Shown here: positions 1 to 64,000 of the stretch, piece after piece
How the letters are laid out: each line of letters begins with the position of its first letter
Position numbering within the stretch: position 1 is the stretch's first letter
Assembly (NCBI GenBank): GCA_965207915.1
Contig: OZ242304.1
Span: 92,524-156,523 of the forward strand
From: Chloroflexota bacterium
Lineage (GTDB): Bacteria; Chloroflexota; UBA11872; VXNJ01
Length of the DNA stretch: 64,000 nt
Direction: 5' to 3'
Translations under genes and position numbers: made by a program
Notes under the pieces: model-generated
What the model was told of the DNA's origin: nothing
Database searches by the model: none
The model's input: the letters and a program-made list of their open reading frames with translations, nothing else

Positions 1-85
1 GTCGCGAATAATGTCACTGGGTACCGGGAGCCGCGTTGCAGCACCCGGCTAGGACTTCGGCGCAGCGTGAGGGGCAAGGGCACAG

Positions 86-1264
86 GTGATAACCAGATTC
101 GGAACTCTCTTCGCCGGTCACGTCGATCTGGAGGACATCGGCCTGGCCGGAATCCCGGTAAACGATCGCTGGCTGCCCGACGATCAGTTGGCGACGGTAT
201 TCGAGAAGGCCGAGTCGATCGCGGTGCTGATGGACGACTGCGGGTACGACACGTTCTGGCTGGCCGAACACCACTTCCAGCGCGAAGGCTACGAGTGCAT
301 CCCCAATCTGCTGCTCTTCGGGGTCCATCTCTGTCACTTGACGGAAAAGATAAGGATCGGCTGCGGCTTCAACATCGCCCCGATGTGGAACCCGTTGCGC
401 CTGGCCGAGGACTACGCGACGGCCGACATTCTGACCGGTGGCCGGGTCATCTTCGGGGTTGGCAGGGGATATCACACGCGCGAGGTCGAATCGTTCGGCG
501 CGCCGATGCTCGACCAGGACGCCAACCGCGATCTTTTCGAAGAACAGGTCGACATAATCTTCAAGGCCTTCAACAGCCGATCGTTCTCGCACCGCGGTCC
601 CAACTACACGATTCCGCCCCCGGTCCCCTACCGCGGCTACCAGTTGGAGGAAATCACCCTCGTGCCGCGGCCCGCAAACCTCCCGGTCGAGTGCTACCAG
701 CCCCTGGTCAGCGCCAGCCCGCGCGGGATCGACTTCATGATCAAACACGGAATCAAGGGCATGCTGGGCGGCGGGGCGGCACCCGGCGGTGCCGCCGACC
801 GGGTAGTTGCGGCGTGGCGCGATGCGCTCGCCCGATCAGGCCGCGAAACCGAGCTGGGCCAGGACCTGATCATCGGGTTTTCGGTCCACCTGGCCGACAC
901 CGAGGCAAAGGCCATCGCCGAGGCCGAGCGGTTCGCCGAGGAGGACATGAAGATGTTCGCCCCGCTGGGGTTTCGCAAACTCTCCGACGAGCATCTGGCC
1001 GCGCTCGGGGACCCTTCCGCGGCGGTGGGGGCGGGCCTGCCCACGGTCCGCGACGGGGTGGCGGCGGGCTCCTGGCTGTGCGGGCCGCCCGATCTGGTCG
1101 CCGAAAAGATCTTCGATGTCCAGGAGCGCTACCCGGGCCTGGCGGAAATCAACGTCGGGTCGGTCATTGGCACGCCGAAGGACGTGATCCTGGAGCAGTT
1201 GGGCTGGTTTGCCGAAGACGTAATGCCGCGATTCAAGTCCCAGGCCGACCACAAATCTAGCTGA
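86..1264 (+). CDS. LLM-class (luciferase-like) flavin-dependent oxidoreductase
   Basis: 392-aa ORF with a GTG start. GYDTFWLAEHHF and GGRVIFGVGRGY segments are typical of the bacterial luciferase-like monooxygenase family. The overlapping ORFs 14..748(-) and 67..1260(+) are Arg/Pro/Gly-rich shadow frames. Confidence 0.85.
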   Translation: MITRFGTLFAGHVDLEDIGLAGIPVNDRWLPDDQLATVFEKAESIAVLMDDCGYDTFWLAEHHFQREGYECIPNLLLFGVHLCHLTEKIRIGCGFNIAPMWNPLRLAEDYATADILTGGRVIFGVGRGYHTREVESFGAPMLDQDANRDLFEEQVDIIFKAFNSRSFSHRGPNYTIPPPVPYRGYQLEEITLVPRPANLPVECYQPLVSASPRGIDFMIKHGIKGMLGGGAAPGGAADRVVAAWRDALARSGRETELGQDLIIGFSVHLADTEAKAIAEAERFAEEDMKMFAPLGFRKLSDEHLAALGDPSAAVGAGLPTVRDGVAAGSWLCGPPDLVAEKIFDVQERYPGLAEINVGSVIGTPKDVILEQLGWFAEDVMPRFKSQADHKSS

Positions 1265-1272
1265 GCGGATCG

Positions 1273-2766
1273 CTAACCGGTACGGGCCCGTCCGCGGCGC
1301 GGCCGGCCGCGGGCACTTCCAATTGAGGGAAGATCCCCGCCCTTGAAGAACGAGGCGACCGCGCCCAGCAGCAGCAAGCACCCGGTACCGGTGTACAGCA
1401 AATTCATGCCCGAGACGAATGCGGCTCCGGCTCCGGAACCATCGGCGCTGGCCACACCACGCAAATCGGGGGCGAACCCCATCCCCGCCATGGTCGCGGC
1501 CACGACTGCGGTTCCGAGAGCAATTGAAGTGACGTTGGCCGAATTGCGGACCAGGCTCAGCAGTGCCGAGACGATGCCGTGGCGCGCCGAGCTGGAGGCG
1601 CTGAAAATCGATGCCGAATTAGGCGATGAGAACAGTCCGCTGCCGGCGCTTTGGACGACCAGGGCCGCGATGATGAGTGCCACCGGAGTCGACTCGGAAA
1701 CCCTCGAGATAACAAAGATGCCGACCGCGGCGATCACCAGCCCCAGGACGTTGAAGATTCGATAGCCGAAGCGGTCCGACAGTCGCCCCGCGATCGGCCC
1801 GGTGATGGTCATGGTCACCGCGGTGGGAAGCATGATCAGGCCCACCTGACCGGCCGGAAAACCCAGGACTCCCTGCAGGTAGAAGGGCATGAGAAAGCGG
1901 ACCGATCCGGTGCTCAGAAATGACATGAACGAGGCCAGGACGCCCAGTGAAAAGACGCGGTTTCGAAAAAGTCCGAGATCCAGCATCGGAGCCGCCGCTT
2001 TCGACTCCCAAACCAGAAAACCGGCTACCAGCGCCACGAAAAGCAATGCGGCCGCAATCGCGATTGGCGAATCCCAGCCCAGCCGGTTTCCGTTGGTCAT
2101 CAGCAGCAGGAAAGTCACCAGCGCGGCCGTCGAAAGCGTGGCTCCGGGCCAGTCGAATCCGATCCCGCGCTTCTCGCGGTGGAACAGCTTGGCGTCCAAC
2201 AAGAGCAGGGCCCCCAGCAGCGCGATTGAGGCCAGCGGCAGGTTGATCAGGAAGACCGACCGCCAGCCGAATGCGCTAACCAGCAACCCGCCGATTGCCG
2301 GGCCGGCCATCCCGCCGGCGCCGACCATGCTCATGTGACTCCCGATCCCCTTGCCGCGCTCGTCGTCGGGAAAGACCGTCGTGATCATGGCCATCGCCGT
2401 GCCCTGGGTCATGGCCGCCCCCACCCCCTGGACGACCCGGGAAAGTATCAGGAGCGTGACGTTTGGCGAGAGCGCGGCAAAGACTGAGGCTCCAACCAGA
2501 AAAAGCAGACCCGTCATGTAGACGCGCTTCCGCCCGACCAGGTCGCTGAGCCGGCCCATCGGCAACAGCAGTGCGCTGATCGTCAAGGTCTGGGCGATTA
2601 CGACCCACTGGATGGTTGGCAGGTCGCTGTCGAAGTGGTCCGCAATGGTGGGCAGGGCCACGTTGACCGACCCGAAAGTCATGACCCCGGTGAACGTGCC
2701 AAGGCCAACTGCGGCGAACACCCACCACTTGTAGTGGGGGCTGCCGGCCACGGCGCCGGCTAGCAA
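1273..2766 (-). CDS. MFS transporter (DHA2/EmrB-like drug:H+ antiporter type)
   Basis: 497-aa polytopic ORF. N-terminal region WWVFAAVGLGTFTGVMTFGSVNVALPTIADHF and the GRLSDLVGRKRVY motif-A-like loop fit MFS DHA2. The start is uncertain: TTG at 2766 or GTG at 2751. Confidence 0.85.
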   Translation of the reverse strand: MLAGAVAGSPHYKWWVFAAVGLGTFTGVMTFGSVNVALPTIADHFDSDLPTIQWVVIAQTLTISALLLPMGRLSDLVGRKRVYMTGLLFLVGASVFAALSPNVTLLILSRVVQGVGAAMTQGTAMAMITTVFPDDERGKGIGSHMSMVGAGGMAGPAIGGLLVSAFGWRSVFLINLPLASIALLGALLLLDAKLFHREKRGIGFDWPGATLSTAALVTFLLLMTNGNRLGWDSPIAIAAALLFVALVAGFLVWESKAAAPMLDLGLFRNRVFSLGVLASFMSFLSTGSVRFLMPFYLQGVLGFPAGQVGLIMLPTAVTMTITGPIAGRLSDRFGYRIFNVLGLVIAAVGIFVISRVSESTPVALIIAALVVQSAGSGLFSSPNSASIFSASSSARHGIVSALLSLVRNSANVTSIALGTAVVAATMAGMGFAPDLRGVASADGSGAGAAFVSGMNLLYTGTGCLLLLGAVASFFKGGDLPSIGSARGRPRRGRARTG

Positions 2767-2883
2767 TTAATGCCCGGAATTGGAACGCGCCGGGAATCGC
2801 AGTGAGGGAGTTGCGGGGCCGTCCGGCCGCGGTTGAGCGGGGTCACCACCAATGATTGCACCCGCCGCCGGACGGGTGTGGAG

Positions 2884-3357
2884 TTAGTAGGGAGTCTTGT
2901 CCTCCAGAGACTCCCACTCGCGGAACGCGGCGCTGGCTTCCGCCAGCGGGAGGCGGATAAGCGGCAGCGAGCGGTTCTCGATCGGCATCGAGATTTCCTG
3001 ATACAGCGATTCGTCGTCGAACCCTATCCGTGCCGCGTCGGCCCGGTCGTTGGCAAAGTAAACCCGGTCCAGTCGGGCCCAGTAAATCGCGGCCAGGCAC
3101 ATCGGACACGGTTCGCAACTGGTGTAGAGCTCGCACCCGGCCAGCGTGAAGGTCCCCAGCGCCCGGCAGGCGGCCCGGATGGCCACCACCTCGGCGTGCG
3201 CGGTGGGGTCGTTGGCGGACGTGACTTGGTTGAAACCTTCGGCGATTACGCGGCCGTTGCGCACCACCACCGCGCCGAAGGGCCCTCCCAGGCCGGCGCG
3301 CATGTTCGAGTGCGAGAGGTCGACCGCCCGCTTCATGAAGAATCTCGGTGAATTCAA
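2884..3357 (-). CDS. guaD: guanine deaminase (cytidine/dCMP deaminase zinc-binding fold)
   Basis: HAEVVAIR ... TSCEPCPMCLAAIYWARL zinc motifs. Collinear with Bacillus-type GuaD over its whole length (FMKRAV..GGPFGAVVV..NDPTAHAE). I place the start at TTG 3357, with GAGGAG 7 nt upstream (3365-3370 on the + strand as ctcctc), rather than at the ORF-track start 3525. Confidence 0.85.
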   Translation of the reverse strand: MNSPRFFMKRAVDLSHSNMRAGLGGPFGAVVVRNGRVIAEGFNQVTSANDPTAHAEVVAIRAACRALGTFTLAGCELYTSCEPCPMCLAAIYWARLDRVYFANDRADAARIGFDDESLYQEISMPIENRSLPLIRLPLAEASAAFREWESLEDKTPY

Positions 3358-3654
3358 TGTCCTGCTCCTCTTCGCCCCTGCCTCCGCAGTTCCTCGCGAT
3401 TCAATTCCGGCGCCAATCGATTCGTTTCCGGCAATTCCCGGCCGGGCGCTTTTTTCGGATCCGTTTCGTCGGTCCGCTGCCATGGCCCGGTCCTTGATTT
3501 TTTTGACCGCACATTCCGGGAACATCTTCGCACGTTTGCAAAATCGCAGCGGGACGCGACCGAGCCGCGAGCTCTTCGCCGGTGGATCCGCGCTTTTCGT
3601 GCGAGCAGTATCTTTATTTGATATGACCAGGACCGGGAAATCTGCGGGGAGTTA

Positions 3655-5067
3655 GTGGCGGTCAGATTCACCCTCAACGGGCGGCCGAGGCAGACAACGG
3701 GCGTTGCCCCATCGGCCACGGTGCTCGACTATCTGCGCGATCGGATGGCGCTCAAGGGCACCAAGGAAGGCTGTGCCGAGGGAGATTGCGGCGCCTGTAC
3801 GATCGTGACCGCCATCGACAACCGGGCCGGTGGCGGTGTGCAGGCGGTCAATTCGTGCCTGATGCTGGTGCCGCAACTGGACGGCAAGGCGGTGCTCACC
3901 GTCGAGGGGCTTGAACGCGAGGGCGGGGACTTGCATCCGGTCCAGAGGTCGCTGCTGGATTCGCATGGCACCCAATGCGGCTTCTGCACGCCGGGAATCG
4001 TGATGGCGCTGTACGCCTACCAACACTCGGGCGATCCGCGCGACGACTCCAACATCCACGAATCCCTGGCAGGGAATCTCTGTCGCTGCACCGGTTACCG
4101 CCCAATCGTCGAGGCGGCGCTGCGCCTCCCCGATCCGGTCCCGCCGGCGCCCGCCAACGGTTCACCACCGACCCGGTCCGGCGGATGGAGCTACGAATGC
4201 GGCGGCGAGAACTTCCACGCGCCCGCGAGCTTGGCCGAACTTCTCGCGCTGCGGTCGGAGCACCCCGGAGCATATCTGCTCGGTGGTGGGACCGACCTGG
4301 GATTGCTGGCCAGCAAGGAGCGGCGGCGGTTCGGCGAAATCATCTGGACGCGCCGCGTCCCCGAGCTCGGCCGCATCCGGATCTCGGAGCGGGAGCTGGT
4401 GGTCGGCGCGGCCGCGACCTACACCGAGGCGCTGCCGGCATTTGATGCGAACCTGCCCGAGTTGGGAGGGTTGGTCCGCCGCATCGGCTCGCCACAGATC
4501 CGCAACCTGGGGACGCTGGGCGGCAACGTTTGCACGGCTTCTCCGATCGGTGACACCCTGCCGCCGCTGCTGGCGCTGGGCTCGCAGATGGACGTCCGGT
4601 CGGTGCGCGGCCGACGTCGCATCTCCGCCGACGAGTTCTTCACCGGATACCGCCAGACCGCCTTGGCGGACGACGAAGTACTCGAAGCGGTCAGATTGCC
4701 GCTGCCGCGCCGCGGCGAAATCTTTCGTACCTACAAGGTCGCCAAACGGTTCGACCAGGACATAGCGGCCCTGATCGGGGCATTTGCGATCGCTATCGAG
4801 AACGGCGAAATCCGCACCGCGCGGGTTGCCTACGGCGGGATGGCCGCGACCCCGGCACGCGCCCCGGCCTGCGAGGCCGTGCTGGCCGGGTCACCCTGGT
4901 CCGCCGAGACGATTGAGGCCGCGGCGGCGGCGCTGGAGCGGGATTTCAATCCGATTTCCGATCTCCGGGCAGGCGCGGCCTATCGGCAACGAGTGGCGGG
5001 CAATCTCCTGCGGCGCCTTTACGCCGAACTGGAATTGACTCCCGCAACGGACCTGATGGACCTGTGA
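3655..5067 (+). CDS. xdhA: xanthine dehydrogenase small subunit (2Fe-2S + FAD-binding)
   Basis: N-terminal [2Fe-2S] motifs GCAEGDCGACTV-type (CAEGDCGACTIV) and CGFCTPG, then NLCRCTGYRPI. An FAD-binding domain follows (GGTDLGL). GTG start preceded by GGGGAG. Confidence 0.9.
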   Translation: MAVRFTLNGRPRQTTGVAPSATVLDYLRDRMALKGTKEGCAEGDCGACTIVTAIDNRAGGGVQAVNSCLMLVPQLDGKAVLTVEGLEREGGDLHPVQRSLLDSHGTQCGFCTPGIVMALYAYQHSGDPRDDSNIHESLAGNLCRCTGYRPIVEAALRLPDPVPPAPANGSPPTRSGGWSYECGGENFHAPASLAELLALRSEHPGAYLLGGGTDLGLLASKERRRFGEIIWTRRVPELGRIRISERELVVGAAATYTEALPAFDANLPELGGLVRRIGSPQIRNLGTLGGNVCTASPIGDTLPPLLALGSQMDVRSVRGRRRISADEFFTGYRQTALADDEVLEAVRLPLPRRGEIFRTYKVAKRFDQDIAALIGAFAIAIENGEIRTARVAYGGMAATPARAPACEAVLAGSPWSAETIEAAAAALERDFNPISDLRAGAAYRQRVAGNLLRRLYAELELTPATDLMDL

Positions 5068-7388
5068 AGACCATCGCCGGCCCGCGGGGGGCCGCCCACG
5101 CGGCGCTGGCGCACGACAGCGCGGCCAACCACGTCCGCGGGCGGTCGGTATTCATCGACGACATGCCCGAGCCGGCTGGTACCCTGCACGCGGCGATCGT
5201 GCTGAGCCCGCACGCGCGGGCGCGGATCAATTCGATCGATGCCGGTGCGGCGCTGGCCCAAGACGGCGTTCACGCGGCCCTGACCGCCGCCGACATACCG
5301 GGGGCGAACGACGTCGCACCGATATTTGCCGGGGAACCGCTACTCGCCGACGTCGAAGTCAGCTACTGCGGCCAGCCGGTGGCGATCGTCGCCGCCGAAG
5401 ACTTGGACAGCGCGAGATCCGCAGCCGCCCTGGTGAGGGTCGAATACGAACCGCTGGAGCCGCTGCTTGCAATCGAAACCGCGCTCGAGCGCGGTCAATT
5501 CACGAGTCCCCCGCAGACGATCGAACGGGGAGATCCGCGCAGGGCCATCGCGTCCGCCCGGCACCGGATCGCGGGAACGTTCAGGTGCGGCGGCCAGGAC
5601 CACTTCTACCTGGAAGGGCAAATCGCGTTGGCGGTGCCGCAGGAGGACGGGCACATGCTGGTCTACTCCTCCACCCAGCACCCTACCGAGGCCCAGCACG
5701 TTATCGCCAACGTGCTCGGGCTGGCGGCCAACGCGGTCACGGCCGAGACCCGCCGGCTCGGTGGGGGATTCGGTGGCAAGGAGAGCCAGGCGACCGCGAT
5801 TGCGGCCCTGGCCGCGCTGACCGCTTCCGCCACCCAAAGGCCGGTCAAGCTCCGCCTGGTCCGCGATCAAGACATGGTCGCCACCGGCAAGCGACACGAC
5901 TTCCTTTTCCACTACGAAGCCGGTTTCGACGACCGGGGCCGGATCGAAGGGATCGAACTGGTGCTGGCCAGCCGCGCCGGGAACGTCGCCGATCTCTCAT
6001 CGGCGGTGCTGAACCGCGCCGTCCACCACGCCGACAACTGCTATTTCCTACCGAACGTTTCGGTGCGCGGCTACCCCTGCCGGACCAACACCGTCTCCAA
6101 CACCGCCTTCCGCGGGTTCGGCGGTCCGCAGGGGATGCTGGCCATCGAGGGCGTGATCGACCACATCGCCCGTGATCGCGGGCTGGACCCGGATGCGGTG
6201 CGGGAGGCCAATTTCTACGCCCCGGGCGAACGCAACGTCACCCACTACGGCCAGGTGCTCGAGGACAACATCATCGCCGAGATGGTCGGGCGCCTCAGCC
6301 GGTCAGCGGACTACGCGGATCGCAAACGCGCGGTGGCCGAGTTCAACCGCGGCAGCCGAATCCTGAAAAAGGGGATCGCGCTGATGCCGGCCAAGTTCGG
6401 GATCTCGTTCAACGTCGTCCATCTCAACCAGGCCGGGGCGCTGGTGCATGTTTACACCGACGGGACGGTGCACCTCAGCCACGGCGGAATCGAAATGGGC
6501 CAGGGCCTCTTCGTGAAGGTCGCCCAGGTGGTGGCCTCGGTCTTTCAAATCGACATTGACCGGATCAAGAACGCCGCAACCAGCACCGCCCAGGTGCCCA
6601 ACACGTCCGCGACGTCGGCGTCGTCGGGTTCGGACCTGAACGGAATGGCGGCGCGCGATGCGGCCCTGAAGATCCGCGCGCGCATGGCCGCGGTGGCGGC
6701 CGAACATTTCGACGTGGATCAGGACCAGGTCCAATTCCGGCGCAACGTGGTGCGGGCCGGGCAATCCGAGGTCGAATTTGCCGAGCTCGCCGAGATGGCC
6801 TGGCGCCGGCGGGTCTCGCTCTCGGCGACCGGTTACTACGCGACCCCGAAAATCGGCTGGGACGAGCGTCGGGAAGCCCCGCGGCCATTCTTCTATTTCT
6901 GCTACGGCGTGGGGATCTCCGAGGTCGCCATCGACACCCTGACCGGCGAGACAAGGGTCCTGCGGACCGACATCCTCCAGGACTGCGGCGCTTCGCTGAA
7001 TCCCGCGATCGACATGGGGCAGATCGAAGGCGGATTTGTCCAGGGCATGGGCTGGCTGACGATGGAGGAACTCTGCTGGGACGAGCAGGGAGCGCTCCTT
7101 ACCCACGGTCCTTCGACCTACAAGATTCCCGGCAGCCGCGACGTGCCGCCGGTGTTTAACGTGCAAATCCTGGAGGATGCGCCCAACCGCGAACCGACGA
7201 TCTTCCGTTCCAAGGCCGTGGGCGAACCGCCGCTGATGCTTTCGATTTCGGTCTGGCTGGCCATCCGCGAGGCGGTCGCCGCCGCCGCCGGTCCCGAGGC
7301 GGCGCTGCGACTCGAGGCGCCGGCCACCGCCGAGGCCGTGCTCGCGGCGATCTGCGAATTCGACGGCCGCCGCGCCGGTCCGGGATAG
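5064..7388 (+). CDS. xdhB: xanthine dehydrogenase molybdopterin-binding subunit
   Basis: 774-aa ORF. Motifs GGGFGGKE, FRGFGGPQG and KAVGEPP are typical of the XDH/aldehyde oxidase Mo-pterin subunit. The GTG start overlaps the xdhA stop (GTGA at 5064-5067). Confidence 0.9.
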   Translation: MKTIAGPRGAAHAALAHDSAANHVRGRSVFIDDMPEPAGTLHAAIVLSPHARARINSIDAGAALAQDGVHAALTAADIPGANDVAPIFAGEPLLADVEVSYCGQPVAIVAAEDLDSARSAAALVRVEYEPLEPLLAIETALERGQFTSPPQTIERGDPRRAIASARHRIAGTFRCGGQDHFYLEGQIALAVPQEDGHMLVYSSTQHPTEAQHVIANVLGLAANAVTAETRRLGGGFGGKESQATAIAALAALTASATQRPVKLRLVRDQDMVATGKRHDFLFHYEAGFDDRGRIEGIELVLASRAGNVADLSSAVLNRAVHHADNCYFLPNVSVRGYPCRTNTVSNTAFRGFGGPQGMLAIEGVIDHIARDRGLDPDAVREANFYAPGERNVTHYGQVLEDNIIAEMVGRLSRSADYADRKRAVAEFNRGSRILKKGIALMPAKFGISFNVVHLNQAGALVHVYTDGTVHLSHGGIEMGQGLFVKVAQVVASVFQIDIDRIKNAATSTAQVPNTSATSASSGSDLNGMAARDAALKIRARMAAVAAEHFDVDQDQVQFRRNVVRAGQSEVEFAELAEMAWRRRVSLSATGYYATPKIGWDERREAPRPFFYFCYGVGISEVAIDTLTGETRVLRTDILQDCGASLNPAIDMGQIEGGFVQGMGWLTMEELCWDEQGALLTHGPSTYKIPGSRDVPPVFNVQILEDAPNREPTIFRSKAVGEPPLMLSISVWLAIREAVAAAAGPEAALRLEAPATAEAVLAAICEFDGRRAGPG

Positions 7389-7519
7389 GGCCCCGGCGAC
7401 ATCTCCGGAAACCGGAACGGCAAACCGCTTTTCATTCGCGGCTCCGGCCCGCAGAATATCGGGCGCACGTGGAAGGGTGGCTTCCACGGCCCCAAGAACG
7501 CCCGCCCCGGAGGCATGCG

Positions 7520-8419
7520 ATGCGGCCCGTCCTGATCGATTGCGACCCAGGGACCGACGATGCCCTGGCGATTTTTGCGGCCCTTAATTCACCGGACCTG
7601 GAGGTCGTCGGAGTCACCACGGTGGGCGGCAACGCCTCGCTGGCCGATACGACCCGCAACGCCCTGGATCTGCTTGAGATTTGCGGCCGCGGCGACATAC
7701 CGGTCTGGCGCGGCGCGGCCGGGCCGCTGTCCGGAGAGTTCACCTACGCGTATGAGTTTCACGGCGCCGGCGGGATTGGGGCGCGGTTGCCGGCGGCGGC
7801 GGCCGGCGCGCGATCCGGCCCGGCCGATGAGGCGATCGCGGCCGCGGCGCGCCGGCGGCCGGGCGAATTGACCCTGATAGCGCTGGGCCCGCTCACCAAC
7901 GTTGCCGTCGCGCTCGGCAACTGGCCGGAACTGGCCGGCGATTTGGCCGAAATCCTCGTAATGGGCGGAGCGCTGCAGGTGCCCGGCAACGTCACCGCGC
8001 ACGCCGAATTCAACATATACAACGACCCCCGGGCCGCCGTCGCCGTGTGTTCGAGCGGCGTCCCGGTCGCGCTGGTCGGGCTCGACGTGACCACCGCGGT
8101 CTCGATCGACCGGTCCGCCGACCACTGGCGCGGGGGGCGGTCGCGGACCGCCGTGCAGGCGGGGCGGATCCTGGATACCTGGTTCGACACGCACCCCGAT
8201 TTCGACCGCTACGACCTGCACGATCCGCTGACCGTGGCCGCCGCGATCGATCCTGGGATTTGCGAATGGCGGAGCGGCAGGCTGGCGGTGGACTCCGGCG
8301 ACGGGCCGGAGCGGGGCAGGACCGTGCTGGAGGACGGTGACGGTTCGGATCGCGCCGCCGTCGGAGTCGACGCAGTTCGCGCCCTGGCGGTGATTGGGGA
8401 CTTAGTCCAAGGCGGCTGA
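7520..8419 (+). CDS. nucleoside hydrolase (inosine/uridine-preferring family)
   Basis: N-terminal DCDPGTDDALAI fingerprint of the IU-nucleoside hydrolase family. ATG at 7520 with GGAGG at 7509-7513. The longer ORF-track start (7469) lacks an SD. Confidence 0.85.
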   Translation: MRPVLIDCDPGTDDALAIFAALNSPDLEVVGVTTVGGNASLADTTRNALDLLEICGRGDIPVWRGAAGPLSGEFTYAYEFHGAGGIGARLPAAAAGARSGPADEAIAAAARRRPGELTLIALGPLTNVAVALGNWPELAGDLAEILVMGGALQVPGNVTAHAEFNIYNDPRAAVAVCSSGVPVALVGLDVTTAVSIDRSADHWRGGRSRTAVQAGRILDTWFDTHPDFDRYDLHDPLTVAAAIDPGICEWRSGRLAVDSGDGPERGRTVLEDGDGSDRAAVGVDAVRALAVIGDLVQGG

Positions 8420-8427
8420 ACGGCCGT

Positions 8428-9219
8428 CTACAAGGCGGTGTAACCCCCGTCCACCATCAGCGGCGCGCCGGTGACGAACGATGATTCATCGGACGCCAGG
8501 AACAGGGCCGCCTGTGCGATCTCCTCGGGTTTGCCAAGTCGGCCGATGGGGTGTCGGTCGATCAGCTTCTGGTGCATCGCCGGGTCGGCGATAAGGGTTT
8601 CGATCAGGTTCGATTCGACGTACCCCGGACAGATGCAGTTGACGCGGATTCCGTCGGCGGCCAACTGGGTAGCCATGTTGCGGGTCAGTTGCACGACGCC
8701 GCCCTTGGACGGAGGGTAGGGATTGAACGCCCCCAGAATGCTGGGAATCTCGCGAGGATAGCCGACGACCCCGATGATCGAGGCCAGATTGACGATCGAT
8801 CCGCCGCCGCGGCGCAGCAGCTGCGGGACGGCGAATTTGCTCACCCGGTAGGTGCCGGTCAGATTGACATCGAGCACCGCGTCCCAGACTTCGTCTTCGT
8901 CGGCTTCGGGGCTGGTGGCGTTGCGCGGCGACACCCCGGCGCTGTTGACCACCACATCCAACCCGCCGAAGGAATCAATTGCCGCCGCAACCATTGCCTC
9001 GGCGTCTTCGGAACGGGTGACATCGCCGGCCGCGCAAACGGCTTGGCCGCCGGCGGAATTGATCTGATCGGCGGTCCGTCGGGCCGAATCCTCGGACTTG
9101 TCGGCGACGACGACCTGGGCGCCCTCTCGGGCGAACAGTACCGCCGTTGCGCGGCCGATTCCGGAACCGCCCCCGGTAACCAGGGCAACTTTCTTGGCGA
9201 GCCTCACGAGTTTCTCCAT
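8428..9219 (-). CDS. SDR family oxidoreductase
   Basis: VALVTGGGSGIGRA Rossmann motif, NSAG, and a YPPSKGG active-site Y..K. Start taken at MEKLV (9219); the upstream 72 codons of the ORF are low-complexity. Confidence 0.85.
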   Translation of the reverse strand: MEKLVRLAKKVALVTGGGSGIGRATAVLFAREGAQVVVADKSEDSARRTADQINSAGGQAVCAAGDVTRSEDAEAMVAAAIDSFGGLDVVVNSAGVSPRNATSPEADEDEVWDAVLDVNLTGTYRVSKFAVPQLLRRGGGSIVNLASIIGVVGYPREIPSILGAFNPYPPSKGGVVQLTRNMATQLAADGIRVNCICPGYVESNLIETLIADPAMHQKLIDRHPIGRLGKPEEIAQAALFLASDESSFVTGAPLMVDGGYTAL

Positions 9220-9361
9220 GGATTGCGGACCTGGATCGTAGCGGCCTATTCTCCAATTGAATCGGCGACGGTTCCGGGAGTCCGCGGCGTGCCGCCTGGG
9301 AACGGCAACGTGCGGGGAGGCGCGGGGGAAGTCTTCGGGGTCGGATCGGTAACCTGACAGA

Positions 9362-10084
9362 GTGGGACTTGAAGACGCGGAGCCGGCAAGCGTGAGGACT
9401 GTCAAGGAATTCGATTCGCCCTGCGTGCACCCCAATGGACTGCAGTGGGCGGGCGACGAACTCTTGGTGATGGATCAAAAGACCGACGATGTATTCGTCA
9501 TGGGTGCCGCCGGGGACGTTAAGCGCCGCATCCCGACCCCGACCGAGAACGGTTCCGGGATCGCCTCCGGCGGCGGATTCATTTGGACCGCATCGAACGG
9601 CAAGACCGCGGTTCGACCGCCCCGGCCCAGCGACACCGGCCTGGGCTGGGTGCTCAAATTGGATCCCGAATCCGGGGAATTGGTCGATCGTTTCCGGACG
9701 CCGGACGGCGGTGGCGTGCACGGCTTGGAATGGGATGACGGGAATATCTGGGTCACCGGATTCAAGCCTTTGGCGCTGCACCTTGTTGACGGGGACAGCT
9801 ACCAAGTCCTGGCCACTTTCCCGGTCGAACTTCCGAGACTGCACGGGCTGGCCCGCGAGGGCGAGGGGATCTGGTGCGCGCACACCGGCGACCGCCTGAT
9901 CGTCAAGTACGCCGTCGAGGACGGCAGCGAGCTTGACCGGATCACCTTCGGCGCCGAGGACGCGTTTCCGCACGGTCTGTCGATCCGCGGCGGTGAACTC
10001 TGGTACTGCGATGCCGACTACCGGGTGGCCGGTTTCGAAGGCACCTGGCGCGGCTGGCCGGAGATCGGCCGGGTCGTAGCCTGA
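9362..10084 (+). CDS. hypothetical protein, repeated beta-propeller-like blades
   Basis: A blade-like motif recurs four times (HPNGLQWAGDELLVMD, HGLEWDDGNIWVT, HGLAREGEGIWCA, HGLSIRGGELWYCD). No confident family assignment. An alternative GTG start at 9392 has GGAG upstream. Confidence 0.5.
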   Translation: MGLEDAEPASVRTVKEFDSPCVHPNGLQWAGDELLVMDQKTDDVFVMGAAGDVKRRIPTPTENGSGIASGGGFIWTASNGKTAVRPPRPSDTGLGWVLKLDPESGELVDRFRTPDGGGVHGLEWDDGNIWVTGFKPLALHLVDGDSYQVLATFPVELPRLHGLAREGEGIWCAHTGDRLIVKYAVEDGSELDRITFGAEDAFPHGLSIRGGELWYCDADYRVAGFEGTWRGWPEIGRVVA

Positions 10085-10176
10085 TTGCTGGCTTGGGGGT
10101 GGGCACCGCGGCGGCGCGTTGATCGCGGGCAGGGTCCGGCCGGCCGACGGCGAGAACTGTCACGCCGGCCGATAGC

Positions 10177-11295
10177 GTGACGACCCAGGTCAACCCGAGC
10201 GGGGTATTCACCGTCGCCCGGCGCTCCGGGCGCTGGTGGCTGATCGAACCCGGCGGCGGACCTTTCTTCTCGCTGGGGCTGAACCACATCGACCCGGCCA
10301 GCCTGCGCTACCCTGAGAACCTCCGCGTCTGGCAAGAACGCTACGGTGGCGACACGATCCGCTGGATCCGCGAATCGGTGGCCCCCAACCTGCGCCGCTG
10401 GGGATTCAACACGGTCGGCTGGGTGCAGGAAGTGACCGTCAGGCATTGGCGGCATTCACGCTCGTTCACCGCCGAGGAGTACCGCGCCCTGAGGATGCCG
10501 TACTGTCATCTGCTGCCGTTTACCGAATCCCACCAGTGGGAACAACACACCAGGCACTTCGATTACCGGAGCCCGGACTGGGCCGATTGGGTCGACTACG
10601 TCGCCAGATCGCACTGCGCCGAGCTGGCCGGCGACCCAAACCTGATCGGCTACTTCTACAGCGACTGCCCGACCTGGGCGCACGACCTGCCGCAGAACCG
10701 GTGGCGGGGTCCGATCTTCGATCCTGATCTCCTTACCAACGCCAGCGGCAGGCGCGAGTTGACCGAATTGGCGCGGAGCTATTACAAAACGACCCTCGAT
10801 GCGATCCGGCGCTACGATCCGGGCCACCTGGTCCTCGGCGACCGCTACGAGGCCAACGCCCGCCTCCCCGGCGAGGTTGTTGACGCCGCCCTGCCGTACG
10901 TGGACGTGCTCTCATTCCAGGACTTTCAGCGGCCGGCCGAGCACCTTGACCGCTGGCACCGCCGCACCGGGAAACCGGTGCTCCTAGCCGATGCGGCCGG
11001 CCAAGGGGAGGTCGACGGCGACGGTTTCGTCGCCAACGACGGGAACTGGTACGCCGAGGTTCTGGGGGCCCTGCTGGAGAACCCGGGCTGCGTGGGATTC
11101 CACCTCTGCGGCGCCTACCAGCGTAACCGAGCGCGCCGGCGGGGGCTGCTCGACGAACTGGAGCGGGAGGACCGCGAAAACCTGGCCAGGATCACCGCCG
11201 CCAACCGGCAGGCCGCCCGGTGGGCCAACGAACGGGGCGGGTACTCGCCACTGCCACCCACCTCCAGGGAGACAGTTACGCCGGAGGACGCGTAA
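10177..11295 (+). CDS. hypothetical protein, possibly a TIM-barrel glycoside hydrolase-like enzyme
   Basis: 372-aa ORF with coding-like composition. GLNHI..WGFNTVGW and FYSDCPTWAHD segments are reminiscent of clan GH-A enzymes. The function is not established. Confidence 0.45.
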   Translation: MTTQVNPSGVFTVARRSGRWWLIEPGGGPFFSLGLNHIDPASLRYPENLRVWQERYGGDTIRWIRESVAPNLRRWGFNTVGWVQEVTVRHWRHSRSFTAEEYRALRMPYCHLLPFTESHQWEQHTRHFDYRSPDWADWVDYVARSHCAELAGDPNLIGYFYSDCPTWAHDLPQNRWRGPIFDPDLLTNASGRRELTELARSYYKTTLDAIRRYDPGHLVLGDRYEANARLPGEVVDAALPYVDVLSFQDFQRPAEHLDRWHRRTGKPVLLADAAGQGEVDGDGFVANDGNWYAEVLGALLENPGCVGFHLCGAYQRNRARRRGLLDELEREDRENLARITAANRQAARWANERGGYSPLPPTSRETVTPEDA

Positions 11296-11324
11296 CCGGG
11301 CCAATAGTCCGGCCGGATTGCGCT

Positions 11325-12128
11325 TCATCGCGTTTTTGGCTTGCGGGCCTTGATCGAAAACATCTGGGGAATGGAATCGTTGTTTTCGGGAAACCGCCAC
11401 CAACCGTCGGCGTCGCGGACCATGTGCGGGAGAGCCCGGTAGTAGCAGAAAGGAAACTCGGTCAGGGATTCGATCACAAGACCCGTATCGCACAGCGCGC
11501 TTACCACGTCTCCGAGGCTGTGCTGCCACTCAAAGCAGGGCGATTCGATTCGCCCGCCGCCGGCATAAGTGGGCTGGTTGCCGGGAACCGCCAGTTCGTG
11601 ATGGAAATAGGAATTGGCGACCTCATGACCCTGCGGGGCGGGTTCGTAGGTGCTGAGCAGCGGATGGAAATCGACGAGCAGGAACGACCCGCCGGGCACA
11701 AGGTGACGGTGGACGACCTGAGCCCAGCGGGCAAGATCGGGGAGCCAGGCCAACACCCCGTAAGACGTGAAGACCCAATCGAACTGTTGCTTCAGGACCG
11801 CCGGCAGGGCGTAGACGTCGGAGCAGATGAACTTGGCGTTGGTGCCGGCTTCGGCATTGAGTTGACGGGCCAGGGCGATCGCCCGGTCGGAGAAATCCAC
11901 GCCGGTGGCGCGGACCCCCAGCCGCGCCCAGGAAATCGTGTCCAGGCCGAAGTGGCACTGCAGGTGCAAAAGGCTGCGCCCGGCGGCATCCCCCACCGCC
12001 TCAAGTTCGATCGGGCGCAGCGACTGGCGGCCGGCTCGAAAACCGTCCAGATCGTAGGAACGCGAACCGGCGTGAACCGGGGTGCGCTGGTTCCAGTTGC
12101 GGCGGTTGAGCGACAGGCGCTGGTCCAA
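11325..12128 (-). CDS. class I SAM-dependent methyltransferase
   Basis: LLHLQCHFGLDTISWARLGVRATGVDFSDRAI matches the motif I/post-I region of a SAM-binding Rossmann fold. TTG start. Confidence 0.8.
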   Translation of the reverse strand: MDQRLSLNRRNWNQRTPVHAGSRSYDLDGFRAGRQSLRPIELEAVGDAAGRSLLHLQCHFGLDTISWARLGVRATGVDFSDRAIALARQLNAEAGTNAKFICSDVYALPAVLKQQFDWVFTSYGVLAWLPDLARWAQVVHRHLVPGGSFLLVDFHPLLSTYEPAPQGHEVANSYFHHELAVPGNQPTYAGGGRIESPCFEWQHSLGDVVSALCDTGLVIESLTEFPFCYYRALPHMVRDADGWWRFPENNDSIPQMFSIKARKPKTR

Positions 12129-12165
12129 GTCAGTCTGCTTTCTATCGGAAATGGGCCGGCCCCGA

Positions 12166-13155
12166 TCAGGCCACCCGGTTCTGGGCGCGGCCCTGCAGAA
12201 AAGCGATCACATTCTCGACCGCGCCTTCATTCAGGAGGTCGGCCCCCTCCGGGGTCATGTCGGCCACGTGCGGACTGAACACCACGTTTTGACAGGCCAG
12301 CAGCGGATTGTCCGGCAGGGGCGGCTCGGGTTCAAACACATCCAGTCCGGCCCCGGCCAGATGACCAGAGCGGAGGACATCGACCAGCGCCTCCTCGTCG
12401 ACAAGCCCGCCCCGGCTGACGTTCACGAAAAGCGCACCGGGCTTCATCAACCCGAATTCGCGCGGACCGATCAGTCCCTGCGACTGCGGACTGAGCCGCA
12501 GGTGCAGGCTGACCACGTCGGCTTCAGCAAGCAACTGGTCGAATTCGACGTAACGCACGCCGAGGCGCTTGGCCCGCTCCGGGTCGGGATTGAAAGTCCA
12601 GGCGATGCAACGCATGCCCAGCGCCTTGCAGACGCGGGCGAACTCCGCCCCGATGTTGCCGGTTCCGACAATGCCGACGGTCTTGCCGCGCAGCGACACG
12701 GAGTGCCCGGAAGGCCATTCGCCGGAGCGAATCGCGGCGGTTTGCTCGGCAAGGCGGCGGGCGGCCGCGTACATCAGGGCCACGGCGTGTTCGGCGACAA
12801 CCGGGGCAGTCCGCCCGGGAAGGTTGCATACGGCGACGCCGCAGTCGCGGGCGGCCGCCAGGTCGATCATGTCGACACCGATTGAGCAAGTTGCGATGAG
12901 CCGCAGTTCGGGCAACCGGCGCAGCGCTGCGGCCGGCCAGGCGACCGAACTTCGGGTGTTTATGATCACCTCCGCCCCGCGCGAGCGCGCAACCAGATCG
13001 GCGACGTCGGCCGGCAGGTCGCGGTAGATCTTCACGTCCCCGTAGCCGTCCAGAAGCTCCAGGTGCGGCGAACCCTGGATTTGCGGCGGGAAGTCGCCGG
13101 GCACGACTATCCGGACCGGTGTCGGCGGCTTGTCGGTTGCTGATGCTGGCGCCAT
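12166..13155 (-). CDS. D-isomer-specific 2-hydroxyacid dehydrogenase (NAD-binding)
   Basis: GKTVGIVGTGNIGAEFA NAD motif; LFVNVSRGGLVDEEAL; VVFSPHVA catalytic His region. Start taken at MAPASA (13155). Confidence 0.85.
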   Translation of the reverse strand: MAPASATDKPPTPVRIVVPGDFPPQIQGSPHLELLDGYGDVKIYRDLPADVADLVARSRGAEVIINTRSSVAWPAAALRRLPELRLIATCSIGVDMIDLAAARDCGVAVCNLPGRTAPVVAEHAVALMYAAARRLAEQTAAIRSGEWPSGHSVSLRGKTVGIVGTGNIGAEFARVCKALGMRCIAWTFNPDPERAKRLGVRYVEFDQLLAEADVVSLHLRLSPQSQGLIGPREFGLMKPGALFVNVSRGGLVDEEALVDVLRSGHLAGAGLDVFEPEPPLPDNPLLACQNVVFSPHVADMTPEGADLLNEGAVENVIAFLQGRAQNRVA

Positions 13156-13339
13156 CGCGGAGTGTTCTTGGGTTTCCTGCTCGGTGCAGATTATTGCCGC
13201 TATCGCCTGGGTCCGGCGGCCCGCCGGTGAGCGCCGTGGCGGCGCGGCCGCAGATGAATCCGGCAAATCGTTGGTTTCGTAGCTTGAATTAGCGACACCG
13301 GTCCGACCACCGGTCCGGAAACCACAGGGAAGTTGCAGA

Positions 13340-14032
13340 ATGCAGACCCACATCGAATTCGATCCGGCCTACGCGCTGCTTACGGTCAATCTTGATCCGG
13401 GCGAAAGCATCAAGGCCGAGCCGGGCGCGATGGTCGCCCAGCGCGGAGTGTCAATGCAGACCGGGTCGGCCGGGGGCGGCCTGGTGAGCGGATTCAAACG
13501 GATGCTGGGCGGCGAGTCGTTCTTTATCAATACGTTCACCGCCGAATCCGGAGGTGGCCAGGTGAGCCTGGCGCCGGCGACGCCGGGCGACATCGGGACC
13601 TTCGATCTGGAACCCGGCCAGAACCTGTTCATTCAGGCCAGTTCATTCATGGCTTGCAGCGCCAACGTCCAGACCGACTCGCAATTCCAGGGCTTTCGCG
13701 GGTTTTTCAGCGGCGAAAGCGTCTTCTTTCTGCGCGCGTTCTCGGAAGGCGACGCGGGGACGGTCTACTACAACTCCTACGGGGCCATCAAGAAACTGGC
13801 CGTCGAACCGGGCAGCGAGCTGGTGGTCGACACCGGCCACCTGGTCGCATTTAGCGACGACGTCGACTACACGATCGGCAAAGTCGGCGGCCTGCGGTCC
13901 CTGCTGGTCGGCGGCGAGGGACTGGTGATGCGGTTCACTGGCGAGGGCCAAGTGTGGGTCCAGACCCGCAACCTCTCATCGCTGGCGGCGCGGCTGGTCC
14001 CCTTCCTGCCCACCAGCAAACGCGGGCAGTAA
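13340..14032 (+). CDS. AIM24 family protein (TIGR00266-like)
   Basis: Matches in AEPGAMVAQ, LGGESFFINTFTA, GFFSGESVFFLR, LLVGGEGLVMRFTGEGQVWVQTRN. ATG preceded by AGGGAAG. Confidence 0.8.
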   Translation: MQTHIEFDPAYALLTVNLDPGESIKAEPGAMVAQRGVSMQTGSAGGGLVSGFKRMLGGESFFINTFTAESGGGQVSLAPATPGDIGTFDLEPGQNLFIQASSFMACSANVQTDSQFQGFRGFFSGESVFFLRAFSEGDAGTVYYNSYGAIKKLAVEPGSELVVDTGHLVAFSDDVDYTIGKVGGLRSLLVGGEGLVMRFTGEGQVWVQTRNLSSLAARLVPFLPTSKRGQ

Positions 14033-14060
14033 CGCGGCTGAGAATCGGGTCCGCACCGGG

Positions 14061-14078
14061 CCGGCGCGGCTGCGCCGG
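14061..14078. terminator. GC-rich hairpin between convergent genes (possible bidirectional terminator)
   Basis: CCGGCGC-GGCT-GCGCCGG: a 7-bp perfect stem with a 4-nt loop. It lies between the AIM24 stop (14032) and the methyltransferase stop (14117). There is no U-tract. Confidence 0.3.
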
Positions 14079-14116
14079 GCGCTGGGATCGGCCCGGCCTA
14101 AAAGGGCACCGCCAAT

Positions 14117-14716
14117 TCAATTGCCGGAAGCGGCCAACACAAGGTACTGGTGTTCGCTGAGGCTGTGGTACTCGAGGCCGGCAAACCCGGCCTCGGACGC
14201 CAAGGTCATCAACCGGTCGTGTCCGATGCGCCGCTCCCGCGGCGGGCCGAAATCGGACTCGCGCTCAACCCACTCCAGCATTGCGCATCGTCCGGAGGCC
14301 TTGAGCAGCCGCCGCGCAGCGACCAGGAACCGGACGTGGTCATCGGTGTGGTGGACCACGCAGGAAAGGAATACAAGGTCCAGCGTCATGTCCTCCAGAC
14401 CGAATTCGTATTCCCCGCAGCGGCGGACGAGGACGTTTTTCAGGCCGGATTTGGAAACGGTCTGGCGGCAAAGCTCCAGCATGTCCGCGTCAACGTCCAG
14501 CGCGTAGACGAGGCCGCGGTCGGCGACGCTGGCCAGACGGACCGTGTAATACCCTGGACCGCATCCGATATCGGCGATTCGGGCGTCGGACGCAATCCCC
14601 AGGTGCGAAAGCACCGTCGCCGAGTCCGCCCACTGCTCGCGGTCCGGCGACAGCAACCGCTCGGCCATCGTCGGTTCGCGCCCGGCATCGACCTTCTCGA
14701 TTCGGCAGTCATCCAT
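14117..14716 (-). CDS. class I SAM-dependent methyltransferase
   Basis: IADIGCGPGYYTVRLA (motif I) and VYALDVD (motif II). Start at MDDCR (14716) with GAGGAG 5 nt upstream. Confidence 0.8.
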   Translation of the reverse strand: MDDCRIEKVDAGREPTMAERLLSPDREQWADSATVLSHLGIASDARIADIGCGPGYYTVRLASVADRGLVYALDVDADMLELCRQTVSKSGLKNVLVRRCGEYEFGLEDMTLDLVFLSCVVHHTDDHVRFLVAARRLLKASGRCAMLEWVERESDFGPPRERRIGHDRLMTLASEAGFAGLEYHSLSEHQYLVLAASGN

Positions 14717-14993
14717 TTGCGACTCCTCGACCGTCCTCGCGCCGGCCGTGCATCTTGAGGACCGACCTCCCGGAGATTGTGCCTGACGCCGGCCCGGACC
14801 GGTTCTCGGTTGCCGGGTCACCCGGCGCAGGCCCCGCCGGATCCGCCGCCGCGCAGCGAAGATTATTTACCGGCATGCGCCGCGGGCATCCCTTGCAGAG
14901 CGTTGCCGAGTCCGCACGAGATGGCGATGCCAAACCCGAGAGCGATGCTGTCGGGGGTGATTTCGATCCGCAGCATTGAAGGAAGTCCCCTGC

Positions 14994-16367
14994 ATGAGCA
15001 ATGCCCAGCACATTGCGCAATTTGAACCCAATTGGGAGTCCATCCGCACGCACCGGGTACCGAATTGGTACCACGACGCGAAGCTCGGGATCTTCGTCCA
15101 CTGGGGACTTTTCTCGGTTCCGGCCTGGGCGACGCCGGTAGGCGAATTCGGAACCGTCGGCTGGGACCGATGGTTTGCCAACAATCCCTACTCGGAGTGG
15201 TATCTGAACACGCTCCGGATCGAGGATTCGCCGACACACGCGCACCACCGCGCGAACTACGGCAGCGGATTCGACTACATGGACTTTGCCGAGGAGTTCA
15301 ATTTGCGGACCCGGGACTGGGATCCGCTTTCGATCGCGAAGATGTTCAAATCTTCCGGCGCCGGCTACGTGGTTTTGACCAGCAAACACCACGACGGATT
15401 CACCCTCTGGCCCAGTCGGGTGGAGAACCCGCATCTCCCGCCCGAGCGCCGCTGCAGCGAACGCGACCTGGTCGGGGATCTCACCGACGCGGTCCGCGGC
15501 CTGGGTCTGCGCATGGGGCTCTATTACTCGGGCGGACTCGACTGGAGCTTCAACCCGACACCCATCACATCCCAGGAGCTGGTGGGCGGGACGATCAATC
15601 ACACCCCCGAATTCGCCGCCTACGCCGACGCGCACTGGCGCGAGCTGCGGGAGCGTTACGATCCGATCATCCTCTGGAACGACATCGGGTACCCGGTGCA
15701 GGCCGACCTGGCCGCGATCGTGGCCGACTTTTACAACGACCACCCCGACGGCCTTATCAACGACCGCTTCGAAACCCGCAAGCCCGGCTCGAGTAGGCGC
15801 CATCACGACTTCACGACCCCCGAATACTCCCAGCTGGACGAAATCGCTCCCTACAAGTGGGAGTCCTGTCGCGGCCTGGGCTATTCATTCGGCTACAACC
15901 GGACCGAGACCGACGAACACACCGTATCCGAGACCGACCTGATCCACCTGCTCTGCGACATAGTCAGCAAGAACGGCAACCTGCTGCTCAACGTCGGTCC
16001 ACGAGCCGACGGCAGCATCCCGCAGATCCAGGCGGATCGCTTGCGCGGCCTGGGCGCCTGGCTGGAGCGAAACGGCGAGGCGATTTTCGGCACCCGGCCC
16101 TGGGTGCGCGCGACCGGCGAAACCGAAGACGGTTTGTCCGTTCGGTTCACCGCCAAGGGGGATGCCGTAAACGCGATCGTGCTCGGGCGGCCCGGCCCGG
16201 ACGGGATCATCCTGCAGCTGGACCTGCCCGGACGGCTGCGGCACGCGACCCTGCTCGGGTCGAGCGCCGCGGTGCCGGCCAGCTACGAAAACGGACGCCT
16301 CCAGATCCGGCCACCGGTTCCGCTGCCCGATGCGCCGGCCCATGCGCTGCGATTTCTAATCAGATAG
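14994..16367 (+). CDS. alpha-L-fucosidase (GH29)
   Basis: WYHDAKLGIFVHWGLFSVPAW and YVVLTSKHHDGFTLWPS are GH29 hallmarks. ATG at 14994 preceded by GAAGGAAG. Confidence 0.85.
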   Translation: MSNAQHIAQFEPNWESIRTHRVPNWYHDAKLGIFVHWGLFSVPAWATPVGEFGTVGWDRWFANNPYSEWYLNTLRIEDSPTHAHHRANYGSGFDYMDFAEEFNLRTRDWDPLSIAKMFKSSGAGYVVLTSKHHDGFTLWPSRVENPHLPPERRCSERDLVGDLTDAVRGLGLRMGLYYSGGLDWSFNPTPITSQELVGGTINHTPEFAAYADAHWRELRERYDPIILWNDIGYPVQADLAAIVADFYNDHPDGLINDRFETRKPGSSRRHHDFTTPEYSQLDEIAPYKWESCRGLGYSFGYNRTETDEHTVSETDLIHLLCDIVSKNGNLLLNVGPRADGSIPQIQADRLRGLGAWLERNGEAIFGTRPWVRATGETEDGLSVRFTAKGDAVNAIVLGRPGPDGIILQLDLPGRLRHATLLGSSAAVPASYENGRLQIRPPVPLPDAPAHALRFLIR

Positions 16368-16437
16368 CCCCCGGGATTTACCGCCGACGCCGGCTCCGCG
16401 CGGGCGGGCTCGGGTCGCCATCGGCCCGCGCCGCTAC

Positions 16438-17607
16438 CTAATCGATCCGCCAGTGCCCGGTTCGGTGGGCGCCTATCCAGTTCCAGTCGATTTGGACCCC
16501 GATCCCCGGTGCCTGCGGGGCGTACACGTTTCCGTCCGAATCGATCCCGTCCAGATCGTCGTTGTAGTCCAGGTACACCGGGGCCCTCGTGGTCGGGACG
16601 CGGGGGTGCACCAGGCCCAATTCGTAGAAATTGGTGTTGCGAATCGCCGACATCAGGTGGCGGTGGACCGGTCCCGGACCGTGGAATTCGACGTCCAGGC
16701 CGAATCCCTCGGCCGCGTGAGCGATCTTGAGCGCGCCGGTAATGCCGCCGTCCTCGTGTGCCCCGGCCCGCACGTAGTCGGTCCCCTCGGCCAGGATGAA
16801 GTCGACGTGCTGTTCCAGCAGGCGCACGTGTTCGGTCTGCAGGATCGGAGTGCTGAGCAGCTGCCGCAGCTTGCGGTGCGCGAACGCCGAAACGCCGCCA
16901 TCCTTGAATGGGTCCTCGTACCAGAAGAATTCGGCTTCGTCGCAGGCCCTCCCGACCGCGAGCGCCTGCCCGAATGTGTCGATCTCGCAGGCCGGGTCCA
17001 GCATCAGCTCCAAGTCCGGTCCGACAGCGGCGCGCACGGCCAGAATGTTGTCGATCTCGCGCTTGATGCGCCTTGCGGCCAGGCCCCAGCCGTGGATCTT
17101 GAATGCCGGATAACCCATCTCGCGGCACTGAACGGCGAACTCGGCGAACTGCTGCGGATCAGATAGCCCGCCGTTCTCGTCACCGTGCAGGGTGGAGGCG
17201 TATGCCGGCAGCGGGCGCCGGCTCCCGCCGAGCAGCCGGTACAACGGTTCGCCGTAGAGTTTTCCGGCGATGTCCCACAGGCAGATGTCGATCAGCCCAA
17301 CCGCCAGTTTGTCGAAGTGCCGCAGTCCGCGCTTGAGATCGTTGTAAATCTGCTCGCGTGCGGTAGCGTCCTTGCCGATCAGGTAATCGGCGCACATTCG
17401 GACCTGTGATTCGGCCGGCCCGGCTCCAATCGGGAATTCGCCGGTGACACCCTGGTCGGTGTGGATTTGCAGGATGCTGCCGTGCTGCCCCAGCTTGCCG
17501 CCGGGTTCGAAGACTAGGTTGAAGCCGTTGTGGTCGCGGCCGACCTGATCCAGGTTGAATTCAAATGAAGTGATCTCCACGGCGATGATCTTGGCGCCCT
17601 GACTCAT
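16438..17607 (-). CDS. enolase-superfamily enzyme (mandelate racemase/muconate lactonizing family)
   Basis: The N-terminal capping domain is followed by a barrel with candidate acidic metal ligands in LMLDPACE, FWYEDP and LQTEH. The substrate is not inferable. Confidence 0.8.
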   Translation of the reverse strand: MSQGAKIIAVEITSFEFNLDQVGRDHNGFNLVFEPGGKLGQHGSILQIHTDQGVTGEFPIGAGPAESQVRMCADYLIGKDATAREQIYNDLKRGLRHFDKLAVGLIDICLWDIAGKLYGEPLYRLLGGSRRPLPAYASTLHGDENGGLSDPQQFAEFAVQCREMGYPAFKIHGWGLAARRIKREIDNILAVRAAVGPDLELMLDPACEIDTFGQALAVGRACDEAEFFWYEDPFKDGGVSAFAHRKLRQLLSTPILQTEHVRLLEQHVDFILAEGTDYVRAGAHEDGGITGALKIAHAAEGFGLDVEFHGPGPVHRHLMSAIRNTNFYELGLVHPRVPTTRAPVYLDYNDDLDGIDSDGNVYAPQAPGIGVQIDWNWIGAHRTGHWRID

Positions 17608-17787
17608 TCATGACTCCGCGTCCGGACTGGTTACGGGCGAATTCTTCCACGGCCCAGACATCTGGGCGGCGAGGGGGCCGCCAGCGATCCCCGCTCTGCC
17701 AGCAAATAATTGACTCGGACCAGCGCCGAGCGTGCTTGGTTAGGCAGCCGCCCGGGACCTGCGGCGGGCAATCGAATCGACGAAGAC

Positions 17788-19776
17788 ATGAGCATTTCCA
17801 ACCCCACGCGTCGCTTAGACGCCGCAACCGCCGGCGTTCACCCGCTGGATCCGCTCACGACCGTGGAGATTGACGCGGTGGTGGGCCTGATCCGCGCAGA
17901 CGCTCGCGCCCCGAAAGCGCCGCGGTTCATAAGCGTGGAAGTGCGCGAACCTCCGAAGGCCGAAGTGCTTGCCTACGATCCGGACGCGGCCTGCGAGCGC
18001 CGGGCGCACGCGGTGCTGCTGGACCGCGACCTGGGGGACTGCATCGAGGTCGTGGTCTCCCTGACGCGCGCGGAAATCGCCAGCTGGCGGGTAGTCGAAG
18101 GAGCGCAACCGGCCATTACCCCGGACGAGGCCGCCGAATGCCAACGCGTGGCGCGCAATTGCCCGGAATTCCTGGCCGCGATCGAAAAACGCGGCGTGAG
18201 CGATCCCGACCTGGTAATGCTCGACCCGTGGTCGGCCGGGCATTACGGCGACGAACCGGCCGACGACAAGGGCCGACGGCTGGTCCGCGCGCTGGCCTAC
18301 GCGCGGGCGGAGGCGCACGACAACGGTTACGCCCGCCCGATCGAAAACCTGCTGACGATCATTGACCTGAATCGGATGGAGGTCGTCCGGGTGGAGGACC
18401 ACGGGGCGGTCCCGCTCCCGCCGGAACCGGCCAATTGGACCGGGCGCTACGTTGCCCCGACGCGCCCGGCGCCCAGCCCGCTCCAGATAACCCAACCGCA
18501 GGGGCCGGGATTTACCATCTGCGGCCGGGAAATCCGCTGGCAGGGATGGCGTTTCCGGATTGGGTTCAATGCCCGCGAGGGGCTGGTCCTGCACACCGTC
18601 GGATACGAGGATGGCGACGGTTTGCGACCGATCCTGTACCGCGCCGCGGTCTCGGAAATGCTGGTGCCCTACGGCGACCCCGGCATCACCAGCTACCGCA
18701 AGAACGCATTCGACGTGGGCGAATACGGGATCGGAGTGACCGCCAATTCGCTGGCCCTGGGTTGTGATTGCCTGGGCGAGATTCGCTACCTCGACGCCCA
18801 CATGGTCGACTCGTCCGGCAATCCCAGGACCATCAAGAACGCGGTTTGCCTGCACGAGGAGGATGACGGCATCCTCTGGAAGCACACCGATTGGCGCACC
18901 GGCGATGTGGAAGTACGCAGATCGCGCCGGCTGGTGGTCTCCTTCATAACCACCGTCGGGATCTACGAATACGGCTTCTACTGGATCTTCGGCCAGGACG
19001 GGTCGCTAGAGCTAGAGGTAAAGCTCACCGGAATACCGAGCGTCACGGCGCTGGCGCCGGGCGAACGGCCGGAGCACGGCGTGGAGGTGGCGCCCTGCCT
19101 CAGCGCCACCGTGCACCAGCATTTCTTCAACGTCCGGATGGACCTGGACGTGGACGGCCCGGGTAACAGCGTCCAGGAGGTGGATGCGGTCGGCCTGCCG
19201 CCGGGCGAGGACAATCCGCACCTGAACGCGTTCGTCGCCCGGCCCAGGACCCTCGAATCGGAAGCGGTTGCGCGCCGACGCTGCGAGCCCTCGGCCAGCC
19301 GCTATTGGCAGATCGTCAACCCCAACGCCCGAAACCGCACCGGACAGCCGACCGGCTACCGCCTGGTCCCGGGCGAGAACTCGGTTCCACTGGCCCATGA
19401 GGCGGCGGTGGTTTCACGGCGGGCCGGATTCCTGCGGCACCATCTTTGGGTGACCGCCTACGATCCGGCCGAACGGTTTGCGGCTGGCGACTACCCGAAC
19501 CAGCGCCCCGGCGATGCCGGGCTCGCCAGATGGTCGGGCAAGAACCGCCCGCTTGCCAATACCGACCTTGTCGTCTGGTACACGTTCGGCCACACGCACA
19601 TCCCGCGCACCGAGGAATGGCCGGTCATGCCGGCGCACAAGATCGGTTTCATGCTCAAGCCGGACGGTTTCTTCCAAAACAACCCGGCGCTCGGTCTGCC
19701 CGGCGAAATCGAGAGCATTCTCAGTGAAGACGGATTGACCGGAAACGGCGAATCGAGCGGAGCGGGCTGCCACTGA
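17788..19776 (+). CDS. copper-containing primary amine oxidase (TPQ enzyme family)
   Basis: HPLDPLT N-terminus; catalytic-base region AFDVGEYGIG; TPQ region TTVGIYEYGFYW; Cu ligands in VHQHFF and FGHTHIPRTEEWPVMP. Start at ATG 17788 (MSISNP). Confidence 0.9.
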   Translation: MSISNPTRRLDAATAGVHPLDPLTTVEIDAVVGLIRADARAPKAPRFISVEVREPPKAEVLAYDPDAACERRAHAVLLDRDLGDCIEVVVSLTRAEIASWRVVEGAQPAITPDEAAECQRVARNCPEFLAAIEKRGVSDPDLVMLDPWSAGHYGDEPADDKGRRLVRALAYARAEAHDNGYARPIENLLTIIDLNRMEVVRVEDHGAVPLPPEPANWTGRYVAPTRPAPSPLQITQPQGPGFTICGREIRWQGWRFRIGFNAREGLVLHTVGYEDGDGLRPILYRAAVSEMLVPYGDPGITSYRKNAFDVGEYGIGVTANSLALGCDCLGEIRYLDAHMVDSSGNPRTIKNAVCLHEEDDGILWKHTDWRTGDVEVRRSRRLVVSFITTVGIYEYGFYWIFGQDGSLELEVKLTGIPSVTALAPGERPEHGVEVAPCLSATVHQHFFNVRMDLDVDGPGNSVQEVDAVGLPPGEDNPHLNAFVARPRTLESEAVARRRCEPSASRYWQIVNPNARNRTGQPTGYRLVPGENSVPLAHEAAVVSRRAGFLRHHLWVTAYDPAERFAAGDYPNQRPGDAGLARWSGKNRPLANTDLVVWYTFGHTHIPRTEEWPVMPAHKIGFMLKPDGFFQNNPALGLPGEIESILSEDGLTGNGESSGAGCH

Positions 19777-19809
19777 ACCGATCGCGGCCGGTACGCGCCG
19801 GCGGTTCAT

Positions 19810-19835
19810 GTCCGCCGCGCGGCGGACTGTTTCTG
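19810..19835 (+). terminator. intrinsic terminator candidate after the amine oxidase gene
   Basis: The 18-nt perfect palindrome GTCCGCCGCGCGGCGGAC (19810-19827) is followed by TGTTTCTG, 34 nt past the stop codon. Confidence 0.45.
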
Positions 19836-19852
19836 CCCAGGCGCCTTCCAGG

Positions 19853-21355
19853 TCAGGTCGGTCGGTACTGCGCCTCCGGCTCGAAGGGATATAGCGGCCG
19901 GCGCCGACGACGGTAATCGAATGTTGAGAGGTCGGCGCTGGTGAGCCCGGGCGTATTGACCAGGACTATCCGCGATGCGATCGGTTCGTAAGCGGGTCGC
20001 GGCGAAACGACTCCTTTGGCCACCACCATGCGGTACTCCTCCGGCCGGATGCCGACCGCGTACATCTGCTCGCGGGACGTATTGCCGTCCCGGTGGCTGG
20101 TCAGCACCAGGGTGTGTCCGTCGGAGGTTTCAAGCACCGCGGTCGTCCCGGAATCAAAGAACCGGTAGCCAGCATGGGTGGGACCACTGTCCTCGTATTT
20201 GCCGTCCGAAATCCTGGCGACCCTGGCGCTGACCGAAACGGGGGCGCCGTGCAATCCGTCGGTCTTGCCGCCGACCATCAATTCGACCTGACTGCCCACA
20301 CCCGAGGCCAGGCAGGCCTGCACCGCGGCAGGATCGTAAAGGGTCTGCAGCAGGCTGCGGATCCCCAGTTGCTGCGCCCGGCTCAGTATGTGGGTCGAAT
20401 CGACCGACGATCCCCCGCCGATGTTGTCGCCTACGTCCATCAAGACCACCGGGCCGGTCGCGCGGTCGTCCGGTCGATGGCTGGCGGCAATCGCAAGTGC
20501 TTCATCGATGCCGGGTATTTTCGCGTCCATTTCGGCCCGACGTTCCCAGGCGCGTTTAGCCATCCAGGTACACCGCCGGCGGGCCAGGCCCGGATCGCCG
20601 TCGGACACGACCAGGAATGACATCCCCATTTCCGCCACGTCGGCGTAGGGATAGCCTTCGGCGATCGATGTCGATAGAACTCCGGGCTCGGACTGGACCG
20701 CCAGGCTGTCTTCGACCAGCCCCCGCATGGGTTCTTCGCCGGTGAACTGGCGCACGATGTTGATGACCAGCGGGGGCGTTTCAAGCCACTGCCGGGGCCG
20801 GATCTCGCCATTGGCGGTTCGGTAAATCAATTCGGCGCACTCGAAGCCTCGCTGAAGGGCGTCGAGGTGCGGATTGGTGCGATAGATGGTCACGACGTCG
20901 GTTGCCCGGATCGTCGCCGGCGAGATGTTTCCGTGCATGTCGAGGGCCATCCCGACCGGGGTTTGCGGACCGACCACGTTGCGGACCCGGGCCGCGATTT
21001 CGCCGTCCACGTCGGGGTATTCTTCCGAAACCGCCGCGCCGTGATTGGCCAGCAAAACGCCGTCCCAGGGACCCCCGTCGCGCAGCATGTCGATCATTTC
21101 GCCGACTATCCGGTCGAACGCGTCCTTGGTGATTAGTCCGATCGGGCCGGTGCGGGCGTGCAGCAACGGGACAGCTTCGAACCCGAGCTCCCGGCCGGCT
21201 TCAAGAAATCCGGCCAGGGTGGCCTGCGATCGCCCGAATTTCTCCACGATCTGGCCGTGGCGCAGAATCCCCTCCCGCTCGAACGCGGCGTAGTCGGCCG
21301 GCACTGACGAGAAGGTGTTGGTCTCGTGCGAGAGCCCGAGCAAGGCAAACCTCAT
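19853..21355 (-). CDS. M81 family metallopeptidase (MlrC/microcystinase C-like)
   Basis: MRFALLGLSHETNTFS N-terminus and overall 500-aa two-domain layout typical of MlrC (DUF1485 + MlrC_C). Confidence 0.85.
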   Translation of the reverse strand: MRFALLGLSHETNTFSSVPADYAAFEREGILRHGQIVEKFGRSQATLAGFLEAGRELGFEAVPLLHARTGPIGLITKDAFDRIVGEMIDMLRDGGPWDGVLLANHGAAVSEEYPDVDGEIAARVRNVVGPQTPVGMALDMHGNISPATIRATDVVTIYRTNPHLDALQRGFECAELIYRTANGEIRPRQWLETPPLVINIVRQFTGEEPMRGLVEDSLAVQSEPGVLSTSIAEGYPYADVAEMGMSFLVVSDGDPGLARRRCTWMAKRAWERRAEMDAKIPGIDEALAIAASHRPDDRATGPVVLMDVGDNIGGGSSVDSTHILSRAQQLGIRSLLQTLYDPAAVQACLASGVGSQVELMVGGKTDGLHGAPVSVSARVARISDGKYEDSGPTHAGYRFFDSGTTAVLETSDGHTLVLTSHRDGNTSREQMYAVGIRPEEYRMVVAKGVVSPRPAYEPIASRIVLVNTPGLTSADLSTFDYRRRRRPLYPFEPEAQYRPT

Positions 21356-21429
21356 CGGCGGCCGCCGTCGGCGCCGACCGGTTGCGCTGCCGAGGGTTCT
21401 TTACCAGTCCGAACCCGAGCGGTCACCAT

Positions 21430-22380
21430 TCAAACGTCCCGATCCGCGTGCAAACCGGCGAATTCGACGCCGGTCAACTGCGCCGACATCTCCCAGACCC
21501 GTTGCGCATGCGGCTCGCTGCGGGACAGCCGTGAAGACGAAACCAGGACCGGGTGCCCGCGTTCGCCGAAGAGGCCCCGCGGGCCGTAATACTGCCCGCC
21601 GACCGCTTCCGGCGCGGTGGCCGCGCGCAGTATCGGGAGGGCCCCCATCGGCGGTCCCTGGATCAGCCTGCTTCGCAGCCACTGTCGCCAGCGCGGGCGC
21701 CTTCGCCCGAACCGGCTGCCGAGATTCGTCGCCGTGTAGCCGGGATGGGCGGCCAGCGAAGCGGCGTCGATCCCGGCCCGGCTGAAAAGGCGTTCCAGGT
21801 GATAGGCGAACAGCAGGTTGTAGAGCTTCGAGCGCGCGTACGCGCCCCAGGTGGAGTAGTTGGCTTCGGAGTGCATCAGCCCTTCGCGATCGATCCGCCC
21901 GAAACGGTGCATCAGGCTGCTCACCGTCACGATACGCGACCCGGGGGTTCCGGCGATCATGCCGAGCAAACGTCCGGTCAGGGCAAAGTGGCCCAGGTGG
22001 TTGATCCCGACGTGGAGCTCGAACCCGTCGCGGGTCCGCAGGTAGGGCGCGGCCATTACTCCGGCGTTGTTGACCAGGATGTCGAGACTTGAATGACGTC
22101 GCTGGAATTCGTCGGCGAAATCGGCGATCGACTCCAGGCAGGCCAGGTCGAGATCCATCAACTTGGCGCGCGCCCCGGGCACTGATGCCCGCAACCCGGC
22201 TAGGGCGGCCCCGCCCCGTTCGGGCGAGCGACAGGCCAAGATCGTCTCGGCCCCCTGCCGGGCCAATTCGACCGCGGCGGCGTATCCGGTCCCGCTGCTG
22301 GCCCCGGTCACCAGGGCGATCCGCCCATTCAGTTCGGGGATGTCCGCAGCCGTCCAGCGACCGGACCATCTGCCGCCCAC
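21430..22380 (-). CDS. SDR family oxidoreductase (retinol dehydrogenase/WWOX-like)
   Basis: IALVTGASSGTGYA, NNAG, and YARSKL (Y..K). GTG start with GGGAGG 7 nt upstream. Confidence 0.85.
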   Translation of the reverse strand: MGGRWSGRWTAADIPELNGRIALVTGASSGTGYAAAVELARQGAETILACRSPERGGAALAGLRASVPGARAKLMDLDLACLESIADFADEFQRRHSSLDILVNNAGVMAAPYLRTRDGFELHVGINHLGHFALTGRLLGMIAGTPGSRIVTVSSLMHRFGRIDREGLMHSEANYSTWGAYARSKLYNLLFAYHLERLFSRAGIDAASLAAHPGYTATNLGSRFGRRRPRWRQWLRSRLIQGPPMGALPILRAATAPEAVGGQYYGPRGLFGERGHPVLVSSSRLSRSEPHAQRVWEMSAQLTGVEFAGLHADRDV

Positions 22381-22477
22381 GGGTCAACCTCCCAAATCTG
22401 CAACCCGGCCAATCATGCCCGTCGGGTCACCAAAATTTTCCGGAATCGGCCGCGGCGCGGGCACTCTCTCCCGCGGA

Positions 22478-23098
22478 CTAGGGACCAGATTTCCGTCCGA
22501 TGCGGCGGTGGGTCCAGCCAATGCCGGCGCGGCCCGCGATGGCAAACGTCGCGGCGAGGAAATTAAACAGGATGTCGACCGGATCGAAATGGCGGCCGGG
22601 GATAAACAACTGCACCAACTCGTCGAGCGTCCCGACCAGGGTGGTGAGCACGAGCGCCCAGAGCCAGGCGAAGGGCACCCGGCGGCCTCCGGCGACCCGT
22701 TCGGCCAGCGCGGCATAGACGAATGCACCCAGGACCGCGTATTCGACCAGGTGCGAGCGTTCCGCCAGCACCGCGGTGCGCAGGAACAGCATCAACAGCA
22801 TGGCGGTCGCCCCGACCGCGATTACCAGGTTTAGACCGCTCGGCCTTTGGTTCAGGCCCTGGATGAGAACGGTGGCGGCAACCAGGATCATGCCGGCCAG
22901 GAATATGAACGCCGCGGCCGCCTCGAGCAACCCGGCAGCGGCCAGCTCCCCGGCCAACCAGCCACCAAACCCCAGGGTCGCGAAGATCGCCGCAATCACC
23001 GCTAGCACCAAGTACCACATGCGGCGCTCGCGAGTTGACGCGAATAGCCCTGCTGCCGCCCAGTTTGCGAAACGGCGATCCGGTGGACCCGGATTCAT
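22478..23098 (-). CDS. VanZ-like family membrane protein
   Basis: Four or five hydrophobic helices; LDELVQLFIPGRHFDPVDILFN is the VanZ signature region. The start is uncertain (M1 or the internal MWYLV). Confidence 0.7.
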   Translation of the reverse strand: MNPGPPDRRFANWAAAGLFASTRERRMWYLVLAVIAAIFATLGFGGWLAGELAAAGLLEAAAAFIFLAGMILVAATVLIQGLNQRPSGLNLVIAVGATAMLLMLFLRTAVLAERSHLVEYAVLGAFVYAALAERVAGGRRVPFAWLWALVLTTLVGTLDELVQLFIPGRHFDPVDILFNFLAATFAIAGRAGIGWTHRRIGRKSGP

Positions 23099-23155
23099 AC
23101 AAGACCCCCGGCCAGCAAGATCTCTCCGGGCCCGGCGCGATTCATGCCAGTCGAA

Positions 23156-23761
23156 TCAGGTTGTTGCGCCGGTGGCGCGGTCGAATAGATCTAGCACCCG
23201 GTCCGAGGGCGGGGCGGTCAGGAGGCAGGCCACAACCCCGGCCAGCATCGAAACAATGAATCCCGGCGTGGCCGGTTGTACGTCCCAGATGCCGCCCGAA
23301 CCACCGCTTTGCAGCGCCCAGATGGAGGCCACCAGGGTCCCCGACAGGATCGAAATGACCGCGCCCCAGCGGTTGAAGCGCCGCCAGTAGAGGGCCAGGA
23401 TCGTGACCGGCCCGAACGCTGCCCCCATCCCACCCCAGGCGTAGCTGACGAATTCGAAGATCGATTCCGGATGCAGGATCGGGATGGCTGCTCCCACACA
23501 GCCGATGACCACCAGCAGCGCCCGGCCCAGCCAAACACGCGATTTTTCCTGGATGCGAGCGGCATATTCCCGGATCCCAGGGAGGTCTCCGGTCGCAACC
23601 GCCGAGGCCAGCAGCAGCTGCGAATCGGCGGTGCTCATCACCGCCGCGATCACCGCCGTCAGCAAAAGACCGGCGACAGCGGGATGGAAGAAAAACTCCG
23701 AAACGACCAGATAGACGCGCTCGGAATCTCCGAGCTGATCGAGCAGGCCGGCGTCGGCTAG
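23156..23761 (-). pseudogene. putP: sodium:solute (proline) symporter, C-terminal fragment separated by IS insertion
   Basis: ADAGLLDQLGDSERVYLVVSEFFFHPAVAGLLLTAVIAAVMSTADSQLL ... SYAWGGMGAAFGPV is collinear with the C-terminal third of PutP. The 344-aa ORF-track entry continues as nonsense into the IS. Confidence 0.85.
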
Positions 23762-25351
23762 GAGCCTGCGCCGCAGAAACCCGTGAAGGAGGATCGCCCT
23801 TCCCGGCAAGGTGAGAATCGGTTGATCGCCACGTCCCCCGGATCCGCCCCCATGCCGACGACCTTCCGCGACTACCATCCCGATCAGCCCATCATGATGC
23901 CGCCCGACGTGCGCGAATGGCTGCCGGCCGACGATCTTTGCTACCAGGTCTCCGATCTGGTCGACGCGATGGACCTTGCCGCCTTCTACGCCCCCTACGC
24001 CGGCGACGGGCGCCGCAACCGTCCCTACGAACCGGCGCTGATGGTCAAGCTGCTGCTGTACGGCTACGCCGTCGGGGTGTTCTCCTCGCGCCGGATCGAA
24101 CGCGCCCTGCAGCGCGACGTCGGCTTCCGCTACCTGGCCGCCGGCAACCTCCCCCGCCACCGCACGATCTGCGAGTTCCGCCGCCGTCACCTGGGGGACT
24201 TCAAGGACCTGTTCGTGCAGGTGGTGCGAGTAGCCCGCGAGCTGGGGCTGACAAAGCTGGGGACCCTGGCCATCGACTCAAGCAAGGTGAAGGCAAGCGC
24301 CTCCAGGCGCAAGGCCATGACCTACTCCCGCATGCTGGAGCAGGAGCGGAAGCTGCGCGAGGAGATCGCAGGCCTGCTGGAGCGCGCCGAGGCGATCGAT
24401 GCGGCCGAGGACGAGCTGTACGGGGAGGACTCCGACGGCGGCGACGAGATACCCGAGGAGCTGCGGCGCCGCTCCGACCGCCTGCAGGCCATCGCCGCGG
24501 CCAAGCAGCGCCTGGAGGAGAAGGCCCGCCGGTTCGACGAGAAGCGCGGGCGAAAACCCGGCCAGAAGCGCAATCCCAGGGGCGGTGCGCCCTACAAGCG
24601 CCCCTACGGGGAGCCCGACCCCGGGGCCCAGCACAACTTCACCGATCCCGAATCCTCCATCATGAACACCTCCACCGAGGGCTTCCAGCAGGCGTATAAC
24701 GCCCAGGCGGCCGTGGACGGGGAGTCGCGCCTGATCGTGGCGGTGGACGTTACCGGCTCGGCCTCCGACGCCGGCCAGCTGGCGAACATGCTGGAGCGGA
24801 CCGGGAACAACACCGGTCTGGCGCCGGCCGTCGTCCTGGCCGACTCCGGCTACGCCGACGAAAAGGTCTTCAGGTCCCTTGAGGAGAAGGGGATCGAGGC
24901 CTACGTGGCCCAGGGCCGCGAGGGCCGGACCGGGCGCCCGGTCCGCGGCGCGGCCCGCGCGCGCATGGCCGCCAGGCTCTCCACCGCGGAGGGCAGGAAG
25001 CTGTACGCGGCCCGCAAGCACATCGCCGAACCCCCGTTCGGCTGGATAAAGCAGGTACTGGGCTTCAGGCGCTTCAGCGTGCGGGGACTGGACAAGGTCA
25101 GGGGCGAATGGGCCCTGGTGTGCCTGGCGCTCAACGCCAGAAGGCTAAATGCGGTTAAGGCGTGAGCGGGTGGCGCGGATCCCCATGATCTGGCCCGGAA
25201 TCGCGGCCGTGGGCGCGGGACGAGGGCTTGCGGCAGGCCGCAACGGCGGCGGACAGGTGCTCGGAGCGACGAAGCGGCGCGACTTCGGCGCAAAAATGAT
25301 CAGCCGGCTGAAACCGGGTCGTCCGCGCTCTTCCTGCGGCGCGGGCTCCTA
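23759..25351 (+). mobile_element. IS1182-family insertion sequence (about 1.59 kb) inserted in putP
   Basis: Imperfect terminal inverted repeats: 23759-23779 TAGGAGCCTGCGCCGCAGAAA versus the reverse complement of 25331-25351, TAGGAGCCCGCGCCGCAGGAA (19/21). CTAG is present at both junctions (23758-23761 and 25349-25352). The element carries a single intact transposase ORF. Confidence 0.85.
23852..25165 (+). CDS. IS1182-family DDE transposase
   Basis: The N-terminal InsH-type domain (PYEPALMVKLLLYGYAVGVFSSRRIERALQRDVGFRYLAG) is followed by a central acidic coiled-coil region and a C-terminal DDE domain (VLADSGY..., EPPFGWIK). Start at MPTTFRDYHPDQ. Confidence 0.9.
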   Translation: MPTTFRDYHPDQPIMMPPDVREWLPADDLCYQVSDLVDAMDLAAFYAPYAGDGRRNRPYEPALMVKLLLYGYAVGVFSSRRIERALQRDVGFRYLAAGNLPRHRTICEFRRRHLGDFKDLFVQVVRVARELGLTKLGTLAIDSSKVKASASRRKAMTYSRMLEQERKLREEIAGLLERAEAIDAAEDELYGEDSDGGDEIPEELRRRSDRLQAIAAAKQRLEEKARRFDEKRGRKPGQKRNPRGGAPYKRPYGEPDPGAQHNFTDPESSIMNTSTEGFQQAYNAQAAVDGESRLIVAVDVTGSASDAGQLANMLERTGNNTGLAPAVVLADSGYADEKVFRSLEEKGIEAYVAQGREGRTGRPVRGAARARMAARLSTAEGRKLYAARKHIAEPPFGWIKQVLGFRRFSVRGLDKVRGEWALVCLALNARRLNAVKA

Positions 25352-26234
25352 GGGCGGAATGGGCCATCAGGCCGACGGCCAGGGCCAGACCGTAAACGGC
25401 GATAAGCCAGACGACGGAGAGGTTACGGCTGCCTTCGACCCGGGCGCGGCTCTCTAGGGCCATGAACCGCTGCAATATCCGCTGAGCACCGAACGCCCCT
25501 AACGCCCAACCGGCCGTGGAAAGGAAAAACAGGGGAGTCAGGATTGCGCCGTCGACGTCGCTGAAGGGGTTCCAGAACCCCGTCCGGTCCTCGGCCCCGA
25601 TGGTGGGCGAGAGGTTGAGTGCCAGCGTTACCGCGATCAGCAGGAGACTGGCCAGCATCAGCAGGGCCTGGAAGACATCGGTCCGTGAAACCGCCAGGAA
25701 CCCGCCAATGAGGGTGTAGGAACCCACCGCGGCCAGGGTCAACACGACGCCGGCGACAGGTTCGATGCCAAAGATGGTCTCAAGCAGCTTCGAACCCCCC
25801 ACCAGGCCCGAACTTATGTAGAAGACCACGAACAGAATGGTGACCAACGATGCCAAGGTTCTAATCGCCCCCGAGCGGTCGTCGAAGCGGGTCTCGAAAA
25901 ACTCCGGAATGGTGAGCGCGTCGCGAGCCTCCACCGTGTAGCGGCGCAACCGTTTGGCCAGCAGCGACCAGCTCAACCAGATTCCTATCACTGCGCTTGC
26001 CGGGATCCACCAGGCGACTGCCCCGCCTACGTAGGCAAGCGCCGGGAGGGAGAGCATCGTCCAGGCGCTGGTGGTCGACGAACCGGTGCTCAGGGCGGTC
26101 GTAAAACTGCCCAGACGCCGTGCCCCAAGCACGTAATCGGACATATTGCGCATCCGTCGGGCCCGCAACACCGCGATCCCGATCAGGAGCAGGAAATAGG
26201 CTCCGAACGGCACGATGATCCATTGAGTTGCCAT
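25349..26234 (-). pseudogene. putP: sodium:solute (proline) symporter, N-terminal fragment
   Basis: MSDYVLGARRLGSFTTALSTGSSTTSAW..., TIPEFFETRFDD and IGGFLAVSRTDVFQ are collinear with the PutP N-terminal two-thirds. The genuine sequence ends at ..GLMAHSAL, at the IS junction. Confidence 0.85.
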
Positions 26235-26502
26235 CGCGCCTCAATCAATTGCGGTTGTCGATCGCGGAACCACATTGGCCGCGGAATCCGCCGGAAGCGG
26301 AACCGCATTGCGGTCGCGGCGAAATTCTCCCTTGCTTCGGCATTGGCCGAATTCATTCGCCGCACTCTCCGTTTTGAGCCACCTGCGGAGGATCCGACCC
26401 ACATTGGAATGCGATCGGAGTTGGTCCGGCCGCGGCAAACTCGCGCAGTTACCCTATGCACGGGTGTTTGATGCTGGCCGGCATCCGGCAGCGGAGGGTT
26501 AC

Positions 26503-27787
26503 ATGGACGCGCGGAATCCATTCAATTTCCGGCACCGAGTCGTCGCGTGGCCTGCCCGCCGCACAATCGCCTTGATCAAAGCAACGTTTTCGGTTCCCCG
26601 GCCGGCCGGCCGCCGGCTTGGCGTCCGCGTGGCGGCGCTGGCGCTGCTACTGGCGGCGTTGGGGGCCTGCGAACCGGGTGCGGCCGAGTCTTCGGCTTTC
26701 CGGATCGGCGTGATGGAATCACTGACCGGCGCCGGCGAAACCTATGGAACGGTGGCGATCCAGTCCAAGACAATCGCGCTGGAAGAGATCAACGCCGCCG
26801 GCGGCATCAACGGGCGCCCGCTGGAACTGGTGGTCGAGGACTCCAAGTGCAACGCCCAGGACGCGATAAACGCCTACAACAAGCTCACCGATGTCGAGGA
26901 CGTGCGGATCATCCTTGGCACCTCGTGCAGCGGCGCCATGCTGGGCGTTGCGCCGCTGGCCGAGCGCGACGGCGTGATCCTGTTCTCTGGCTTGGCATCC
27001 AACCCCGACATCGCCAACGCCGGCGACTACATATTCCGGACCCAGATCAGCGATATCGAAGTCGGCGAAAGCACGGGAGACATCCTTTGGTCGGATGGCA
27101 TCCGCCGGCTCGCGATGATTTCCGAGGAGACCGACTACGCTGCGGGAATCCGCCGGGTTACGGGGGGGGCGGTTCGAGCAGAACGGCGGCAGCATCGTGG
27201 CCTCCGAACGGTTCGGATCGGACACGACCGACTTCAGGACCCAGTTGACCAAGTTGTTCGATTCCGAGCCGGACGCCCTGCACGTTTCCCCGCAGGGGGA
27301 GTTCTCCGGAAGCACCATCATCAAGCAGGCCCGCGAACTGGGTTTTGCCGGGCCGATCTACGCCGAAACGGTTGCGGTCGGGGCCACCGCGCTTGAAATC
27401 GCCGGCGATGCGGCGACCGGGGTCAAGGCCATCACCGCGGCCCCCGACCCGGAAAACGAGCTGGCTCAGGACCTGCTGGCCCGGTTTCGAGACCGCTATG
27501 AATACGTGACCCTGCCCTGGCACCTCGGGTCGGCCTACGACACCGTGCACATCGCCGCCGAGTGCTTGCGCCGGACTGGCGACGATCAGGACGCCGACGG
27601 GTTTCGCGATTGCCTCTACGAAATCACCTGGAGCGGCGCGATCGGCGACGGCTACAGCTTCGATTCCGACGGCGAAGTAGTGGGGCTTTCGCGCAGCGTG
27701 GTCGAAGTCCTGCCGCCCGGCGAGCGCACCCCCGAAAACTATGGATACCGGGTTCTGGGCAGCGCGGCGAAACTGGCGGCGGCCTAG
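26503..27787 (+). pseudogene. LivJ/LivK-type (type 1 periplasmic binding fold) ABC substrate-binding lipoprotein, frameshifted
   Basis: ATG 26503 preceded by GGAGGG; signal peptide with lipobox LGAC. FRIGVMESLTGAGETYG..INAAGGINGRPLELVVED is in frame 1. The C-terminal half (ASERFGSDTTDFRTQLTKL...) is in the next frame. The frames switch at the G8 run at 27162-27169. Confidence 0.8.
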
Positions 27788-27850
27788 CATTGCGGCAATT
27801 CCGGTCACCGCGCCGCCTGCCCCGATCCGCCCTCACATGGGCACCCGAAC

Positions 27851-27879
27851 TTGACACTGACTTCAGGCGTCAATAAGCT
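27851..27879 (+). promoter_or_regulatory. sigma70-like promoter candidate for the DUF1800/DUF1501/NHL genes
   Basis: TTGACA (27851-27856), a 17-nt spacer, then TAAGCT (27874-27879). It sits inside a locally AT-rich island, 39 nt upstream of the GTG at 27918 (GAGGA SD at 27907-27911). Confidence 0.4.
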
Positions 27880-27917
27880 TTTTTAACCTGTCGAAAGACA
27901 CTTTCTGAGGATGTGCG

Positions 27918-29324
27918 GTGTCGAGTAGCGATGTCGCGCTGCTAGCGCACCTGATGCGGCGCGCCGGATTCGGGGCGACACGGTCCGAGCTGGCGGAACT
28001 AGCCGACCGCGGGTACGAAGCCGTGGTGGAAGACCTGGTCAACCCCGAGCGTTTTCCGGACATCGAGGACGACGTCCTCAAGCGCTACTATCCCAACCTG
28101 CGAAGCTGGGAGTCGATCTCGACCTTCGGCGGGGCCTGGATGTACCGGATGATCAACACCCGGCGGCCGCTGCAGGAGAAGATGGCGCTCTTCTGGCACC
28201 ACGTATTCGCCACCGGCTGGCACAAGAACGAATTCGTCCCCGCCATGGTCGAACAGATCAACACCTTCCGCGACAACGGGCTCGGCCGATTCGACCAGAT
28301 CCTGCTGGACCTCTCGCGCGACCCGGCCATGATCGACTGGCTTGACAACCAGGAAAACCACAACGGCGCCATCAACGAGAACTACGGGCGCGAACTGCTC
28401 GAACTTTTCTCGATGGGTGTCGGCAACTACACCGAAACCGACATCAAAGAGGCCTCGCGGGCGTTCACCGGCTGGACTTTCGAGCAGCCGATTCCCCTCT
28501 ATCCCTACGGACACTACCCCACCCGGTTCGTCTACCGCGCGGACGATCACGATGACGGCGAAAAGACCTTCCTCGGCCACACCGGACGGTTCAACGGGCA
28601 AGACATAATTGCCATCATCGTCCGCCAGCCGGCCACCGCCCGGTTCATTTGCCGGCACCTTTACAACTTCTTCGTGGCCGACGAGCCGCAGGTACCGGCC
28701 TGGCAAACCGTGCCGCCCCAGGACCCGGAGGCGATGGCGATGCTGACCGACGCGTTCGAGGTTTCCGGCGGGGACATCCGGTCGGTCATGCGGGTGCTGC
28801 TCAATTCGGACTTCTTCAAGCAGGCCCGGCAACGCAAGGTCAAGAGTCCGATCGAATACGTCGTCGGCACCGCCCGTCTGGCCGGCGATCAACGCTTTCC
28901 CGAACCCGGGTTGCTCGATCTGGTTGACTCGGCCGCGGTCATGGGTCAGTGGGTGTTGAACCCTCCGACCGTTGAAGGCTGGCATACCGGCAAGGAGTGG
29001 ATAGACGGCGGGACTTTAAGCGAACGCGTCAACTTTGCCGCCGACCTGATGTCGGACGCCTCGCGGCCCGGCGTTCGCGAGGTCGTCGAGGTCGTGTGCA
29101 ACCACGGCTCCGCCCCCAGTTCGGTCAGCGCACAGGAGTTCGTCGACCGCTGCCTGGACGGGGTAGGCGCGCTTGAGGTGAGCGACGATACCCGCGCCGC
29201 GCTGTTGCGCCATGCTGAATCCGGCGGCGGACTGGACACCGGCAAAGGCAACGGCGAATCCACCGAAAAGGTTGCGGCCATGCTGCGCCTGATCGTCTCA
29301 TCCATGGAATACCAATTTGCTTAA
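27918..29324 (+). CDS. DUF1800 domain-containing protein
   Basis: HLMRRAGFGATRSEL, RPLQEKMALFWHHVFAT and NENYGRELLELFSMGVGNYTE are typical of DUF1800. No N-terminal signal sequence is visible. Confidence 0.85.
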   Translation: MSSSDVALLAHLMRRAGFGATRSELAELADRGYEAVVEDLVNPERFPDIEDDVLKRYYPNLRSWESISTFGGAWMYRMINTRRPLQEKMALFWHHVFATGWHKNEFVPAMVEQINTFRDNGLGRFDQILLDLSRDPAMIDWLDNQENHNGAINENYGRELLELFSMGVGNYTETDIKEASRAFTGWTFEQPIPLYPYGHYPTRFVYRADDHDDGEKTFLGHTGRFNGQDIIAIIVRQPATARFICRHLYNFFVADEPQVPAWQTVPPQDPEAMAMLTDAFEVSGGDIRSVMRVLLNSDFFKQARQRKVKSPIEYVVGTARLAGDQRFPEPGLLDLVDSAAVMGQWVLNPPTVEGWHTGKEWIDGGTLSERVNFAADLMSDASRPGVREVVEVVCNHGSAPSSVSAQEFVDRCLDGVGALEVSDDTRAALLRHAESGGGLDTGKGNGESTEKVAAMLRLIVSSMEYQFA

Positions 29325-29419
29325 ACGCCCGCCGACCAGCGCACGGCCAGCCTCGCTGCGGGGCAGGCTTTGAGTACTTGGAATTGAAAACCTTGAGGAA
29401 ACCCAGGAGATAACGCGTC

Positions 29420-30583
29420 GTGGCAGCCAACGGGAAACCGCCGGTACTGGTGGTCTTGCAGCTAACCGGAGGAAACGACTTCATGAACTCGGTCGTTCCC
29501 TACAACAGCCCGGTCTACTACGATGCCCGCCAGAGCTTGGCGATTGCCCAGGAAGAAGTCCTGCCCATCGACGGCGAACTCGGGTTTCATCCCAATCTGG
29601 CCTCGCTCAAGGAGCTTTACGACGAGGGCACGGTCGCGATCGTACAGGGGGTCGGCTACCAAAACTCGTCCCGCTCGCATTTCCGCGCGATGGACATAAT
29701 GCACACCTGCGAGCCGGAGATCGTCGGCACCGAGGGCTGGGTCGGCCGGGCCACCCGACAGCTGGACCCGGAACGCGAATCGGTGCTGACCACCGTGAAC
29801 ATCGGTCGCGGCATGCCTCGGGCGCTGGCCTGTCCGGGAGTCCCGATCACCTCGGTCGGCGACCTGGACAGCTACGGTTTGATGTCCGGGATTTCGGCCC
29901 TTGAGCAGCGCTCGCAGGCGCTGACCCGATTCCAGGAAATGTACGCTCCGGCGATCGGCTCCGGGCCGGTGGCCGACTACATCGCCCGCACCGGTTTGGA
30001 CGTTATCAAGGGGGCCGAGATTCTCAAGGCCGCGCCAGCCGCGTATCAATCGCGGGTCACTTACGCCGAAAACGCGATCGCCCAGAGCCTGCGCGACGTG
30101 GCGCGCGTGCACCTGGCCGGTCTGGGCACCAGGATCTTCTATGCCCAGCACGGCGGCTACGACACCCACGCGATCCAGAACCCGACCCATCCCCGGCTGC
30201 TGTCGGAACTATCCGGCGCGATCCGGGACTTCTTCCAGGACCTGCGCGACCACGATGCCGATGACGAAGTCGCGATGCTGGTCTTTACCGAATTCGGCCG
30301 CCGCATGCGCGGCAACGGGAGCGGCACCGACCACGGCTCCGGCGGCGGCGCTTTCATCATCGGCAAAAACGTCAACGGCGGCCTTTACTGCGAATACCCG
30401 TCGCTGAACCCCAACGACTGGCTCAACGGCGAAGACCTGCGCCACACGGTTGACTTCCGCAGCGTCTACTCGGTGATGCTCGAGAAGTGGATGAAGATGG
30501 ACCCCACCGACATCGTCGGCGGCAGCTACGAGCAATTCCAGCCCTTCAAGCAGGCCGGCTCGACGGCCGCCGCTTCCGCCTGA
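29420..30583 (+). CDS. DUF1501 domain-containing protein (alkaline-phosphatase/sulfatase-like fold)
   Basis: LQLTGGNDFMNSVVPY, SRSHFRAMD, HGGYDTH, TEFGRR and GTDHGSGG are typical of DUF1501. An in-frame TAA 9 nt upstream of the GTG start excludes a Tat/Sec leader. Confidence 0.85.
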   Translation: MAANGKPPVLVVLQLTGGNDFMNSVVPYNSPVYYDARQSLAIAQEEVLPIDGELGFHPNLASLKELYDEGTVAIVQGVGYQNSSRSHFRAMDIMHTCEPEIVGTEGWVGRATRQLDPERESVLTTVNIGRGMPRALACPGVPITSVGDLDSYGLMSGISALEQRSQALTRFQEMYAPAIGSGPVADYIARTGLDVIKGAEILKAAPAAYQSRVTYAENAIAQSLRDVARVHLAGLGTRIFYAQHGGYDTHAIQNPTHPRLLSELSGAIRDFFQDLRDHDADDEVAMLVFTEFGRRMRGNGSGTDHGSGGGAFIIGKNVNGGLYCEYPSLNPNDWLNGEDLRHTVDFRSVYSVMLEKWMKMDPTDIVGGSYEQFQPFKQAGSTAAASA

Positions 30584-30606
30584 GCGGCCGGCAGACGGGC
30601 AGGTAA

Positions 30607-31620
30607 ATGGGCAGACCACACGCGCTCTTCAGGACCGGCTTTCCTTACCTGAAGACCATCGGCATGCGCCGGGTTACAAGTTACGCGATCGACGTTGCCG
30701 TAACCGACGATGACCGTCTATTCGTTCTTTGCCGTGGCGACACGACCGCCGAGGTCAGGCGCACCGACATGGACGACGTCGACCACGGCTCTTTCGGCGG
30801 AAGAGGCACGGCCGAGGGCAAGTTCACCTGGCCGGCTTCGCTGGCAGTCGGGCCCGACGGAAACCTTTACATCTCCGACGAGGCCTTGAACCGCATCTCG
30901 ATCTTCTCGCTGGACGGGGAGTTCATTTCCTGCTGGGGTTCACCCGGCAGCGGCGAGGGCCAGCTCGATCGGCCTTCGGGGTTGCGGTTCGACGGCGACG
31001 GCGACCTCTACCTGTCCGACACGATGAATCACCGGGTCCAAAAGTTCTCCAAAGACGGGGAATTCCTGCAGAGTTGGGGATCCCACGGCGACGGCGACGG
31101 CGAACTGAACATGCCCTGGGGCGTGGACATTGACGAGCTTGGCGCGGTGTACGTGTCCGACTGGCGCAACGACCGGATCCAGAAATTCGGGCCGGACGGT
31201 CAATTTGAATTTGCGGTCGGGACGTCCGGGAACGGGCGCGGCCAATTCGACCGCCCGACCGGAATTGCGGTCGACGGCGACGGCGACATATACGTGTCCG
31301 ATTGGGGCAACGACCGCGTCCAGCAATTCGCCGCCGACGGCAGGTACCTGGACACCTTCATCGGTGACGCCACGATGTCCAAGTGCGGGATCGACTACGT
31401 GCTGGCCAATCCGGTACCACTGCGGCTGCGCGAGATGACATCGCTCGAGCCGCAGAAGCGGTTCCGCGGGCCGCTGGGGCTGGCGACCGACGAACGGAAA
31501 CGATTGTTCGTAGCCGACTACGGCGCGTTCCGAGTCCAGATCTACCAGAAGCAGGCGATCGAGCTGAGCGCAGACCAGATCGCCCCCGAGCGCCAGTCGC
31601 CGAGCCTCTCGGTCACTTAA
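30607..31620 (+). CDS. NHL repeat-containing protein (six-bladed beta-propeller)
   Basis: Six repeats of the type G.G.GQFDRPTGIAVDGDGDIYVSDWGNDRVQQF. No signal peptide. The start lies 23 nt after the DUF1501 stop. Confidence 0.85.
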   Translation: MGRPHALFRTGFPYLKTIGMRRVTSYAIDVAVTDDDRLFVLCRGDTTAEVRRTDMDDVDHGSFGGRGTAEGKFTWPASLAVGPDGNLYISDEALNRISIFSLDGEFISCWGSPGSGEGQLDRPSGLRFDGDGDLYLSDTMNHRVQKFSKDGEFLQSWGSHGDGDGELNMPWGVDIDELGAVYVSDWRNDRIQKFGPDGQFEFAVGTSGNGRGQFDRPTGIAVDGDGDIYVSDWGNDRVQQFAADGRYLDTFIGDATMSKCGIDYVLANPVPLRLREMTSLEPQKRFRGPLGLATDERKRLFVADYGAFRVQIYQKQAIELSADQIAPERQSPSLSVT

Positions 31621-31760
31621 TAGCCGGCCGAAAGGTCGCCACCAGGCCGCATGCATGTGTGCCACCGGGCGGCACGTTTCGGCGCCTAAGCGCGCGGCAA
31701 TAATTGCGGCGAATTGCCGGAATGCCTTCCGATCGAATCTCTCCCCGGCCGGACAAATCA

Positions 31761-33077
31761 ATGCCTACGCGTCTCGAGCGATACACCCGGTCCCAACAGC
31801 TGTTTGAAGCCGCCCAGGACCTGGTGGCCGGCGGGATATCAAGTCAGCTGCGCCGCCAGGAACGCCCGGTCCCGCTCTTCTTCGATCGCGCCAAGGAAGG
31901 GCGGATGTGGGATGTCGACGGGAACGAATACGTCGATTTCGTCCAGGGAATGGGGCCGAACCTGTTCGGTCACTCCCCTGGATTTGTCACCGACGCGGTC
32001 GCAAAAGCCATCCGACGCGGGGTGGTGTACACCGGCCAGTTCGAGCGCGAATTGGAGGTCGCCGAAATGGTTCGCCGCGCGGTGCCCCTTAAGGGGCCGG
32101 TGCGTTTCGCCAGTTCGGGGACCGAGATCCTGCAGCTGGTCATCCGCCTGGCCCGCGGCTATACCGGGCGCGACAAGTTCGTGAAGTTCGAGGGCCATTA
32201 CCACGGCTGGGCCGATTCGGTCAGCTACAGCTACCATCCGCCGCTGGCCGTGGCCGGGTCAGAAGCGGCTCCGACTCCGGTTGCCGACTCCGCTGGAATG
32301 GATCCGGCCACCAGCGAGAACATCGTCGTCTGTCCCTGGAACGACACCGCCGCGCTGTCGCGGGCATTTGCCGACAACCCCGGCCAGATCGCCGGGGTCG
32401 TGATGGAGCCGTTCCTGCTGAACACCAACTTCGCCCCGCCGCGCGAAGGCTACTTGGAGGCGGCCCAGCGGGTGTGCGCGCGGGAAGGCGCGCTGCTGAT
32501 ATTCGACGAGGTGATAACCGGGTTCCGGGTGGCGCTTGGGGGCGCCCAGGAGCTGACCGGAATCACTCCCGATCTGGCGACTTACGCCAAGGCGATGGCC
32601 GGCGGTTTTCCGATCGCGATGCTGGTAGGTCGCCCCGACGTGATGGCCGTGCTCGGTGACGGCACCGTGAACCACGGCGGCAGCTTCAACTCGAACGTGG
32701 CCTCGATCGAAGCCGCCCACGCCAGCCTGTCGCACGTCATGGAGGACAGCGACCGCTTCTACGCGGACTTGAACCGGCGCGGGCAGGCGCTGATGGAGGG
32801 ACTAAAAGCCGCCGCCGCTCGTACCGGTGCCAATCTGCGGGTTGCCGGGTTCGGCTCGGTATTCTCGACCGCATTCACCGACCGGGCCCAGATCTTCAAT
32901 TACCGCGATCACGCGCGGCATTGCGATGAGGACAAATATCAGCGCTTCCGCAGTTCCCTATTGGATCGCGGCGTGCGCATAGCCCCAAACGGGCGCTGGC
33001 ACTTGGCCTCGACGCATACCGACGCCGACATCGAGCAGACTGTAGCGGCCGCCGATGAGTCCCTGCGCGCGCTTTGA
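31761..33077 (+). CDS. class-III (aspartate aminotransferase family) PLP aminotransferase, glutamate-1-semialdehyde aminomutase-like
   Basis: LIFDEVITGFRVALGGAQ, and TYAKAMAGGFPI (PLP Lys). Start taken at MPTRLERY (31761). Confidence 0.85.
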   Translation: MPTRLERYTRSQQLFEAAQDLVAGGISSQLRRQERPVPLFFDRAKEGRMWDVDGNEYVDFVQGMGPNLFGHSPGFVTDAVAKAIRRGVVYTGQFERELEVAEMVRRAVPLKGPVRFASSGTEILQLVIRLARGYTGRDKFVKFEGHYHGWADSVSYSYHPPLAVAGSEAAPTPVADSAGMDPATSENIVVCPWNDTAALSRAFADNPGQIAGVVMEPFLLNTNFAPPREGYLEAAQRVCAREGALLIFDEVITGFRVALGGAQELTGITPDLATYAKAMAGGFPIAMLVGRPDVMAVLGDGTVNHGGSFNSNVASIEAAHASLSHVMEDSDRFYADLNRRGQALMEGLKAAAARTGANLRVAGFGSVFSTAFTDRAQIFNYRDHARHCDEDKYQRFRSSLLDRGVRIAPNGRWHLASTHTDADIEQTVAAADESLRAL

Positions 33078-33096
33078 ATCCGTTCGGCGGAGGCGC

Positions 33097-34143
33097 CTAC
33101 CCGGCGATCGCGGCGCGGATGAACTCGTAGCGGCGCAGGTGCGACGCCTCGGTTGGCGGGGCCCCAAAATCATCGAAGGCGTGGGTAGCACCGGGATAGA
33201 TTGCGATTTCGGCCCGGTTGCCGGCCGCGATCCAGCGCGCATGCATGAACAGGCTGTCGTCCAGCAGCGGGTCGGCGGTGCCGCAGCTAAATAGCGCCGG
33301 CGGCAGATCGTGCAGCGATGCCCGCAATGGCGAGACATCCGGATCGGTGCGGTCGGCGGACCTGAAGTAGCCGCGCTGCATCATCTCCATCGACTCCGGC
33401 CGCAGCACCAGACTGTTTCGCCCGATGATCCGGCGCGAAGGGGTGCCCCCGGCGAACTCGTACGCACCATACATAAGGTCGGCTCCTGACCAGCCGGCAA
33501 ATCCATGCCGGTCGCGCAGGCGCAGCATCGTCACCGCGGACAGATTCGCTCCGGCCGATTCGCCGCCGATTAGCAGCCGCTCGGTGCCGAACCGCTCCGC
33601 CGAGTTCTCGATCAGCCAGAGGGCGGCGGCCTCGCAATCGTCCGGTGCCGCCGGGTAGGGGTTCTCGGGCGCGAGTCGGTAATCCACGCTCACCACCGCG
33701 ATGCTGCATTCCTGGGCGCGGCGCCAGTGGTTCTCGTCCTCTAGGTCGGCGCCGCCGAATACCCATCCGCCGCCGTGAATGTGAAGGTATACGGCGTCGC
33801 AGCGATCGGGTACAAAAACCCGCAGCGGGATCGGGCCGGCCGGCCCGGGGCAACTCTCGTCGACCCCAACTTCCAGCCGCCGCTGCGGGCTCTGCCAGGG
33901 ACTCCCCTCGCGGCGACGTCGCCGCAGGTAGGCAGGCGTGATTTCCTGGCCCGCCTCCTGGGCCATCAGGTCCTTCAGGCGGGAATTGAACGCACTCATT
34001 TCCGGGCTGATCGCCTCGGGGCGAAACTGGGCCGGGTCAATGCGCACTGGGTTTCCCTTCTCGCTGAGGGCCGATGTCGGTGTCGGAGCACGGACTGTCT
34101 GGGCGGAGTCGGTCCGGTTCGAGCCGTCCCGGATCGGTGTCAA
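33097..34143 (-). CDS. alpha/beta hydrolase (HSL-family esterase/lipase)
   Basis: HGGGW oxyanion motif, DYRLAPENPYP, and GESAGA nucleophile elbow. Confidence 0.85.
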   Translation of the reverse strand: MTPIRDGSNRTDSAQTVRAPTPTSALSEKGNPVRIDPAQFRPEAISPEMSAFNSRLKDLMAQEAGQEITPAYLRRRRREGSPWQSPQRRLEVGVDESCPGPAGPIPLRVFVPDRCDAVYLHIHGGGWVFGGADLEDENHWRRAQECSIAVVSVDYRLAPENPYPAAPDDCEAAALWLIENSAERFGTERLLIGGESAGANLSAVTMLRLRDRHGFAGWSGADLMYGAYEFAGGTPSRRIIGRNSLVLRPESMEMMQRGYFRSADRTDPDVSPLRASLHDLPPALFSCGTADPLLDDSLFMHARWIAAGNRAEIAIYPGATHAFDDFGAPPTEASHLRRYEFIRAAIAG

Positions 34144-34265
34144 TTTTCACCGGCGCCGACGCGCATGTCCGCCAAGTCAGCAAGTCGCGGTCGGAGTCCG
34201 GCCAATAATCGAGCCTGCGACGTGATACGCCCCCTTCCGGGGGCGCCGGGAGTTCAGCCGACCGC

Positions 34266-35354
34266 ATGCTGGAGATTGAGAGCGCCGTCCTCCACGGTTA
34301 CAACCAACCGATTGCGGTCGAAGGGCTGGAGCTGGGCGATCCCGGCCGCGGGGAGGTCCTGGTTGAACTCAAGGCCAGCGGCGTCTGCCACTCCGACTGG
34401 CACGTGATCAAGGGTGACTGGTCGGATGTTCCTCCGCCCGTGGTCCTGGGACACGAGGGAGCGGGCATCGTCAGGGCCATCGGCCGGGGAGTAAACAGCG
34501 TCCGCGAAGGCGATCACGTGATCCTCTCCTGGATGCCGAACTGCGGTCGCTGCGAGGCGTGCCAGCATGGGCATCCCAACGTTTGTTACGACCCGCCGCC
34601 AAGCACGGCTTCGGCCCGCTCACCGCTAACCGGCCAGGACGTGCCGTTCCTGTACGGGGTGGGCTCGATGTCGACGCATTCGCTCGTGAACGAAAACGTG
34701 GCCATACCTATCGACAAATCGATGCCCTTCGCGCAGGCCTCGCTCATCGGCTGCGGCGTCACGACCGGGGTCGGCGCTGTCATCAACACCGCCCGGGTTC
34801 GGCCGGGCTCGACGGTTGCGGTGTTCGGGGCCGGCGGCGTCGGCTTGTGCGTCGTGCAGGGCGCCGTGATAGCCGGAGCTGCCACGATCATCGCGGTCGA
34901 CCTGCTGGATGACAAGCTTGAGCGGGCCCGGCGAATGGGCGCCACCCATACCGTCAACGCCGGCGAATGCGACCCGGTCGAAGCGATCCGGGAACTGACC
35001 GGAGGCCTAGGGGCCCACTACGCGTTCGAAGCGATTGGCCTGGTCCCCGAACCGTTCGTCCAGGCGATACGTGCGACCAGGACCCGCGGCACGACTGTCT
35101 GGGTCGGCCATGCCCCGGAAAACACTCCGGTCACGCTGGACGCCCACGACCTGATGTTTGAGAAGACCGTGATCGGATCGATGTACGGCAGCGCCCGGCC
35201 GCGGATCGACTTCCCCCGGATGGTTGCTCTTTATCAAGCCGGCAGGTTGAACCTGGACGGATTGATCACCCGCAGCTTTCCCCTCGGCCGGGTCAACGAA
35301 GCCTTCCGGTTGTTGGCCGAGGGCAAGGTCGCACGCAGCGTCCTGACCCTTTAG
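34266..35354 (+). CDS. zinc-dependent alcohol dehydrogenase (class III / mycothiol-dependent formaldehyde DH-like)
   Basis: GVCHSDWH, GHEGAGIV, structural-zinc CGRCEACQHGHPNVC, and GAGGVGL NAD motif. Confidence 0.85.
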   Translation: MLEIESAVLHGYNQPIAVEGLELGDPGRGEVLVELKASGVCHSDWHVIKGDWSDVPPPVVLGHEGAGIVRAIGRGVNSVREGDHVILSWMPNCGRCEACQHGHPNVCYDPPPSTASARSPLTGQDVPFLYGVGSMSTHSLVNENVAIPIDKSMPFAQASLIGCGVTTGVGAVINTARVRPGSTVAVFGAGGVGLCVVQGAVIAGAATIIAVDLLDDKLERARRMGATHTVNAGECDPVEAIRELTGGLGAHYAFEAIGLVPEPFVQAIRATRTRGTTVWVGHAPENTPVTLDAHDLMFEKTVIGSMYGSARPRIDFPRMVALYQAGRLNLDGLITRSFPLGRVNEAFRLLAEGKVARSVLTL

Positions 35355-35462
35355 CAAACGCGGCCGCAAATGGACCCGGCACGAGGGGAAGAGGCCGACC
35401 CGACCGCATCCGGGGTGCAGCACTGGTCGAATCGATCACCGCGACCGAGCCGGTATCGGTGA

Positions 35463-36818
35463 TCACCCCGCCGTAGGTTCCTCGCCCGGGGCGCCGGGGT
35501 CGAACTCCGTGAGGGACCTGGACGGAGCGTCGCGCTCGGTCGGCTCGTAGAACTCCGCGTCCCGCAACGCGTCGGGGAGGTGCTGCTGGGGAGCTATGGC
35601 GCCGCCGAAATCGTGCGCGTACAGGTAGCCGCGGCCGTAGCCGTGCTCGGCCATCAAGCCGGTCGCAGCGTTCCGCAGGTGCAGCGGAACCGGGATCGCG
35701 CCCAGATCGCGGACCGAACTGGCCGCCGCCGAGTACGCCTTCATCGCCGAATTGCTCTTTGGGGCTCGGGCCAGGTAGATCGCGGCCTCGGAGAGCACCA
35801 GCGAGCATTCGGGCATCCCGATCAGGTGCGTCGCCTGCTGGGCGGCTACCGCGATCGGCAATGCCTGCGGGTCGGCCAGGCCGACGTCCTCGGCGGCCAG
35901 GATGACGATTCGGCGGGCCACGAACATCGGGTCTTCGCCGGCTTCGAGCATGCGGGCCAGCCAGTAGACCGCCGCCTGGGGGTCGGATCCGCGGACCGAC
36001 TTGATGAACGCCGAGATGGTGTCGTAGTGGGCGTCGCCGCCCTTGTCATGGGGAAGGGCCCGCTGCACGACCGCCTTGATGGTTTCGCGGTCCACCTTGC
36101 TGCCGCGGGCCGCGGCATCTTGGACGGCGACCTCGAGCGCGTTCAGAGCAACCCGCGCGTCGCCCGCGCCAATCGCGGCCAGCGCCTCGATCGCCCCGTC
36201 CTCGACGTGCGGGGGCTCGGACCCCAGACCGCGGCTGCCGTCTTCAATCGCCCGGCGCAGCAATTCCTCGATTTCGGTAAGTCCGAGCGGCTCCAGCTTC
36301 AACACCCGGGCGCGGCTGAGCAGCGGCGCGATCACCTCGAACGAAGGGTTCTCGGTGGTGGCTCCGATAAGGGTGATCGTTCCCTCTTCGACGGCCGGCA
36401 GCACCGCGTCCTGCTGGGCCTTGTTGAATCGATGGATTTCGTCGATGAAAAGCAACGTCTGGGTCTTGAACATCCCGCGCTCGGCCTCGGCGCCGGCGAT
36501 GATCTTGCGCAGGTCGGCAACTCCGCCGGAAACGGCCGAGAGCGTGGCGAAACGTGCATCGCTGTGGCGGGCGATCGCCCGGGCGATCGAGGTTTTGCCG
36601 CTGCCCGGCGGCCCCCAGAGGATGCAGGAGGGCAGCTTTCCGGCCTCGACGGCACGACGCAGGGGGGCGTCGGGACCGACCAGGTGGTCCTGGCCGACCA
36701 CCTCGTCCAGGGTGCGGGGTCGCATTCGGGCGGCCAGTGGCGCCGAACGGTCGCTTTGGGGTGAGGTTTCGAACATTCCGCGCATCTTGGGGTCGGTTCC
36801 GGACCGCGATCTGGCCAT
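35463..36818 (-). CDS. rarA: replication-associated recombination protein A (AAA+ ATPase)
   Basis: PLAARMRPRTLDEVVGQDHL, Walker A GPPGSGKTS, Walker B LLFIDEIHRFNK, and a MgsA C-terminal domain. The start may be one of the internal Met codons (MRGMFE). Confidence 0.9.
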   Translation of the reverse strand: MARSRSGTDPKMRGMFETSPQSDRSAPLAARMRPRTLDEVVGQDHLVGPDAPLRRAVEAGKLPSCILWGPPGSGKTSIARAIARHSDARFATLSAVSGGVADLRKIIAGAEAERGMFKTQTLLFIDEIHRFNKAQQDAVLPAVEEGTITLIGATTENPSFEVIAPLLSRARVLKLEPLGLTEIEELLRRAIEDGSRGLGSEPPHVEDGAIEALAAIGAGDARVALNALEVAVQDAAARGSKVDRETIKAVVQRALPHDKGGDAHYDTISAFIKSVRGSDPQAAVYWLARMLEAGEDPMFVARRIVILAAEDVGLADPQALPIAVAAQQATHLIGMPECSLVLSEAAIYLARAPKSNSAMKAYSAAASSVRDLGAIPVPLHLRNAATGLMAEHGYGRGYLYAHDFGGAIAPQQHLPDALRDAEFYEPTERDAPSRSLTEFDPGAPGEEPTAG

Positions 36819-36987
36819 GGGTCAGGATAGTGCCCGCGACCGGATATCGGGCCGGTTGCCGGTCCCCGGGGCCGGAATCAGGATGCGCCAACGGCGCCTC
36901 CAGCGATGTCCGGGCAGGCAATACACTGAGAATTCGTGTACCGGTCCGGTCAGACCCGGCGGACAGCAGCGGATGGAGATTGACTAC

Positions 36988-37725
36988 ATGCGGCTCAGTG
37001 GCAAATCGGTGATCGTGACCGGCGCGGGTCGCGGCATCGGGCGCGCGATTGCCATCGCGTATGCGCGCGAGGGCGCCGGTGTCTGCCTGGCGGCCAGAAC
37101 CGAATCGCAGATTCGATTGGTGGCCGAAGAGATCGAAGCTGCAGGCGGTCGGGCAATCGCTGTCCCGACCGACGTGGCCGATTGGGACTCGGTCCAAGCG
37201 ATGGTGGGGGGTGCGGTGAACGCGTTCGGCGGCCTGGACATTGCGGTGCTCAACGCCGGGGTGTTGCTGGACGGCGGCCGCACGCTGGAAGAGAGCGTGA
37301 TCGACGACTGGCGCCGAACGATCGAAGTCAACCTCATCGGCGCCTACCTCTGCGCCAAAGCCGTCATCCCGCCGTTGAAGGCGCGCGGACAGGGCAAGAT
37401 CATCATCACCGGTTCCGGCAACGGCCACCACGGCCGGGTGCGGGGTTCGTCTTACGGGGCTTCGAAAGCGGGACTATGGATGGTCACGCGGATTCTGTCC
37501 GAGGAATTGCTGGAAGACAGGATCGACGTAAACGAGATCGTGCCCGGACCGGTTTACACCGAGTTGGCCCGCGAGCTGGTGTCAGATCCGGCAACGCGTT
37601 TCGCCGCATCCGGCGAGTGGGCCAAGCAACCCGAAGAACTGGTGGACGTGGCCATGTTTCTGGCCACCCAGCCCAGTCCGGGCCCGACCGGCCAGTCGTT
37701 CAGCCTGCTGCGACGCCCGCTGTAG
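36988..37725 (+). CDS. SDR family oxidoreductase
   Basis: Only the 3-prime part of the 560-aa track ORF is real: MRLSGKSVIVTGAGRGIGRA, NAGV, YGASKAG. The 5-prime part is antisense to rarA. Confidence 0.85.
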   Translation: MRLSGKSVIVTGAGRGIGRAIAIAYAREGAGVCLAARTESQIRLVAEEIEAAGGRAIAVPTDVADWDSVQAMVGGAVNAFGGLDIAVLNAGVLLDGGRTLEESVIDDWRRTIEVNLIGAYLCAKAVIPPLKARGQGKIIITGSGNGHHGRVRGSSYGASKAGLWMVTRILSEELLEDRIDVNEIVPGPVYTELARELVSDPATRFAASGEWAKQPEELVDVAMFLATQPSPGPTGQSFSLLRRPL

Positions 37726-37766
37726 CGGCGGCCAAACTCTTGTGCGAAGCGACCCCGGGGTCCGCC

Positions 37767-39518
37767 TTAGGCACCCCCGTGAAGATCCTCGCCGCGCAAC
37801 AGCCGGGCGGCAATCTCGTAAGTCTGCCCGAGTGACCTCACCGTCGGCGAGTGGGCCGAAAGGTAACGGGCGGCGGCGATGAGGAAGTGGCCGGCGCAGG
37901 CGCTCGCGGCGAACTGGCGGTACTGGCGCACCGCGGCCTCGTACATCTGGAAAGAATGGAATCCGGCATCCTCGCGCAATAGCGCGTGACCCAGCACCGC
38001 AACCACCTCGTCGGCCCGTCCGGCGGCGATCATGTCGGCGACGACCTGGCCGGCGACGTCTACGTGGCCCTGGGCGTCAAACGCCGCCAGCAGGTCAACC
38101 CCCGACGCCGGGCCCGTCCCGGGAACCGGAACCGCCTGCTTGGGCACGTTCAGGAACCGGTCCAGGTGCACCGACATCGCGCCGTCGAATATCCCGCGCG
38201 CCAGCAGGTTCGAAGGCGCGCGGCGCAGCGCCTGGTCGACCGCGTTGGCGTAGGTGAAGGTGTGCAGGACCGTTTCCCAGTCGCCGAATTCGTTGCTGGT
38301 GCCGAAATGGATCAATCGCCGGGCGGCCGCGTAGGCGACCGACGCTGAAAGGTCGGTCAGGGCAACTCCTTCGCCTACCAGGCGGCAGAGTTCGTCCAGG
38401 ACGGTCCGCGGTTCGCCGTCCAGCATCAGATCGGCCAGCTCCTGGTGTCCGTCCCAGCGCCCCCGCCGGCCGTTGGCGTCGAATCTGCTTGCAATGAGTC
38501 CATCAAGTTGCTCGTGCACGGCAAATAGCATCCCGGCCAGGTCGGCCGGCATGCGCCAGCTGGCGTTTTCCTCCATGCGGGCGGCGTTTACCAGGTTTCC
38601 GCCGGGCACCAGCGCCGGGAGGATCTCGCCGGCTTCATCCCAGCCAACATGGTCGAGCAGCTCGAACGACTTGTTGGCAAAGTCCAAAGTGTGGCCTCCG
38701 CCCATGTAGAGGTGATCGGTACAGGCGGCGGTGACGATGCCGGCGAGTACCTCAGGTTCGAATCCCAGATAGGCGGCGGTGCGAATGACCCGTTCGGCGG
38801 CATTGGCCGATCGCAGGTCTACGAACCGGCGGAACCAATCCAGGTACCGATCCGCACTGCGCTCGCTGGTCTGAAGCGGGTCGAGGTAGAAGTTCGGTGC
38901 CTGGTCGGTGGTGTCAGAAGCCACCGCCACGACACCGTGATACAGGGCCAGCGGACGATCTTCGCCGGACAATTCGGGAAGCACATTCGCCATTGCCGCC
39001 AGGATGGTGAGTCCCGGCGACCAGCCATCCGAACGGTTGCGGATGCCGAACTTGGCCGTGCGGGAAACGACGTCGGCGGATGCATCCACGCTGCAAAGTC
39101 CGATCACCGATTTGGCCAGGACCAGGCGGATGTTCTGCTCCAGCCCCTCCGAGAGCTTGCCTGCCCAGCGGCCGCGCTGGTCGGTCTCAATTGGCTCCGG
39201 ATCCAGCCACACCGAATCGTCCTCTACCCTGGTCCGGAACGGCGTGACGTCGTCGGCGAACGGGTCGAAGGTGCAGCCGCCGGCCAGATCGAACTTGGCA
39301 TGATGCCAGTGGCAGGTCAGGATCCCGTCGCTGACCGTGCCGCGGGACAGCGGGAAGCCCATGTGGGGGCAACGGTTGTCGACCGCGTACACGGTCCCCT
39401 CCGACTCCAGCACCAGGACGGTGCGCCCGTTGGCCGCGACCACCCGGCTCCCTTCGCGCCGCAACTCGCTTAACGGGCAGACTCGGATCCAGCCTGCCTC
39501 ATCCTGCATATTTCGCAT
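37767..39518 (-). CDS. Rieske [2Fe-2S] domain protein fused to a large uncharacterised C-terminal domain
   Basis: CPH-x16-CHWH Rieske motif at aa 50-72 (nt 39303-39371). About 470 further residues carry no motif I can place. ATG 39518 preceded by GGAAGG. Confidence 0.75.
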   Translation of the reverse strand: MRNMQDEAGWIRVCPLSELRREGSRVVAANGRTVLVLESEGTVYAVDNRCPHMGFPLSRGTVSDGILTCHWHHAKFDLAGGCTFDPFADDVTPFRTRVEDDSVWLDPEPIETDQRGRWAGKLSEGLEQNIRLVLAKSVIGLCSVDASADVVSRTAKFGIRNRSDGWSPGLTILAAMANVLPELSGEDRPLALYHGVVAVASDTTDQAPNFYLDPLQTSERSADRYLDWFRRFVDLRSANAAERVIRTAAYLGFEPEVLAGIVTAACTDHLYMGGGHTLDFANKSFELLDHVGWDEAGEILPALVPGGNLVNAARMEENASWRMPADLAGMLFAVHEQLDGLIASRFDANGRRGRWDGHQELADLMLDGEPRTVLDELCRLVGEGVALTDLSASVAYAAARRLIHFGTSNEFGDWETVLHTFTYANAVDQALRRAPSNLLARGIFDGAMSVHLDRFLNVPKQAVPVPGTGPASGVDLLAAFDAQGHVDVAGQVVADMIAAGRADEVVAVLGHALLREDAGFHSFQMYEAAVRQYRQFAASACAGHFLIAAARYLSAHSPTVRSLGQTYEIAARLLRGEDLHGGA

Positions 39519-39688
39519 CGCCGATCGCCTTCCCGCTCCCTTGGAGCGCTGGCGCGCCTACCGGCCGTCGGTTGTATTGTTTGGCCGGCGCGCTCGCTCC
39601 GCTAGCCGTCTTGCCCCTCTGGTTCTTTATACGGGAACCCTCTATGTCCGGTTGCCAGGGACAGCCGGCAGGTTGGTGGGCCAGGACC

Positions 39689-40636
39689 CTAGTAAGAAAT
39701 CTCGTACCCGAGAAGTTTCGAATTGATGAGAGTGATGACCCCGATGACCAAGAACAGCAGGAAGGACAACGCCGCCGCAAAACCCATGCGCAGGTTGGTG
39801 AAAGCTTCCTCGTATATGAGCAGCACGATGGTTACGGTCGAATCTATCGGCCCGCCACAGCCGGTTGAGGGGTTCGGGCAGGCCATGATGAACACCTGCA
39901 CGAACATCTGCAGTGCCCCGATGAAGTAGACGATGACCACGAAGTAGGTGGTGGGGGCCAGCAGCGGGATCGTGATCCGGAACAGCTGGGAAATCCTTCC
40001 CGCCCCGTCGATCTCGGCCGCCTCGTAGAGGTGGGGAGGGATGCCCTGCAGGCCGGCCAGGTAGATGACCATGTTCAGGCCCATGTTCTTCCAGATGCTC
40101 ATGATGATGATGGCCAGCATGGCGGTCTCTGGTCCGCGCAGCCACTTCGAGGTCGGCAGGTCGAATGCCCGCAATACTTCGTTGGCCAGCCCGAACTGGG
40201 GTTCATACATCCAGAGCCAGATCAGCGAGACAGATACGAAGGACGAGACGACGGGCATGTAGAACATGGCCCGGAAGAAGTAGATCCCGCGGACCGCGCG
40301 ATTGACCAGCACCGCCAATAACAGCGACGTGATGACTCCGGCCGGTACGGTCCCGAACGCGAAGTAGACGGTGTTGCGGATCGCGGGAAACAGGCGCGGT
40401 TCCTTGGCCAGCAACCGGTAGTTCTTCAAGCCCTCGAATTCGGGCGCGGTCAGCAAGTCGTAGTCGTTGAAGGAGTAGTAGAACGCCCCGACGATCGGAA
40501 CGATGACGAACACGCTGATGAAAATGATCGACGGAAGAACGAAAAGATAAGAGGTGGGCCCGCCACGGTAGGTCAATCCCAATCTCCGGCGCAGATTCGT
40601 CTGCCAGGAGCTTTGAACCGTACCCGCCGTTTGCAT
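39689..40636 (-). CDS. carbohydrate-type ABC transporter permease (MalF/UgpA-type), copy 1
   Basis: YLFVLPSIIFISVFVIVPIVGAFYYSFNDY N-terminus and EAA loop LYEAAEIDGAGRISQLFRITIPLL. Start ATG 40636 with GGAGGG 6 nt upstream. Confidence 0.85.
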   Translation of the reverse strand: MQTAGTVQSSWQTNLRRRLGLTYRGGPTSYLFVLPSIIFISVFVIVPIVGAFYYSFNDYDLLTAPEFEGLKNYRLLAKEPRLFPAIRNTVYFAFGTVPAGVITSLLLAVLVNRAVRGIYFFRAMFYMPVVSSFVSVSLIWLWMYEPQFGLANEVLRAFDLPTSKWLRGPETAMLAIIIMSIWKNMGLNMVIYLAGLQGIPPHLYEAAEIDGAGRISQLFRITIPLLAPTTYFVVIVYFIGALQMFVQVFIMACPNPSTGCGGPIDSTVTIVLLIYEEAFTNLRMGFAAALSFLLFLVIGVITLINSKLLGYEISY

Positions 40637-40872
40637 CTGCGCCCTCCGCCCGCCTGCCTGCACTACTGACGGTTGACCTAGAAAACCGCGTTGGCCTAAA
40701 AGGTTAAGTGCTGTCCAAATCGAGTTGGTCTCAGTTTACGGAGACCAATCCTCTGCCGCACCCGATCCTTCGCCGACGATCTCGTCAGTCCGCTCCACTC
40801 ACCCTCCGGGTGTTACATAGGGGTATACGAGATTTCCGGATCCCGGAGCCGACCGGCTGGCGGGCAATCGCC

Positions 40873-41823
40873 CTAGTAGGAAATCTCGTACTCGAGCAGT
40901 TTCGAATTGATCAGGGTGATGATCCCGATAACCACGAACAGCAGGAACGAGAGCGCGGCCGCAAATCCCATGCGCAGGTTCGTGAATGCTTCCTCGTAGA
41001 TGAGCAGCACGATGGTTACGGTCGAATCCACCGGTCCGCCGCAACCGGCGGTGGCGTCCTGGCAGGCCATGATGAACACCTGCACGAACATCTGCAGGGC
41101 CCCGATGAAGTAGACGATGACCACGAAATATGTTGTGGGGGCCAGCAGCGGGATTGTGATCCGGAATAGCTTCGAGATCCTTCCCGCACCGTCGATTTCG
41201 GCCGCCTCGTAGAGGTGCGGTGGTATGCCCTGCAGGCCCGCCAGGTAGATGACCATATTCAGGCCCATGTTCTTCCAGATGCTCATGATGATGATGGCCA
41301 GCAGGGCGGTTTCGGGCCCGCGCAGCCACTTCGAGGTCGGCAGGTCGACGGCTTTGAGGAATTCGTTGGCCAGCCCGAACTGGGGCTCGTACATCCAGAG
41401 CCAAATAAGGGAGACGGAAACGAATGACGAGACCACCGGCATGTAGAACATGGCCCGGAAGAAGTAGATGCCGCGGATGGCGCGATTGACCAACACCGCC
41501 AGAAGCAGCGACGTTATCACCCCGGCCGGAACGGTCCCGAAGGCGAAGAAGACGGTGTTGCGAATCGCGGGAAACAGGCGCGGCTCCTTGCCGAGCAGCC
41601 GGTAGTTCTTCAATCCCTCGAATTCGGGCGCGGTCAGCAAGTCGTAGTCGTTGAATGAGTAGTAGAACGCCCCGATGATCGGAACGATGACGAACACGCT
41701 GATGAACAGGATCGACGGCAGGACGAATAGGTAGGAAGTGGCCCCGCCGCGATAGGTAAGGCCCAAGCGGCGGCGCAATTCTGCCAGCCAGGGACTTTTG
41801 TAGGTATCTGCAGTCTGCATCAT
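40873..41823 (-). CDS. carbohydrate-type ABC transporter permease (MalF/UgpA-type), copy 2
   Basis: Same architecture as copy 1. By manual alignment there are 20 substitutions and no indels over the 300 C-terminal residues. Confidence 0.85.
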   Translation of the reverse strand: MMQTADTYKSPWLAELRRRLGLTYRGGATSYLFVLPSILFISVFVIVPIIGAFYYSFNDYDLLTAPEFEGLKNYRLLGKEPRLFPAIRNTVFFAFGTVPAGVITSLLLAVLVNRAIRGIYFFRAMFYMPVVSSFVSVSLIWLWMYEPQFGLANEFLKAVDLPTSKWLRGPETALLAIIIMSIWKNMGLNMVIYLAGLQGIPPHLYEAAEIDGAGRISKLFRITIPLLAPTTYFVVIVYFIGALQMFVQVFIMACQDATAGCGGPVDSTVTIVLLIYEEAFTNLRMGFAAALSFLLFVVIGIITLINSKLLEYEISY

Positions 41824-41954
41824 CAGCTTCCGATCCGGCCGGAGCCAGCGGGGTCAAGCGCAGCGGGTTAATTGCCCTGTCTGCGACGATGGCGGTCAAA
41901 AGGCGACGCGTTCGAGTTGATGGCAGTCTAAGTTGGCCGCCCGACGCTTTTTGG

Positions 41955-42773
41955 CTAGTAGAAGACCGCGCTCCCGATGCCCCCGCCGGCCGAAATAACC
42001 TCCCCGGTAATCGCCGCGGCCTTGTCCGAGGCCAGGAACGCGGCAAGATAGCCCACTTCGTCGGCTTCGATCATCCGGCCGACGGCGTTGCCTGACGCGG
42101 CGCCCGGGGCGAACTGGCGCCGTTCCAATTCCTCCGGCGAAATACCAAGATCGCGGGCCTGGGCGGCCTGCATCCCGGGCGTTCGCTCGGTGCGAGTTGC
42201 GCCGGGATGGATGCAGTTGACGGTTATGCCGTGTGGGCCCAGGTCGATTGACAAGGTCTTCGTCTGGTGAACGAGAGCGACATTGCGCGCCCCTCCGCTG
42301 AGATTGCCGGCATTCCGCGCGTTCCCTCCGGAGATGTTGATGATGCGTCCCCAGCCGGCGTTTTTCAGATACGGGATCGCGGCCCGGCTCAGCCGGAGGG
42401 CCCCGACGTACTTGACGTCGAAGTCGCTGAGCAGGGATTCCTCGTTCACGGTTTCGATGTAACCGATCGCGTCGGCCGCCCCGCCGGGGTGCGACGCGCT
42501 GTTTACCAAGATATGCAGTCCGCCCAGGCGCTCGGCGGCCGCGTCGACGGTTCGGTTCACCTGCTCGGTGCTGAGGGCATCCATGACCATGGGAATCACC
42601 GTTGCCCCGGTTTGCCCCGAAATCTCGCGCGCCGAGTCCTCCACCTGACTGCTGGTGCGGGCCGCGATCGCCACGTCGCATCCCTCGCCGGCCAGCGCGC
42701 GCGCGATCGCCTTGCCGATGCCGCGCCCGCCGCCGGCCACCAGGGCATTTCGACCAGTTAGTCCAAAATCCAT
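41955..42773 (-). CDS. SDR family oxidoreductase
   Basis: ALVAGGGRGIGKAIA, NSAS, and an Y..K-type active-site region. Start at MDFGLTG (42773). Confidence 0.85.
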   Translation of the reverse strand: MDFGLTGRNALVAGGGRGIGKAIARALAGEGCDVAIAARTSSQVEDSAREISGQTGATVIPMVMDALSTEQVNRTVDAAAERLGGLHILVNSASHPGGAADAIGYIETVNEESLLSDFDVKYVGALRLSRAAIPYLKNAGWGRIINISGGNARNAGNLSGGARNVALVHQTKTLSIDLGPHGITVNCIHPGATRTERTPGMQAAQARDLGISPEELERRQFAPGAASGNAVGRMIEADEVGYLAAFLASDKAAAITGEVISAGGGIGSAVFY

Positions 42774-42898
42774 GTCAGTCTCCGGCTGATTTAGGTTGGG
42801 AACGGCGCCGACCGGAGCGCAAGCTTTTAGCCGGTTCCGCCGCAGTTTTCTAGTATCGGGACCACTCAAAAACGTCTCCGCCGAACAGCCTTAACGGG

Positions 42899-45800
42899 CT
42901 AATCGACCGGCCCCAGCAGGGCAGCGTCCGACCATTCGCCGATTTCGTTTCCACTGACTGTCCGGACCTGGAATGCGTACGCAAGCCCCGGTTCCAGCCC
43001 AGATATCACCTGGACGGTTTCGAGGTCGTTGCGGGCCCGCCCGGCAAACGTCCAGTAGAAATCGGCCAACCCGGCGGCGCCGGCGAATATGTACCTGACG
43101 TGGTAACCCGTAATCGGCGGCCCATCCGGGTCTTGCGGAGCACCCCAACGCAGCAGCGCCGAATCAGCCGAACGGGCGGCCGACGTGATGGCGGATGCGC
43201 CGGGCGGTCCCGAAGCGCGCACGATCACGAAGACGTAGTCTCGGTGCCGGGTTCCATCGGCAGCGGTAATCCGGGCGATCAGGATGTTGGGGCCGATCCG
43301 CAGCGGGATATTTCCGCTGTCGGGCAGCGGTTGCCGGTTCCCGTCCGGACCCAGCAACGCCAGCAGCTGGTGGGTTGCGGCCGGATCGGTGGGGATGGGC
43401 GCAAACTCTATCGACTCGGTCTCGGTCGCGACCTGTCGGCGCAGAACGTTGCGGTCGGCCGGCAGCGACGATATCGACCCGGAGAACGCCACCGAGTGCA
43501 GCCCGGCATCCCCGGGCCGGGCGCGTTCTATCCAGAGCGTGTAGGTCTGCAGGAACGTCCGGCTTCTTACCCGCACCCGCAGGATTTTTGGCTGGGAATC
43601 TGCCGCAAGGTCGGCCAGGTCGAATTGAAATCCGGACAGCGTCGGGTCGGCGTCCTCCAGCTGCTCGAACCCGGCATCCAGGAACAGAACCCGGGACTCT
43701 GGTTCAAAGGCGGCGGCGTTGACCGTGATGCGGTCGATTGGCGGGTCTGCCGGTTGAATGCTCAGCCGGTACCTGGTGCGCTCCGGGTCGAACGTTGGAA
43801 CCAGCACCGCCGGCCCTGTTTCCAACCGCGTCAGGCCGATGTCGCAGTAGGGAAGGCCTAGTTCGGCAAAGTCGTGGAACCGGAGGGTGTTGTTGCGCAT
43901 GCCCGCCGGCACGCAACCGGTAAGCCGGTTGCCGGCAAGGCGCAGGATCTCCAACCGGTCCAGCCGCTGCAGCCGCCCGGGGATCTGGCCCACCAGCCTG
44001 TTCTCGGACAGGCCCAGCGCAACGAGTCCGGTCAGCTCGGCCAGTTCCTCGGGAATGGGGCCTTCGAAGCGGTTGCGGTCGAGCCCGAGCACCCGAAGTT
44101 GCGGCAACCGGGCCAGCTCGACCGGTACCGGTCCGGCAAACCGGTTCCCGGCCAGATCGAGTTCCAGCAGTTCGGTCAGCCCGGCCAATGACCCGGGTAT
44201 CGGCCCGCTCAGCGAATTGTCCGCGAGCAGCAAGCGCCGCATGTGCGCCAGGCCGGTGATGCTTTGCGGGAGGACCCCGTTGAGGCCGTTGCCGGCCAGG
44301 TCCAGTTCGATCACCCGGCCGGCCCGGTCGGTCTCCACCCCGTGCCAGTCCGCGAGCGGGACGGGAGATAACCAGCCGTCGGCTGCCCGCCAACCGGGAC
44401 CGCCGACGGCATGAAAGAGCTCGCCCAGAATGGCGCGCTCGTCGGGCAGGCGCTCGATGCTGATTTCCGCCGTCCCGACCGCGGAACGGTCGGGGGATAC
44501 CGTTCGGATCAGCGCCCGGTTCAAGCCCACCGCGAGCCGCAGGTGGGCGATGCCGCCCGCGTCGATTTCGAACGGGATTCCCGAGATACTTGCCGATGCG
44601 CCCGGATTGGCGGGCAGGGGGCGGATCGCCAGCGTTCGGGTCGCATGGCCAACCCGGTGCGCGATTTCCCGGTCGCCGACGATCGGCCGCTGATCGATCA
44701 GCACTCCGAAAAGCCCAGCGTCGTCAGGTCGCGGTCGGCCAACTTCGAAGCGGTATTCGGACGTTCGCTCCGGGGCTGACAGGCGGACCCGCAGACTGAA
44801 CGGGTACCCGCTGGATCCGGCATCCGGCAGCGCCATCTGGAATCCGTCCAGTGCGGGGTCGGCGTCGTCGAGAGGGATGCCGTCCCCGTCCAGGAATTCC
44901 AGTCGCCCGGCGCCCGGGAAGGCGACCGGGGTCAGGGTCAGCGGCGCCGGCGGTCCCTCGACCGGATCGGTCACGAACCGGTATTCGAAGCGGTCGCTCG
45001 CGAATCCGGGGGTCATCGCGCCGCCCCGGACAGTCAACTCGGCCAGGGCCACGTCGCAGGCGGGGAGGCTCAACTGGTCCAGATCCGTAAACCCGAGTTC
45101 CAGCGCCAGGGCCTCCGTCGGGACGCAGCCCGTGAACCGGTTGCCGGCCAGATAGAGCTCGAACAGTTCGGCGAGATTGCCTAATCCGGTTGGAAGAGGG
45201 CCGGTGAAGTTGTTGTTGGAGAGGTCCAGCGAGTACATGCGGACAAGCTCGCCGATTCCCGGCGGAATCTCGCCGCTCAGCGCATTGTGCTGCAGGTGGA
45301 GCCGGGTCAGGGCCTGCAGCCGATCAAGTCCCTGCGGCAGCGGCCCGGAAAGGTTGTTGCCGTTCGCCCGCAGGTCGGTCAATGCGGAAAGGTCGGCCAA
45401 AGTTTCCGGAAGCGGGCCGTTAAGGAGGTTGTGCTCAAGCCGCAGGCGCCGCAGGCGCTCGAGGCCTCCGATTTCGGTGGGAATCTCCCCGATGAACCGG
45501 TTGCGGGCAAGATTCAGATAGGTCAACTCGGTGAGTTCGGTCGCCCATTTCGGGATTGGGCCGGACAGCGAGTTGCTATCCAGTCGCAGAATCCGCAGCT
45601 GCCGCAAGTCGGCCAGAGCCGCCGGCAGCGGGCCGGAGAAACGGTTGGAATGTAGTTCCAGCTCGCGCAACCGGCCGAATTCCCCCAGGAGTTCAGGCAC
45701 CGGGCCGGCAAAAAGGTTTTCGCCCAGGTGCAGGCGCTCAAGGCCGGCAATGGCGACTAGCTCCTGCGGGATCTGCCCGGTAAGAAGGTTGCCGGAGAGC

Positions 45801-47371
45801 AGCAACCAGCGCAATTCGGCGAGTTCGCCAAGCTCGGGCGGAATCTGCCCGCTCAGGCGATTGTCGGAAAGGTCGAGGCGCCGCAGGCGCGCGAGCTGGG
45901 CGAGCGCCGGCGGCACCGGGCCGGTCAGATCGCAGTTGTTGAGGAAAAGCCATTCGAGGCGATCCATGCCGCCGATCCAGTATGGAATCGTCCCGTTGAG
46001 GCGGTTCCCACCGAGCTCCAGGCGGCGCAGGCCCTCGATCTCGGCCAGTTGAGTCGGAATCGGTCCGGATAGCGAGTTGTTGCTCAGGTCGATCCATTCG
46101 AGCCGCTCCATGCCCGCCAGCCAGACCGGTATGTGACCGGCGAAGTGGTTGCCGCCCAGGACAAGCTCGCGCAGCCGGTCTAGATTGAGCAATTCGACCG
46201 GGATCGCCCCCATGAATACATTTCGCTCCAGGTGCAGCTGCTCCAATCCGGCGAGTTCGCCGATCCAGTCCGGCAGCCCCTCCTGGAACCGGTTGCCACC
46301 CAGCCGCAGGGACTGCAGCGCGGAAAGGCCGCGCACCGCGGCTGGAAACGGCCCGTCGAGCGAGTTTTCGGACAAGTCCAGCTCGCGAAGCTGGCCGAAC
46401 TCGCCGATTGCCGCCGGCACCGGTCCGGTGAGTTCATTGCGGGCGAGCCGGAGGACTCGCAGCCGGCTCTCTTCTGGGACCTGGTCCGGAATCGGGCCGG
46501 CTAAGCTGTTCCCGGAAAGATCGAGGTGCTCGAGCGCGGGCAAGGTGAGCAAGTCACCTGGCAGCGTGCCGTCCAGACCGTTGTCCGTCAGGTCCAGCAC
46601 GGCCAGCGAATTGAGTGACGTAATTGAGGGCGGGATTGGCCCGGAAAGCTGGTTTCCGGAAAGGCGCAGACTCGTCAGCGTTTGCAGATCGCCCAGTTCC
46701 GGCGGGATCTGGCCGGTGAGCATGTTTGCGGACAAGTCGATCCGGCGCAATCCGGCGATTGACCCGAACCCGGGCGGGATGCGGTCCAGCAGGCGATTGC
46801 CGGATAGGTCCATGATTTCCAGGGACGCGAGTTCGGCAATCTCGTCGGGAATGCGACCGACGAGCCGGTTGTCGGAAAGGTCAAGCAGGGTCAGGCTCGC
46901 GGCCGACCCCAAGGCACGCGGAATCGATCCGCTGAGCCGGTTGCCGCGCAGGGAAAGCGACCGCAGTTGTGCCAGCTTGCCGAACCGGACCGGTATCGCC
47001 CCGCGCAGGGCGTTGGCCGACAGATCCAGCTGCCCAAGGCGCTCGAGTTCGCCCAGCTCCGGTGCGATCTCGCCGCGGAGCCCGTTGCCCGCAAGACCGA
47101 TCGCCGTGACGTTGCCTTCTTCGTCGGTAGTGACTCCGTGCCATTCGGATAGCGGCGATTCGGTCAACCATCCTGACGAATCGACCCATTCGGCACCGCC
47201 GGCCGACTCGAAAAAGCCCTCCAGGATCGCCCTTTCGGCCGGTTCGGATGCAATTGCCCGCTCGGCATCGGGCTGCCCGCCCACGGGGTCGGCGGTGCGC
47301 TGACCGTTGTCCTCGACGGGCGCCAGGGTCAAGGTCGCGAATGCCAGCAGGGCGATGACCGGTTCACGCAC
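42899..47371 (-). CDS. large exported leucine-rich-repeat protein (plant-type 24-residue LRRs) with beta-sandwich and FN3-like domains
   Basis: 1,490-aa ORF with a GTG start and a hydrophobic N-terminus (VIALLAFATLTLAPV). It contains 28 + 6 consecutive 24-aa repeats fitting LxxLxxLxLxxNxLsGxIPxxLgxLxx. The C-terminus is FN3-like (LLRWGAPQDPDGPPITGYHVRY..YAFQVRTVSGNEIGEWS). Confidence 0.85.
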   Translation of the reverse strand: MREPVIALLAFATLTLAPVEDNGQRTADPVGGQPDAERAIASEPAERAILEGFFESAGGAEWVDSSGWLTESPLSEWHGVTTDEEGNVTAIGLAGNGLRGEIAPELGELERLGQLDLSANALRGAIPVRFGKLAQLRSLSLRGNRLSGSIPRALGSAASLTLLDLSDNRLVGRIPDEIAELASLEIMDLSGNRLLDRIPPGFGSIAGLRRIDLSANMLTGQIPPELGDLQTLTSLRLSGNQLSGPIPPSITSLNSLAVLDLTDNGLDGTLPGDLLTLPALEHLDLSGNSLAGPIPDQVPEESRLRVLRLARNELTGPVPAAIGEFGQLRELDLSENSLDGPFPAAVRGLSALQSLRLGGNRFQEGLPDWIGELAGLEQLHLERNVFMGAIPVELLNLDRLRELVLGGNHFAGHIPVWLAGMERLEWIDLSNNSLSGPIPTQLAEIEGLRRLELGGNRLNGTIPYWIGGMDRLEWLFLNNCDLTGPVPPALAQLARLRRLDLSDNRLSGQIPPELGELAELRWLLLSGNLLTGQIPQELVAIAGLERLHLGENLFAGPVPELLGEFGRLRELELHSNRFSGPLPAALADLRQLRILRLDSNSLSGPIPKWATELTELTYLNLARNRFIGEIPTEIGGLERLRRLRLEHNLLNGPLPETLADLSALTDLRANGNNLSGPLPQGLDRLQALTRLHLQHNALSGEIPPGIGELVRMYSLDLSNNNFTGPLPTGLGNLAELFELYLAGNRFTGCVPTEALALELGFTDLDQLSLPACDVALAELTVRGGAMTPGFASDRFEYRFVTDPVEGPPAPLTLTPVAFPGAGRLEFLDGDGIPLDDADPALDGFQMALPDAGSSGYPFSLRVRLSAPERTSEYRFEVGRPRPDDAGLFGVLIDQRPIVGDREIAHRVGHATRTLAIRPLPANPGASASISGIPFEIDAGGIAHLRLAVGLNRALIRTVSPDRSAVGTAEISIERLPDERAILGELFHAVGGPGWRAADGWLSPVPLADWHGVETDRAGRVIELDLAGNGLNGVLPQSITGLAHMRRLLLADNSLSGPIPGSLAGLTELLELDLAGNRFAGPVPVELARLPQLRVLGLDRNRFEGPIPEELAELTGLVALGLSENRLVGQIPGRLQRLDRLEILRLAGNRLTGCVPAGMRNNTLRFHDFAELGLPYCDIGLTRLETGPAVLVPTFDPERTRYRLSIQPADPPIDRITVNAAAFEPESRVLFLDAGFEQLEDADPTLSGFQFDLADLAADSQPKILRVRVRSRTFLQTYTLWIERARPGDAGLHSVAFSGSISSLPADRNVLRRQVATETESIEFAPIPTDPAATHQLLALLGPDGNRQPLPDSGNIPLRIGPNILIARITAADGTRHRDYVFVIVRASGPPGASAITSAARSADSALLRWGAPQDPDGPPITGYHVRYIFAGAAGLADFYWTFAGRARNDLETVQVISGLEPGLAYAFQVRTVSGNEIGEWSDAALLGPVD
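43883..44314 (-). repeat. coding tandem repeat: 6 x 72 bp (LRR module 2, aa 1020-1163)
   Basis: Runs from VIELDLAGNGLNGVLPQSITGLAH to LEILRLAGNRLTGCVPAGMRNNTL. Boundaries were verified against the DNA codons. Confidence 0.85.
45095..47110 (-). repeat. coding tandem repeat: 28 x 72 bp (LRR module 1, aa 88-759)
   Basis: I counted the repeats one by one from VTAIGLAGNGLRGEIAPELGELER to LFELYLAGNRFTGCVPTEALALEL. There is no phase break or insertion. Boundaries were verified against the DNA codons. Confidence 0.85.
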
Positions 47372-47462
47372 GACTGATCCCTGGCCTCACCAGATCCGAT
47401 GCCCGGTTGATGATTTCACAACGCCCGGACGGCGTTTCCGGACCTGCCGGTGCCGGGCCGGG

Positions 47463-49058
47463 TCAAACCAGCTTGCCGGCCTGGATGATTGCGGCGCCGC
47501 GTTCACCGATCATGTAAGTCGGTGCCTGCGTGTTGCCGCTGACAAGACGCGGCATCACCGATGCGTCGATCACCCGCAGGCGGTCCAGGCCGCGAATCCG
47601 CAGCTGGTTGTCAACGACCGCCATCTCGCCGTTGCCCATTGCGCAGGACCCCACCGGATGATGGCCGGTTTTTGCCCAACCGCGGATGTATTCCCGGATC
47701 TGGTCGTCGTCGGCGACCGCCGCCCCCGGCACGCGTTCCTCGCGGACTAAACCCGACAGCGCGCGGGTCGCAAGGAACCGGCGGCCCCATTTGATCCCCT
47801 CGACCGCGATCCTCAGGTCATGCCCCTGCGGATCCGAACAGAAGTTTGGATCTATCCGCGGGGGATCGTCGGGGTCGGGCGAATTGAGGGTCAATGAACC
47901 CCTGCTGCGGGGTCGGGTGTTGAGGATAAACAGACTCATCCCGTGCCCGTCGAGCAGCATCGGGCCGTCCTTGACCACCACGAACGATGGCAGGCAGTGG
48001 ATCTGGATGTCGGGCCCTGCGACTGAATCGTCCGAACGGACGAATGCGCCGGCCTCGGCAATCGCCGCGGCCATCGGACCGGTACCGAAGAGCTTGTACC
48101 GGAGCATGTGGCGAAGGCGGTTGTGGACCCGGTTTCGGCGGGAGTAGGAGACCGGCCGGGTCTCGGCGGCGATGAATACGTCCATATGGTCCTGGAAGTT
48201 CTTGCCCACGCCGGGCAGGTCGTGCACGACCTCGATGCCGAGATCTGATAACTCGTCGGCGGGTCCGATTCCGGAGAGCAGGAGGAGCCGCGGCGAATTG
48301 ATCGTTCCGCCGCTGACGATGACTTCGCATTCGGCATTTATGGTTTTGCGCCGGCCCAGTTGACGGTACTCAACGCCGACCGCGCAACCGCCCTCGACCA
48401 GGATCCGGGTTGCCAGGGCGCGGGTGTGGACGGTGAGGTTTTCGCGCCGGTCTACCGGATGCAGAAAGGCGGTGGCGGCGCTTTCGCGACGCCCGTTCCG
48501 GCGCGTCTGATCGTAGAGCGTGACTCCGTCCTGAACGGACCCGTTCACGTCTTCGTTTTGGGCGAGGCCTAGCTCCTGGCCGGCCTCGACGAACGCCCTC
48601 GTAAGCGGGTTGTAGGTGGTCTGCCGGGCCACGCCCAACTCGCCCTCGGTTCCGTGGTACCCGTCGCTCAAGCGCGCGTGCCGCTCCGAACGGCGGAACC
48701 AGGGAAGGACGTCGGCGTATCCCCAGCCGGGATTGCCGAGCGATTGCCATAGGTCGTAGTCGCGGGGTTGTCCGCGAACGTAGATCATCGCGTTCACCGA
48801 GGTTGATCCGCCCAGCGTCCGACCCTGCGGGTACCAGAGCCGGCGGTCGTTTAGCTGCGGCTGCGGGGCGCTACTGAATCCCCAGTCGAACTCCGGGGCG
48901 GCCAATCGGGTCACGCCGGCCGGAATGTGTATGAGCGGGTTCGAATCCGGCGGCCCGGCTTCGAGCAGGGCGACGTTGTTGCCCGGGTCCTGGCTCAATC
49001 GGTTGGCCACCACGCAGCCGGCCGCCCCGGCGCCCACGATTACGTGCGTGTAACGCAC
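47463..49058 (-). CDS. GMC family oxidoreductase (choline dehydrogenase-like)
   Basis: HVIVGAGAAGCVVANRLS FAD motif, GGSTSVNAMIYVRG, and a C-terminal HPVGSCAMG active-site region. GTG start. Confidence 0.9.
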   Translation of the reverse strand: MRYTHVIVGAGAAGCVVANRLSQDPGNNVALLEAGPPDSNPLIHIPAGVTRLAAPEFDWGFSSAPQPQLNDRRLWYPQGRTLGGSTSVNAMIYVRGQPRDYDLWQSLGNPGWGYADVLPWFRRSERHARLSDGYHGTEGELGVARQTTYNPLTRAFVEAGQELGLAQNEDVNGSVQDGVTLYDQTRRNGRRESAATAFLHPVDRRENLTVHTRALATRILVEGGCAVGVEYRQLGRRKTINAECEVIVSGGTINSPRLLLLSGIGPADELSDLGIEVVHDLPGVGKNFQDHMDVFIAAETRPVSYSRRNRVHNRLRHMLRYKLFGTGPMAAAIAEAGAFVRSDDSVAGPDIQIHCLPSFVVVKDGPMLLDGHGMSLFILNTRPRSRGSLTLNSPDPDDPPRIDPNFCSDPQGHDLRIAVEGIKWGRRFLATRALSGLVREERVPGAAVADDDQIREYIRGWAKTGHHPVGSCAMGNGEMAVVDNQLRIRGLDRLRVIDASVMPRLVSGNTQAPTYMIGERGAAIIQAGKLV

Positions 49059-49187
49059 CGCTCACCGACTCGGACTTGCAGTAGCTATTTGCGCGGTCGC
49101 CATCCTCGGACCGGTTCCTCCCCGACCGGAATGTCGGCGCCGAATTTCGTGCGCCGGCCCGGCAATTTCAGTATCGGGACAACGGAC

Positions 49188-50657
49188 CTACTGGTACATG
49201 ATCAGATCCGGCCGCCGGTCTATGGCCTGGACCTGCTCGGGAGTCATCGGCGGCGTGTCCTGGTCGAAAAAGATCTTGAAGGCCGGTCGCTCCGACGGTG
49301 CGGTCAGGGCGTACCAGCCGTAATGCCGCAGCTTGATGCCGATCCCGCCGAACCCGTCCATGTCGATCGATAGTTCGACGTCGTCGACGCTCTCGATGGC
49401 GGCGCGGTCCTCGATCATGTGCGCGGTGAACTGGTGCACCATCAGGATCTTGGGCGGTATGCCCTCCTGGCGCGACAGGTCGGCCAGATAGTGCTGGACC
49501 GCGTTGATCTGGTCCGCATTGATGCCTCCGATGGCCAGCCCGGGCCGCAGTCCGGAGGTCTCGGTGGCAAATTCAGGGTCGAGGGCCATGTGCACGAACG
49601 GCTCGCGCAGGAACTCCTCCAGCAGCTGGACCTCCCGCAAGGGATCGCTCCAGCCGATCTGGACATCCAGGAACAGCAGCATCCCGCGTTCGCGGGCCGC
49701 TTCCACATAGGGGGCGATACCGGCCCGAGGCAGCCGGTAAAGCCAGGTTCCGTCGGCAGTCGGATTGGCCTGGGCCACGCCGGTGATCAGGTGGTAGGCC
49801 GGGATCACCGCGCGCGGTCCATTCAGGGCGTCGTAGCGCGCCGCCCAGACCGCGATTTCGTCCGCCACCTCGGCCGGCGATCCGTGTCCCAGCACGCCCA
49901 TCACCGGCACATTCGGGTGCCCGTAGAACGAAACCACCTGGGCATCCTCGAACACCGAACGCCGCGTCGGCGGCCGGGGGAACGTCCAGGCCCGGTCCCG
50001 ATCTGACACGAGCAGGTAGCTCCGGCCCGGCACCAGGTGCGAAAGACCGCTCAGCACCCGTGGCACGTCATCGCCCCAGCCCAGGATCAACGGTGAACTG
50101 CCCGGCACCAGCGACCAGACGGTGAGCCCGGGGACCGTACCCCCGCCGTTGCGCTCCCAGTTCAGCCAGCCGAGCGCCCTACCGGCGAACGCATCGCCGA
50201 TTGCGGTCCGCGGGCCGGTCCATTTCACCCACGTCGACCCCCGGCGGAGCAGGACGTCGCACTGCGGGAGGGCTCCGAGTCCGTTGATCGGGACAGCGGC
50301 GGACCAGTTCAGGTCGGAGGAATATGCCAGCACCCGGGCCGATTGGCCGTGGCAGAGATACGCGCGCTTGTAGTCGATTCGGACCGGTGAGGGTCCGGCG
50401 ACCCAGTGCTCCGAAAAACCGCCGCCGGGAGCGCGCAACTTCACCCGCGCGGGTCGGTCGCAATCGATCGTTATCGCCAGCGGGGTGCTGAGCGGCGAGC
50501 CGGCCACCAGATCGACACCGCCCGGTCCGTTGACTGCCGCGGCGGTGACCTGGCACGGCCCGGAAGCGGCCGCCGGAGTTGCTCCGGCGAGCGTAAAGGC
50601 GAATACGCCAAGCAGCGCCAGCAACGGTAGGGCTCTCAACGGAGGCAGTCGCCGCAT
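49188..50657 (-). CDS. secreted protein of unknown function
   Basis: Clear signal peptide (MRRLPPLRALPLLALLGVFAFTLAGATPAAAS). The N-terminal domain of about 200 aa has 4 Cys. The C-terminal domain of about 270 aa (VSFYGHPNVPVMGVLG...LFLDVQIGW...ALDPEF...LMVHQF) resembles a conserved actinobacterial lipoprotein family of unknown function. Confidence 0.6.
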   Translation of the reverse strand: MRRLPPLRALPLLALLGVFAFTLAGATPAAASGPCQVTAAAVNGPGGVDLVAGSPLSTPLAITIDCDRPARVKLRAPGGGFSEHWVAGPSPVRIDYKRAYLCHGQSARVLAYSSDLNWSAAVPINGLGALPQCDVLLRRGSTWVKWTGPRTAIGDAFAGRALGWLNWERNGGGTVPGLTVWSLVPGSSPLILGWGDDVPRVLSGLSHLVPGRSYLLVSDRDRAWTFPRPPTRRSVFEDAQVVSFYGHPNVPVMGVLGHGSPAEVADEIAVWAARYDALNGPRAVIPAYHLITGVAQANPTADGTWLYRLPRAGIAPYVEAARERGMLLFLDVQIGWSDPLREVQLLEEFLREPFVHMALDPEFATETSGLRPGLAIGGINADQINAVQHYLADLSRQEGIPPKILMVHQFTAHMIEDRAAIESVDDVELSIDMDGFGGIGIKLRHYGWYALTAPSERPAFKIFFDQDTPPMTPEQVQAIDRRPDLIMYQ

Positions 50658-50886
50658 GCCAAGTCGATTCCAAGCGCTCGAGTGTTCCTCATTTTCGCCG
50701 ATCGTATCAAGGGCCGCCGCGGGATTTGCCGGGCGGCAACCACATCGTGTGGGCGGATGGCCGGCCCGCGCCGCAGATTACTACCGGCTGGGTCCGGCAA
50801 TGATCGGCCGGCATCGCCTAAATTGAAGCTATCGCGATGGCCGACGGTGGGGCGGCCTCCGTCGCCGAGGGATCCGGGGGCAATTA

Positions 50887-52005
50887 GTGAAGATCACCAA
50901 GGTTGAGACGCTTTACCTGCGTCTTCCGGCGGTAAATCCGCGGACCGACAGCGGTCAGGACGCCCTGATCGTTCGGGTCGAGACCGACACCGGAATACAC
51001 GGGATCGGCGAGGTTGATTCGGCGCCGATGGCGGTCAAGGGACTGATCGAGGGACCCTATTCCCATCCGCTGATCTGCGGCCTCGGGGAATTGCTTGTCG
51101 GCGAGGATCCGCTGCGGACCGAATTCCTCTGGCAGAAGATGTACCGCCAGAACATCTATGCCGCGCGCCGCGGGGTCGGCATCCACGCCATGAGCGGAAT
51201 CGACATCGCCCTCTGGGACATCAAGGGCAAGGCGCTGGGGCTGCCGGTCTGGAAGCTGCTGGGCGGGGGATTTCACGACCGAATCCGCGCCTACGCGAGT
51301 GCTCTTTTCGGATTGACCCCGGCCGAGACGCGGAGCCGCGCCGAGCGGTTCCGCGACCGCGGTTTCGACGCCGTCAAGTTCGGCTGGGAGCCGATGGGGC
51401 AGAGCCGGGAAACCGACATCGCGCTGGTGCGCGAGGCCCGCGCCGGTCTGGGTGACGACGCCGACCTGATGATCGACGCCGGCATGGTCTGGGACGCCAA
51501 GACCGCCATTCAGAGGGCTCGCCGGTTTGCCGATTACGACATCTACTGGCTGGAGGAGCCCCTGCACCCGGACGATTACGAAGGGTACGCGCGGCTTAGC
51601 GCGGCCACCGACCTGCCGATCGCGGCCGGCGAAGAAGAGAGTGAGCGCCGTTCGTTTATCGAACTGATGGACAAGGGCAAGATCGACATCGTGCAGATCG
51701 ATCTGACCCGCTGCGGCGGTTTCACCGAAGCCGTAAAGATCGCCAGCCTGGCCGCCGATCGCGGGCTGCGTTGCGTCAATCACGGATTCACCACCTACAT
51801 CAACGTCGCCGCCGCGTTGCACTTTCTCAATTCGATCCCCAATTCGTTCATAACTGAATTCGTCGTCGAAGAGGGTACGACCCTGCGCGATCAAATCACC
51901 CGCCAGCGCCTGAGCGCGGTCGACGGGATGCTGGCGGTGCCCCAGGAACCCGGACTGGGGATCGACCTCGACCCCGACGGCGTCGAAAAGTTCCGCGTCG
52001 CCTGA
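50887..52005 (+). CDS. enolase-superfamily enzyme (mandelate racemase subgroup, acid-sugar dehydratase-like)
   Basis: MKITKVETLYLRLP.., GIDIALWDIKGKALGLPVWKLLGG, with metal ligands in LMIDAG, WLEEP and AAGEE. GTG start. Confidence 0.85.
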   Translation: MKITKVETLYLRLPAVNPRTDSGQDALIVRVETDTGIHGIGEVDSAPMAVKGLIEGPYSHPLICGLGELLVGEDPLRTEFLWQKMYRQNIYAARRGVGIHAMSGIDIALWDIKGKALGLPVWKLLGGGFHDRIRAYASALFGLTPAETRSRAERFRDRGFDAVKFGWEPMGQSRETDIALVREARAGLGDDADLMIDAGMVWDAKTAIQRARRFADYDIYWLEEPLHPDDYEGYARLSAATDLPIAAGEEESERRSFIELMDKGKIDIVQIDLTRCGGFTEAVKIASLAADRGLRCVNHGFTTYINVAAALHFLNSIPNSFITEFVVEEGTTLRDQITRQRLSAVDGMLAVPQEPGLGIDLDPDGVEKFRVA

Positions 52006-52024
52006 AGGGCGCGGATTCGGCGCG

Positions 52025-52996
52025 CTAGACCCCGAGCGCCCGGCCCAGGGCCGCCAGCTCGTCGGCGATCCAGCGCCGTGAGAGGGCGGCGTCCGGAATG
52101 CTTATCGCCGAGCCGTGGTACGCGCCCGGGTAGACGTGCAGCTCGACCGGGACGCCGGCGTGCGACATCGCCCGGGCGTAGGCGACATCTTCGTCTAGCA
52201 GCCCGTCGAGATCGCCGACGTTTACGTAGGCCGGCGGCAGCCCGGCCAGTTCGGTGGCCCGCGCCGGGGCGGCGTATGGAGAGATCTCGGCGCCGCCGGC
52301 GTTGCCCTCCAGGTAGGCATTCCAGGCGGCCAGGTTCGAGTCTCGGTCCCAGGTTCGCGGGTCGAGGACAGCGTGGCTGCTGCGGGTTTCGGCGCGGTCG
52401 TCGAGCATCGGCGCGTTCAGCAACTGCAGACAGGGGAGAAATTCGCCGCGGTCGCGGGCCAGGAGGGAAAGCGCTGCCGAAAGCAGGCCGCCGGCGCTGA
52501 TGCCGGCCACCGCTATGCGATCGCGGTCGACATCGAACTCGGAGCCGGTCAGGGCCAGCCACTTGAATCCCGCGTAGCAGTCCTCCAGCGGGATCGGAAA
52601 CGGGTGCTCGGGGGCGCGGCGGTACTCGACCGAAGAAACCAGCACGTTGAGAGCGGCCGCCATGTTGGCGCAATATGGATCGTTCATGTCGGCCTGGCCC
52701 AGGACCGTTCCGCCGCCGTGGATCCAGTAGACCGCCGCCGCCCGTTCGGGCAGGTCGTGCGGGCGGTAGGCGCGAAGCTCGACGTCGGGCCCGTTGGACG
52801 GACCGGGGACAAATCGGGTGGAGACGTCCACGGCGGCCGGCATCGGCGCGGCCGGCAATTTCGCCCGCTGGGCCGCCGTCCAGTCGCGCAGCGCCGGGAT
52901 GTCGGACCAGTCGCGCGCGGTCAACGGCAGCGAATCGAATACGCGCCGGTGCTCCTCGTCGAGACGCGAGCTTATGTCGATGACGTCTATATCCAC
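52025..52996 (-). CDS. alpha/beta hydrolase (HSL-family esterase), tandem copy A
   Basis: WIHGGGT oxyanion motif, EYRRAPEHPFP, and GISAGG nucleophile elbow. Confidence 0.85.
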   Translation of the reverse strand: MDIDVIDISSRLDEEHRRVFDSLPLTARDWSDIPALRDWTAAQRAKLPAAPMPAAVDVSTRFVPGPSNGPDVELRAYRPHDLPERAAAVYWIHGGGTVLGQADMNDPYCANMAAALNVLVSSVEYRRAPEHPFPIPLEDCYAGFKWLALTGSEFDVDRDRIAVAGISAGGLLSAALSLLARDRGEFLPCLQLLNAPMLDDRAETRSSHAVLDPRTWDRDSNLAAWNAYLEGNAGGAEISPYAAPARATELAGLPPAYVNVGDLDGLLDEDVAYARAMSHAGVPVELHVYPGAYHGSAISIPDAALSRRWIADELAALGRALGV

Positions 52997-53015
52997 CTTC
53001 GCTGCCTCCTGGTTG

Positions 53016-54005
53016 TCAGCTGGTAGTCTTCGGTTCGCCCAGCTGCAAGGCGCGCTCCAGCGCGGCTAGTTCGTCGGTAATCCAACGGCGCGAAAGCTGG
53101 GCGGCAGGGACCGCGCCGGGTGATCCGTGATAGGCCCCGGGGTAGACGTGCAACTCCACCGGCACGCCGGCCGCGCCCAGTGCCTGGGCGTAGGCTACGT
53201 CCTCGTCCAGGAAAAGGTCCAGGTCGCCGACGTTGATGTAGGCCGGCGGCAGGCCGGCGAGGTCCGTTGCGCGGGCCGGTGCGGCGTGCGCGGGAACGTT
53301 CGCGGTTCCGGCCTCGCCTTCCAGATAGGCGTCCCAGGCGGCAAGGCTCGAGGCCCGGTCCCACACCCGCGGATCGGTGACCGCGTTCGCGCTGCGGGTT
53401 GAGTTGCGATCGTCGAGCATCGGGTAGACCAGCAATTGGAAGCAGGGCCTCAGCCGGCCGCGGTCGCGCGCCAGGAGCGCCAAGGCGGCCGCCAGCAGAC
53501 CCCCGGCGCTGCCGCCGCCGACGGCGATGCGTGCGTTGTCCAGGCCCAGCTCGACAACGTTGGCAAACACCCACGCGAGTCCCGCGTAGCAGTCCTCCAG
53601 ACCGGCCGGGTAAGGATGTTCCGGTGCCAGTCGGTATTCGATTGAGGTGACCAGGATGCCCAGCTGATCGGCGATGTTGGCGCAGTAATGGTCGTTCATC
53701 TCCAGATCGCCGATCACCGTTCCGCCGCCGTGGATCCAGTAGAGCGCCGCCGATTGCATTCCCGTCCGGGGGACATAGAGGCGCAGGCGCGGATCCGGCG
53801 CTCCGGCGGGACCCGGTACGCGGCGATCGGATATCTCGACCGACGGCGGCAAGGGAGGTTGCGGCAGCGCATTGCGGTCGGCTACGAATTTGGCGCGCAC
53901 CGCCGGGATGTCGGTCCAGTCGCGCGGTTCGCGCGGCAGCGCATCGAGCACGGCGCGGTGCTCCGCGTCGAGGCGGGCGCTGATATCGATCGGCTTAACG
54001 TCCAT
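53016..54005 (-). CDS. alpha/beta hydrolase (HSL-family esterase), tandem copy B
   Basis: WIHGGGT, EYRLAPEHPYP, GGSAGG. Start at MDVKPIDIS (54005), which parallels MDIDVIDIS of copy A. Confidence 0.85.
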   Translation of the reverse strand: MDVKPIDISARLDAEHRAVLDALPREPRDWTDIPAVRAKFVADRNALPQPPLPPSVEISDRRVPGPAGAPDPRLRLYVPRTGMQSAALYWIHGGGTVIGDLEMNDHYCANIADQLGILVTSIEYRLAPEHPYPAGLEDCYAGLAWVFANVVELGLDNARIAVGGGSAGGLLAAALALLARDRGRLRPCFQLLVYPMLDDRNSTRSANAVTDPRVWDRASSLAAWDAYLEGEAGTANVPAHAAPARATDLAGLPPAYINVGDLDLFLDEDVAYAQALGAAGVPVELHVYPGAYHGSPGAVPAAQLSRRWITDELAALERALQLGEPKTTS

Positions 54006-54074
54006 CCCGATACCCTCGCGGCTAGGCTCTGCCCGGCAGTTTATGCCGGTGGCGCGCAATGGCCATTGGTCCCC

Positions 54075-55787
54075 TCACCGGCCCATCGCGTAGCCGTCGA
54101 AGCGCGGATCGGCGGCGCCCATCAGCGCCCCCGAGGCCTGGTCGATCTCGATCATCATCTCGCGTCCGGTTACCCCGGCCCAGGACTCCAGCACCCTGAC
54201 CCGGTGGCCGAGCGACGACAGGCCCCGGACCGTGTCCTCAGGGAAGCGGGCCTCGATCAGGAGTTCGTCGTCGCATTCATGCGGAATCGCCGATTCCAGC
54301 GGGCTCTGATTGTCCTTCCAGCGTGGCGCTTCCACCGCCTCGGCCACGCTCATGCCGAAATCGAGCACATGGCTGATCACCTGCAAATTGGCCTGCACCT
54401 GGGTATCGGCACCCGGGGTCCCCAGCACCAGACGCAGGCGCTTCGCGCCGTCATCGGACGGCGCGAACACCATCACCGGGTTCATGGTGTGACGGACGCG
54501 CTTGCCCGGCGCCAGGCAGTCGACGTGGTCGGGGTCCAGGTGCCAGTACGTCATTCGGTTGTTGAGCAGGATTCCGGTGTCGCCGGCGATGAGGCTCGAC
54601 CCCCAGGCGCTCTGCAGGCTCTGCAGCTGGGAAACCGCATTTCCTTCCGAATCGACCACCACGAAACAGGTCGTGTCCTCGCCGTCGGGCATCCCGCCGG
54701 CGAGCCTGGGGCGCCGCCGGGTGATTCCGGCGTCCTGGTACGCCCATGGGTCGCCTGGCGCAACTTCGCCCGCGGCCGCCTGCCGGTCTATCAAGCCGGC
54801 CCGAAAACGTGCGTATTCGCGGGAAATCAGGCCTTCGATCGGGACCTCGACGTAGTCCGGATCGGCCAGGAACGCCTCGCGGTCCACGAACGCAAGCTTC
54901 TTGGCCTCCACCATGAGGTGGATCGATTCGGCTGAGTCCCAGCGATGGGGCTCGAGATCGAACTGGTCCAGCATCGCCAGTTCCTGCAGGAGGACGTGGC
55001 CGCTGGAATTCGGCGGCGCCTCGCAGACGCGGTGGCCGCGGTAACTGGTCCAGATTGGGTCCTGCCAGCGCGCGCTGCAGGCGGCCAGGTCGCGCATCGT
55101 CAGCAGTCCGCCCTGTTCCTGGATGAAGCTCACCATCCGTTCGCCGACGGAGCCTTCATAGAAAACAGCGCGCCCGTCTTCGGCGATGGCTGCCAGGGTT
55201 TTTGCCAGGTCGCTCTGGCGCAGGATCTGGCCGGGACGCAGCGGTTCGCCGGCGTCGGCGAAGACCGCCCGCGAAGTCGGGAATTGGCACAGCAGTGGGT
55301 CGGCGGCGATCTCGCCGGCCAGATAGTGACTGACCGGAAACCCTTCGGCGGCCAGCTCGATCGCCGGCGCCAGCACCGCGCCGAGCGAAAGTCGGCCGAT
55401 CGCTTCATGCGCATCCAGCCAGCCGTGGAGCAGGGCCGGGACCGAGACCGAGAGCGCTCCTTTCTGCGGTATTCCGTCGCGGGCGTAGCGTTCGCGGGTG
55501 GCCGCCTGTCCGGCCGGACCGGTCGCGTTCACCACCCGCACCCGCCCCTCGGCCTTCGAATAAACCATGATGAAACCGTCGCCGCCGATGCCCGACATCA
55601 TCGGCTCAACCACGTTTAAGGAAGCCGCCACTGCAATCGCCGCGTCGACCGCATTGCCCCCCTGTCGCAGGATCCTGACCCCCGCCTCGGCGGCGAGCGG
55701 GTGACCGGCACAGACCATGCCCCGGCGGCCCATCACCACCGGCCGGTGCGACTCGGACACTTGTCCGTGGGGGCTATTGCGGGTCAA
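54075..55787 (-). CDS. ggt: gamma-glutamyltransferase family protein
   Basis: AVDAAIAVAASLNVVEPMMSGIGGDGF; autoprocessing/nucleophile Thr context GEDTTCFVVVDSEGNAVS. No obvious signal peptide. The start is uncertain (TTG 55787 or downstream GTG/ATG). Confidence 0.85.
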   Translation of the reverse strand: MTRNSPHGQVSESHRPVVMGRRGMVCAGHPLAAEAGVRILRQGGNAVDAAIAVAASLNVVEPMMSGIGGDGFIMVYSKAEGRVRVVNATGPAGQAATRERYARDGIPQKGALSVSVPALLHGWLDAHEAIGRLSLGAVLAPAIELAAEGFPVSHYLAGEIAADPLLCQFPTSRAVFADAGEPLRPGQILRQSDLAKTLAAIAEDGRAVFYEGSVGERMVSFIQEQGGLLTMRDLAACSARWQDPIWTSYRGHRVCEAPPNSSGHVLLQELAMLDQFDLEPHRWDSAESIHLMVEAKKLAFVDREAFLADPDYVEVPIEGLISREYARFRAGLIDRQAAAGEVAPGDPWAYQDAGITRRRPRLAGGMPDGEDTTCFVVVDSEGNAVSQLQSLQSAWGSSLIAGDTGILLNNRMTYWHLDPDHVDCLAPGKRVRHTMNPVMVFAPSDDGAKRLRLVLGTPGADTQVQANLQVISHVLDFGMSVAEAVEAPRWKDNQSPLESAIPHECDDELLIEARFPEDTVRGLSSLGHRVRVLESWAGVTGREMMIEIDQASGALMGAADPRFDGYAMGR

Positions 55788-55848
55788 TTGCCCGGCCCAA
55801 TTTCGCGGCCTCGATCGGTACTCGCGGCGCGATCACCGAGGTCGGCTT

Positions 55849-56313
55849 TCACTCCGACAACCCGTCCGCCGCCCGCAGCGGCGCGATTTCGATTTTTTCC
55901 ATTCCGAGCAGGACCTCGGTGACGCGCTCGGGGTTCCTTCCCATCAGCTCCCCGAGGCAGTCCGGCACGACCTGCCAGGAAACCCCGAACCGGTCGCGCA
56001 GCCATCCGCACGGTTGGCCGGTTCCGCCGTTGGTCAGCTCCTTCCAATACCGGTCGATCTCGGCTTGCGATTCGCAGTTGATCACGAAGGAGATCGCCGG
56101 ACTGAACCGGTACATCGGGCCGCCGTCCACGGCGGTAAATCGCCGTCCCGCGATCGCAAATTCAACCAGCGCTTGCCCGGAGGCTGGCCCGGACGATATA
56201 GGTGAAATGGAAATCAGGTCCGAATCCGGAAAAAGCGAGGTGTAAAAGCGGGCCGCCTCCACGGCATCGCCGTCGAACCAGAGGCAGGTGTGGATTTTTG
56301 AATCCAGCTTCAA
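55849..56313 (-). CDS. VOC family protein (PhnB-like / 3-demethylubiquinone-9 3-methyltransferase domain)
   Basis: IHTCLWFDGDAVEAARFYTSLFPDS and CGWLRDRFGVSWQVVP are typical of this family. Confidence 0.8.
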   Translation of the reverse strand: MKLDSKIHTCLWFDGDAVEAARFYTSLFPDSDLISISPISSGPASGQALVEFAIAGRRFTAVDGGPMYRFSPAISFVINCESQAEIDRYWKELTNGGTGQPCGWLRDRFGVSWQVVPDCLGELMGRNPERVTEVLLGMEKIEIAPLRAADGLSE

Positions 56314-56386
56314 CGATTCAACTCACGCGTCCACCGGGACCCGAGGCGGCCGGGAATCGAGCTTGGGCGATTCCAACCGGGCGGGC

Positions 56387-57280
56387 CTAGTTCCGGCCAA
56401 GTCGGTCTGAAAACGCGGCGATATCGGCGGGCGTGATCCTGCAGCAACCGCCAACCACCGTGGCGCCGTGCCCGACCCAGCGAAGGCCGGCGGCGACGAA
56501 CTGTTCGGTACCGAAATCGGCTCGATGGCGCAGCCGGGCATTCTCCCCGGCCCAGTCGTGCGGGACGTCGAATCGATTGGGGTAGCCCCCGGTCGGCTTG
56601 TCGGTCAGGGAAGCCATCTCTACGATCGCCGATTCAATCGCGTCCGGATGCGTGCAGTTGAAGAGGAATCCGTCGGTACCAATTTCGGCAAGGGCGGCCC
56701 AGGCCTCTCTCACGCTCTCGCCGCTGCGCAGCCCGAAACCGGGCCGTTCGTCCAATGTCCAAGCGACGAAGACCGGAAGCCCGCGATCCGCCGCGACCAA
56801 CTGGGCGGCCGCAACGGCGGTGACGGATTCACGGATGCTGGACATCGTCTCACAAATGTACAAATCGACGAATGGCTCCATTGCGCGGGCGAGACTTTCG
56901 TAAATCGGCCCGGCCTCGGCGGCATCGGGAACCAATTCGGCCTGATAACTCAGCGACAGCGGGGGCAGGCCTCCGGCCACCTGCACTTCCGCGTCGGCTT
57001 CGTCGGCAGCTTTGCGGGCAAGCCGACCCGCTTCGGCGGCCAGCTCAGCATAGCGGTCGGCTATCCCCGCCTTAGCCAGCCAGCCGGGAACGCAGGCGTA
57101 GCTATTGGTGATGATCATCCCCGCCCCGGCAGCGATGAAATCGCGGTGCGCGGCAACTACTGCTTCCGGCGCGTCGATCAACGCCTGCGCGGACCAGAGT
57201 CCGTCTTCGCTTTCGCTGATCGCGCCGCGCCGGACCAGTTCGGCTCCCATGCCGCCGTCCATGACGGTCACCCTAGACAT
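56387..57280 (-). CDS. homocysteine S-methyltransferase family protein
   Basis: VMDGGMGAEL, DFIAAGAGMIITNSY, and C-terminal GGCCRITPADI zinc-binding Cys pair. Confidence 0.85.
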   Translation of the reverse strand: MSRVTVMDGGMGAELVRRGAISESEDGLWSAQALIDAPEAVVAAHRDFIAAGAGMIITNSYACVPGWLAKAGIADRYAELAAEAGRLARKAADEADAEVQVAGGLPPLSLSYQAELVPDAAEAGPIYESLARAMEPFVDLYICETMSSIRESVTAVAAAQLVAADRGLPVFVAWTLDERPGFGLRSGESVREAWAALAEIGTDGFLFNCTHPDAIESAIVEMASLTDKPTGGYPNRFDVPHDWAGENARLRHRADFGTEQFVAAGLRWVGHGATVVGGCCRITPADIAAFSDRLGRN

Positions 57281-57334
57281 GCGCCCCGATTCCAGTCATC
57301 GCAATGGTTTCGTTCCCTATCGGCTGTATGTAGT

Positions 57335-57865
57335 TCAGATCCCGATCGCCATGAAGATGACCACGTTTATCACCAGCACAGGGATGGCGCCGATGACTAT
57401 TACGAAGAAGGCGCGCGCGGTCGAGTCAAAGTCAAGACACTGGCGCACCGCGACGACCATGCCGGCCAGCTGCCAGAAAAACGCGATCGCCGCAAACAAT
57501 CCACCGATTCCGGGGACGAACAAAAGCAAGTTGAGCAGACCGGGAGTCTGGGCAAACCCGGTGCCACGGGCCAGTTGCCCCCAGTCCGCATGGGTCTGCC
57601 CGGTGCGCAGGATGTATCCACCCACGATCCAGGCGACCAGCGCCCAGACGGCCCACGTGACGATCGAACGCAGCACCCCGTAGACGAGGGCTTCGGTGGC
57701 GGTCGCATCGCCGGCCAGCAGCGCTCCGACACCGCCGGCGGCCGAAACCAGCACCACCACCAAAAGCGCCGGCAGGGTCGCGCCAGTATCGTTCTCGACG
57801 TCCTCGTAGGTCGCAACCCGGAGACTTGCGGCCCCAATCATCCGGGCCAGCAGCGTTTGAAACAT
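57335..57865 (-). CDS. Yip1 family membrane protein
   Basis: A soluble N-terminus (TYEDVENDTGATLPALLVV) is followed by five hydrophobic helices. Start at MFQTLLARM. Confidence 0.7.
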   Translation of the reverse strand: MFQTLLARMIGAASLRVATYEDVENDTGATLPALLVVVLVSAAGGVGALLAGDATATEALVYGVLRSIVTWAVWALVAWIVGGYILRTGQTHADWGQLARGTGFAQTPGLLNLLLFVPGIGGLFAAIAFFWQLAGMVVAVRQCLDFDSTARAFFVIVIGAIPVLVINVVIFMAIGI

Positions 57866-58030
57866 ATTTTTCCCATCCGAGTGTGCCGGGCAGGCGCGTC
57901 CGACCCGTTCCAATGACCGCCTCCATTCTCACGTCGCGCGGGATCGGGGCCCGCGAGACCGGCTCTGATCCGCACGCACTCCGGGCGGCACCGGTAATCT
58001 TCCAGCGCGGCTACCGGCCTCGCGCGCTCG

Positions 58031-59098
58031 TCAGGACCGCGGATCGACGAAGGTGAGTATGTCGCGCGGGTTGTTTACGAAGATGTCGTCCACGAGTTCG
58101 GACGAGAATCCGCGCGCCCTCATCCGCGGGGCAATCTGGCTCAGCAAGTAGTAGTACCCGTGACCGCCGTACCGCTGGAGCCGGAATTTCGAGCAGATGT
58201 CGTGGGAAACCACGATTTTGCGGCCGTGACCCTGCGACGCCGCCCAGGCGATGTCGTCCATCCGCTTGGCGTCGCTCGGCATGTGTATGGCGGGGTTGAA
58301 CGGGTAGTGCGACTCCTCCCGGCCGAACAGGTCCCATTCCAGATAGCACCCGGACTCGGCGATCCGGGCCAGAGTATCGCGCCGGAACACGGTGCGGTCC
58401 AGGTGACCCATCACGGTCCGTCCCAGATCGGCGCCCGCTTCCTCCAGCACCGCCATGATTTCCAGCGGCGCGGCCTCGTCCCTGCCGGGGTGGATCAGCA
58501 GCGCGGCCCCGGTGATCCGCTGGGCGCCGGCGGAAGCGCGCAGCACTTTGCGTTCGTTTTTAGTCAGCGGCCACGAGCAACCTACCTCACCGATGATGCC
58601 GGAGCGGATGGCGGTTTCCTGCGCACCTTGGTAAACGTCGCGCACAATTTCTTCCCGGATGGCGGATTCGCGGCGGTGATCCATGTCGGGAGGATGGGCG
58701 GAGTCAACGTAGTACGACGACCCCATGACAACGTTTACTCCGGTTGCCCGCGAGATTTCGGCCAGTCCGCGCGGGTCGCGCGCGATGCCGACGCTGGTGG
58801 CTTCGACCAGCGACCCGCCACCGTTTTGCCGGTAAAGGTTGATTTCATCGATGGCGGTGGGAACGTCCCCCAGGATCACGTTGTCTCGGTTGGGCATGAA
58901 GTGGTGCCGGATGCGTCCGATGGTCTCGATCGAAACCGGTTTCTCCCAGAATTCGCGTTCGCCGGGTTCGGTGGGCGGGGTGTATGTTGGAGACAGGTCG
59001 ACCAGTAGGTGTTCGTGCGCCAGGGTTACGCCGAGTTCTTCGGGTTCGATTAGGCCGCGAACCGTCTGCACCTTGCCGGCAATCGACTCGTCGTTCAT
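58031..59098 (-). CDS. phosphotriesterase-related protein (amidohydrolase superfamily, PTE family)
   Basis: GVTLAHEHLLVDL (HxH metal motif) with a TIM-barrel length and order of His/Asp ligands consistent with PTE/Php. Confidence 0.85.
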   Translation of the reverse strand: MNDESIAGKVQTVRGLIEPEELGVTLAHEHLLVDLSPTYTPPTEPGEREFWEKPVSIETIGRIRHHFMPNRDNVILGDVPTAIDEINLYRQNGGGSLVEATSVGIARDPRGLAEISRATGVNVVMGSSYYVDSAHPPDMDHRRESAIREEIVRDVYQGAQETAIRSGIIGEVGCSWPLTKNERKVLRASAGAQRITGAALLIHPGRDEAAPLEIMAVLEEAGADLGRTVMGHLDRTVFRRDTLARIAESGCYLEWDLFGREESHYPFNPAIHMPSDAKRMDDIAWAASQGHGRKIVVSHDICSKFRLQRYGGHGYYYLLSQIAPRMRARGFSSELVDDIFVNNPRDILTFVDPRS

Positions 59099-59287
59099 CG
59101 AAACACCTCGAGGCTGCGGGGGCGACCCCGGCTCCGCACCACGCTCCGGCGATCACCGCTCGTTGAATCACGGGGCACCACGCAGCGTATCCGTGGCTCG
59201 GCGCGCTGTCAATCCGCCGGGGGTCCGCGCCCGGCCGGTGGTGCGGGCCGCGGAAGTCGCTTACGATTGCCACGACGGGAGGTCGAC

Positions 59288-60358
59288 ATGAGAACGCCGC
59301 GAGACCTGGATACGCCTGCGCTGTTGCTCGACCTGGATGCGCTGGAGCACAACGCCCGCCTGATGGCGACCCGGTGCACGGCGTCCGGTGTGGCCTGGCG
59401 CCCGCACGTAAAGGCGTCCAAGGCTCCGGCCCTCGCGCTGCGCCTGATCGAAGCCGGCGCGGTGGGAATCACCTGTGCCAAGGCTTCCGAGGCGCTGGTG
59501 ATGGCCCGGAGCGGCGTCCGCGACATCCTGATTGCCAACGAGGTTGTCGGTGCCGCCAAGGTGGACCGCCTGATCGAAGTGGCGCGTCTGGCCAATCTCT
59601 GCGTCGCGGCCGACGACGCGACCAACATCCGCGAGATCGCCACGGCCGCGGCTGCCGCCGGCGTCGTGGTCGACGTGCTGGTCGACGTCGACGTGAATCT
59701 CAACCGTTGCGGAGTTACCCCGGAAGAAGCGCCACCCCTGTGCGACCTGGTTGCTGAATTGCCCGGCGTCCGTCTACGCGGATTGATGGGGTACGAAGGC
59801 CATGTGATGCACATGCCCGAAGACGAGAAGGAGCGCGAGACCGCGGTATCGGCCGCGATTCTGGCGCGTGCCCGGGACCTCTGCGAGGCGTCCGGGCACA
59901 CTATCGGACTACTCTCCGGCGGCGGCAGCGGCAATTACCGGTACGTGCTCGAGCAGGGCGTATTGACCGAACTGCAGGCCGGCGGGGCAGTGCTGATGGA
60001 CGTGACCTATGAGGAGATGGGGGTTGACGGTCACCGGCGGGCGCTGAGTCTCATATCCCAGGTGGTATCGGCAGCCAATCCGCACCGCGCGGCCGCCGAC
60101 GCGGGCTGGAAAGCTTCCGGCCGCCACACCGGGCTGCCAGAGGTGATAAGTCCGCCCGGCTGGCGTTGTGCCAGGCTCAGCGCCGAGCACATGAGCCTGG
60201 CCAGAGAGGGCGGTGACCCGCTTCGGGCCGGGGACCGAATCGAGGCCATACCGCATTACTCGGACAGCACCGTCCTGCTGCACCGGACGATTTACGCGTG
60301 CCGCGGCGGGCGCGTAATTGAGGAATGGCCGATCGCCGGCGCCGGCGCGCTGCAATGA
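59288..60358 (+). CDS. DSD1-family PLP enzyme (D-threonine aldolase / D-serine dehydratase-like, alanine racemase N-terminal fold)
   Basis: DTPALLLDLDALEHNARLM, and RPHVKASKAPALA (PLP Lys). ATG 59288 preceded by GGGAGG. Confidence 0.85.
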   Translation: MRTPRDLDTPALLLDLDALEHNARLMATRCTASGVAWRPHVKASKAPALALRLIEAGAVGITCAKASEALVMARSGVRDILIANEVVGAAKVDRLIEVARLANLCVAADDATNIREIATAAAAAGVVVDVLVDVDVNLNRCGVTPEEAPPLCDLVAELPGVRLRGLMGYEGHVMHMPEDEKERETAVSAAILARARDLCEASGHTIGLLSGGGSGNYRYVLEQGVLTELQAGGAVLMDVTYEEMGVDGHRRALSLISQVVSAANPHRAAADAGWKASGRHTGLPEVISPPGWRCARLSAEHMSLAREGGDPLRAGDRIEAIPHYSDSTVLLHRTIYACRGGRVIEEWPIAGAGALQ

Positions 60359-60464
60359 CCGCCGACCACGCTCTCGCCCCGCACGCTTACCGGCCCGGCG
60401 CTGCGACCAAACTGCCCGGAGCGCCATCAAACCGGACCAAACCTAGGGCTGAAAAGGGATTCGC

Positions 60465-60884
60465 GTGAGCCAGAACAAGACCCAGAAGACCGGCGCCAGC
60501 GTTGAGGAGTTTCTGGAGTCCGTCACCAGTCCGCGACGCCGCGAGGACGGGCTCGCGGTCTTGGCGATGATGCGTGAAATCACCGGTCTCGAACCGGAAA
60601 TGTGGGGACCGAGCATCATCGGGTTCGGCGATTACCACTACAAGTACGAATCGGGTCGCGAGGGCGACTTCTTCCTGACCGGGTTTTCACCGCGCAAGCA
60701 GAGTCTCACGCTTTACATCATGAGTGGCCTCGAAGGACACGAAGACCTGCTGGAGAAACTCGGCAAGCACCGTACCGGCACGGCTTGTCTTTACATAAAC
60801 AAGCTTGCCGACGTGGACACCGACATCCTGCGGGACCTCATCCGAATCTCCTTCGAGAGCGCCCAGGCGGATCTAACGACCTGA
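60465..60884 (+). CDS. DUF1801 (YdhG-like) domain-containing protein
   Basis: 139 aa. VEEFLESV...MWGPSIIGFGDYHYKYESGREGDFFLTGFSPRKQSLTLYI is typical of DUF1801. GTG start. Confidence 0.8.
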   Translation: MSQNKTQKTGASVEEFLESVTSPRRREDGLAVLAMMREITGLEPEMWGPSIIGFGDYHYKYESGREGDFFLTGFSPRKQSLTLYIMSGLEGHEDLLEKLGKHRTGTACLYINKLADVDTDILRDLIRISFESAQADLTT

Positions 60885-60905
60885 CGCCGGCCGGCGAACT
60901 CAAAT

Positions 60906-60931
60906 CCCCGGCCCCTTCACGCGTGCCGGGG
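60906..60931 (+). terminator. hairpin after the DUF1801 gene (weak terminator candidate)
   Basis: CCCCGGC - 12-nt loop - GCCGGGG, followed by GGCGGGTTTGG. It lies between convergent stops at 60884 and 60965. Confidence 0.3.
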
Positions 60932-60964
60932 GGCGGGTTTGGATGCCGCGCCGGAAACTTGCGG

Positions 60965-62128
60965 TCAGCGCAGCCCGTCGGGCGCGAGGTCGGCGATCGA
61001 ACGGTCCAGCTCGTCCTGCTCGTCTTCGCGGGTCCGCTGCGCCGTAGCCGGCAACGGAGTGTCGAACTGGTAGCTGGGATCTTCCTGCTGGCGGTCCCAG
61101 ATGTACCACATTTCACGCCAGGCGCCGATCAGGGTACGCGGTTCGGGCACGTCGTGGGCGATCGCCTTGTGCAGCTTGCTGAGGTTGTAGCACGGGACGC
61201 CGGCGTACATGTGATGCTCCAGGTGCCAGTTCATGTGCCAGTAGATGAACTCAAGCGGCCAGGGAATCGTGATCGTGCGCACGCACTTTCGAAAGTCGGG
61301 GGTTTTGTCCATGAGTCCGCAGTGCATGGGCAGGCCGACGAAATAGGTGGCCCAATTCGCGATGAAGGGAAACAGGCTGAGGATGATCGGCAGCACCCAC
61401 TGCCCGGTAGCTATGGCAAACACGAGGATCGCGCCGTGGAATACCAGCTGCCAGCGGGCCCAGACTATCGACTTGCGGAATTCCTTCGGCTGGTCGGCGT
61501 GGATCGCCTTGAGCCATTCGTGGGACGGTATCTTCATCGGACCGTGCACGCCGAAAGCGGTGCGGACGGTGAAGATGATGGTCGACAGCAGGCCGCCCTT
61601 GGCAAGGGTCCGGCCCGGTTGGGTGAAGACGTTCACCGTAAACAGCTGCACCAGGAAAAACTTGCCGACCGTCGGTTTGAGCGGCAGCAGGACCTCGCGG
61701 TCGCCTTCGGGGTGCAGGGTGTATCGGTGGTGGAAGGTGTGGCTGACGTTGTAGTCGAAGGGGTCGTACCAGGCCAGCATGCAGAAAACGTAATTGAACC
61801 ACCGGTTTAGCCACTTGGTCCTGAACACCGATCCGTGTCCGAGTTCGTGTGGATTGGTGCCGACGAAAAAACTGCCGATCGTGCCGTGCAGGAACAGCGC
61901 GACGAAGAACCCAATCCAGATGTGCTGCCACCAGAAGAAGTAGGTCAGCGCGCCGGTGAGCGCGAAGAGCGCCAGGTGCCCGCCGGCCTGGATCCAGCCC
62001 TGCAGGTCGCTGCGCCGCGAGAGTTCCTTCAGCACCGTCCGGTCAATCGGGGACCGGTACCATTCGATCCGCAGGCTCTTGCGTACGTCGGCCAGCGGCT
62101 TGTAACCGGAATCTTCTGCCGTTGCCAT
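60965..62128 (-). CDS. membrane fatty-acid desaturase family protein, tandem copy A
   Basis: Three His boxes: HELGH, HTFHHRY and HLEHHMY. Start at MATAEDSGYKPLADV (62128). Confidence 0.85.
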   Translation of the reverse strand: MATAEDSGYKPLADVRKSLRIEWYRSPIDRTVLKELSRRSDLQGWIQAGGHLALFALTGALTYFFWWQHIWIGFFVALFLHGTIGSFFVGTNPHELGHGSVFRTKWLNRWFNYVFCMLAWYDPFDYNVSHTFHHRYTLHPEGDREVLLPLKPTVGKFFLVQLFTVNVFTQPGRTLAKGGLLSTIIFTVRTAFGVHGPMKIPSHEWLKAIHADQPKEFRKSIVWARWQLVFHGAILVFAIATGQWVLPIILSLFPFIANWATYFVGLPMHCGLMDKTPDFRKCVRTITIPWPLEFIYWHMNWHLEHHMYAGVPCYNLSKLHKAIAHDVPEPRTLIGAWREMWYIWDRQQEDPSYQFDTPLPATAQRTREDEQDELDRSIADLAPDGLR

Positions 62129-62235
62129 GTTCAATCCCGCTCCACTCAGCTCAATTGGTATCCGCATCCGCCTGGGGACCGGCCGAATCCGCAACCACCA
62201 ACACTTGGTCCCACATCCACAGTGTCGTTAAGCCA

Positions 62236-62264
62236 AATATAAATGGGTGGCGGCCACCAATGAA
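62236..62264 (-). promoter_or_regulatory. sigma70-like promoter candidate for desaturase copy A
   Basis: On the minus strand: TTCATT, 17 nt, TATATT. It lies in a locally AT-rich patch about 108 nt upstream of ATG 62128. Confidence 0.3.
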
Positions 62265-62371
62265 AGTCGCGACCGGGCCCGCGGCTGCTTGAGCCAACCG
62301 GCGCTGCCGGACGGGCTCGACCTACTTCTTCTAATCAACCACCGGGCGGGGCGCCGGCTGGCCGACCGCAA

Positions 62372-63541
62372 TCAGGCCAGCTCCTTGGGCGCCAGGTCGC
62401 CGATTGAAGCCTCGAGGGCGTCTGGTTTTTCGCGGCCGATTTTCCCGGCCCCATCCGGAAGCGGCGTGTCGAACTGGTAGTCGGGCTCTTCCTGCTGGCG
62501 GTTCCAGACATGGAACATCTCGCGCCAGGCGCTGACCAAAGTGCGCGGCTTCGGCATGTCGTGGGCGACCGCGCGGTGGAGCTTTTTCAGGTTGTAGCAA
62601 GGTACGCCCGCGTACATGTGGTGCTCGAGGTGCCAGTTCATGTTCCAGTAGAGGAACTCAAGCGGCCAGATCATGGTCATCGAGCGCACGCTTTTGCGAA
62701 AGTCGGGGGTTTTGTCCATTAGACCGCAGTGCTGCGGCATGACGCAGAGGTGGCGGGCCCAGTTGCCGATGCTCGAGGAGACGGTCAGCAGCAGAATCCA
62801 AACCCATTGGCCGGTGGCGATCGAGACCACCAGTACCGCGGCGTGAAAGAAAAGTTGCCAGCGCGAGAACCAGGCGGAGCGCATGTGCTGGCGCGGCTGG
62901 TCCTGGTGGACCGAATTGAGCCACTCGTTGCTGGGGAACCTTTTCGCACCGGCCGGCCCCAGGGCCGAGCGGGCCGTGGTCAGGATGGTCGCGAAGAGTC
63001 CGCCTTTGGACAGCGTGCGGTCGGGAGGGGTGGAGAGATTGATAGTAAAAAGCTGGATCAGGAACGTCCGGCCAACGGTTGGGCTGATCGGCAACAGCAC
63101 CTCGCGGTCGCCCTCGGGGTGCAGGGTGTAGCGGTGGTGATAAGTGTGGCTGGCGGCGTAGTCGAAGGGATCGAACCAACTGATCGTGCTGAACAAATAC
63201 AGGAAGAACTTGTTCAGCCATTTGGTTTTGAAAACTGTTCCATGGTCAAGCTCGTGGCCGGCGACTCCAACCCAGAAGCTGGCGATGGTTCCGTGCACGA
63301 ACAGGGCCGCCAGAAACGCAATCCAGATTTCTTGCAGCCACAGGAAATAGGTCAGTCCGCCGCTGGCCAGGAATAGGGCAAGGTGCCCGCCGGCCTGGAC
63401 GAATCCTTTCCGGTCGCTGCGCCGCGAGAGTTCGCGCAGGACGCGGCCCTCGATTGGACTGCGGTACCACTTGACGCGCAATTCCTGGCGCACTTCCGCC
63501 AACGGGCGGTATTGGGAATCGACTTCCCCGGTAACTGCCAC
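62372..63541 (-). CDS. membrane fatty-acid desaturase family protein, tandem copy B
   Basis: His boxes HELDH, HTYHHRY and HLEHHMY. Collinear with copy A over its full length. Confidence 0.85.
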   Translation of the reverse strand: MAVTGEVDSQYRPLAEVRQELRVKWYRSPIEGRVLRELSRRSDRKGFVQAGGHLALFLASGGLTYFLWLQEIWIAFLAALFVHGTIASFWVGVAGHELDHGTVFKTKWLNKFFLYLFSTISWFDPFDYAASHTYHHRYTLHPEGDREVLLPISPTVGRTFLIQLFTINLSTPPDRTLSKGGLFATILTTARSALGPAGAKRFPSNEWLNSVHQDQPRQHMRSAWFSRWQLFFHAAVLVVSIATGQWVWILLLTVSSSIGNWARHLCVMPQHCGLMDKTPDFRKSVRSMTMIWPLEFLYWNMNWHLEHHMYAGVPCYNLKKLHRAVAHDMPKPRTLVSAWREMFHVWNRQQEEPDYQFDTPLPDGAGKIGREKPDALEASIGDLAPKELA

Positions 63542-63577
63542 CTTCTACCCCTGCTCGACCTCGGCCTGATTTTCAAA

Positions 63578-63606
63578 AGCGTAAACCGCGCCGCGCAGCG
63601 AGTCAA
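63578..63606 (-). promoter_or_regulatory. sigma70-like promoter candidate for desaturase copy B
   Basis: On the minus strand: TTGACT (63601-63606), a 17-nt spacer, then TACGCT (63578-63583), about 37 nt upstream of GTG 63541. Confidence 0.35.
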
Positions 63607-63695
63607 TGTAGCCGGTCCGCCTCGGTGCAAACGCGTGCGGCAATTCGGTATCTGGCTTGAAGCGGGACCTAGACTCGGGCGGCTTTTTTCAGGCG

Positions 63696-64000
63696 ATGGG
63701 AGCCGCTGCCGGAGTGGGGTTTTCAGTGTGGTTCAGGGCGCAAATCGCGGGCGATATTGCGCCCTTTTTCCTCCGGCCCGGATTTTGTGTGGCCGCCGTC
63801 TGTATCACGGCTTTGTCATTCGCCCTGGCCGCATGCAATCCCCTGAATGGAACCGAATGCGGGACCGGTACCGAACCGTTCGTCGAATACCAGCTTTTCA
63901 TGGGGCGCGGTGGCGTGGCCGGCGAGGTCGTCAGCGATGAAGACTGGGACGAATTCTTGGCCACCTCGGTCACACCGCGGTTCCCGGACGGCCTGACCGT
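63696..64000 (+). CDS. DUF3574-like lipoprotein (partial, runs off the 3-prime end of the window)
   Basis: This open frame is not in the ORF track because it has no stop. ATG 63696 is followed by a hydrophobic leader with lipobox LAAC, then EPFVEYQLFMGRGG..VSDEDWDEFLATSVTPRFPDGLT, which resembles DUF3574. Confidence 0.6.
   Translation, partial: MGAAAGVGFSVWFRAQIAGDIAPFFLRPGFCVAAVCITALSFALAACNPLNGTECGTGTEPFVEYQLFMGRGGVAGEVVSDEDWDEFLATSVTPRFPDGLT

What the first reader, a model, noticed from the sequence alone, without database searches (positions are those of the whole stretch)
42899..47371. 1,490-aa exported protein built from 28 + 6 perfectly phased plant-type (24-residue, GxIP) LRRs with LRRNT-like caps
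**Seen, in order along the protein.**
1. A hydrophobic N-terminus.
2. A cap ..ERAILEGFFESAGGAEW..WLTESPLSEWHGVTTDEEGNVTAIGL.
3. 28 uninterrupted repeats of exactly 24 residues (aa 88-759), fitting LxxLxxLxLxxNxLsGxIPxxLgxLxx with no island or phase slip.
4. A Cys-containing C-cap (NRFTGCVP...LSLPACD).
5. Two roughly 100-aa beta-sandwich-like segments (LAELTVRGGAMTPGFASDRFEYRF.. and GLFGVLIDQRPIVGD..).
6. A second cap plus 6 repeats.
7. Two more sandwich segments.
8. An FN3-like C-terminus.

There is no C-terminal TM anchor, sortase motif or lipobox.

**Established.** The 24-residue repeat with the GxIP second half, together with a W..W.GV..D N-cap, is the signature of plant RLK/RLP/PGIP ectodomains. 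Many of those have 20-30 such repeats. Well-known bacterial LRR effectors mostly use 20-22-residue repeats.

**Inference.** This is a eukaryote-like, probably secreted or surface-exposed ligand- or host-binding protein. By eye the gene is as GC-rich as its neighbours, which argues against very recent acquisition or eukaryotic contamination.
Basis: partly seen in the sequence, partly recalled or inferred. Interest (0 to 1): 0.75.

Follow-up and report, generated by a model that had tools for sequence, protein, structure and literature searches.

The report
Plant-class LRR protein of sponge symbiont
A sponge-associated Chloroflexota bacterium encodes a genuine, intact 1,490-residue exported protein whose 34 leucine-rich repeats are of the type best known from plant receptors, but that repeat type with its cysteine-free cap is common in bacteria, so this is a well-preserved member of a known kind.

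Summary
One ORF (42899-47371, minus strand, 1,490 aa) encodes 28 + 6 in-phase 24-residue repeats of the plant-specific LRR class. It is not an assembly artefact: the repeat units average 43% DNA identity, and ten independent assemblies carry a 1,490-aa allele at the same syntenic position. Its codon usage matches its neighbours. The best sequence and fold matches among solved structures are all plant receptor ectodomains (GSO1, FLS2, PEPR1, BRI1). The cysteine-free N-cap plus plant-class LRR cassette occurs in 104 of the 120 best homologues, nearly all prokaryotic, usually several times per protein. Plant-class LRRs in bacteria, and LRR, cadherin-like and fn3 proteins in sponge symbionts, are already published. 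The layout is signal peptide, then [cap - LRRs - Cys-pair C-cap - two Cadherin-like beta-sandwiches] twice, then FN3. Only one orthologue shares it (41% identity, same 28 + 6 count). The most likely role is a secreted or surface binding protein for host matrix or other extracellular ligands; no ligand is known. Verdict: new member of a known kind, modest interest.

The parts
42899..47371 (-). Complete CDS, 1,490 aa plus stop, GTG start; an AGGGA Shine-Dalgarno-like motif lies about 8 nt upstream.
   Evidence: intact 4,473-nt alleles in 10 other assemblies
47315..47371 (-). N-terminal hydrophobic segment (aa 1-19, MREPVIALLAFATLTLAPV): a Sec signal peptide or signal anchor. The cleavage site is uncertain.
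   Evidence: It is the most hydrophobic 15-mer of the protein (KD 2.34) and the only such segment. The orthologue, with its start moved upstream, has an RR n-region, a hydrophobic core and ASA|L.
47111..47239 (-). N-cap 1 (aa 45-87, ERAILEGFFESAGGAEW...WLTESPLSEWHGVTTDEEGN): the bacterial Cys-free counterpart of the plant LRRNT.
   Evidence: In-register phmmer alignment to the N-caps of GSO1 and FLS2; no Pfam LRRNT_2 hit; the same motif occurs in 104/120 homologues; predicted helix followed by strands, at low pLDDT.
45095..47110 (-). LRR 1-28 (aa 88-759): 28 x 24 residues of the plant-specific class in unbroken phase. Repeat 28 doubles as the start of the C-cap.
   Evidence: Pfam; PDB phmmer GSO1 E = 5.8e-135 in one stretch, aa 106-754; AF2 solenoid pLDDT 70-94; Foldseek top 50 all plant LRR-RKs
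45047..45142 (-). C-cap 1 (aa 744-775, NRFTGCVP...LSLPACD) with the conserved Cys pair C749/C772; overlaps repeat 28.
   Evidence: the Cys are invariant in the P0009 alignment
44732..45046 (-). Cadherin-like beta-sandwich A (aa 776-880).
   Evidence: 33% identical to A'; A' aligns to a bona fide PF12733 domain of L012; HMMER hits are multi-PF12733 surface proteins; predicted all-beta at low confidence
44447..44731 (-). Cadherin-like beta-sandwich B (aa 881-975).
   Evidence: Pfam PF12733 25.4 bits against cutoff 24.2, aa 905-974
44315..44446 (-). N-cap 2 (aa 976-1019, ERAILGELFHAVGGPGW...WLSPVPLADWHGVETDRAGR).
   Evidence: 49% identical to cap 1; 53% identical to P0009; predicted helix with pLDDT about 76
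43883..44314 (-). LRR 29-34 (aa 1020-1163): 6 x 24 residues of the same class.
   Evidence: pLDDT 76-94
43832..43930 (-). C-cap 2 (aa 1148-1180, NRLTGCVP...LGLPYCD) with the Cys pair C1153/C1176; overlaps repeat 34.
43517..43831 (-). Cadherin-like beta-sandwich A' (aa 1181-1285).
43196..43516 (-). Cadherin-like beta-sandwich B' (aa 1286-1392).
   Evidence: PF12733 20 bits, E = 9e-4, when scanned alone; aligns to L012 PF12733 regions
42902..43195 (-). C-terminal fibronectin type III domain (aa 1393-1490).
   Evidence: Pfam fn3 E = 8e-8, 32.8 bits against cutoff 25; E = 5e-9 when scanned alone
44468..44822 (-). Divergent tract (gene nt 2550-2904, aa 850-968) where the window allele differs from all 10 other alleles at about 32 sites; probably a recombination import.
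   Evidence: no second copy in the window

Best explanation
This is a native, functional gene of an uncultured Chloroflexota lineage recovered repeatedly from marine-sponge metagenomes. It encodes a Sec-exported, non-enzymatic binding protein.

Architecture (shown): signal peptide, then two tandem copies of one module, [Cys-free N-cap helix - plant-specific-class LRR solenoid (28 repeats, then 6) - Cys-pair C-cap - two Cadherin-like beta-sandwich domains], then one FN3 domain.

Mechanism (inferred):
- The long superhelical 28-LRR solenoid and the short 6-LRR arc are the ligand-binding elements. They would bind proteins, peptides or glycoconjugates along their inner faces, as plant LRR ectodomains do.
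- The beta-sandwich and FN3 domains act as spacers and/or glycan- or matrix-binding feet. The same sandwich domain occurs in SLH- and T9SS-anchored bacterial surface proteins.
- With no anchor other than a possible uncleaved N-terminal signal, the protein is either released or held at the cell surface non-covalently.
- In its ecological setting the most probable role is attachment to, or recognition of, sponge extracellular matrix or cell-surface components. That makes it a 'eukaryote-like repeat protein' of the kind enriched in sponge symbionts.

The structural identity is near certain. Export is probable. The host-directed role and the ligand are untested.
For: - Repeat class and fold: consensus; Pfam; the 40 best PDB sequence hits are plant LRR-RKs; GSO1 E = 5.8e-135; solenoid model; in many repeats it shows the second beta-strand typical of plant LRRs; Foldseek top 50 all plant ectodomains.
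- Native gene under selection: GC3 0.79 like its neighbours; intact in 11/11 genomes at one syntenic site; piN/piS 0.43.
- Conserved orthologue: 41% identity, 1% gaps, the same 28 + 6 count and the same module order. Framework positions are 74% identical.
- Export: the N-terminus is the only strongly hydrophobic segment, the orthologue has a classic signal peptide, and the only paired cysteines sit in the two C-caps and are conserved.
- Surface-type accessory domains: PF12733 and fn3. PF12733 relatives carry SLH, CHU_C, Spondin_N and Calx-beta domains.
- Habitat: neighbouring proteins are named Chloroflexi/Chloroflexota MAG. Sample labels ENGE20 and ROBB21 match the sponge MAG studies of Engelberts 2020 and Robbins 2021 by my reading of the labels.
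- Literature: LRR, cadherin and fn3 genes are enriched in sponge MAGs including Chloroflexota (PMC8163846). LRR genes occur in sponge Caldilineae and SAR202 (PMC6306507).
Against: - No ligand, localisation or expression data exist for this protein.
- Surface residues are poorly conserved between the orthologues (concave 28%, convex 21%), so no conserved binding patch stands out.
- The window protein's signal peptide is atypical: a short MRE n-region and Pro after the best AXA-like site.
- The same cap + LRR cassette occurs in proteins without TM segments or signal peptides that carry kinase domains, and in non-sponge metagenomes including contigs labelled human gut. The cassette itself therefore does not imply host interaction.
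- The neighbouring genes (GMC oxidoreductase, SDR, ABC permeases, Rieske) give no functional clue, and the orthologue sits in a different context next to an IS1595 transposase.
- The sandwich and FN3 part of the model is low-confidence.
Confidence: 0.55

Rival explanations
1. It is a general extracellular binding or scaffold protein unrelated to the host. Possible roles are bacterium-bacterium adhesion, biofilm or sheath organisation, or capture of polymeric substrates. It would use a binding cassette that is common in large bacterial proteins of many habitats.
For: - Thousands of prokaryotic proteins share the cassette, fused to proteases (reprolysin-like, subtilase, trypsin), PPC and Big_2 domains, some on contigs of 4-6 Mb.
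- Cap-bearing relatives occur in diverse metagenomes.
- The flanking genes are metabolic.
- PF12733 domains are typical of carbohydrate-active and surface proteins.
Against: - All 11 genomes that carry the gene appear to come from sponge metagenomes.
- LRR, cadherin and fn3 genes are statistically enriched in sponge MAGs relative to seawater MAGs (PMC8163846).
- The closest cassette relatives in the metagenome scan carry accession prefixes that I recall, without verification, as sponge metagenomes.
Confidence: 0.3
2. It is an effector that acts inside host cells, for example to modulate phagocytosis after uptake by sponge archaeocytes. This would be analogous to the plant-class LRR type III effectors XopAC and XopL.
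For: - NCBIfam XopAC, XopAE and XopL are the best-scoring named bacterial families, through their LRRs.
- Lysine is almost absent: 3 of 1,490 residues, K/(K+R) 0.02 against 0.10-0.36 in 14 neighbours. By my recollection, lysine scarcity has been linked to evasion of host ubiquitination.
- Eukaryote-like repeat proteins of sponge symbionts have been linked to phagocytosis evasion (PMC8163846).
Against: - All Xop scores are below the curated cutoffs, and the protein has no Fic or E3 domain.
- Few sponge symbiont lineages encode the genes for secretion systems (PMC8163846).
- A Sec-type N-terminus, conserved Cys pairs and the Cadherin-like and FN3 domains point to an extracytoplasmic, oxidising location.
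- The orthologue is not lysine-poor (K/(K+R) 0.14).
Confidence: 0.1
3. It is a recent horizontal acquisition from a plant, alga or other eukaryote, or eukaryotic contamination of the assembly.
For: The best solved-structure matches are all plant proteins. Plant LRR-RLKs appear among the database hits at 31-34% identity.
Against: - GC and GC3 equal those of the neighbours.
- The gene is one uninterrupted ORF in a same-strand run of bacterial genes, at the same site in 11 genomes.
- The cap is the bacterial Cys-free type.
- There is no TM segment and no kinase domain.
- Bacterial homologues are at least as close as plant ones, at 33-45% identity.
Confidence: 0.03
4. The repeat array or its copy number is an assembly artefact.
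For: Nothing beyond the general risk that applies to tandem repeats.
Against: - The repeat units are only 43% identical on average at DNA level, and the longest shared word is 14 nt.
- TRF detects no 72-bp array.
- Ten independent assemblies give the identical length.
- An orthologue at 41% identity has the same count.
Confidence: 0.01

Closest known systems
Plant LRR receptor ectodomains of the plant-specific (PS) LRR class (GSO1/SGN3 6s6q, FLS2 4mn8, PEPR1 5gr8, RGFR1 5hyx, BRI1 3rgz; PGIP 1ogq as the class prototype)
   Same: - 24-residue repeat with the LxxLxLxxNxLxGxIPxxL consensus.
- A long uninterrupted array: 28 repeats here, aligned to GSO1 in one stretch.
- An N-terminal helix + W.GV..D cap aligned in register.
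- A Cys-containing C-cap and an extracytoplasmic location.
- Best sequence and fold matches.
   Different: - No transmembrane helix, kinase or island domain.
- The N-cap lacks both plant cysteines and is not detected by Pfam LRRNT_2.
- It is followed by Cadherin-like beta-sandwich and FN3 domains and by a second cap-LRR module.
- It is a bacterial gene with bacterial codon usage.
Bacterial multi-cassette cap + PS-LRR giant proteins from genomes and metagenomes (P0001-P0120); phenomenon described by Miyashita, Kuroki, Kretsinger & Matsushima 2013, Nat Sci 5:580
   Same: The same Cys-free cap motif (DRAAL.ALY.AT.G..W...NWL...PL.EW.GV.TD..GRV..L.L) followed by PS-class repeats, often ending with a GC.P...C C-cap. 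The cap occurs in 104/120 of these proteins and the C-cap in 50/120. Identity is 33-45%.
   Different: - Most have many short cassettes (up to 8 caps) rather than one 28-repeat array plus one 6-repeat array.
- They carry other accessory domains: proteases, PPC, Big_2, kinases.
- Only P0009 shares the full module order.
Eukaryote-like repeat proteins (ELPs/ELRs) of sponge symbionts (Robbins 2021 PMC8163846; Bayer 2018 PMC6306507; Reynolds & Thomas 2016 and Diez-Vives 2017, both cited in PMC6306507)
   Same: An LRR protein encoded by a sponge-associated Chloroflexota MAG. It combines LRR with cadherin-like and fn3 domains, all categories reported as enriched in sponge MAGs and as subject to lateral transfer.
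   Different: Those studies counted Pfam families. This particular protein, its LRR class and its architecture were not described in the texts I read. Functional evidence in that literature concerns ankyrin-repeat proteins, not LRRs.
Xanthomonas type III effectors with plant-class LRRs (XopAC/AvrAC, XopL, XopAE)
   Same: Bacterial proteins whose LRRs score best among the named bacterial families in NCBIfam (XopAC 380 bits, XopAE 274, XopL 150).
   Different: All scores are below the curated cutoffs (450, 600 and 500). There is no Fic or E3-ligase domain, no T3SS context, a Sec-type N-terminus and far more repeats.
Listeria internalins and Leptospira LRR proteins (LIC12759 4u09, LIC11098 4u08)
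   Same: Secreted or surface bacterial LRR proteins with Ig-like or beta-sandwich domains after the LRRs. The general adhesin logic is the same.
   Different: - Internalins have repeats of a different class: 22-residue, SDS22-like (recalled from memory, not tested here).
- Scores are far below the cutoffs (internalin_A 76 bits against 1600).
- PDB E-values are about 1e-40, against 1e-135 for plant proteins.
- There is no LPXTG motif.

Membership tests
Plant-specific (PS) LRR class (Kobe/Kajava classification) | Repeat length of 24 residues | tested here: met
   34/34 repeats are exactly 24 residues and in phase.
Plant-specific (PS) LRR class (Kobe/Kajava classification) | Consensus LxxLxxLxLxxNxLxGxIPxxLxx (as quoted in PMC5296948) | tested here: met
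   N9 33/34, G13 32/34, I/L/V15 33/34, P16 33/34, L/I19 27/34.
Plant-specific (PS) LRR class (Kobe/Kajava classification) | Closest solved structures belong to the PS class; twisted solenoid with a second beta-strand per repeat | tested here: met
   The 40 best phmmer hits and the 50 best Foldseek hits are plant LRR-RK/RLP ectodomains. DSSP on the model shows two strands plus a short helix in many repeats. This is a predicted model, not an experimental structure.
Plant-specific (PS) LRR class (Kobe/Kajava classification) | Restricted to extracellular proteins of plants (original 1998/2001 description, quoted in PMC2244805) | tested here: not met
   The gene is bacterial. This taxonomic criterion is already obsolete: see Miyashita et al. 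2013.
Plant LRR receptor kinase / receptor-like protein | Pfam LRRNT_2 N-cap with paired cysteines | tested here: not met
   No LRRNT_2 hit at E <= 10 for either cap. The positions of the plant Cys are Ser and Thr.
Plant LRR receptor kinase / receptor-like protein | Single-pass transmembrane helix after the ectodomain, with or without a cytoplasmic kinase | tested here: not met
   No hydrophobic segment other than the N-terminus and no kinase domain.
XopAC/AvrAC, XopAE and XopL type III effectors (NCBIfam) | Score above the curated whole-protein cutoff | tested here: not met
   380 against 450, 274 against 600 and 150 against 500 bits. The matches lie in the LRR repeats only.
Class 1 internalins (NCBIfam) | Score above the cutoff; LPXTG anchor | tested here: not met
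   76 bits against 1600; no LPXTG motif.
Cadherin-like beta-sandwich domain (Pfam PF12733) | Score above the gathering threshold | tested here: met
   25.4 bits against 24.2 for the whole protein, best on aa 905-974; the margin is small. B' scores 20 bits alone. A and A' are supported only by pairwise alignment to PF12733 domains of L012 and by HMMER hits to multi-PF12733 proteins.
Fibronectin type III (Pfam PF00041) | Score above the gathering threshold | tested here: met
   32.8 bits against 25, aa 1396-1482.
Sponge-symbiont eukaryote-like repeat proteins (operational category) | LRR Pfam domains in a genome recovered from sponge tissue | tested here: met
   Pfam LRR hits. Contigs are labelled ENGE20 and ROBB21 with Chloroflexota MAG names. 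The sponge origin is inferred from the sample labels and the cited studies, not from sample metadata.
Sponge-symbiont eukaryote-like repeat proteins (operational category) | Demonstrated interaction with host cells or matrix | not testable with these tools
   This needs binding or phagocytosis assays.
Diversity-generating retroelement target | Variable region with a nearby template repeat and a reverse transcriptase | tested here: not met
   The variable tract has no second copy in the 64-kb window. Substitutions are of all types and include many synonymous ones. The window's ORFs were not scanned for a reverse transcriptase.

The most novel reading that the evidence does not exclude
The exact retention of 28 + 6 repeats across an orthologue pair that has diverged to 41% identity, with framework positions 74% identical and surface positions 21-28%, would mean the solenoid is a length-calibrated receptor for a long extended ligand. 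That would make it a bacterial analogue of plant peptide receptors such as GSO1 or FLS2, with a specificity that co-evolves with different hosts. In addition, the abundant bacterial Cys-free cap + PS-LRR cassette, rather than being borrowed from plants, could be the ancestral source of the plant LRR receptor ectodomain.
Probability: 0.1. Interest if true: 0.65.

Novelty: new member of a known kind. Interest (0 to 1): 0.3.

Why it matters
The protein is a clean, full-length and well-supported example of the 'eukaryote-like' LRR proteins that sponge-microbiome studies have so far only counted by Pfam family. Several properties make it a practical candidate for the first biochemical test of what symbiont LRR proteins bind in a sponge:
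- it is a single-copy gene at a fixed locus;
- eleven alleles are available;
- one distant orthologue has an identical repeat count;
- the domain boundaries and likely disulfides are defined.

The survey made here shows that the Cys-free cap + plant-class LRR cassette is widespread and modular in bacteria. It also shows that the cap is a distinct bacterial counterpart of the plant LRRNT. Both points bear on the old question of the direction of LRR transfer between bacteria and plants. None of this overturns current understanding.

Tried and rejected
- **Plus-strand reading** of the given coordinates gave only stop-ridden frames; the gene is on the minus strand.
- **Wrong neighbour ORF.** ORF 41896-42681(-), first taken as the downstream neighbour, is a wrong frame (GC3 0.52, no Pfam hit). 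The real neighbour is an SDR in the 41955-42869(-) frame.
- **Diversity-generating retroelement** as the cause of the variable tract (aa 850-968): rejected. There is no template copy in the window, the substitution spectrum is mixed and many changes are synonymous.
- **Positive or diversifying selection on the LRR gene:** not supported. piN/piS is 0.43, and the gene's diversity is only 2-3 times that of most neighbours; the Rieske gene is just as diverse.
- **Word-indexed homologue search with the sandwich module** returned nothing. It had missed a 114-bit match to P0009, so I discarded it as evidence of absence and replaced it with the index-free HMMER search.
- **Exact look-up of the window protein** found nothing. 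Near-identical alleles were reached through the neighbouring GMC oxidoreductase instead.
- **Genome-collection scan** found only an unrelated giant Cadherin-like protein in a Tepidiformaceae MAG.
- **Metagenome scan** found cap + LRR relatives but no further protein with the full architecture.
- **Organism names** for ten NCBI-held homologues were not on record.
- **The second AlphaFold model** (aa 750-1490, two-sequence alignment) had mean pLDDT 52, so I did not run a fold search on it.
- **Engelberts et al. 2020** (PMC7174397) is not held in the paper library.
- **Transcription signals:** no sigma-70-like promoter and no minus-strand terminator was found around the gene. This is uninformative for Chloroflexota.


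Full report
**1. The observation**

The coordinates hold one ORF, but on the minus strand. It runs from a GTG at 47371 to a stop ending at 42899 and encodes 1,490 aa. Cutting the protein into 24-residue blocks from aa 88 gives 28 consecutive repeats with no slip or island, ending at aa 759. A second block of six repeats is best registered at aa 1020-1163.

Over all 34 repeats the framework is almost invariant: L6 33/34, N9 33/34, L/F11 34/34, G13 32/34, I/L/V15 33/34 and P16 33/34. The consensus is LrxLdLsgNrLsGpIPxeLgeLar. Pfam LRR_1 and LRR_8 score E = 5e-96 and 7e-87. fn3 is found at aa 1396-1482 (E = 8e-8), and a Cadherin-like beta-sandwich (PF12733) just clears its threshold at aa 905-974.

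The protein has no C-terminal hydrophobic segment, no LPXTG motif and no N-terminal cysteine for a lipobox.

**2. Not an artefact and not foreign**

- Tandem Repeats Finder sees no 72-bp array.
- The 34 units average 43% DNA identity (maximum 68%), and the longest exact word shared by two units is 14 nt. Collapse or expansion during assembly is therefore implausible.
- Using the adjacent GMC oxidoreductase as a handle, I retrieved ten independent public assemblies, with contigs up to 2.3 Mb. All have the same gene order and a 4,473-nt intact allele at the same position.
- GC (66.4%) and GC3 (0.79) match the neighbours, whose GC3 is 0.81-0.85.
- Across the eleven genomes piN/piS is 0.43, so the gene is maintained by selection.

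Cluster-mates of the neighbouring proteins are named 'MAG... Chloroflexi/Chloroflexota bacterium'. The contig labels ENGE20 and ROBB21 point to the sponge MAG studies of Engelberts 2020 and Robbins 2021. That link is my reading of the labels and is consistent with PMC8163846.

**3. Repeat class**

Against all solved structures, the 40 best sequence matches are plant LRR receptor ectodomains. GSO1 scores E = 5.8e-135 with aa 106-754 aligned in a single stretch, and FLS2 scores 1e-120. Leptospira LRR proteins, the best-scoring bacterial structures, reach about 1e-40, and animal SHOC-2 about 1e-34.

A single-sequence AlphaFold model of aa 36-790 is a regular solenoid: mean pLDDT 72.6, with most of the LRR core at 70-94. 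Many repeats show two strands plus a short helix. Its 50 best Foldseek matches in the PDB are again all plant ectodomains. Assignment to the plant-specific LRR class is therefore solid.

**4. The caps**

Pfam LRRNT_2 does not detect either cap, even at E <= 10. phmmer does align the second half of cap 1 (SEWHGVTTDEEGNVTAIGL) in register with the true N-caps of GSO1 (CSWTGVTCD...) and FLS2 (CNWTGITCD...). The two plant cysteines are replaced by Ser and Thr.

The Cys-free form, with its upstream helix motif (D/ERAAL.ALY.AT.G..W...NWL...PL), occurs in 104 of the 120 best database homologues and in two or more copies in 96 of them. The plant C.W.GV.C form occurs only in the five eukaryotic hits. 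The cap alone is 40-49% identical to caps in proteins from very different metagenomes, including two contigs labelled human gut. 'LRRNT-like' is thus correct as a resemblance, but the cap belongs to a distinct and abundant bacterial type.

Each C-cap (NRFTGCVP...LPxCD) holds a Cys pair that is invariant in the orthologue. Apart from one Cys in repeat 17, these are the only cysteines in the protein.

**5. Overall architecture**

The region after the first C-cap (aa 760-930) is 33% identical to the region after the second (aa 1165-1336), and the two caps are 49% identical. The protein is therefore an internal duplication of one module, [cap - LRRs - C-cap - sandwich A - sandwich B], followed by FN3.

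An index-free HMMER search of 1.84 billion representatives with sandwiches A + B gave only 214 hits at E <= 1e-3. Those I examined are multi-PF12733 surface proteins carrying SLH, CHU_C (type IX secretion), Spondin_N or Calx-beta domains, with no LRRs. Sandwich A' aligns directly to a bona fide PF12733 domain. All four sandwiches are therefore divergent Cadherin-like beta-sandwich domains.

The second AlphaFold model (aa 750-1490) was confident only for repeats 29-34. It predicted beta-rich segments where the sandwiches lie, and I did not use it further.

**6. Relatives**

A full-length search returned 4,821 proteins at E <= 1e-20 within the capped candidate set. Nearly all come from prokaryotic genomes and metagenomes, many exceed 2,000 aa, and they are fused to proteases, PPC, Big_2 and other domains.

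Only one shares the whole architecture: P0009, from a JGI metagenome. It is 41% identical over 1,463 aligned residues with 1% gaps. It has the same 28 + 6 repeats (two of them shortened by one residue) and the same order of caps, sandwiches and FN3. It sits in a different genomic context, next to an IS1595 transposase.

Between the two orthologues, framework positions are 74% identical, concave-face variable positions 28% and convex ones 21%. The scaffold and its length are conserved while both surfaces have diverged.

When its start is moved upstream, P0009 has a classic signal peptide: an RR-containing n-region, a hydrophobic core and ASA|L. The window protein has a shorter and less typical one.

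**7. Function**

*Shown:* the fold class, the domain order, the probable export signal and selective maintenance.

*Inferred:* the LRR solenoids are the binding elements, and the sandwich and FN3 domains are spacers or glycan/matrix-binding feet. The protein is secreted or held at the surface without a covalent anchor. In a sponge symbiont the likely targets are host matrix or cell-surface molecules.

The published literature supports the category. LRR, cadherin and fn3 genes are enriched in sponge MAGs, including Chloroflexota, and are among the laterally transferred genes (PMC8163846). LRR genes were noted in sponge Caldilineae and SAR202 (PMC6306507). There is no functional evidence for any symbiont LRR protein.

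The main rival is a host-independent extracellular binding role. Several findings keep it alive: the cassette is ubiquitous, it also occurs in kinase-LRR proteins without TM segments, and the gene neighbourhood is uninformative. An intracellular-effector role is less likely, because the Xop family scores fall below their cutoffs, the N-terminus is Sec-type, and the Cys pairs and surface-type domains point outside the cell. Plant origin or contamination, and mis-assembly, are effectively excluded.

**8. Comparison with what is known, and novelty**

Plant-class LRRs in bacteria have been described (Miyashita et al. 2013, cited in PMC9471246). The older view that the class is exclusive to plants (quoted in PMC2244805) is outdated. 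Eukaryote-like LRR proteins of sponge symbionts are a recognised category.

Three things are specific here:
- one exceptionally long and regular 28-repeat array;
- the duplicated cap-LRR-sandwich-sandwich module ending in FN3;
- preservation of the repeat count in a distant orthologue.

I rate this as a new member of a known kind, with modest interest (0.3). The most novel reading still open is a length-calibrated bacterial receptor for an extended ligand and/or a bacterial origin of the plant ectodomain cassette. I give that about 10%.

Noticed in passing
window 44468-44822 (-), gene nt 2550-2904, aa 850-968: Within otherwise 99.9-100% identical loci, the window allele differs from all ten other alleles at about 32 sites in 355 nt (about 9%), both synonymous and non-synonymous. 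The tract lies in sandwich domains A/B. It looks like a short recombination import from a diverged allele. No donor copy exists in the window.
   Followed up: yes
window 42899-47371 (-), whole protein: Lysine is almost absent: 3 of 1,490 residues (K132, K608, K1262). K/(K+R) is 0.02, against 0.10-0.36 in 14 other proteins of the window and 0.14 in the orthologue P0009. The depletion is gene- and lineage-specific and unexplained. Protease resistance, avoidance of cross-linking or avoidance of ubiquitination are possibilities.
   Followed up: partly
P0039 and P0041 (hits): Prokaryotic-looking proteins of about 1,880 aa (one on a 4.3-Mb contig) are built as [Ser/Thr kinase - Cys-free cap - plant-class LRR array] x 2, with no predicted transmembrane segment. 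This is a soluble bacterial kinase-LRR combination that recalls plant LRR-RLKs, but with the kinase N-terminal to its LRR array.
   Followed up: partly
L012 7-11595 (+), Tepidiformaceae MAG CBDBNV010000001.1; also P0184: A giant ORF of at least 3,862 aa combines seven Cadherin-like beta-sandwich domains with Spondin_N, Cadherin and Calx-beta domains. Spondin_N is best known as an animal extracellular-matrix domain (from memory, not tested here).
   Followed up: partly
L001 7971-8330, upstream of P0009: The called start of the orthologue (TTG at 8328) probably truncates it. An in-frame GTG at 8244/8247 adds VRRPLGTRRWWLLHRAATVLAAASIG..., which gives a complete signal peptide with a twin-arginine-like TRRWWLL motif.
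   Followed up: partly
L001 5498-7882: The orthologue's gene is immediately preceded by an IS1595-family transposase and an N6/N4 methyltransferase-HNH gene, and it is not syntenic with the window locus. This is consistent with mobility of the LRR gene.
   Followed up: no
window 37767-39518 (-), Rieske-domain protein: This gene has the highest synonymous diversity of the locus across the genomes (piS 0.018, 32 segregating sites, 580- and 583-aa variants). That suggests a second recombination-affected gene about 4 kb downstream of the LRR gene.
   Followed up: partly
window 49188-50657 (-): A conserved 478-489-aa ORF two genes upstream has no Pfam hit. It is called with three different start codons in different assemblies, and piN is 0 across the eleven genomes.
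   Followed up: no
window 39689-41823 (-): The two ABC permease genes have a markedly lower overall GC (0.585-0.589) than the rest of the window but the same GC3 (0.84). The drop is therefore an amino-acid composition effect of membrane proteins, not foreign DNA.
   Followed up: yes
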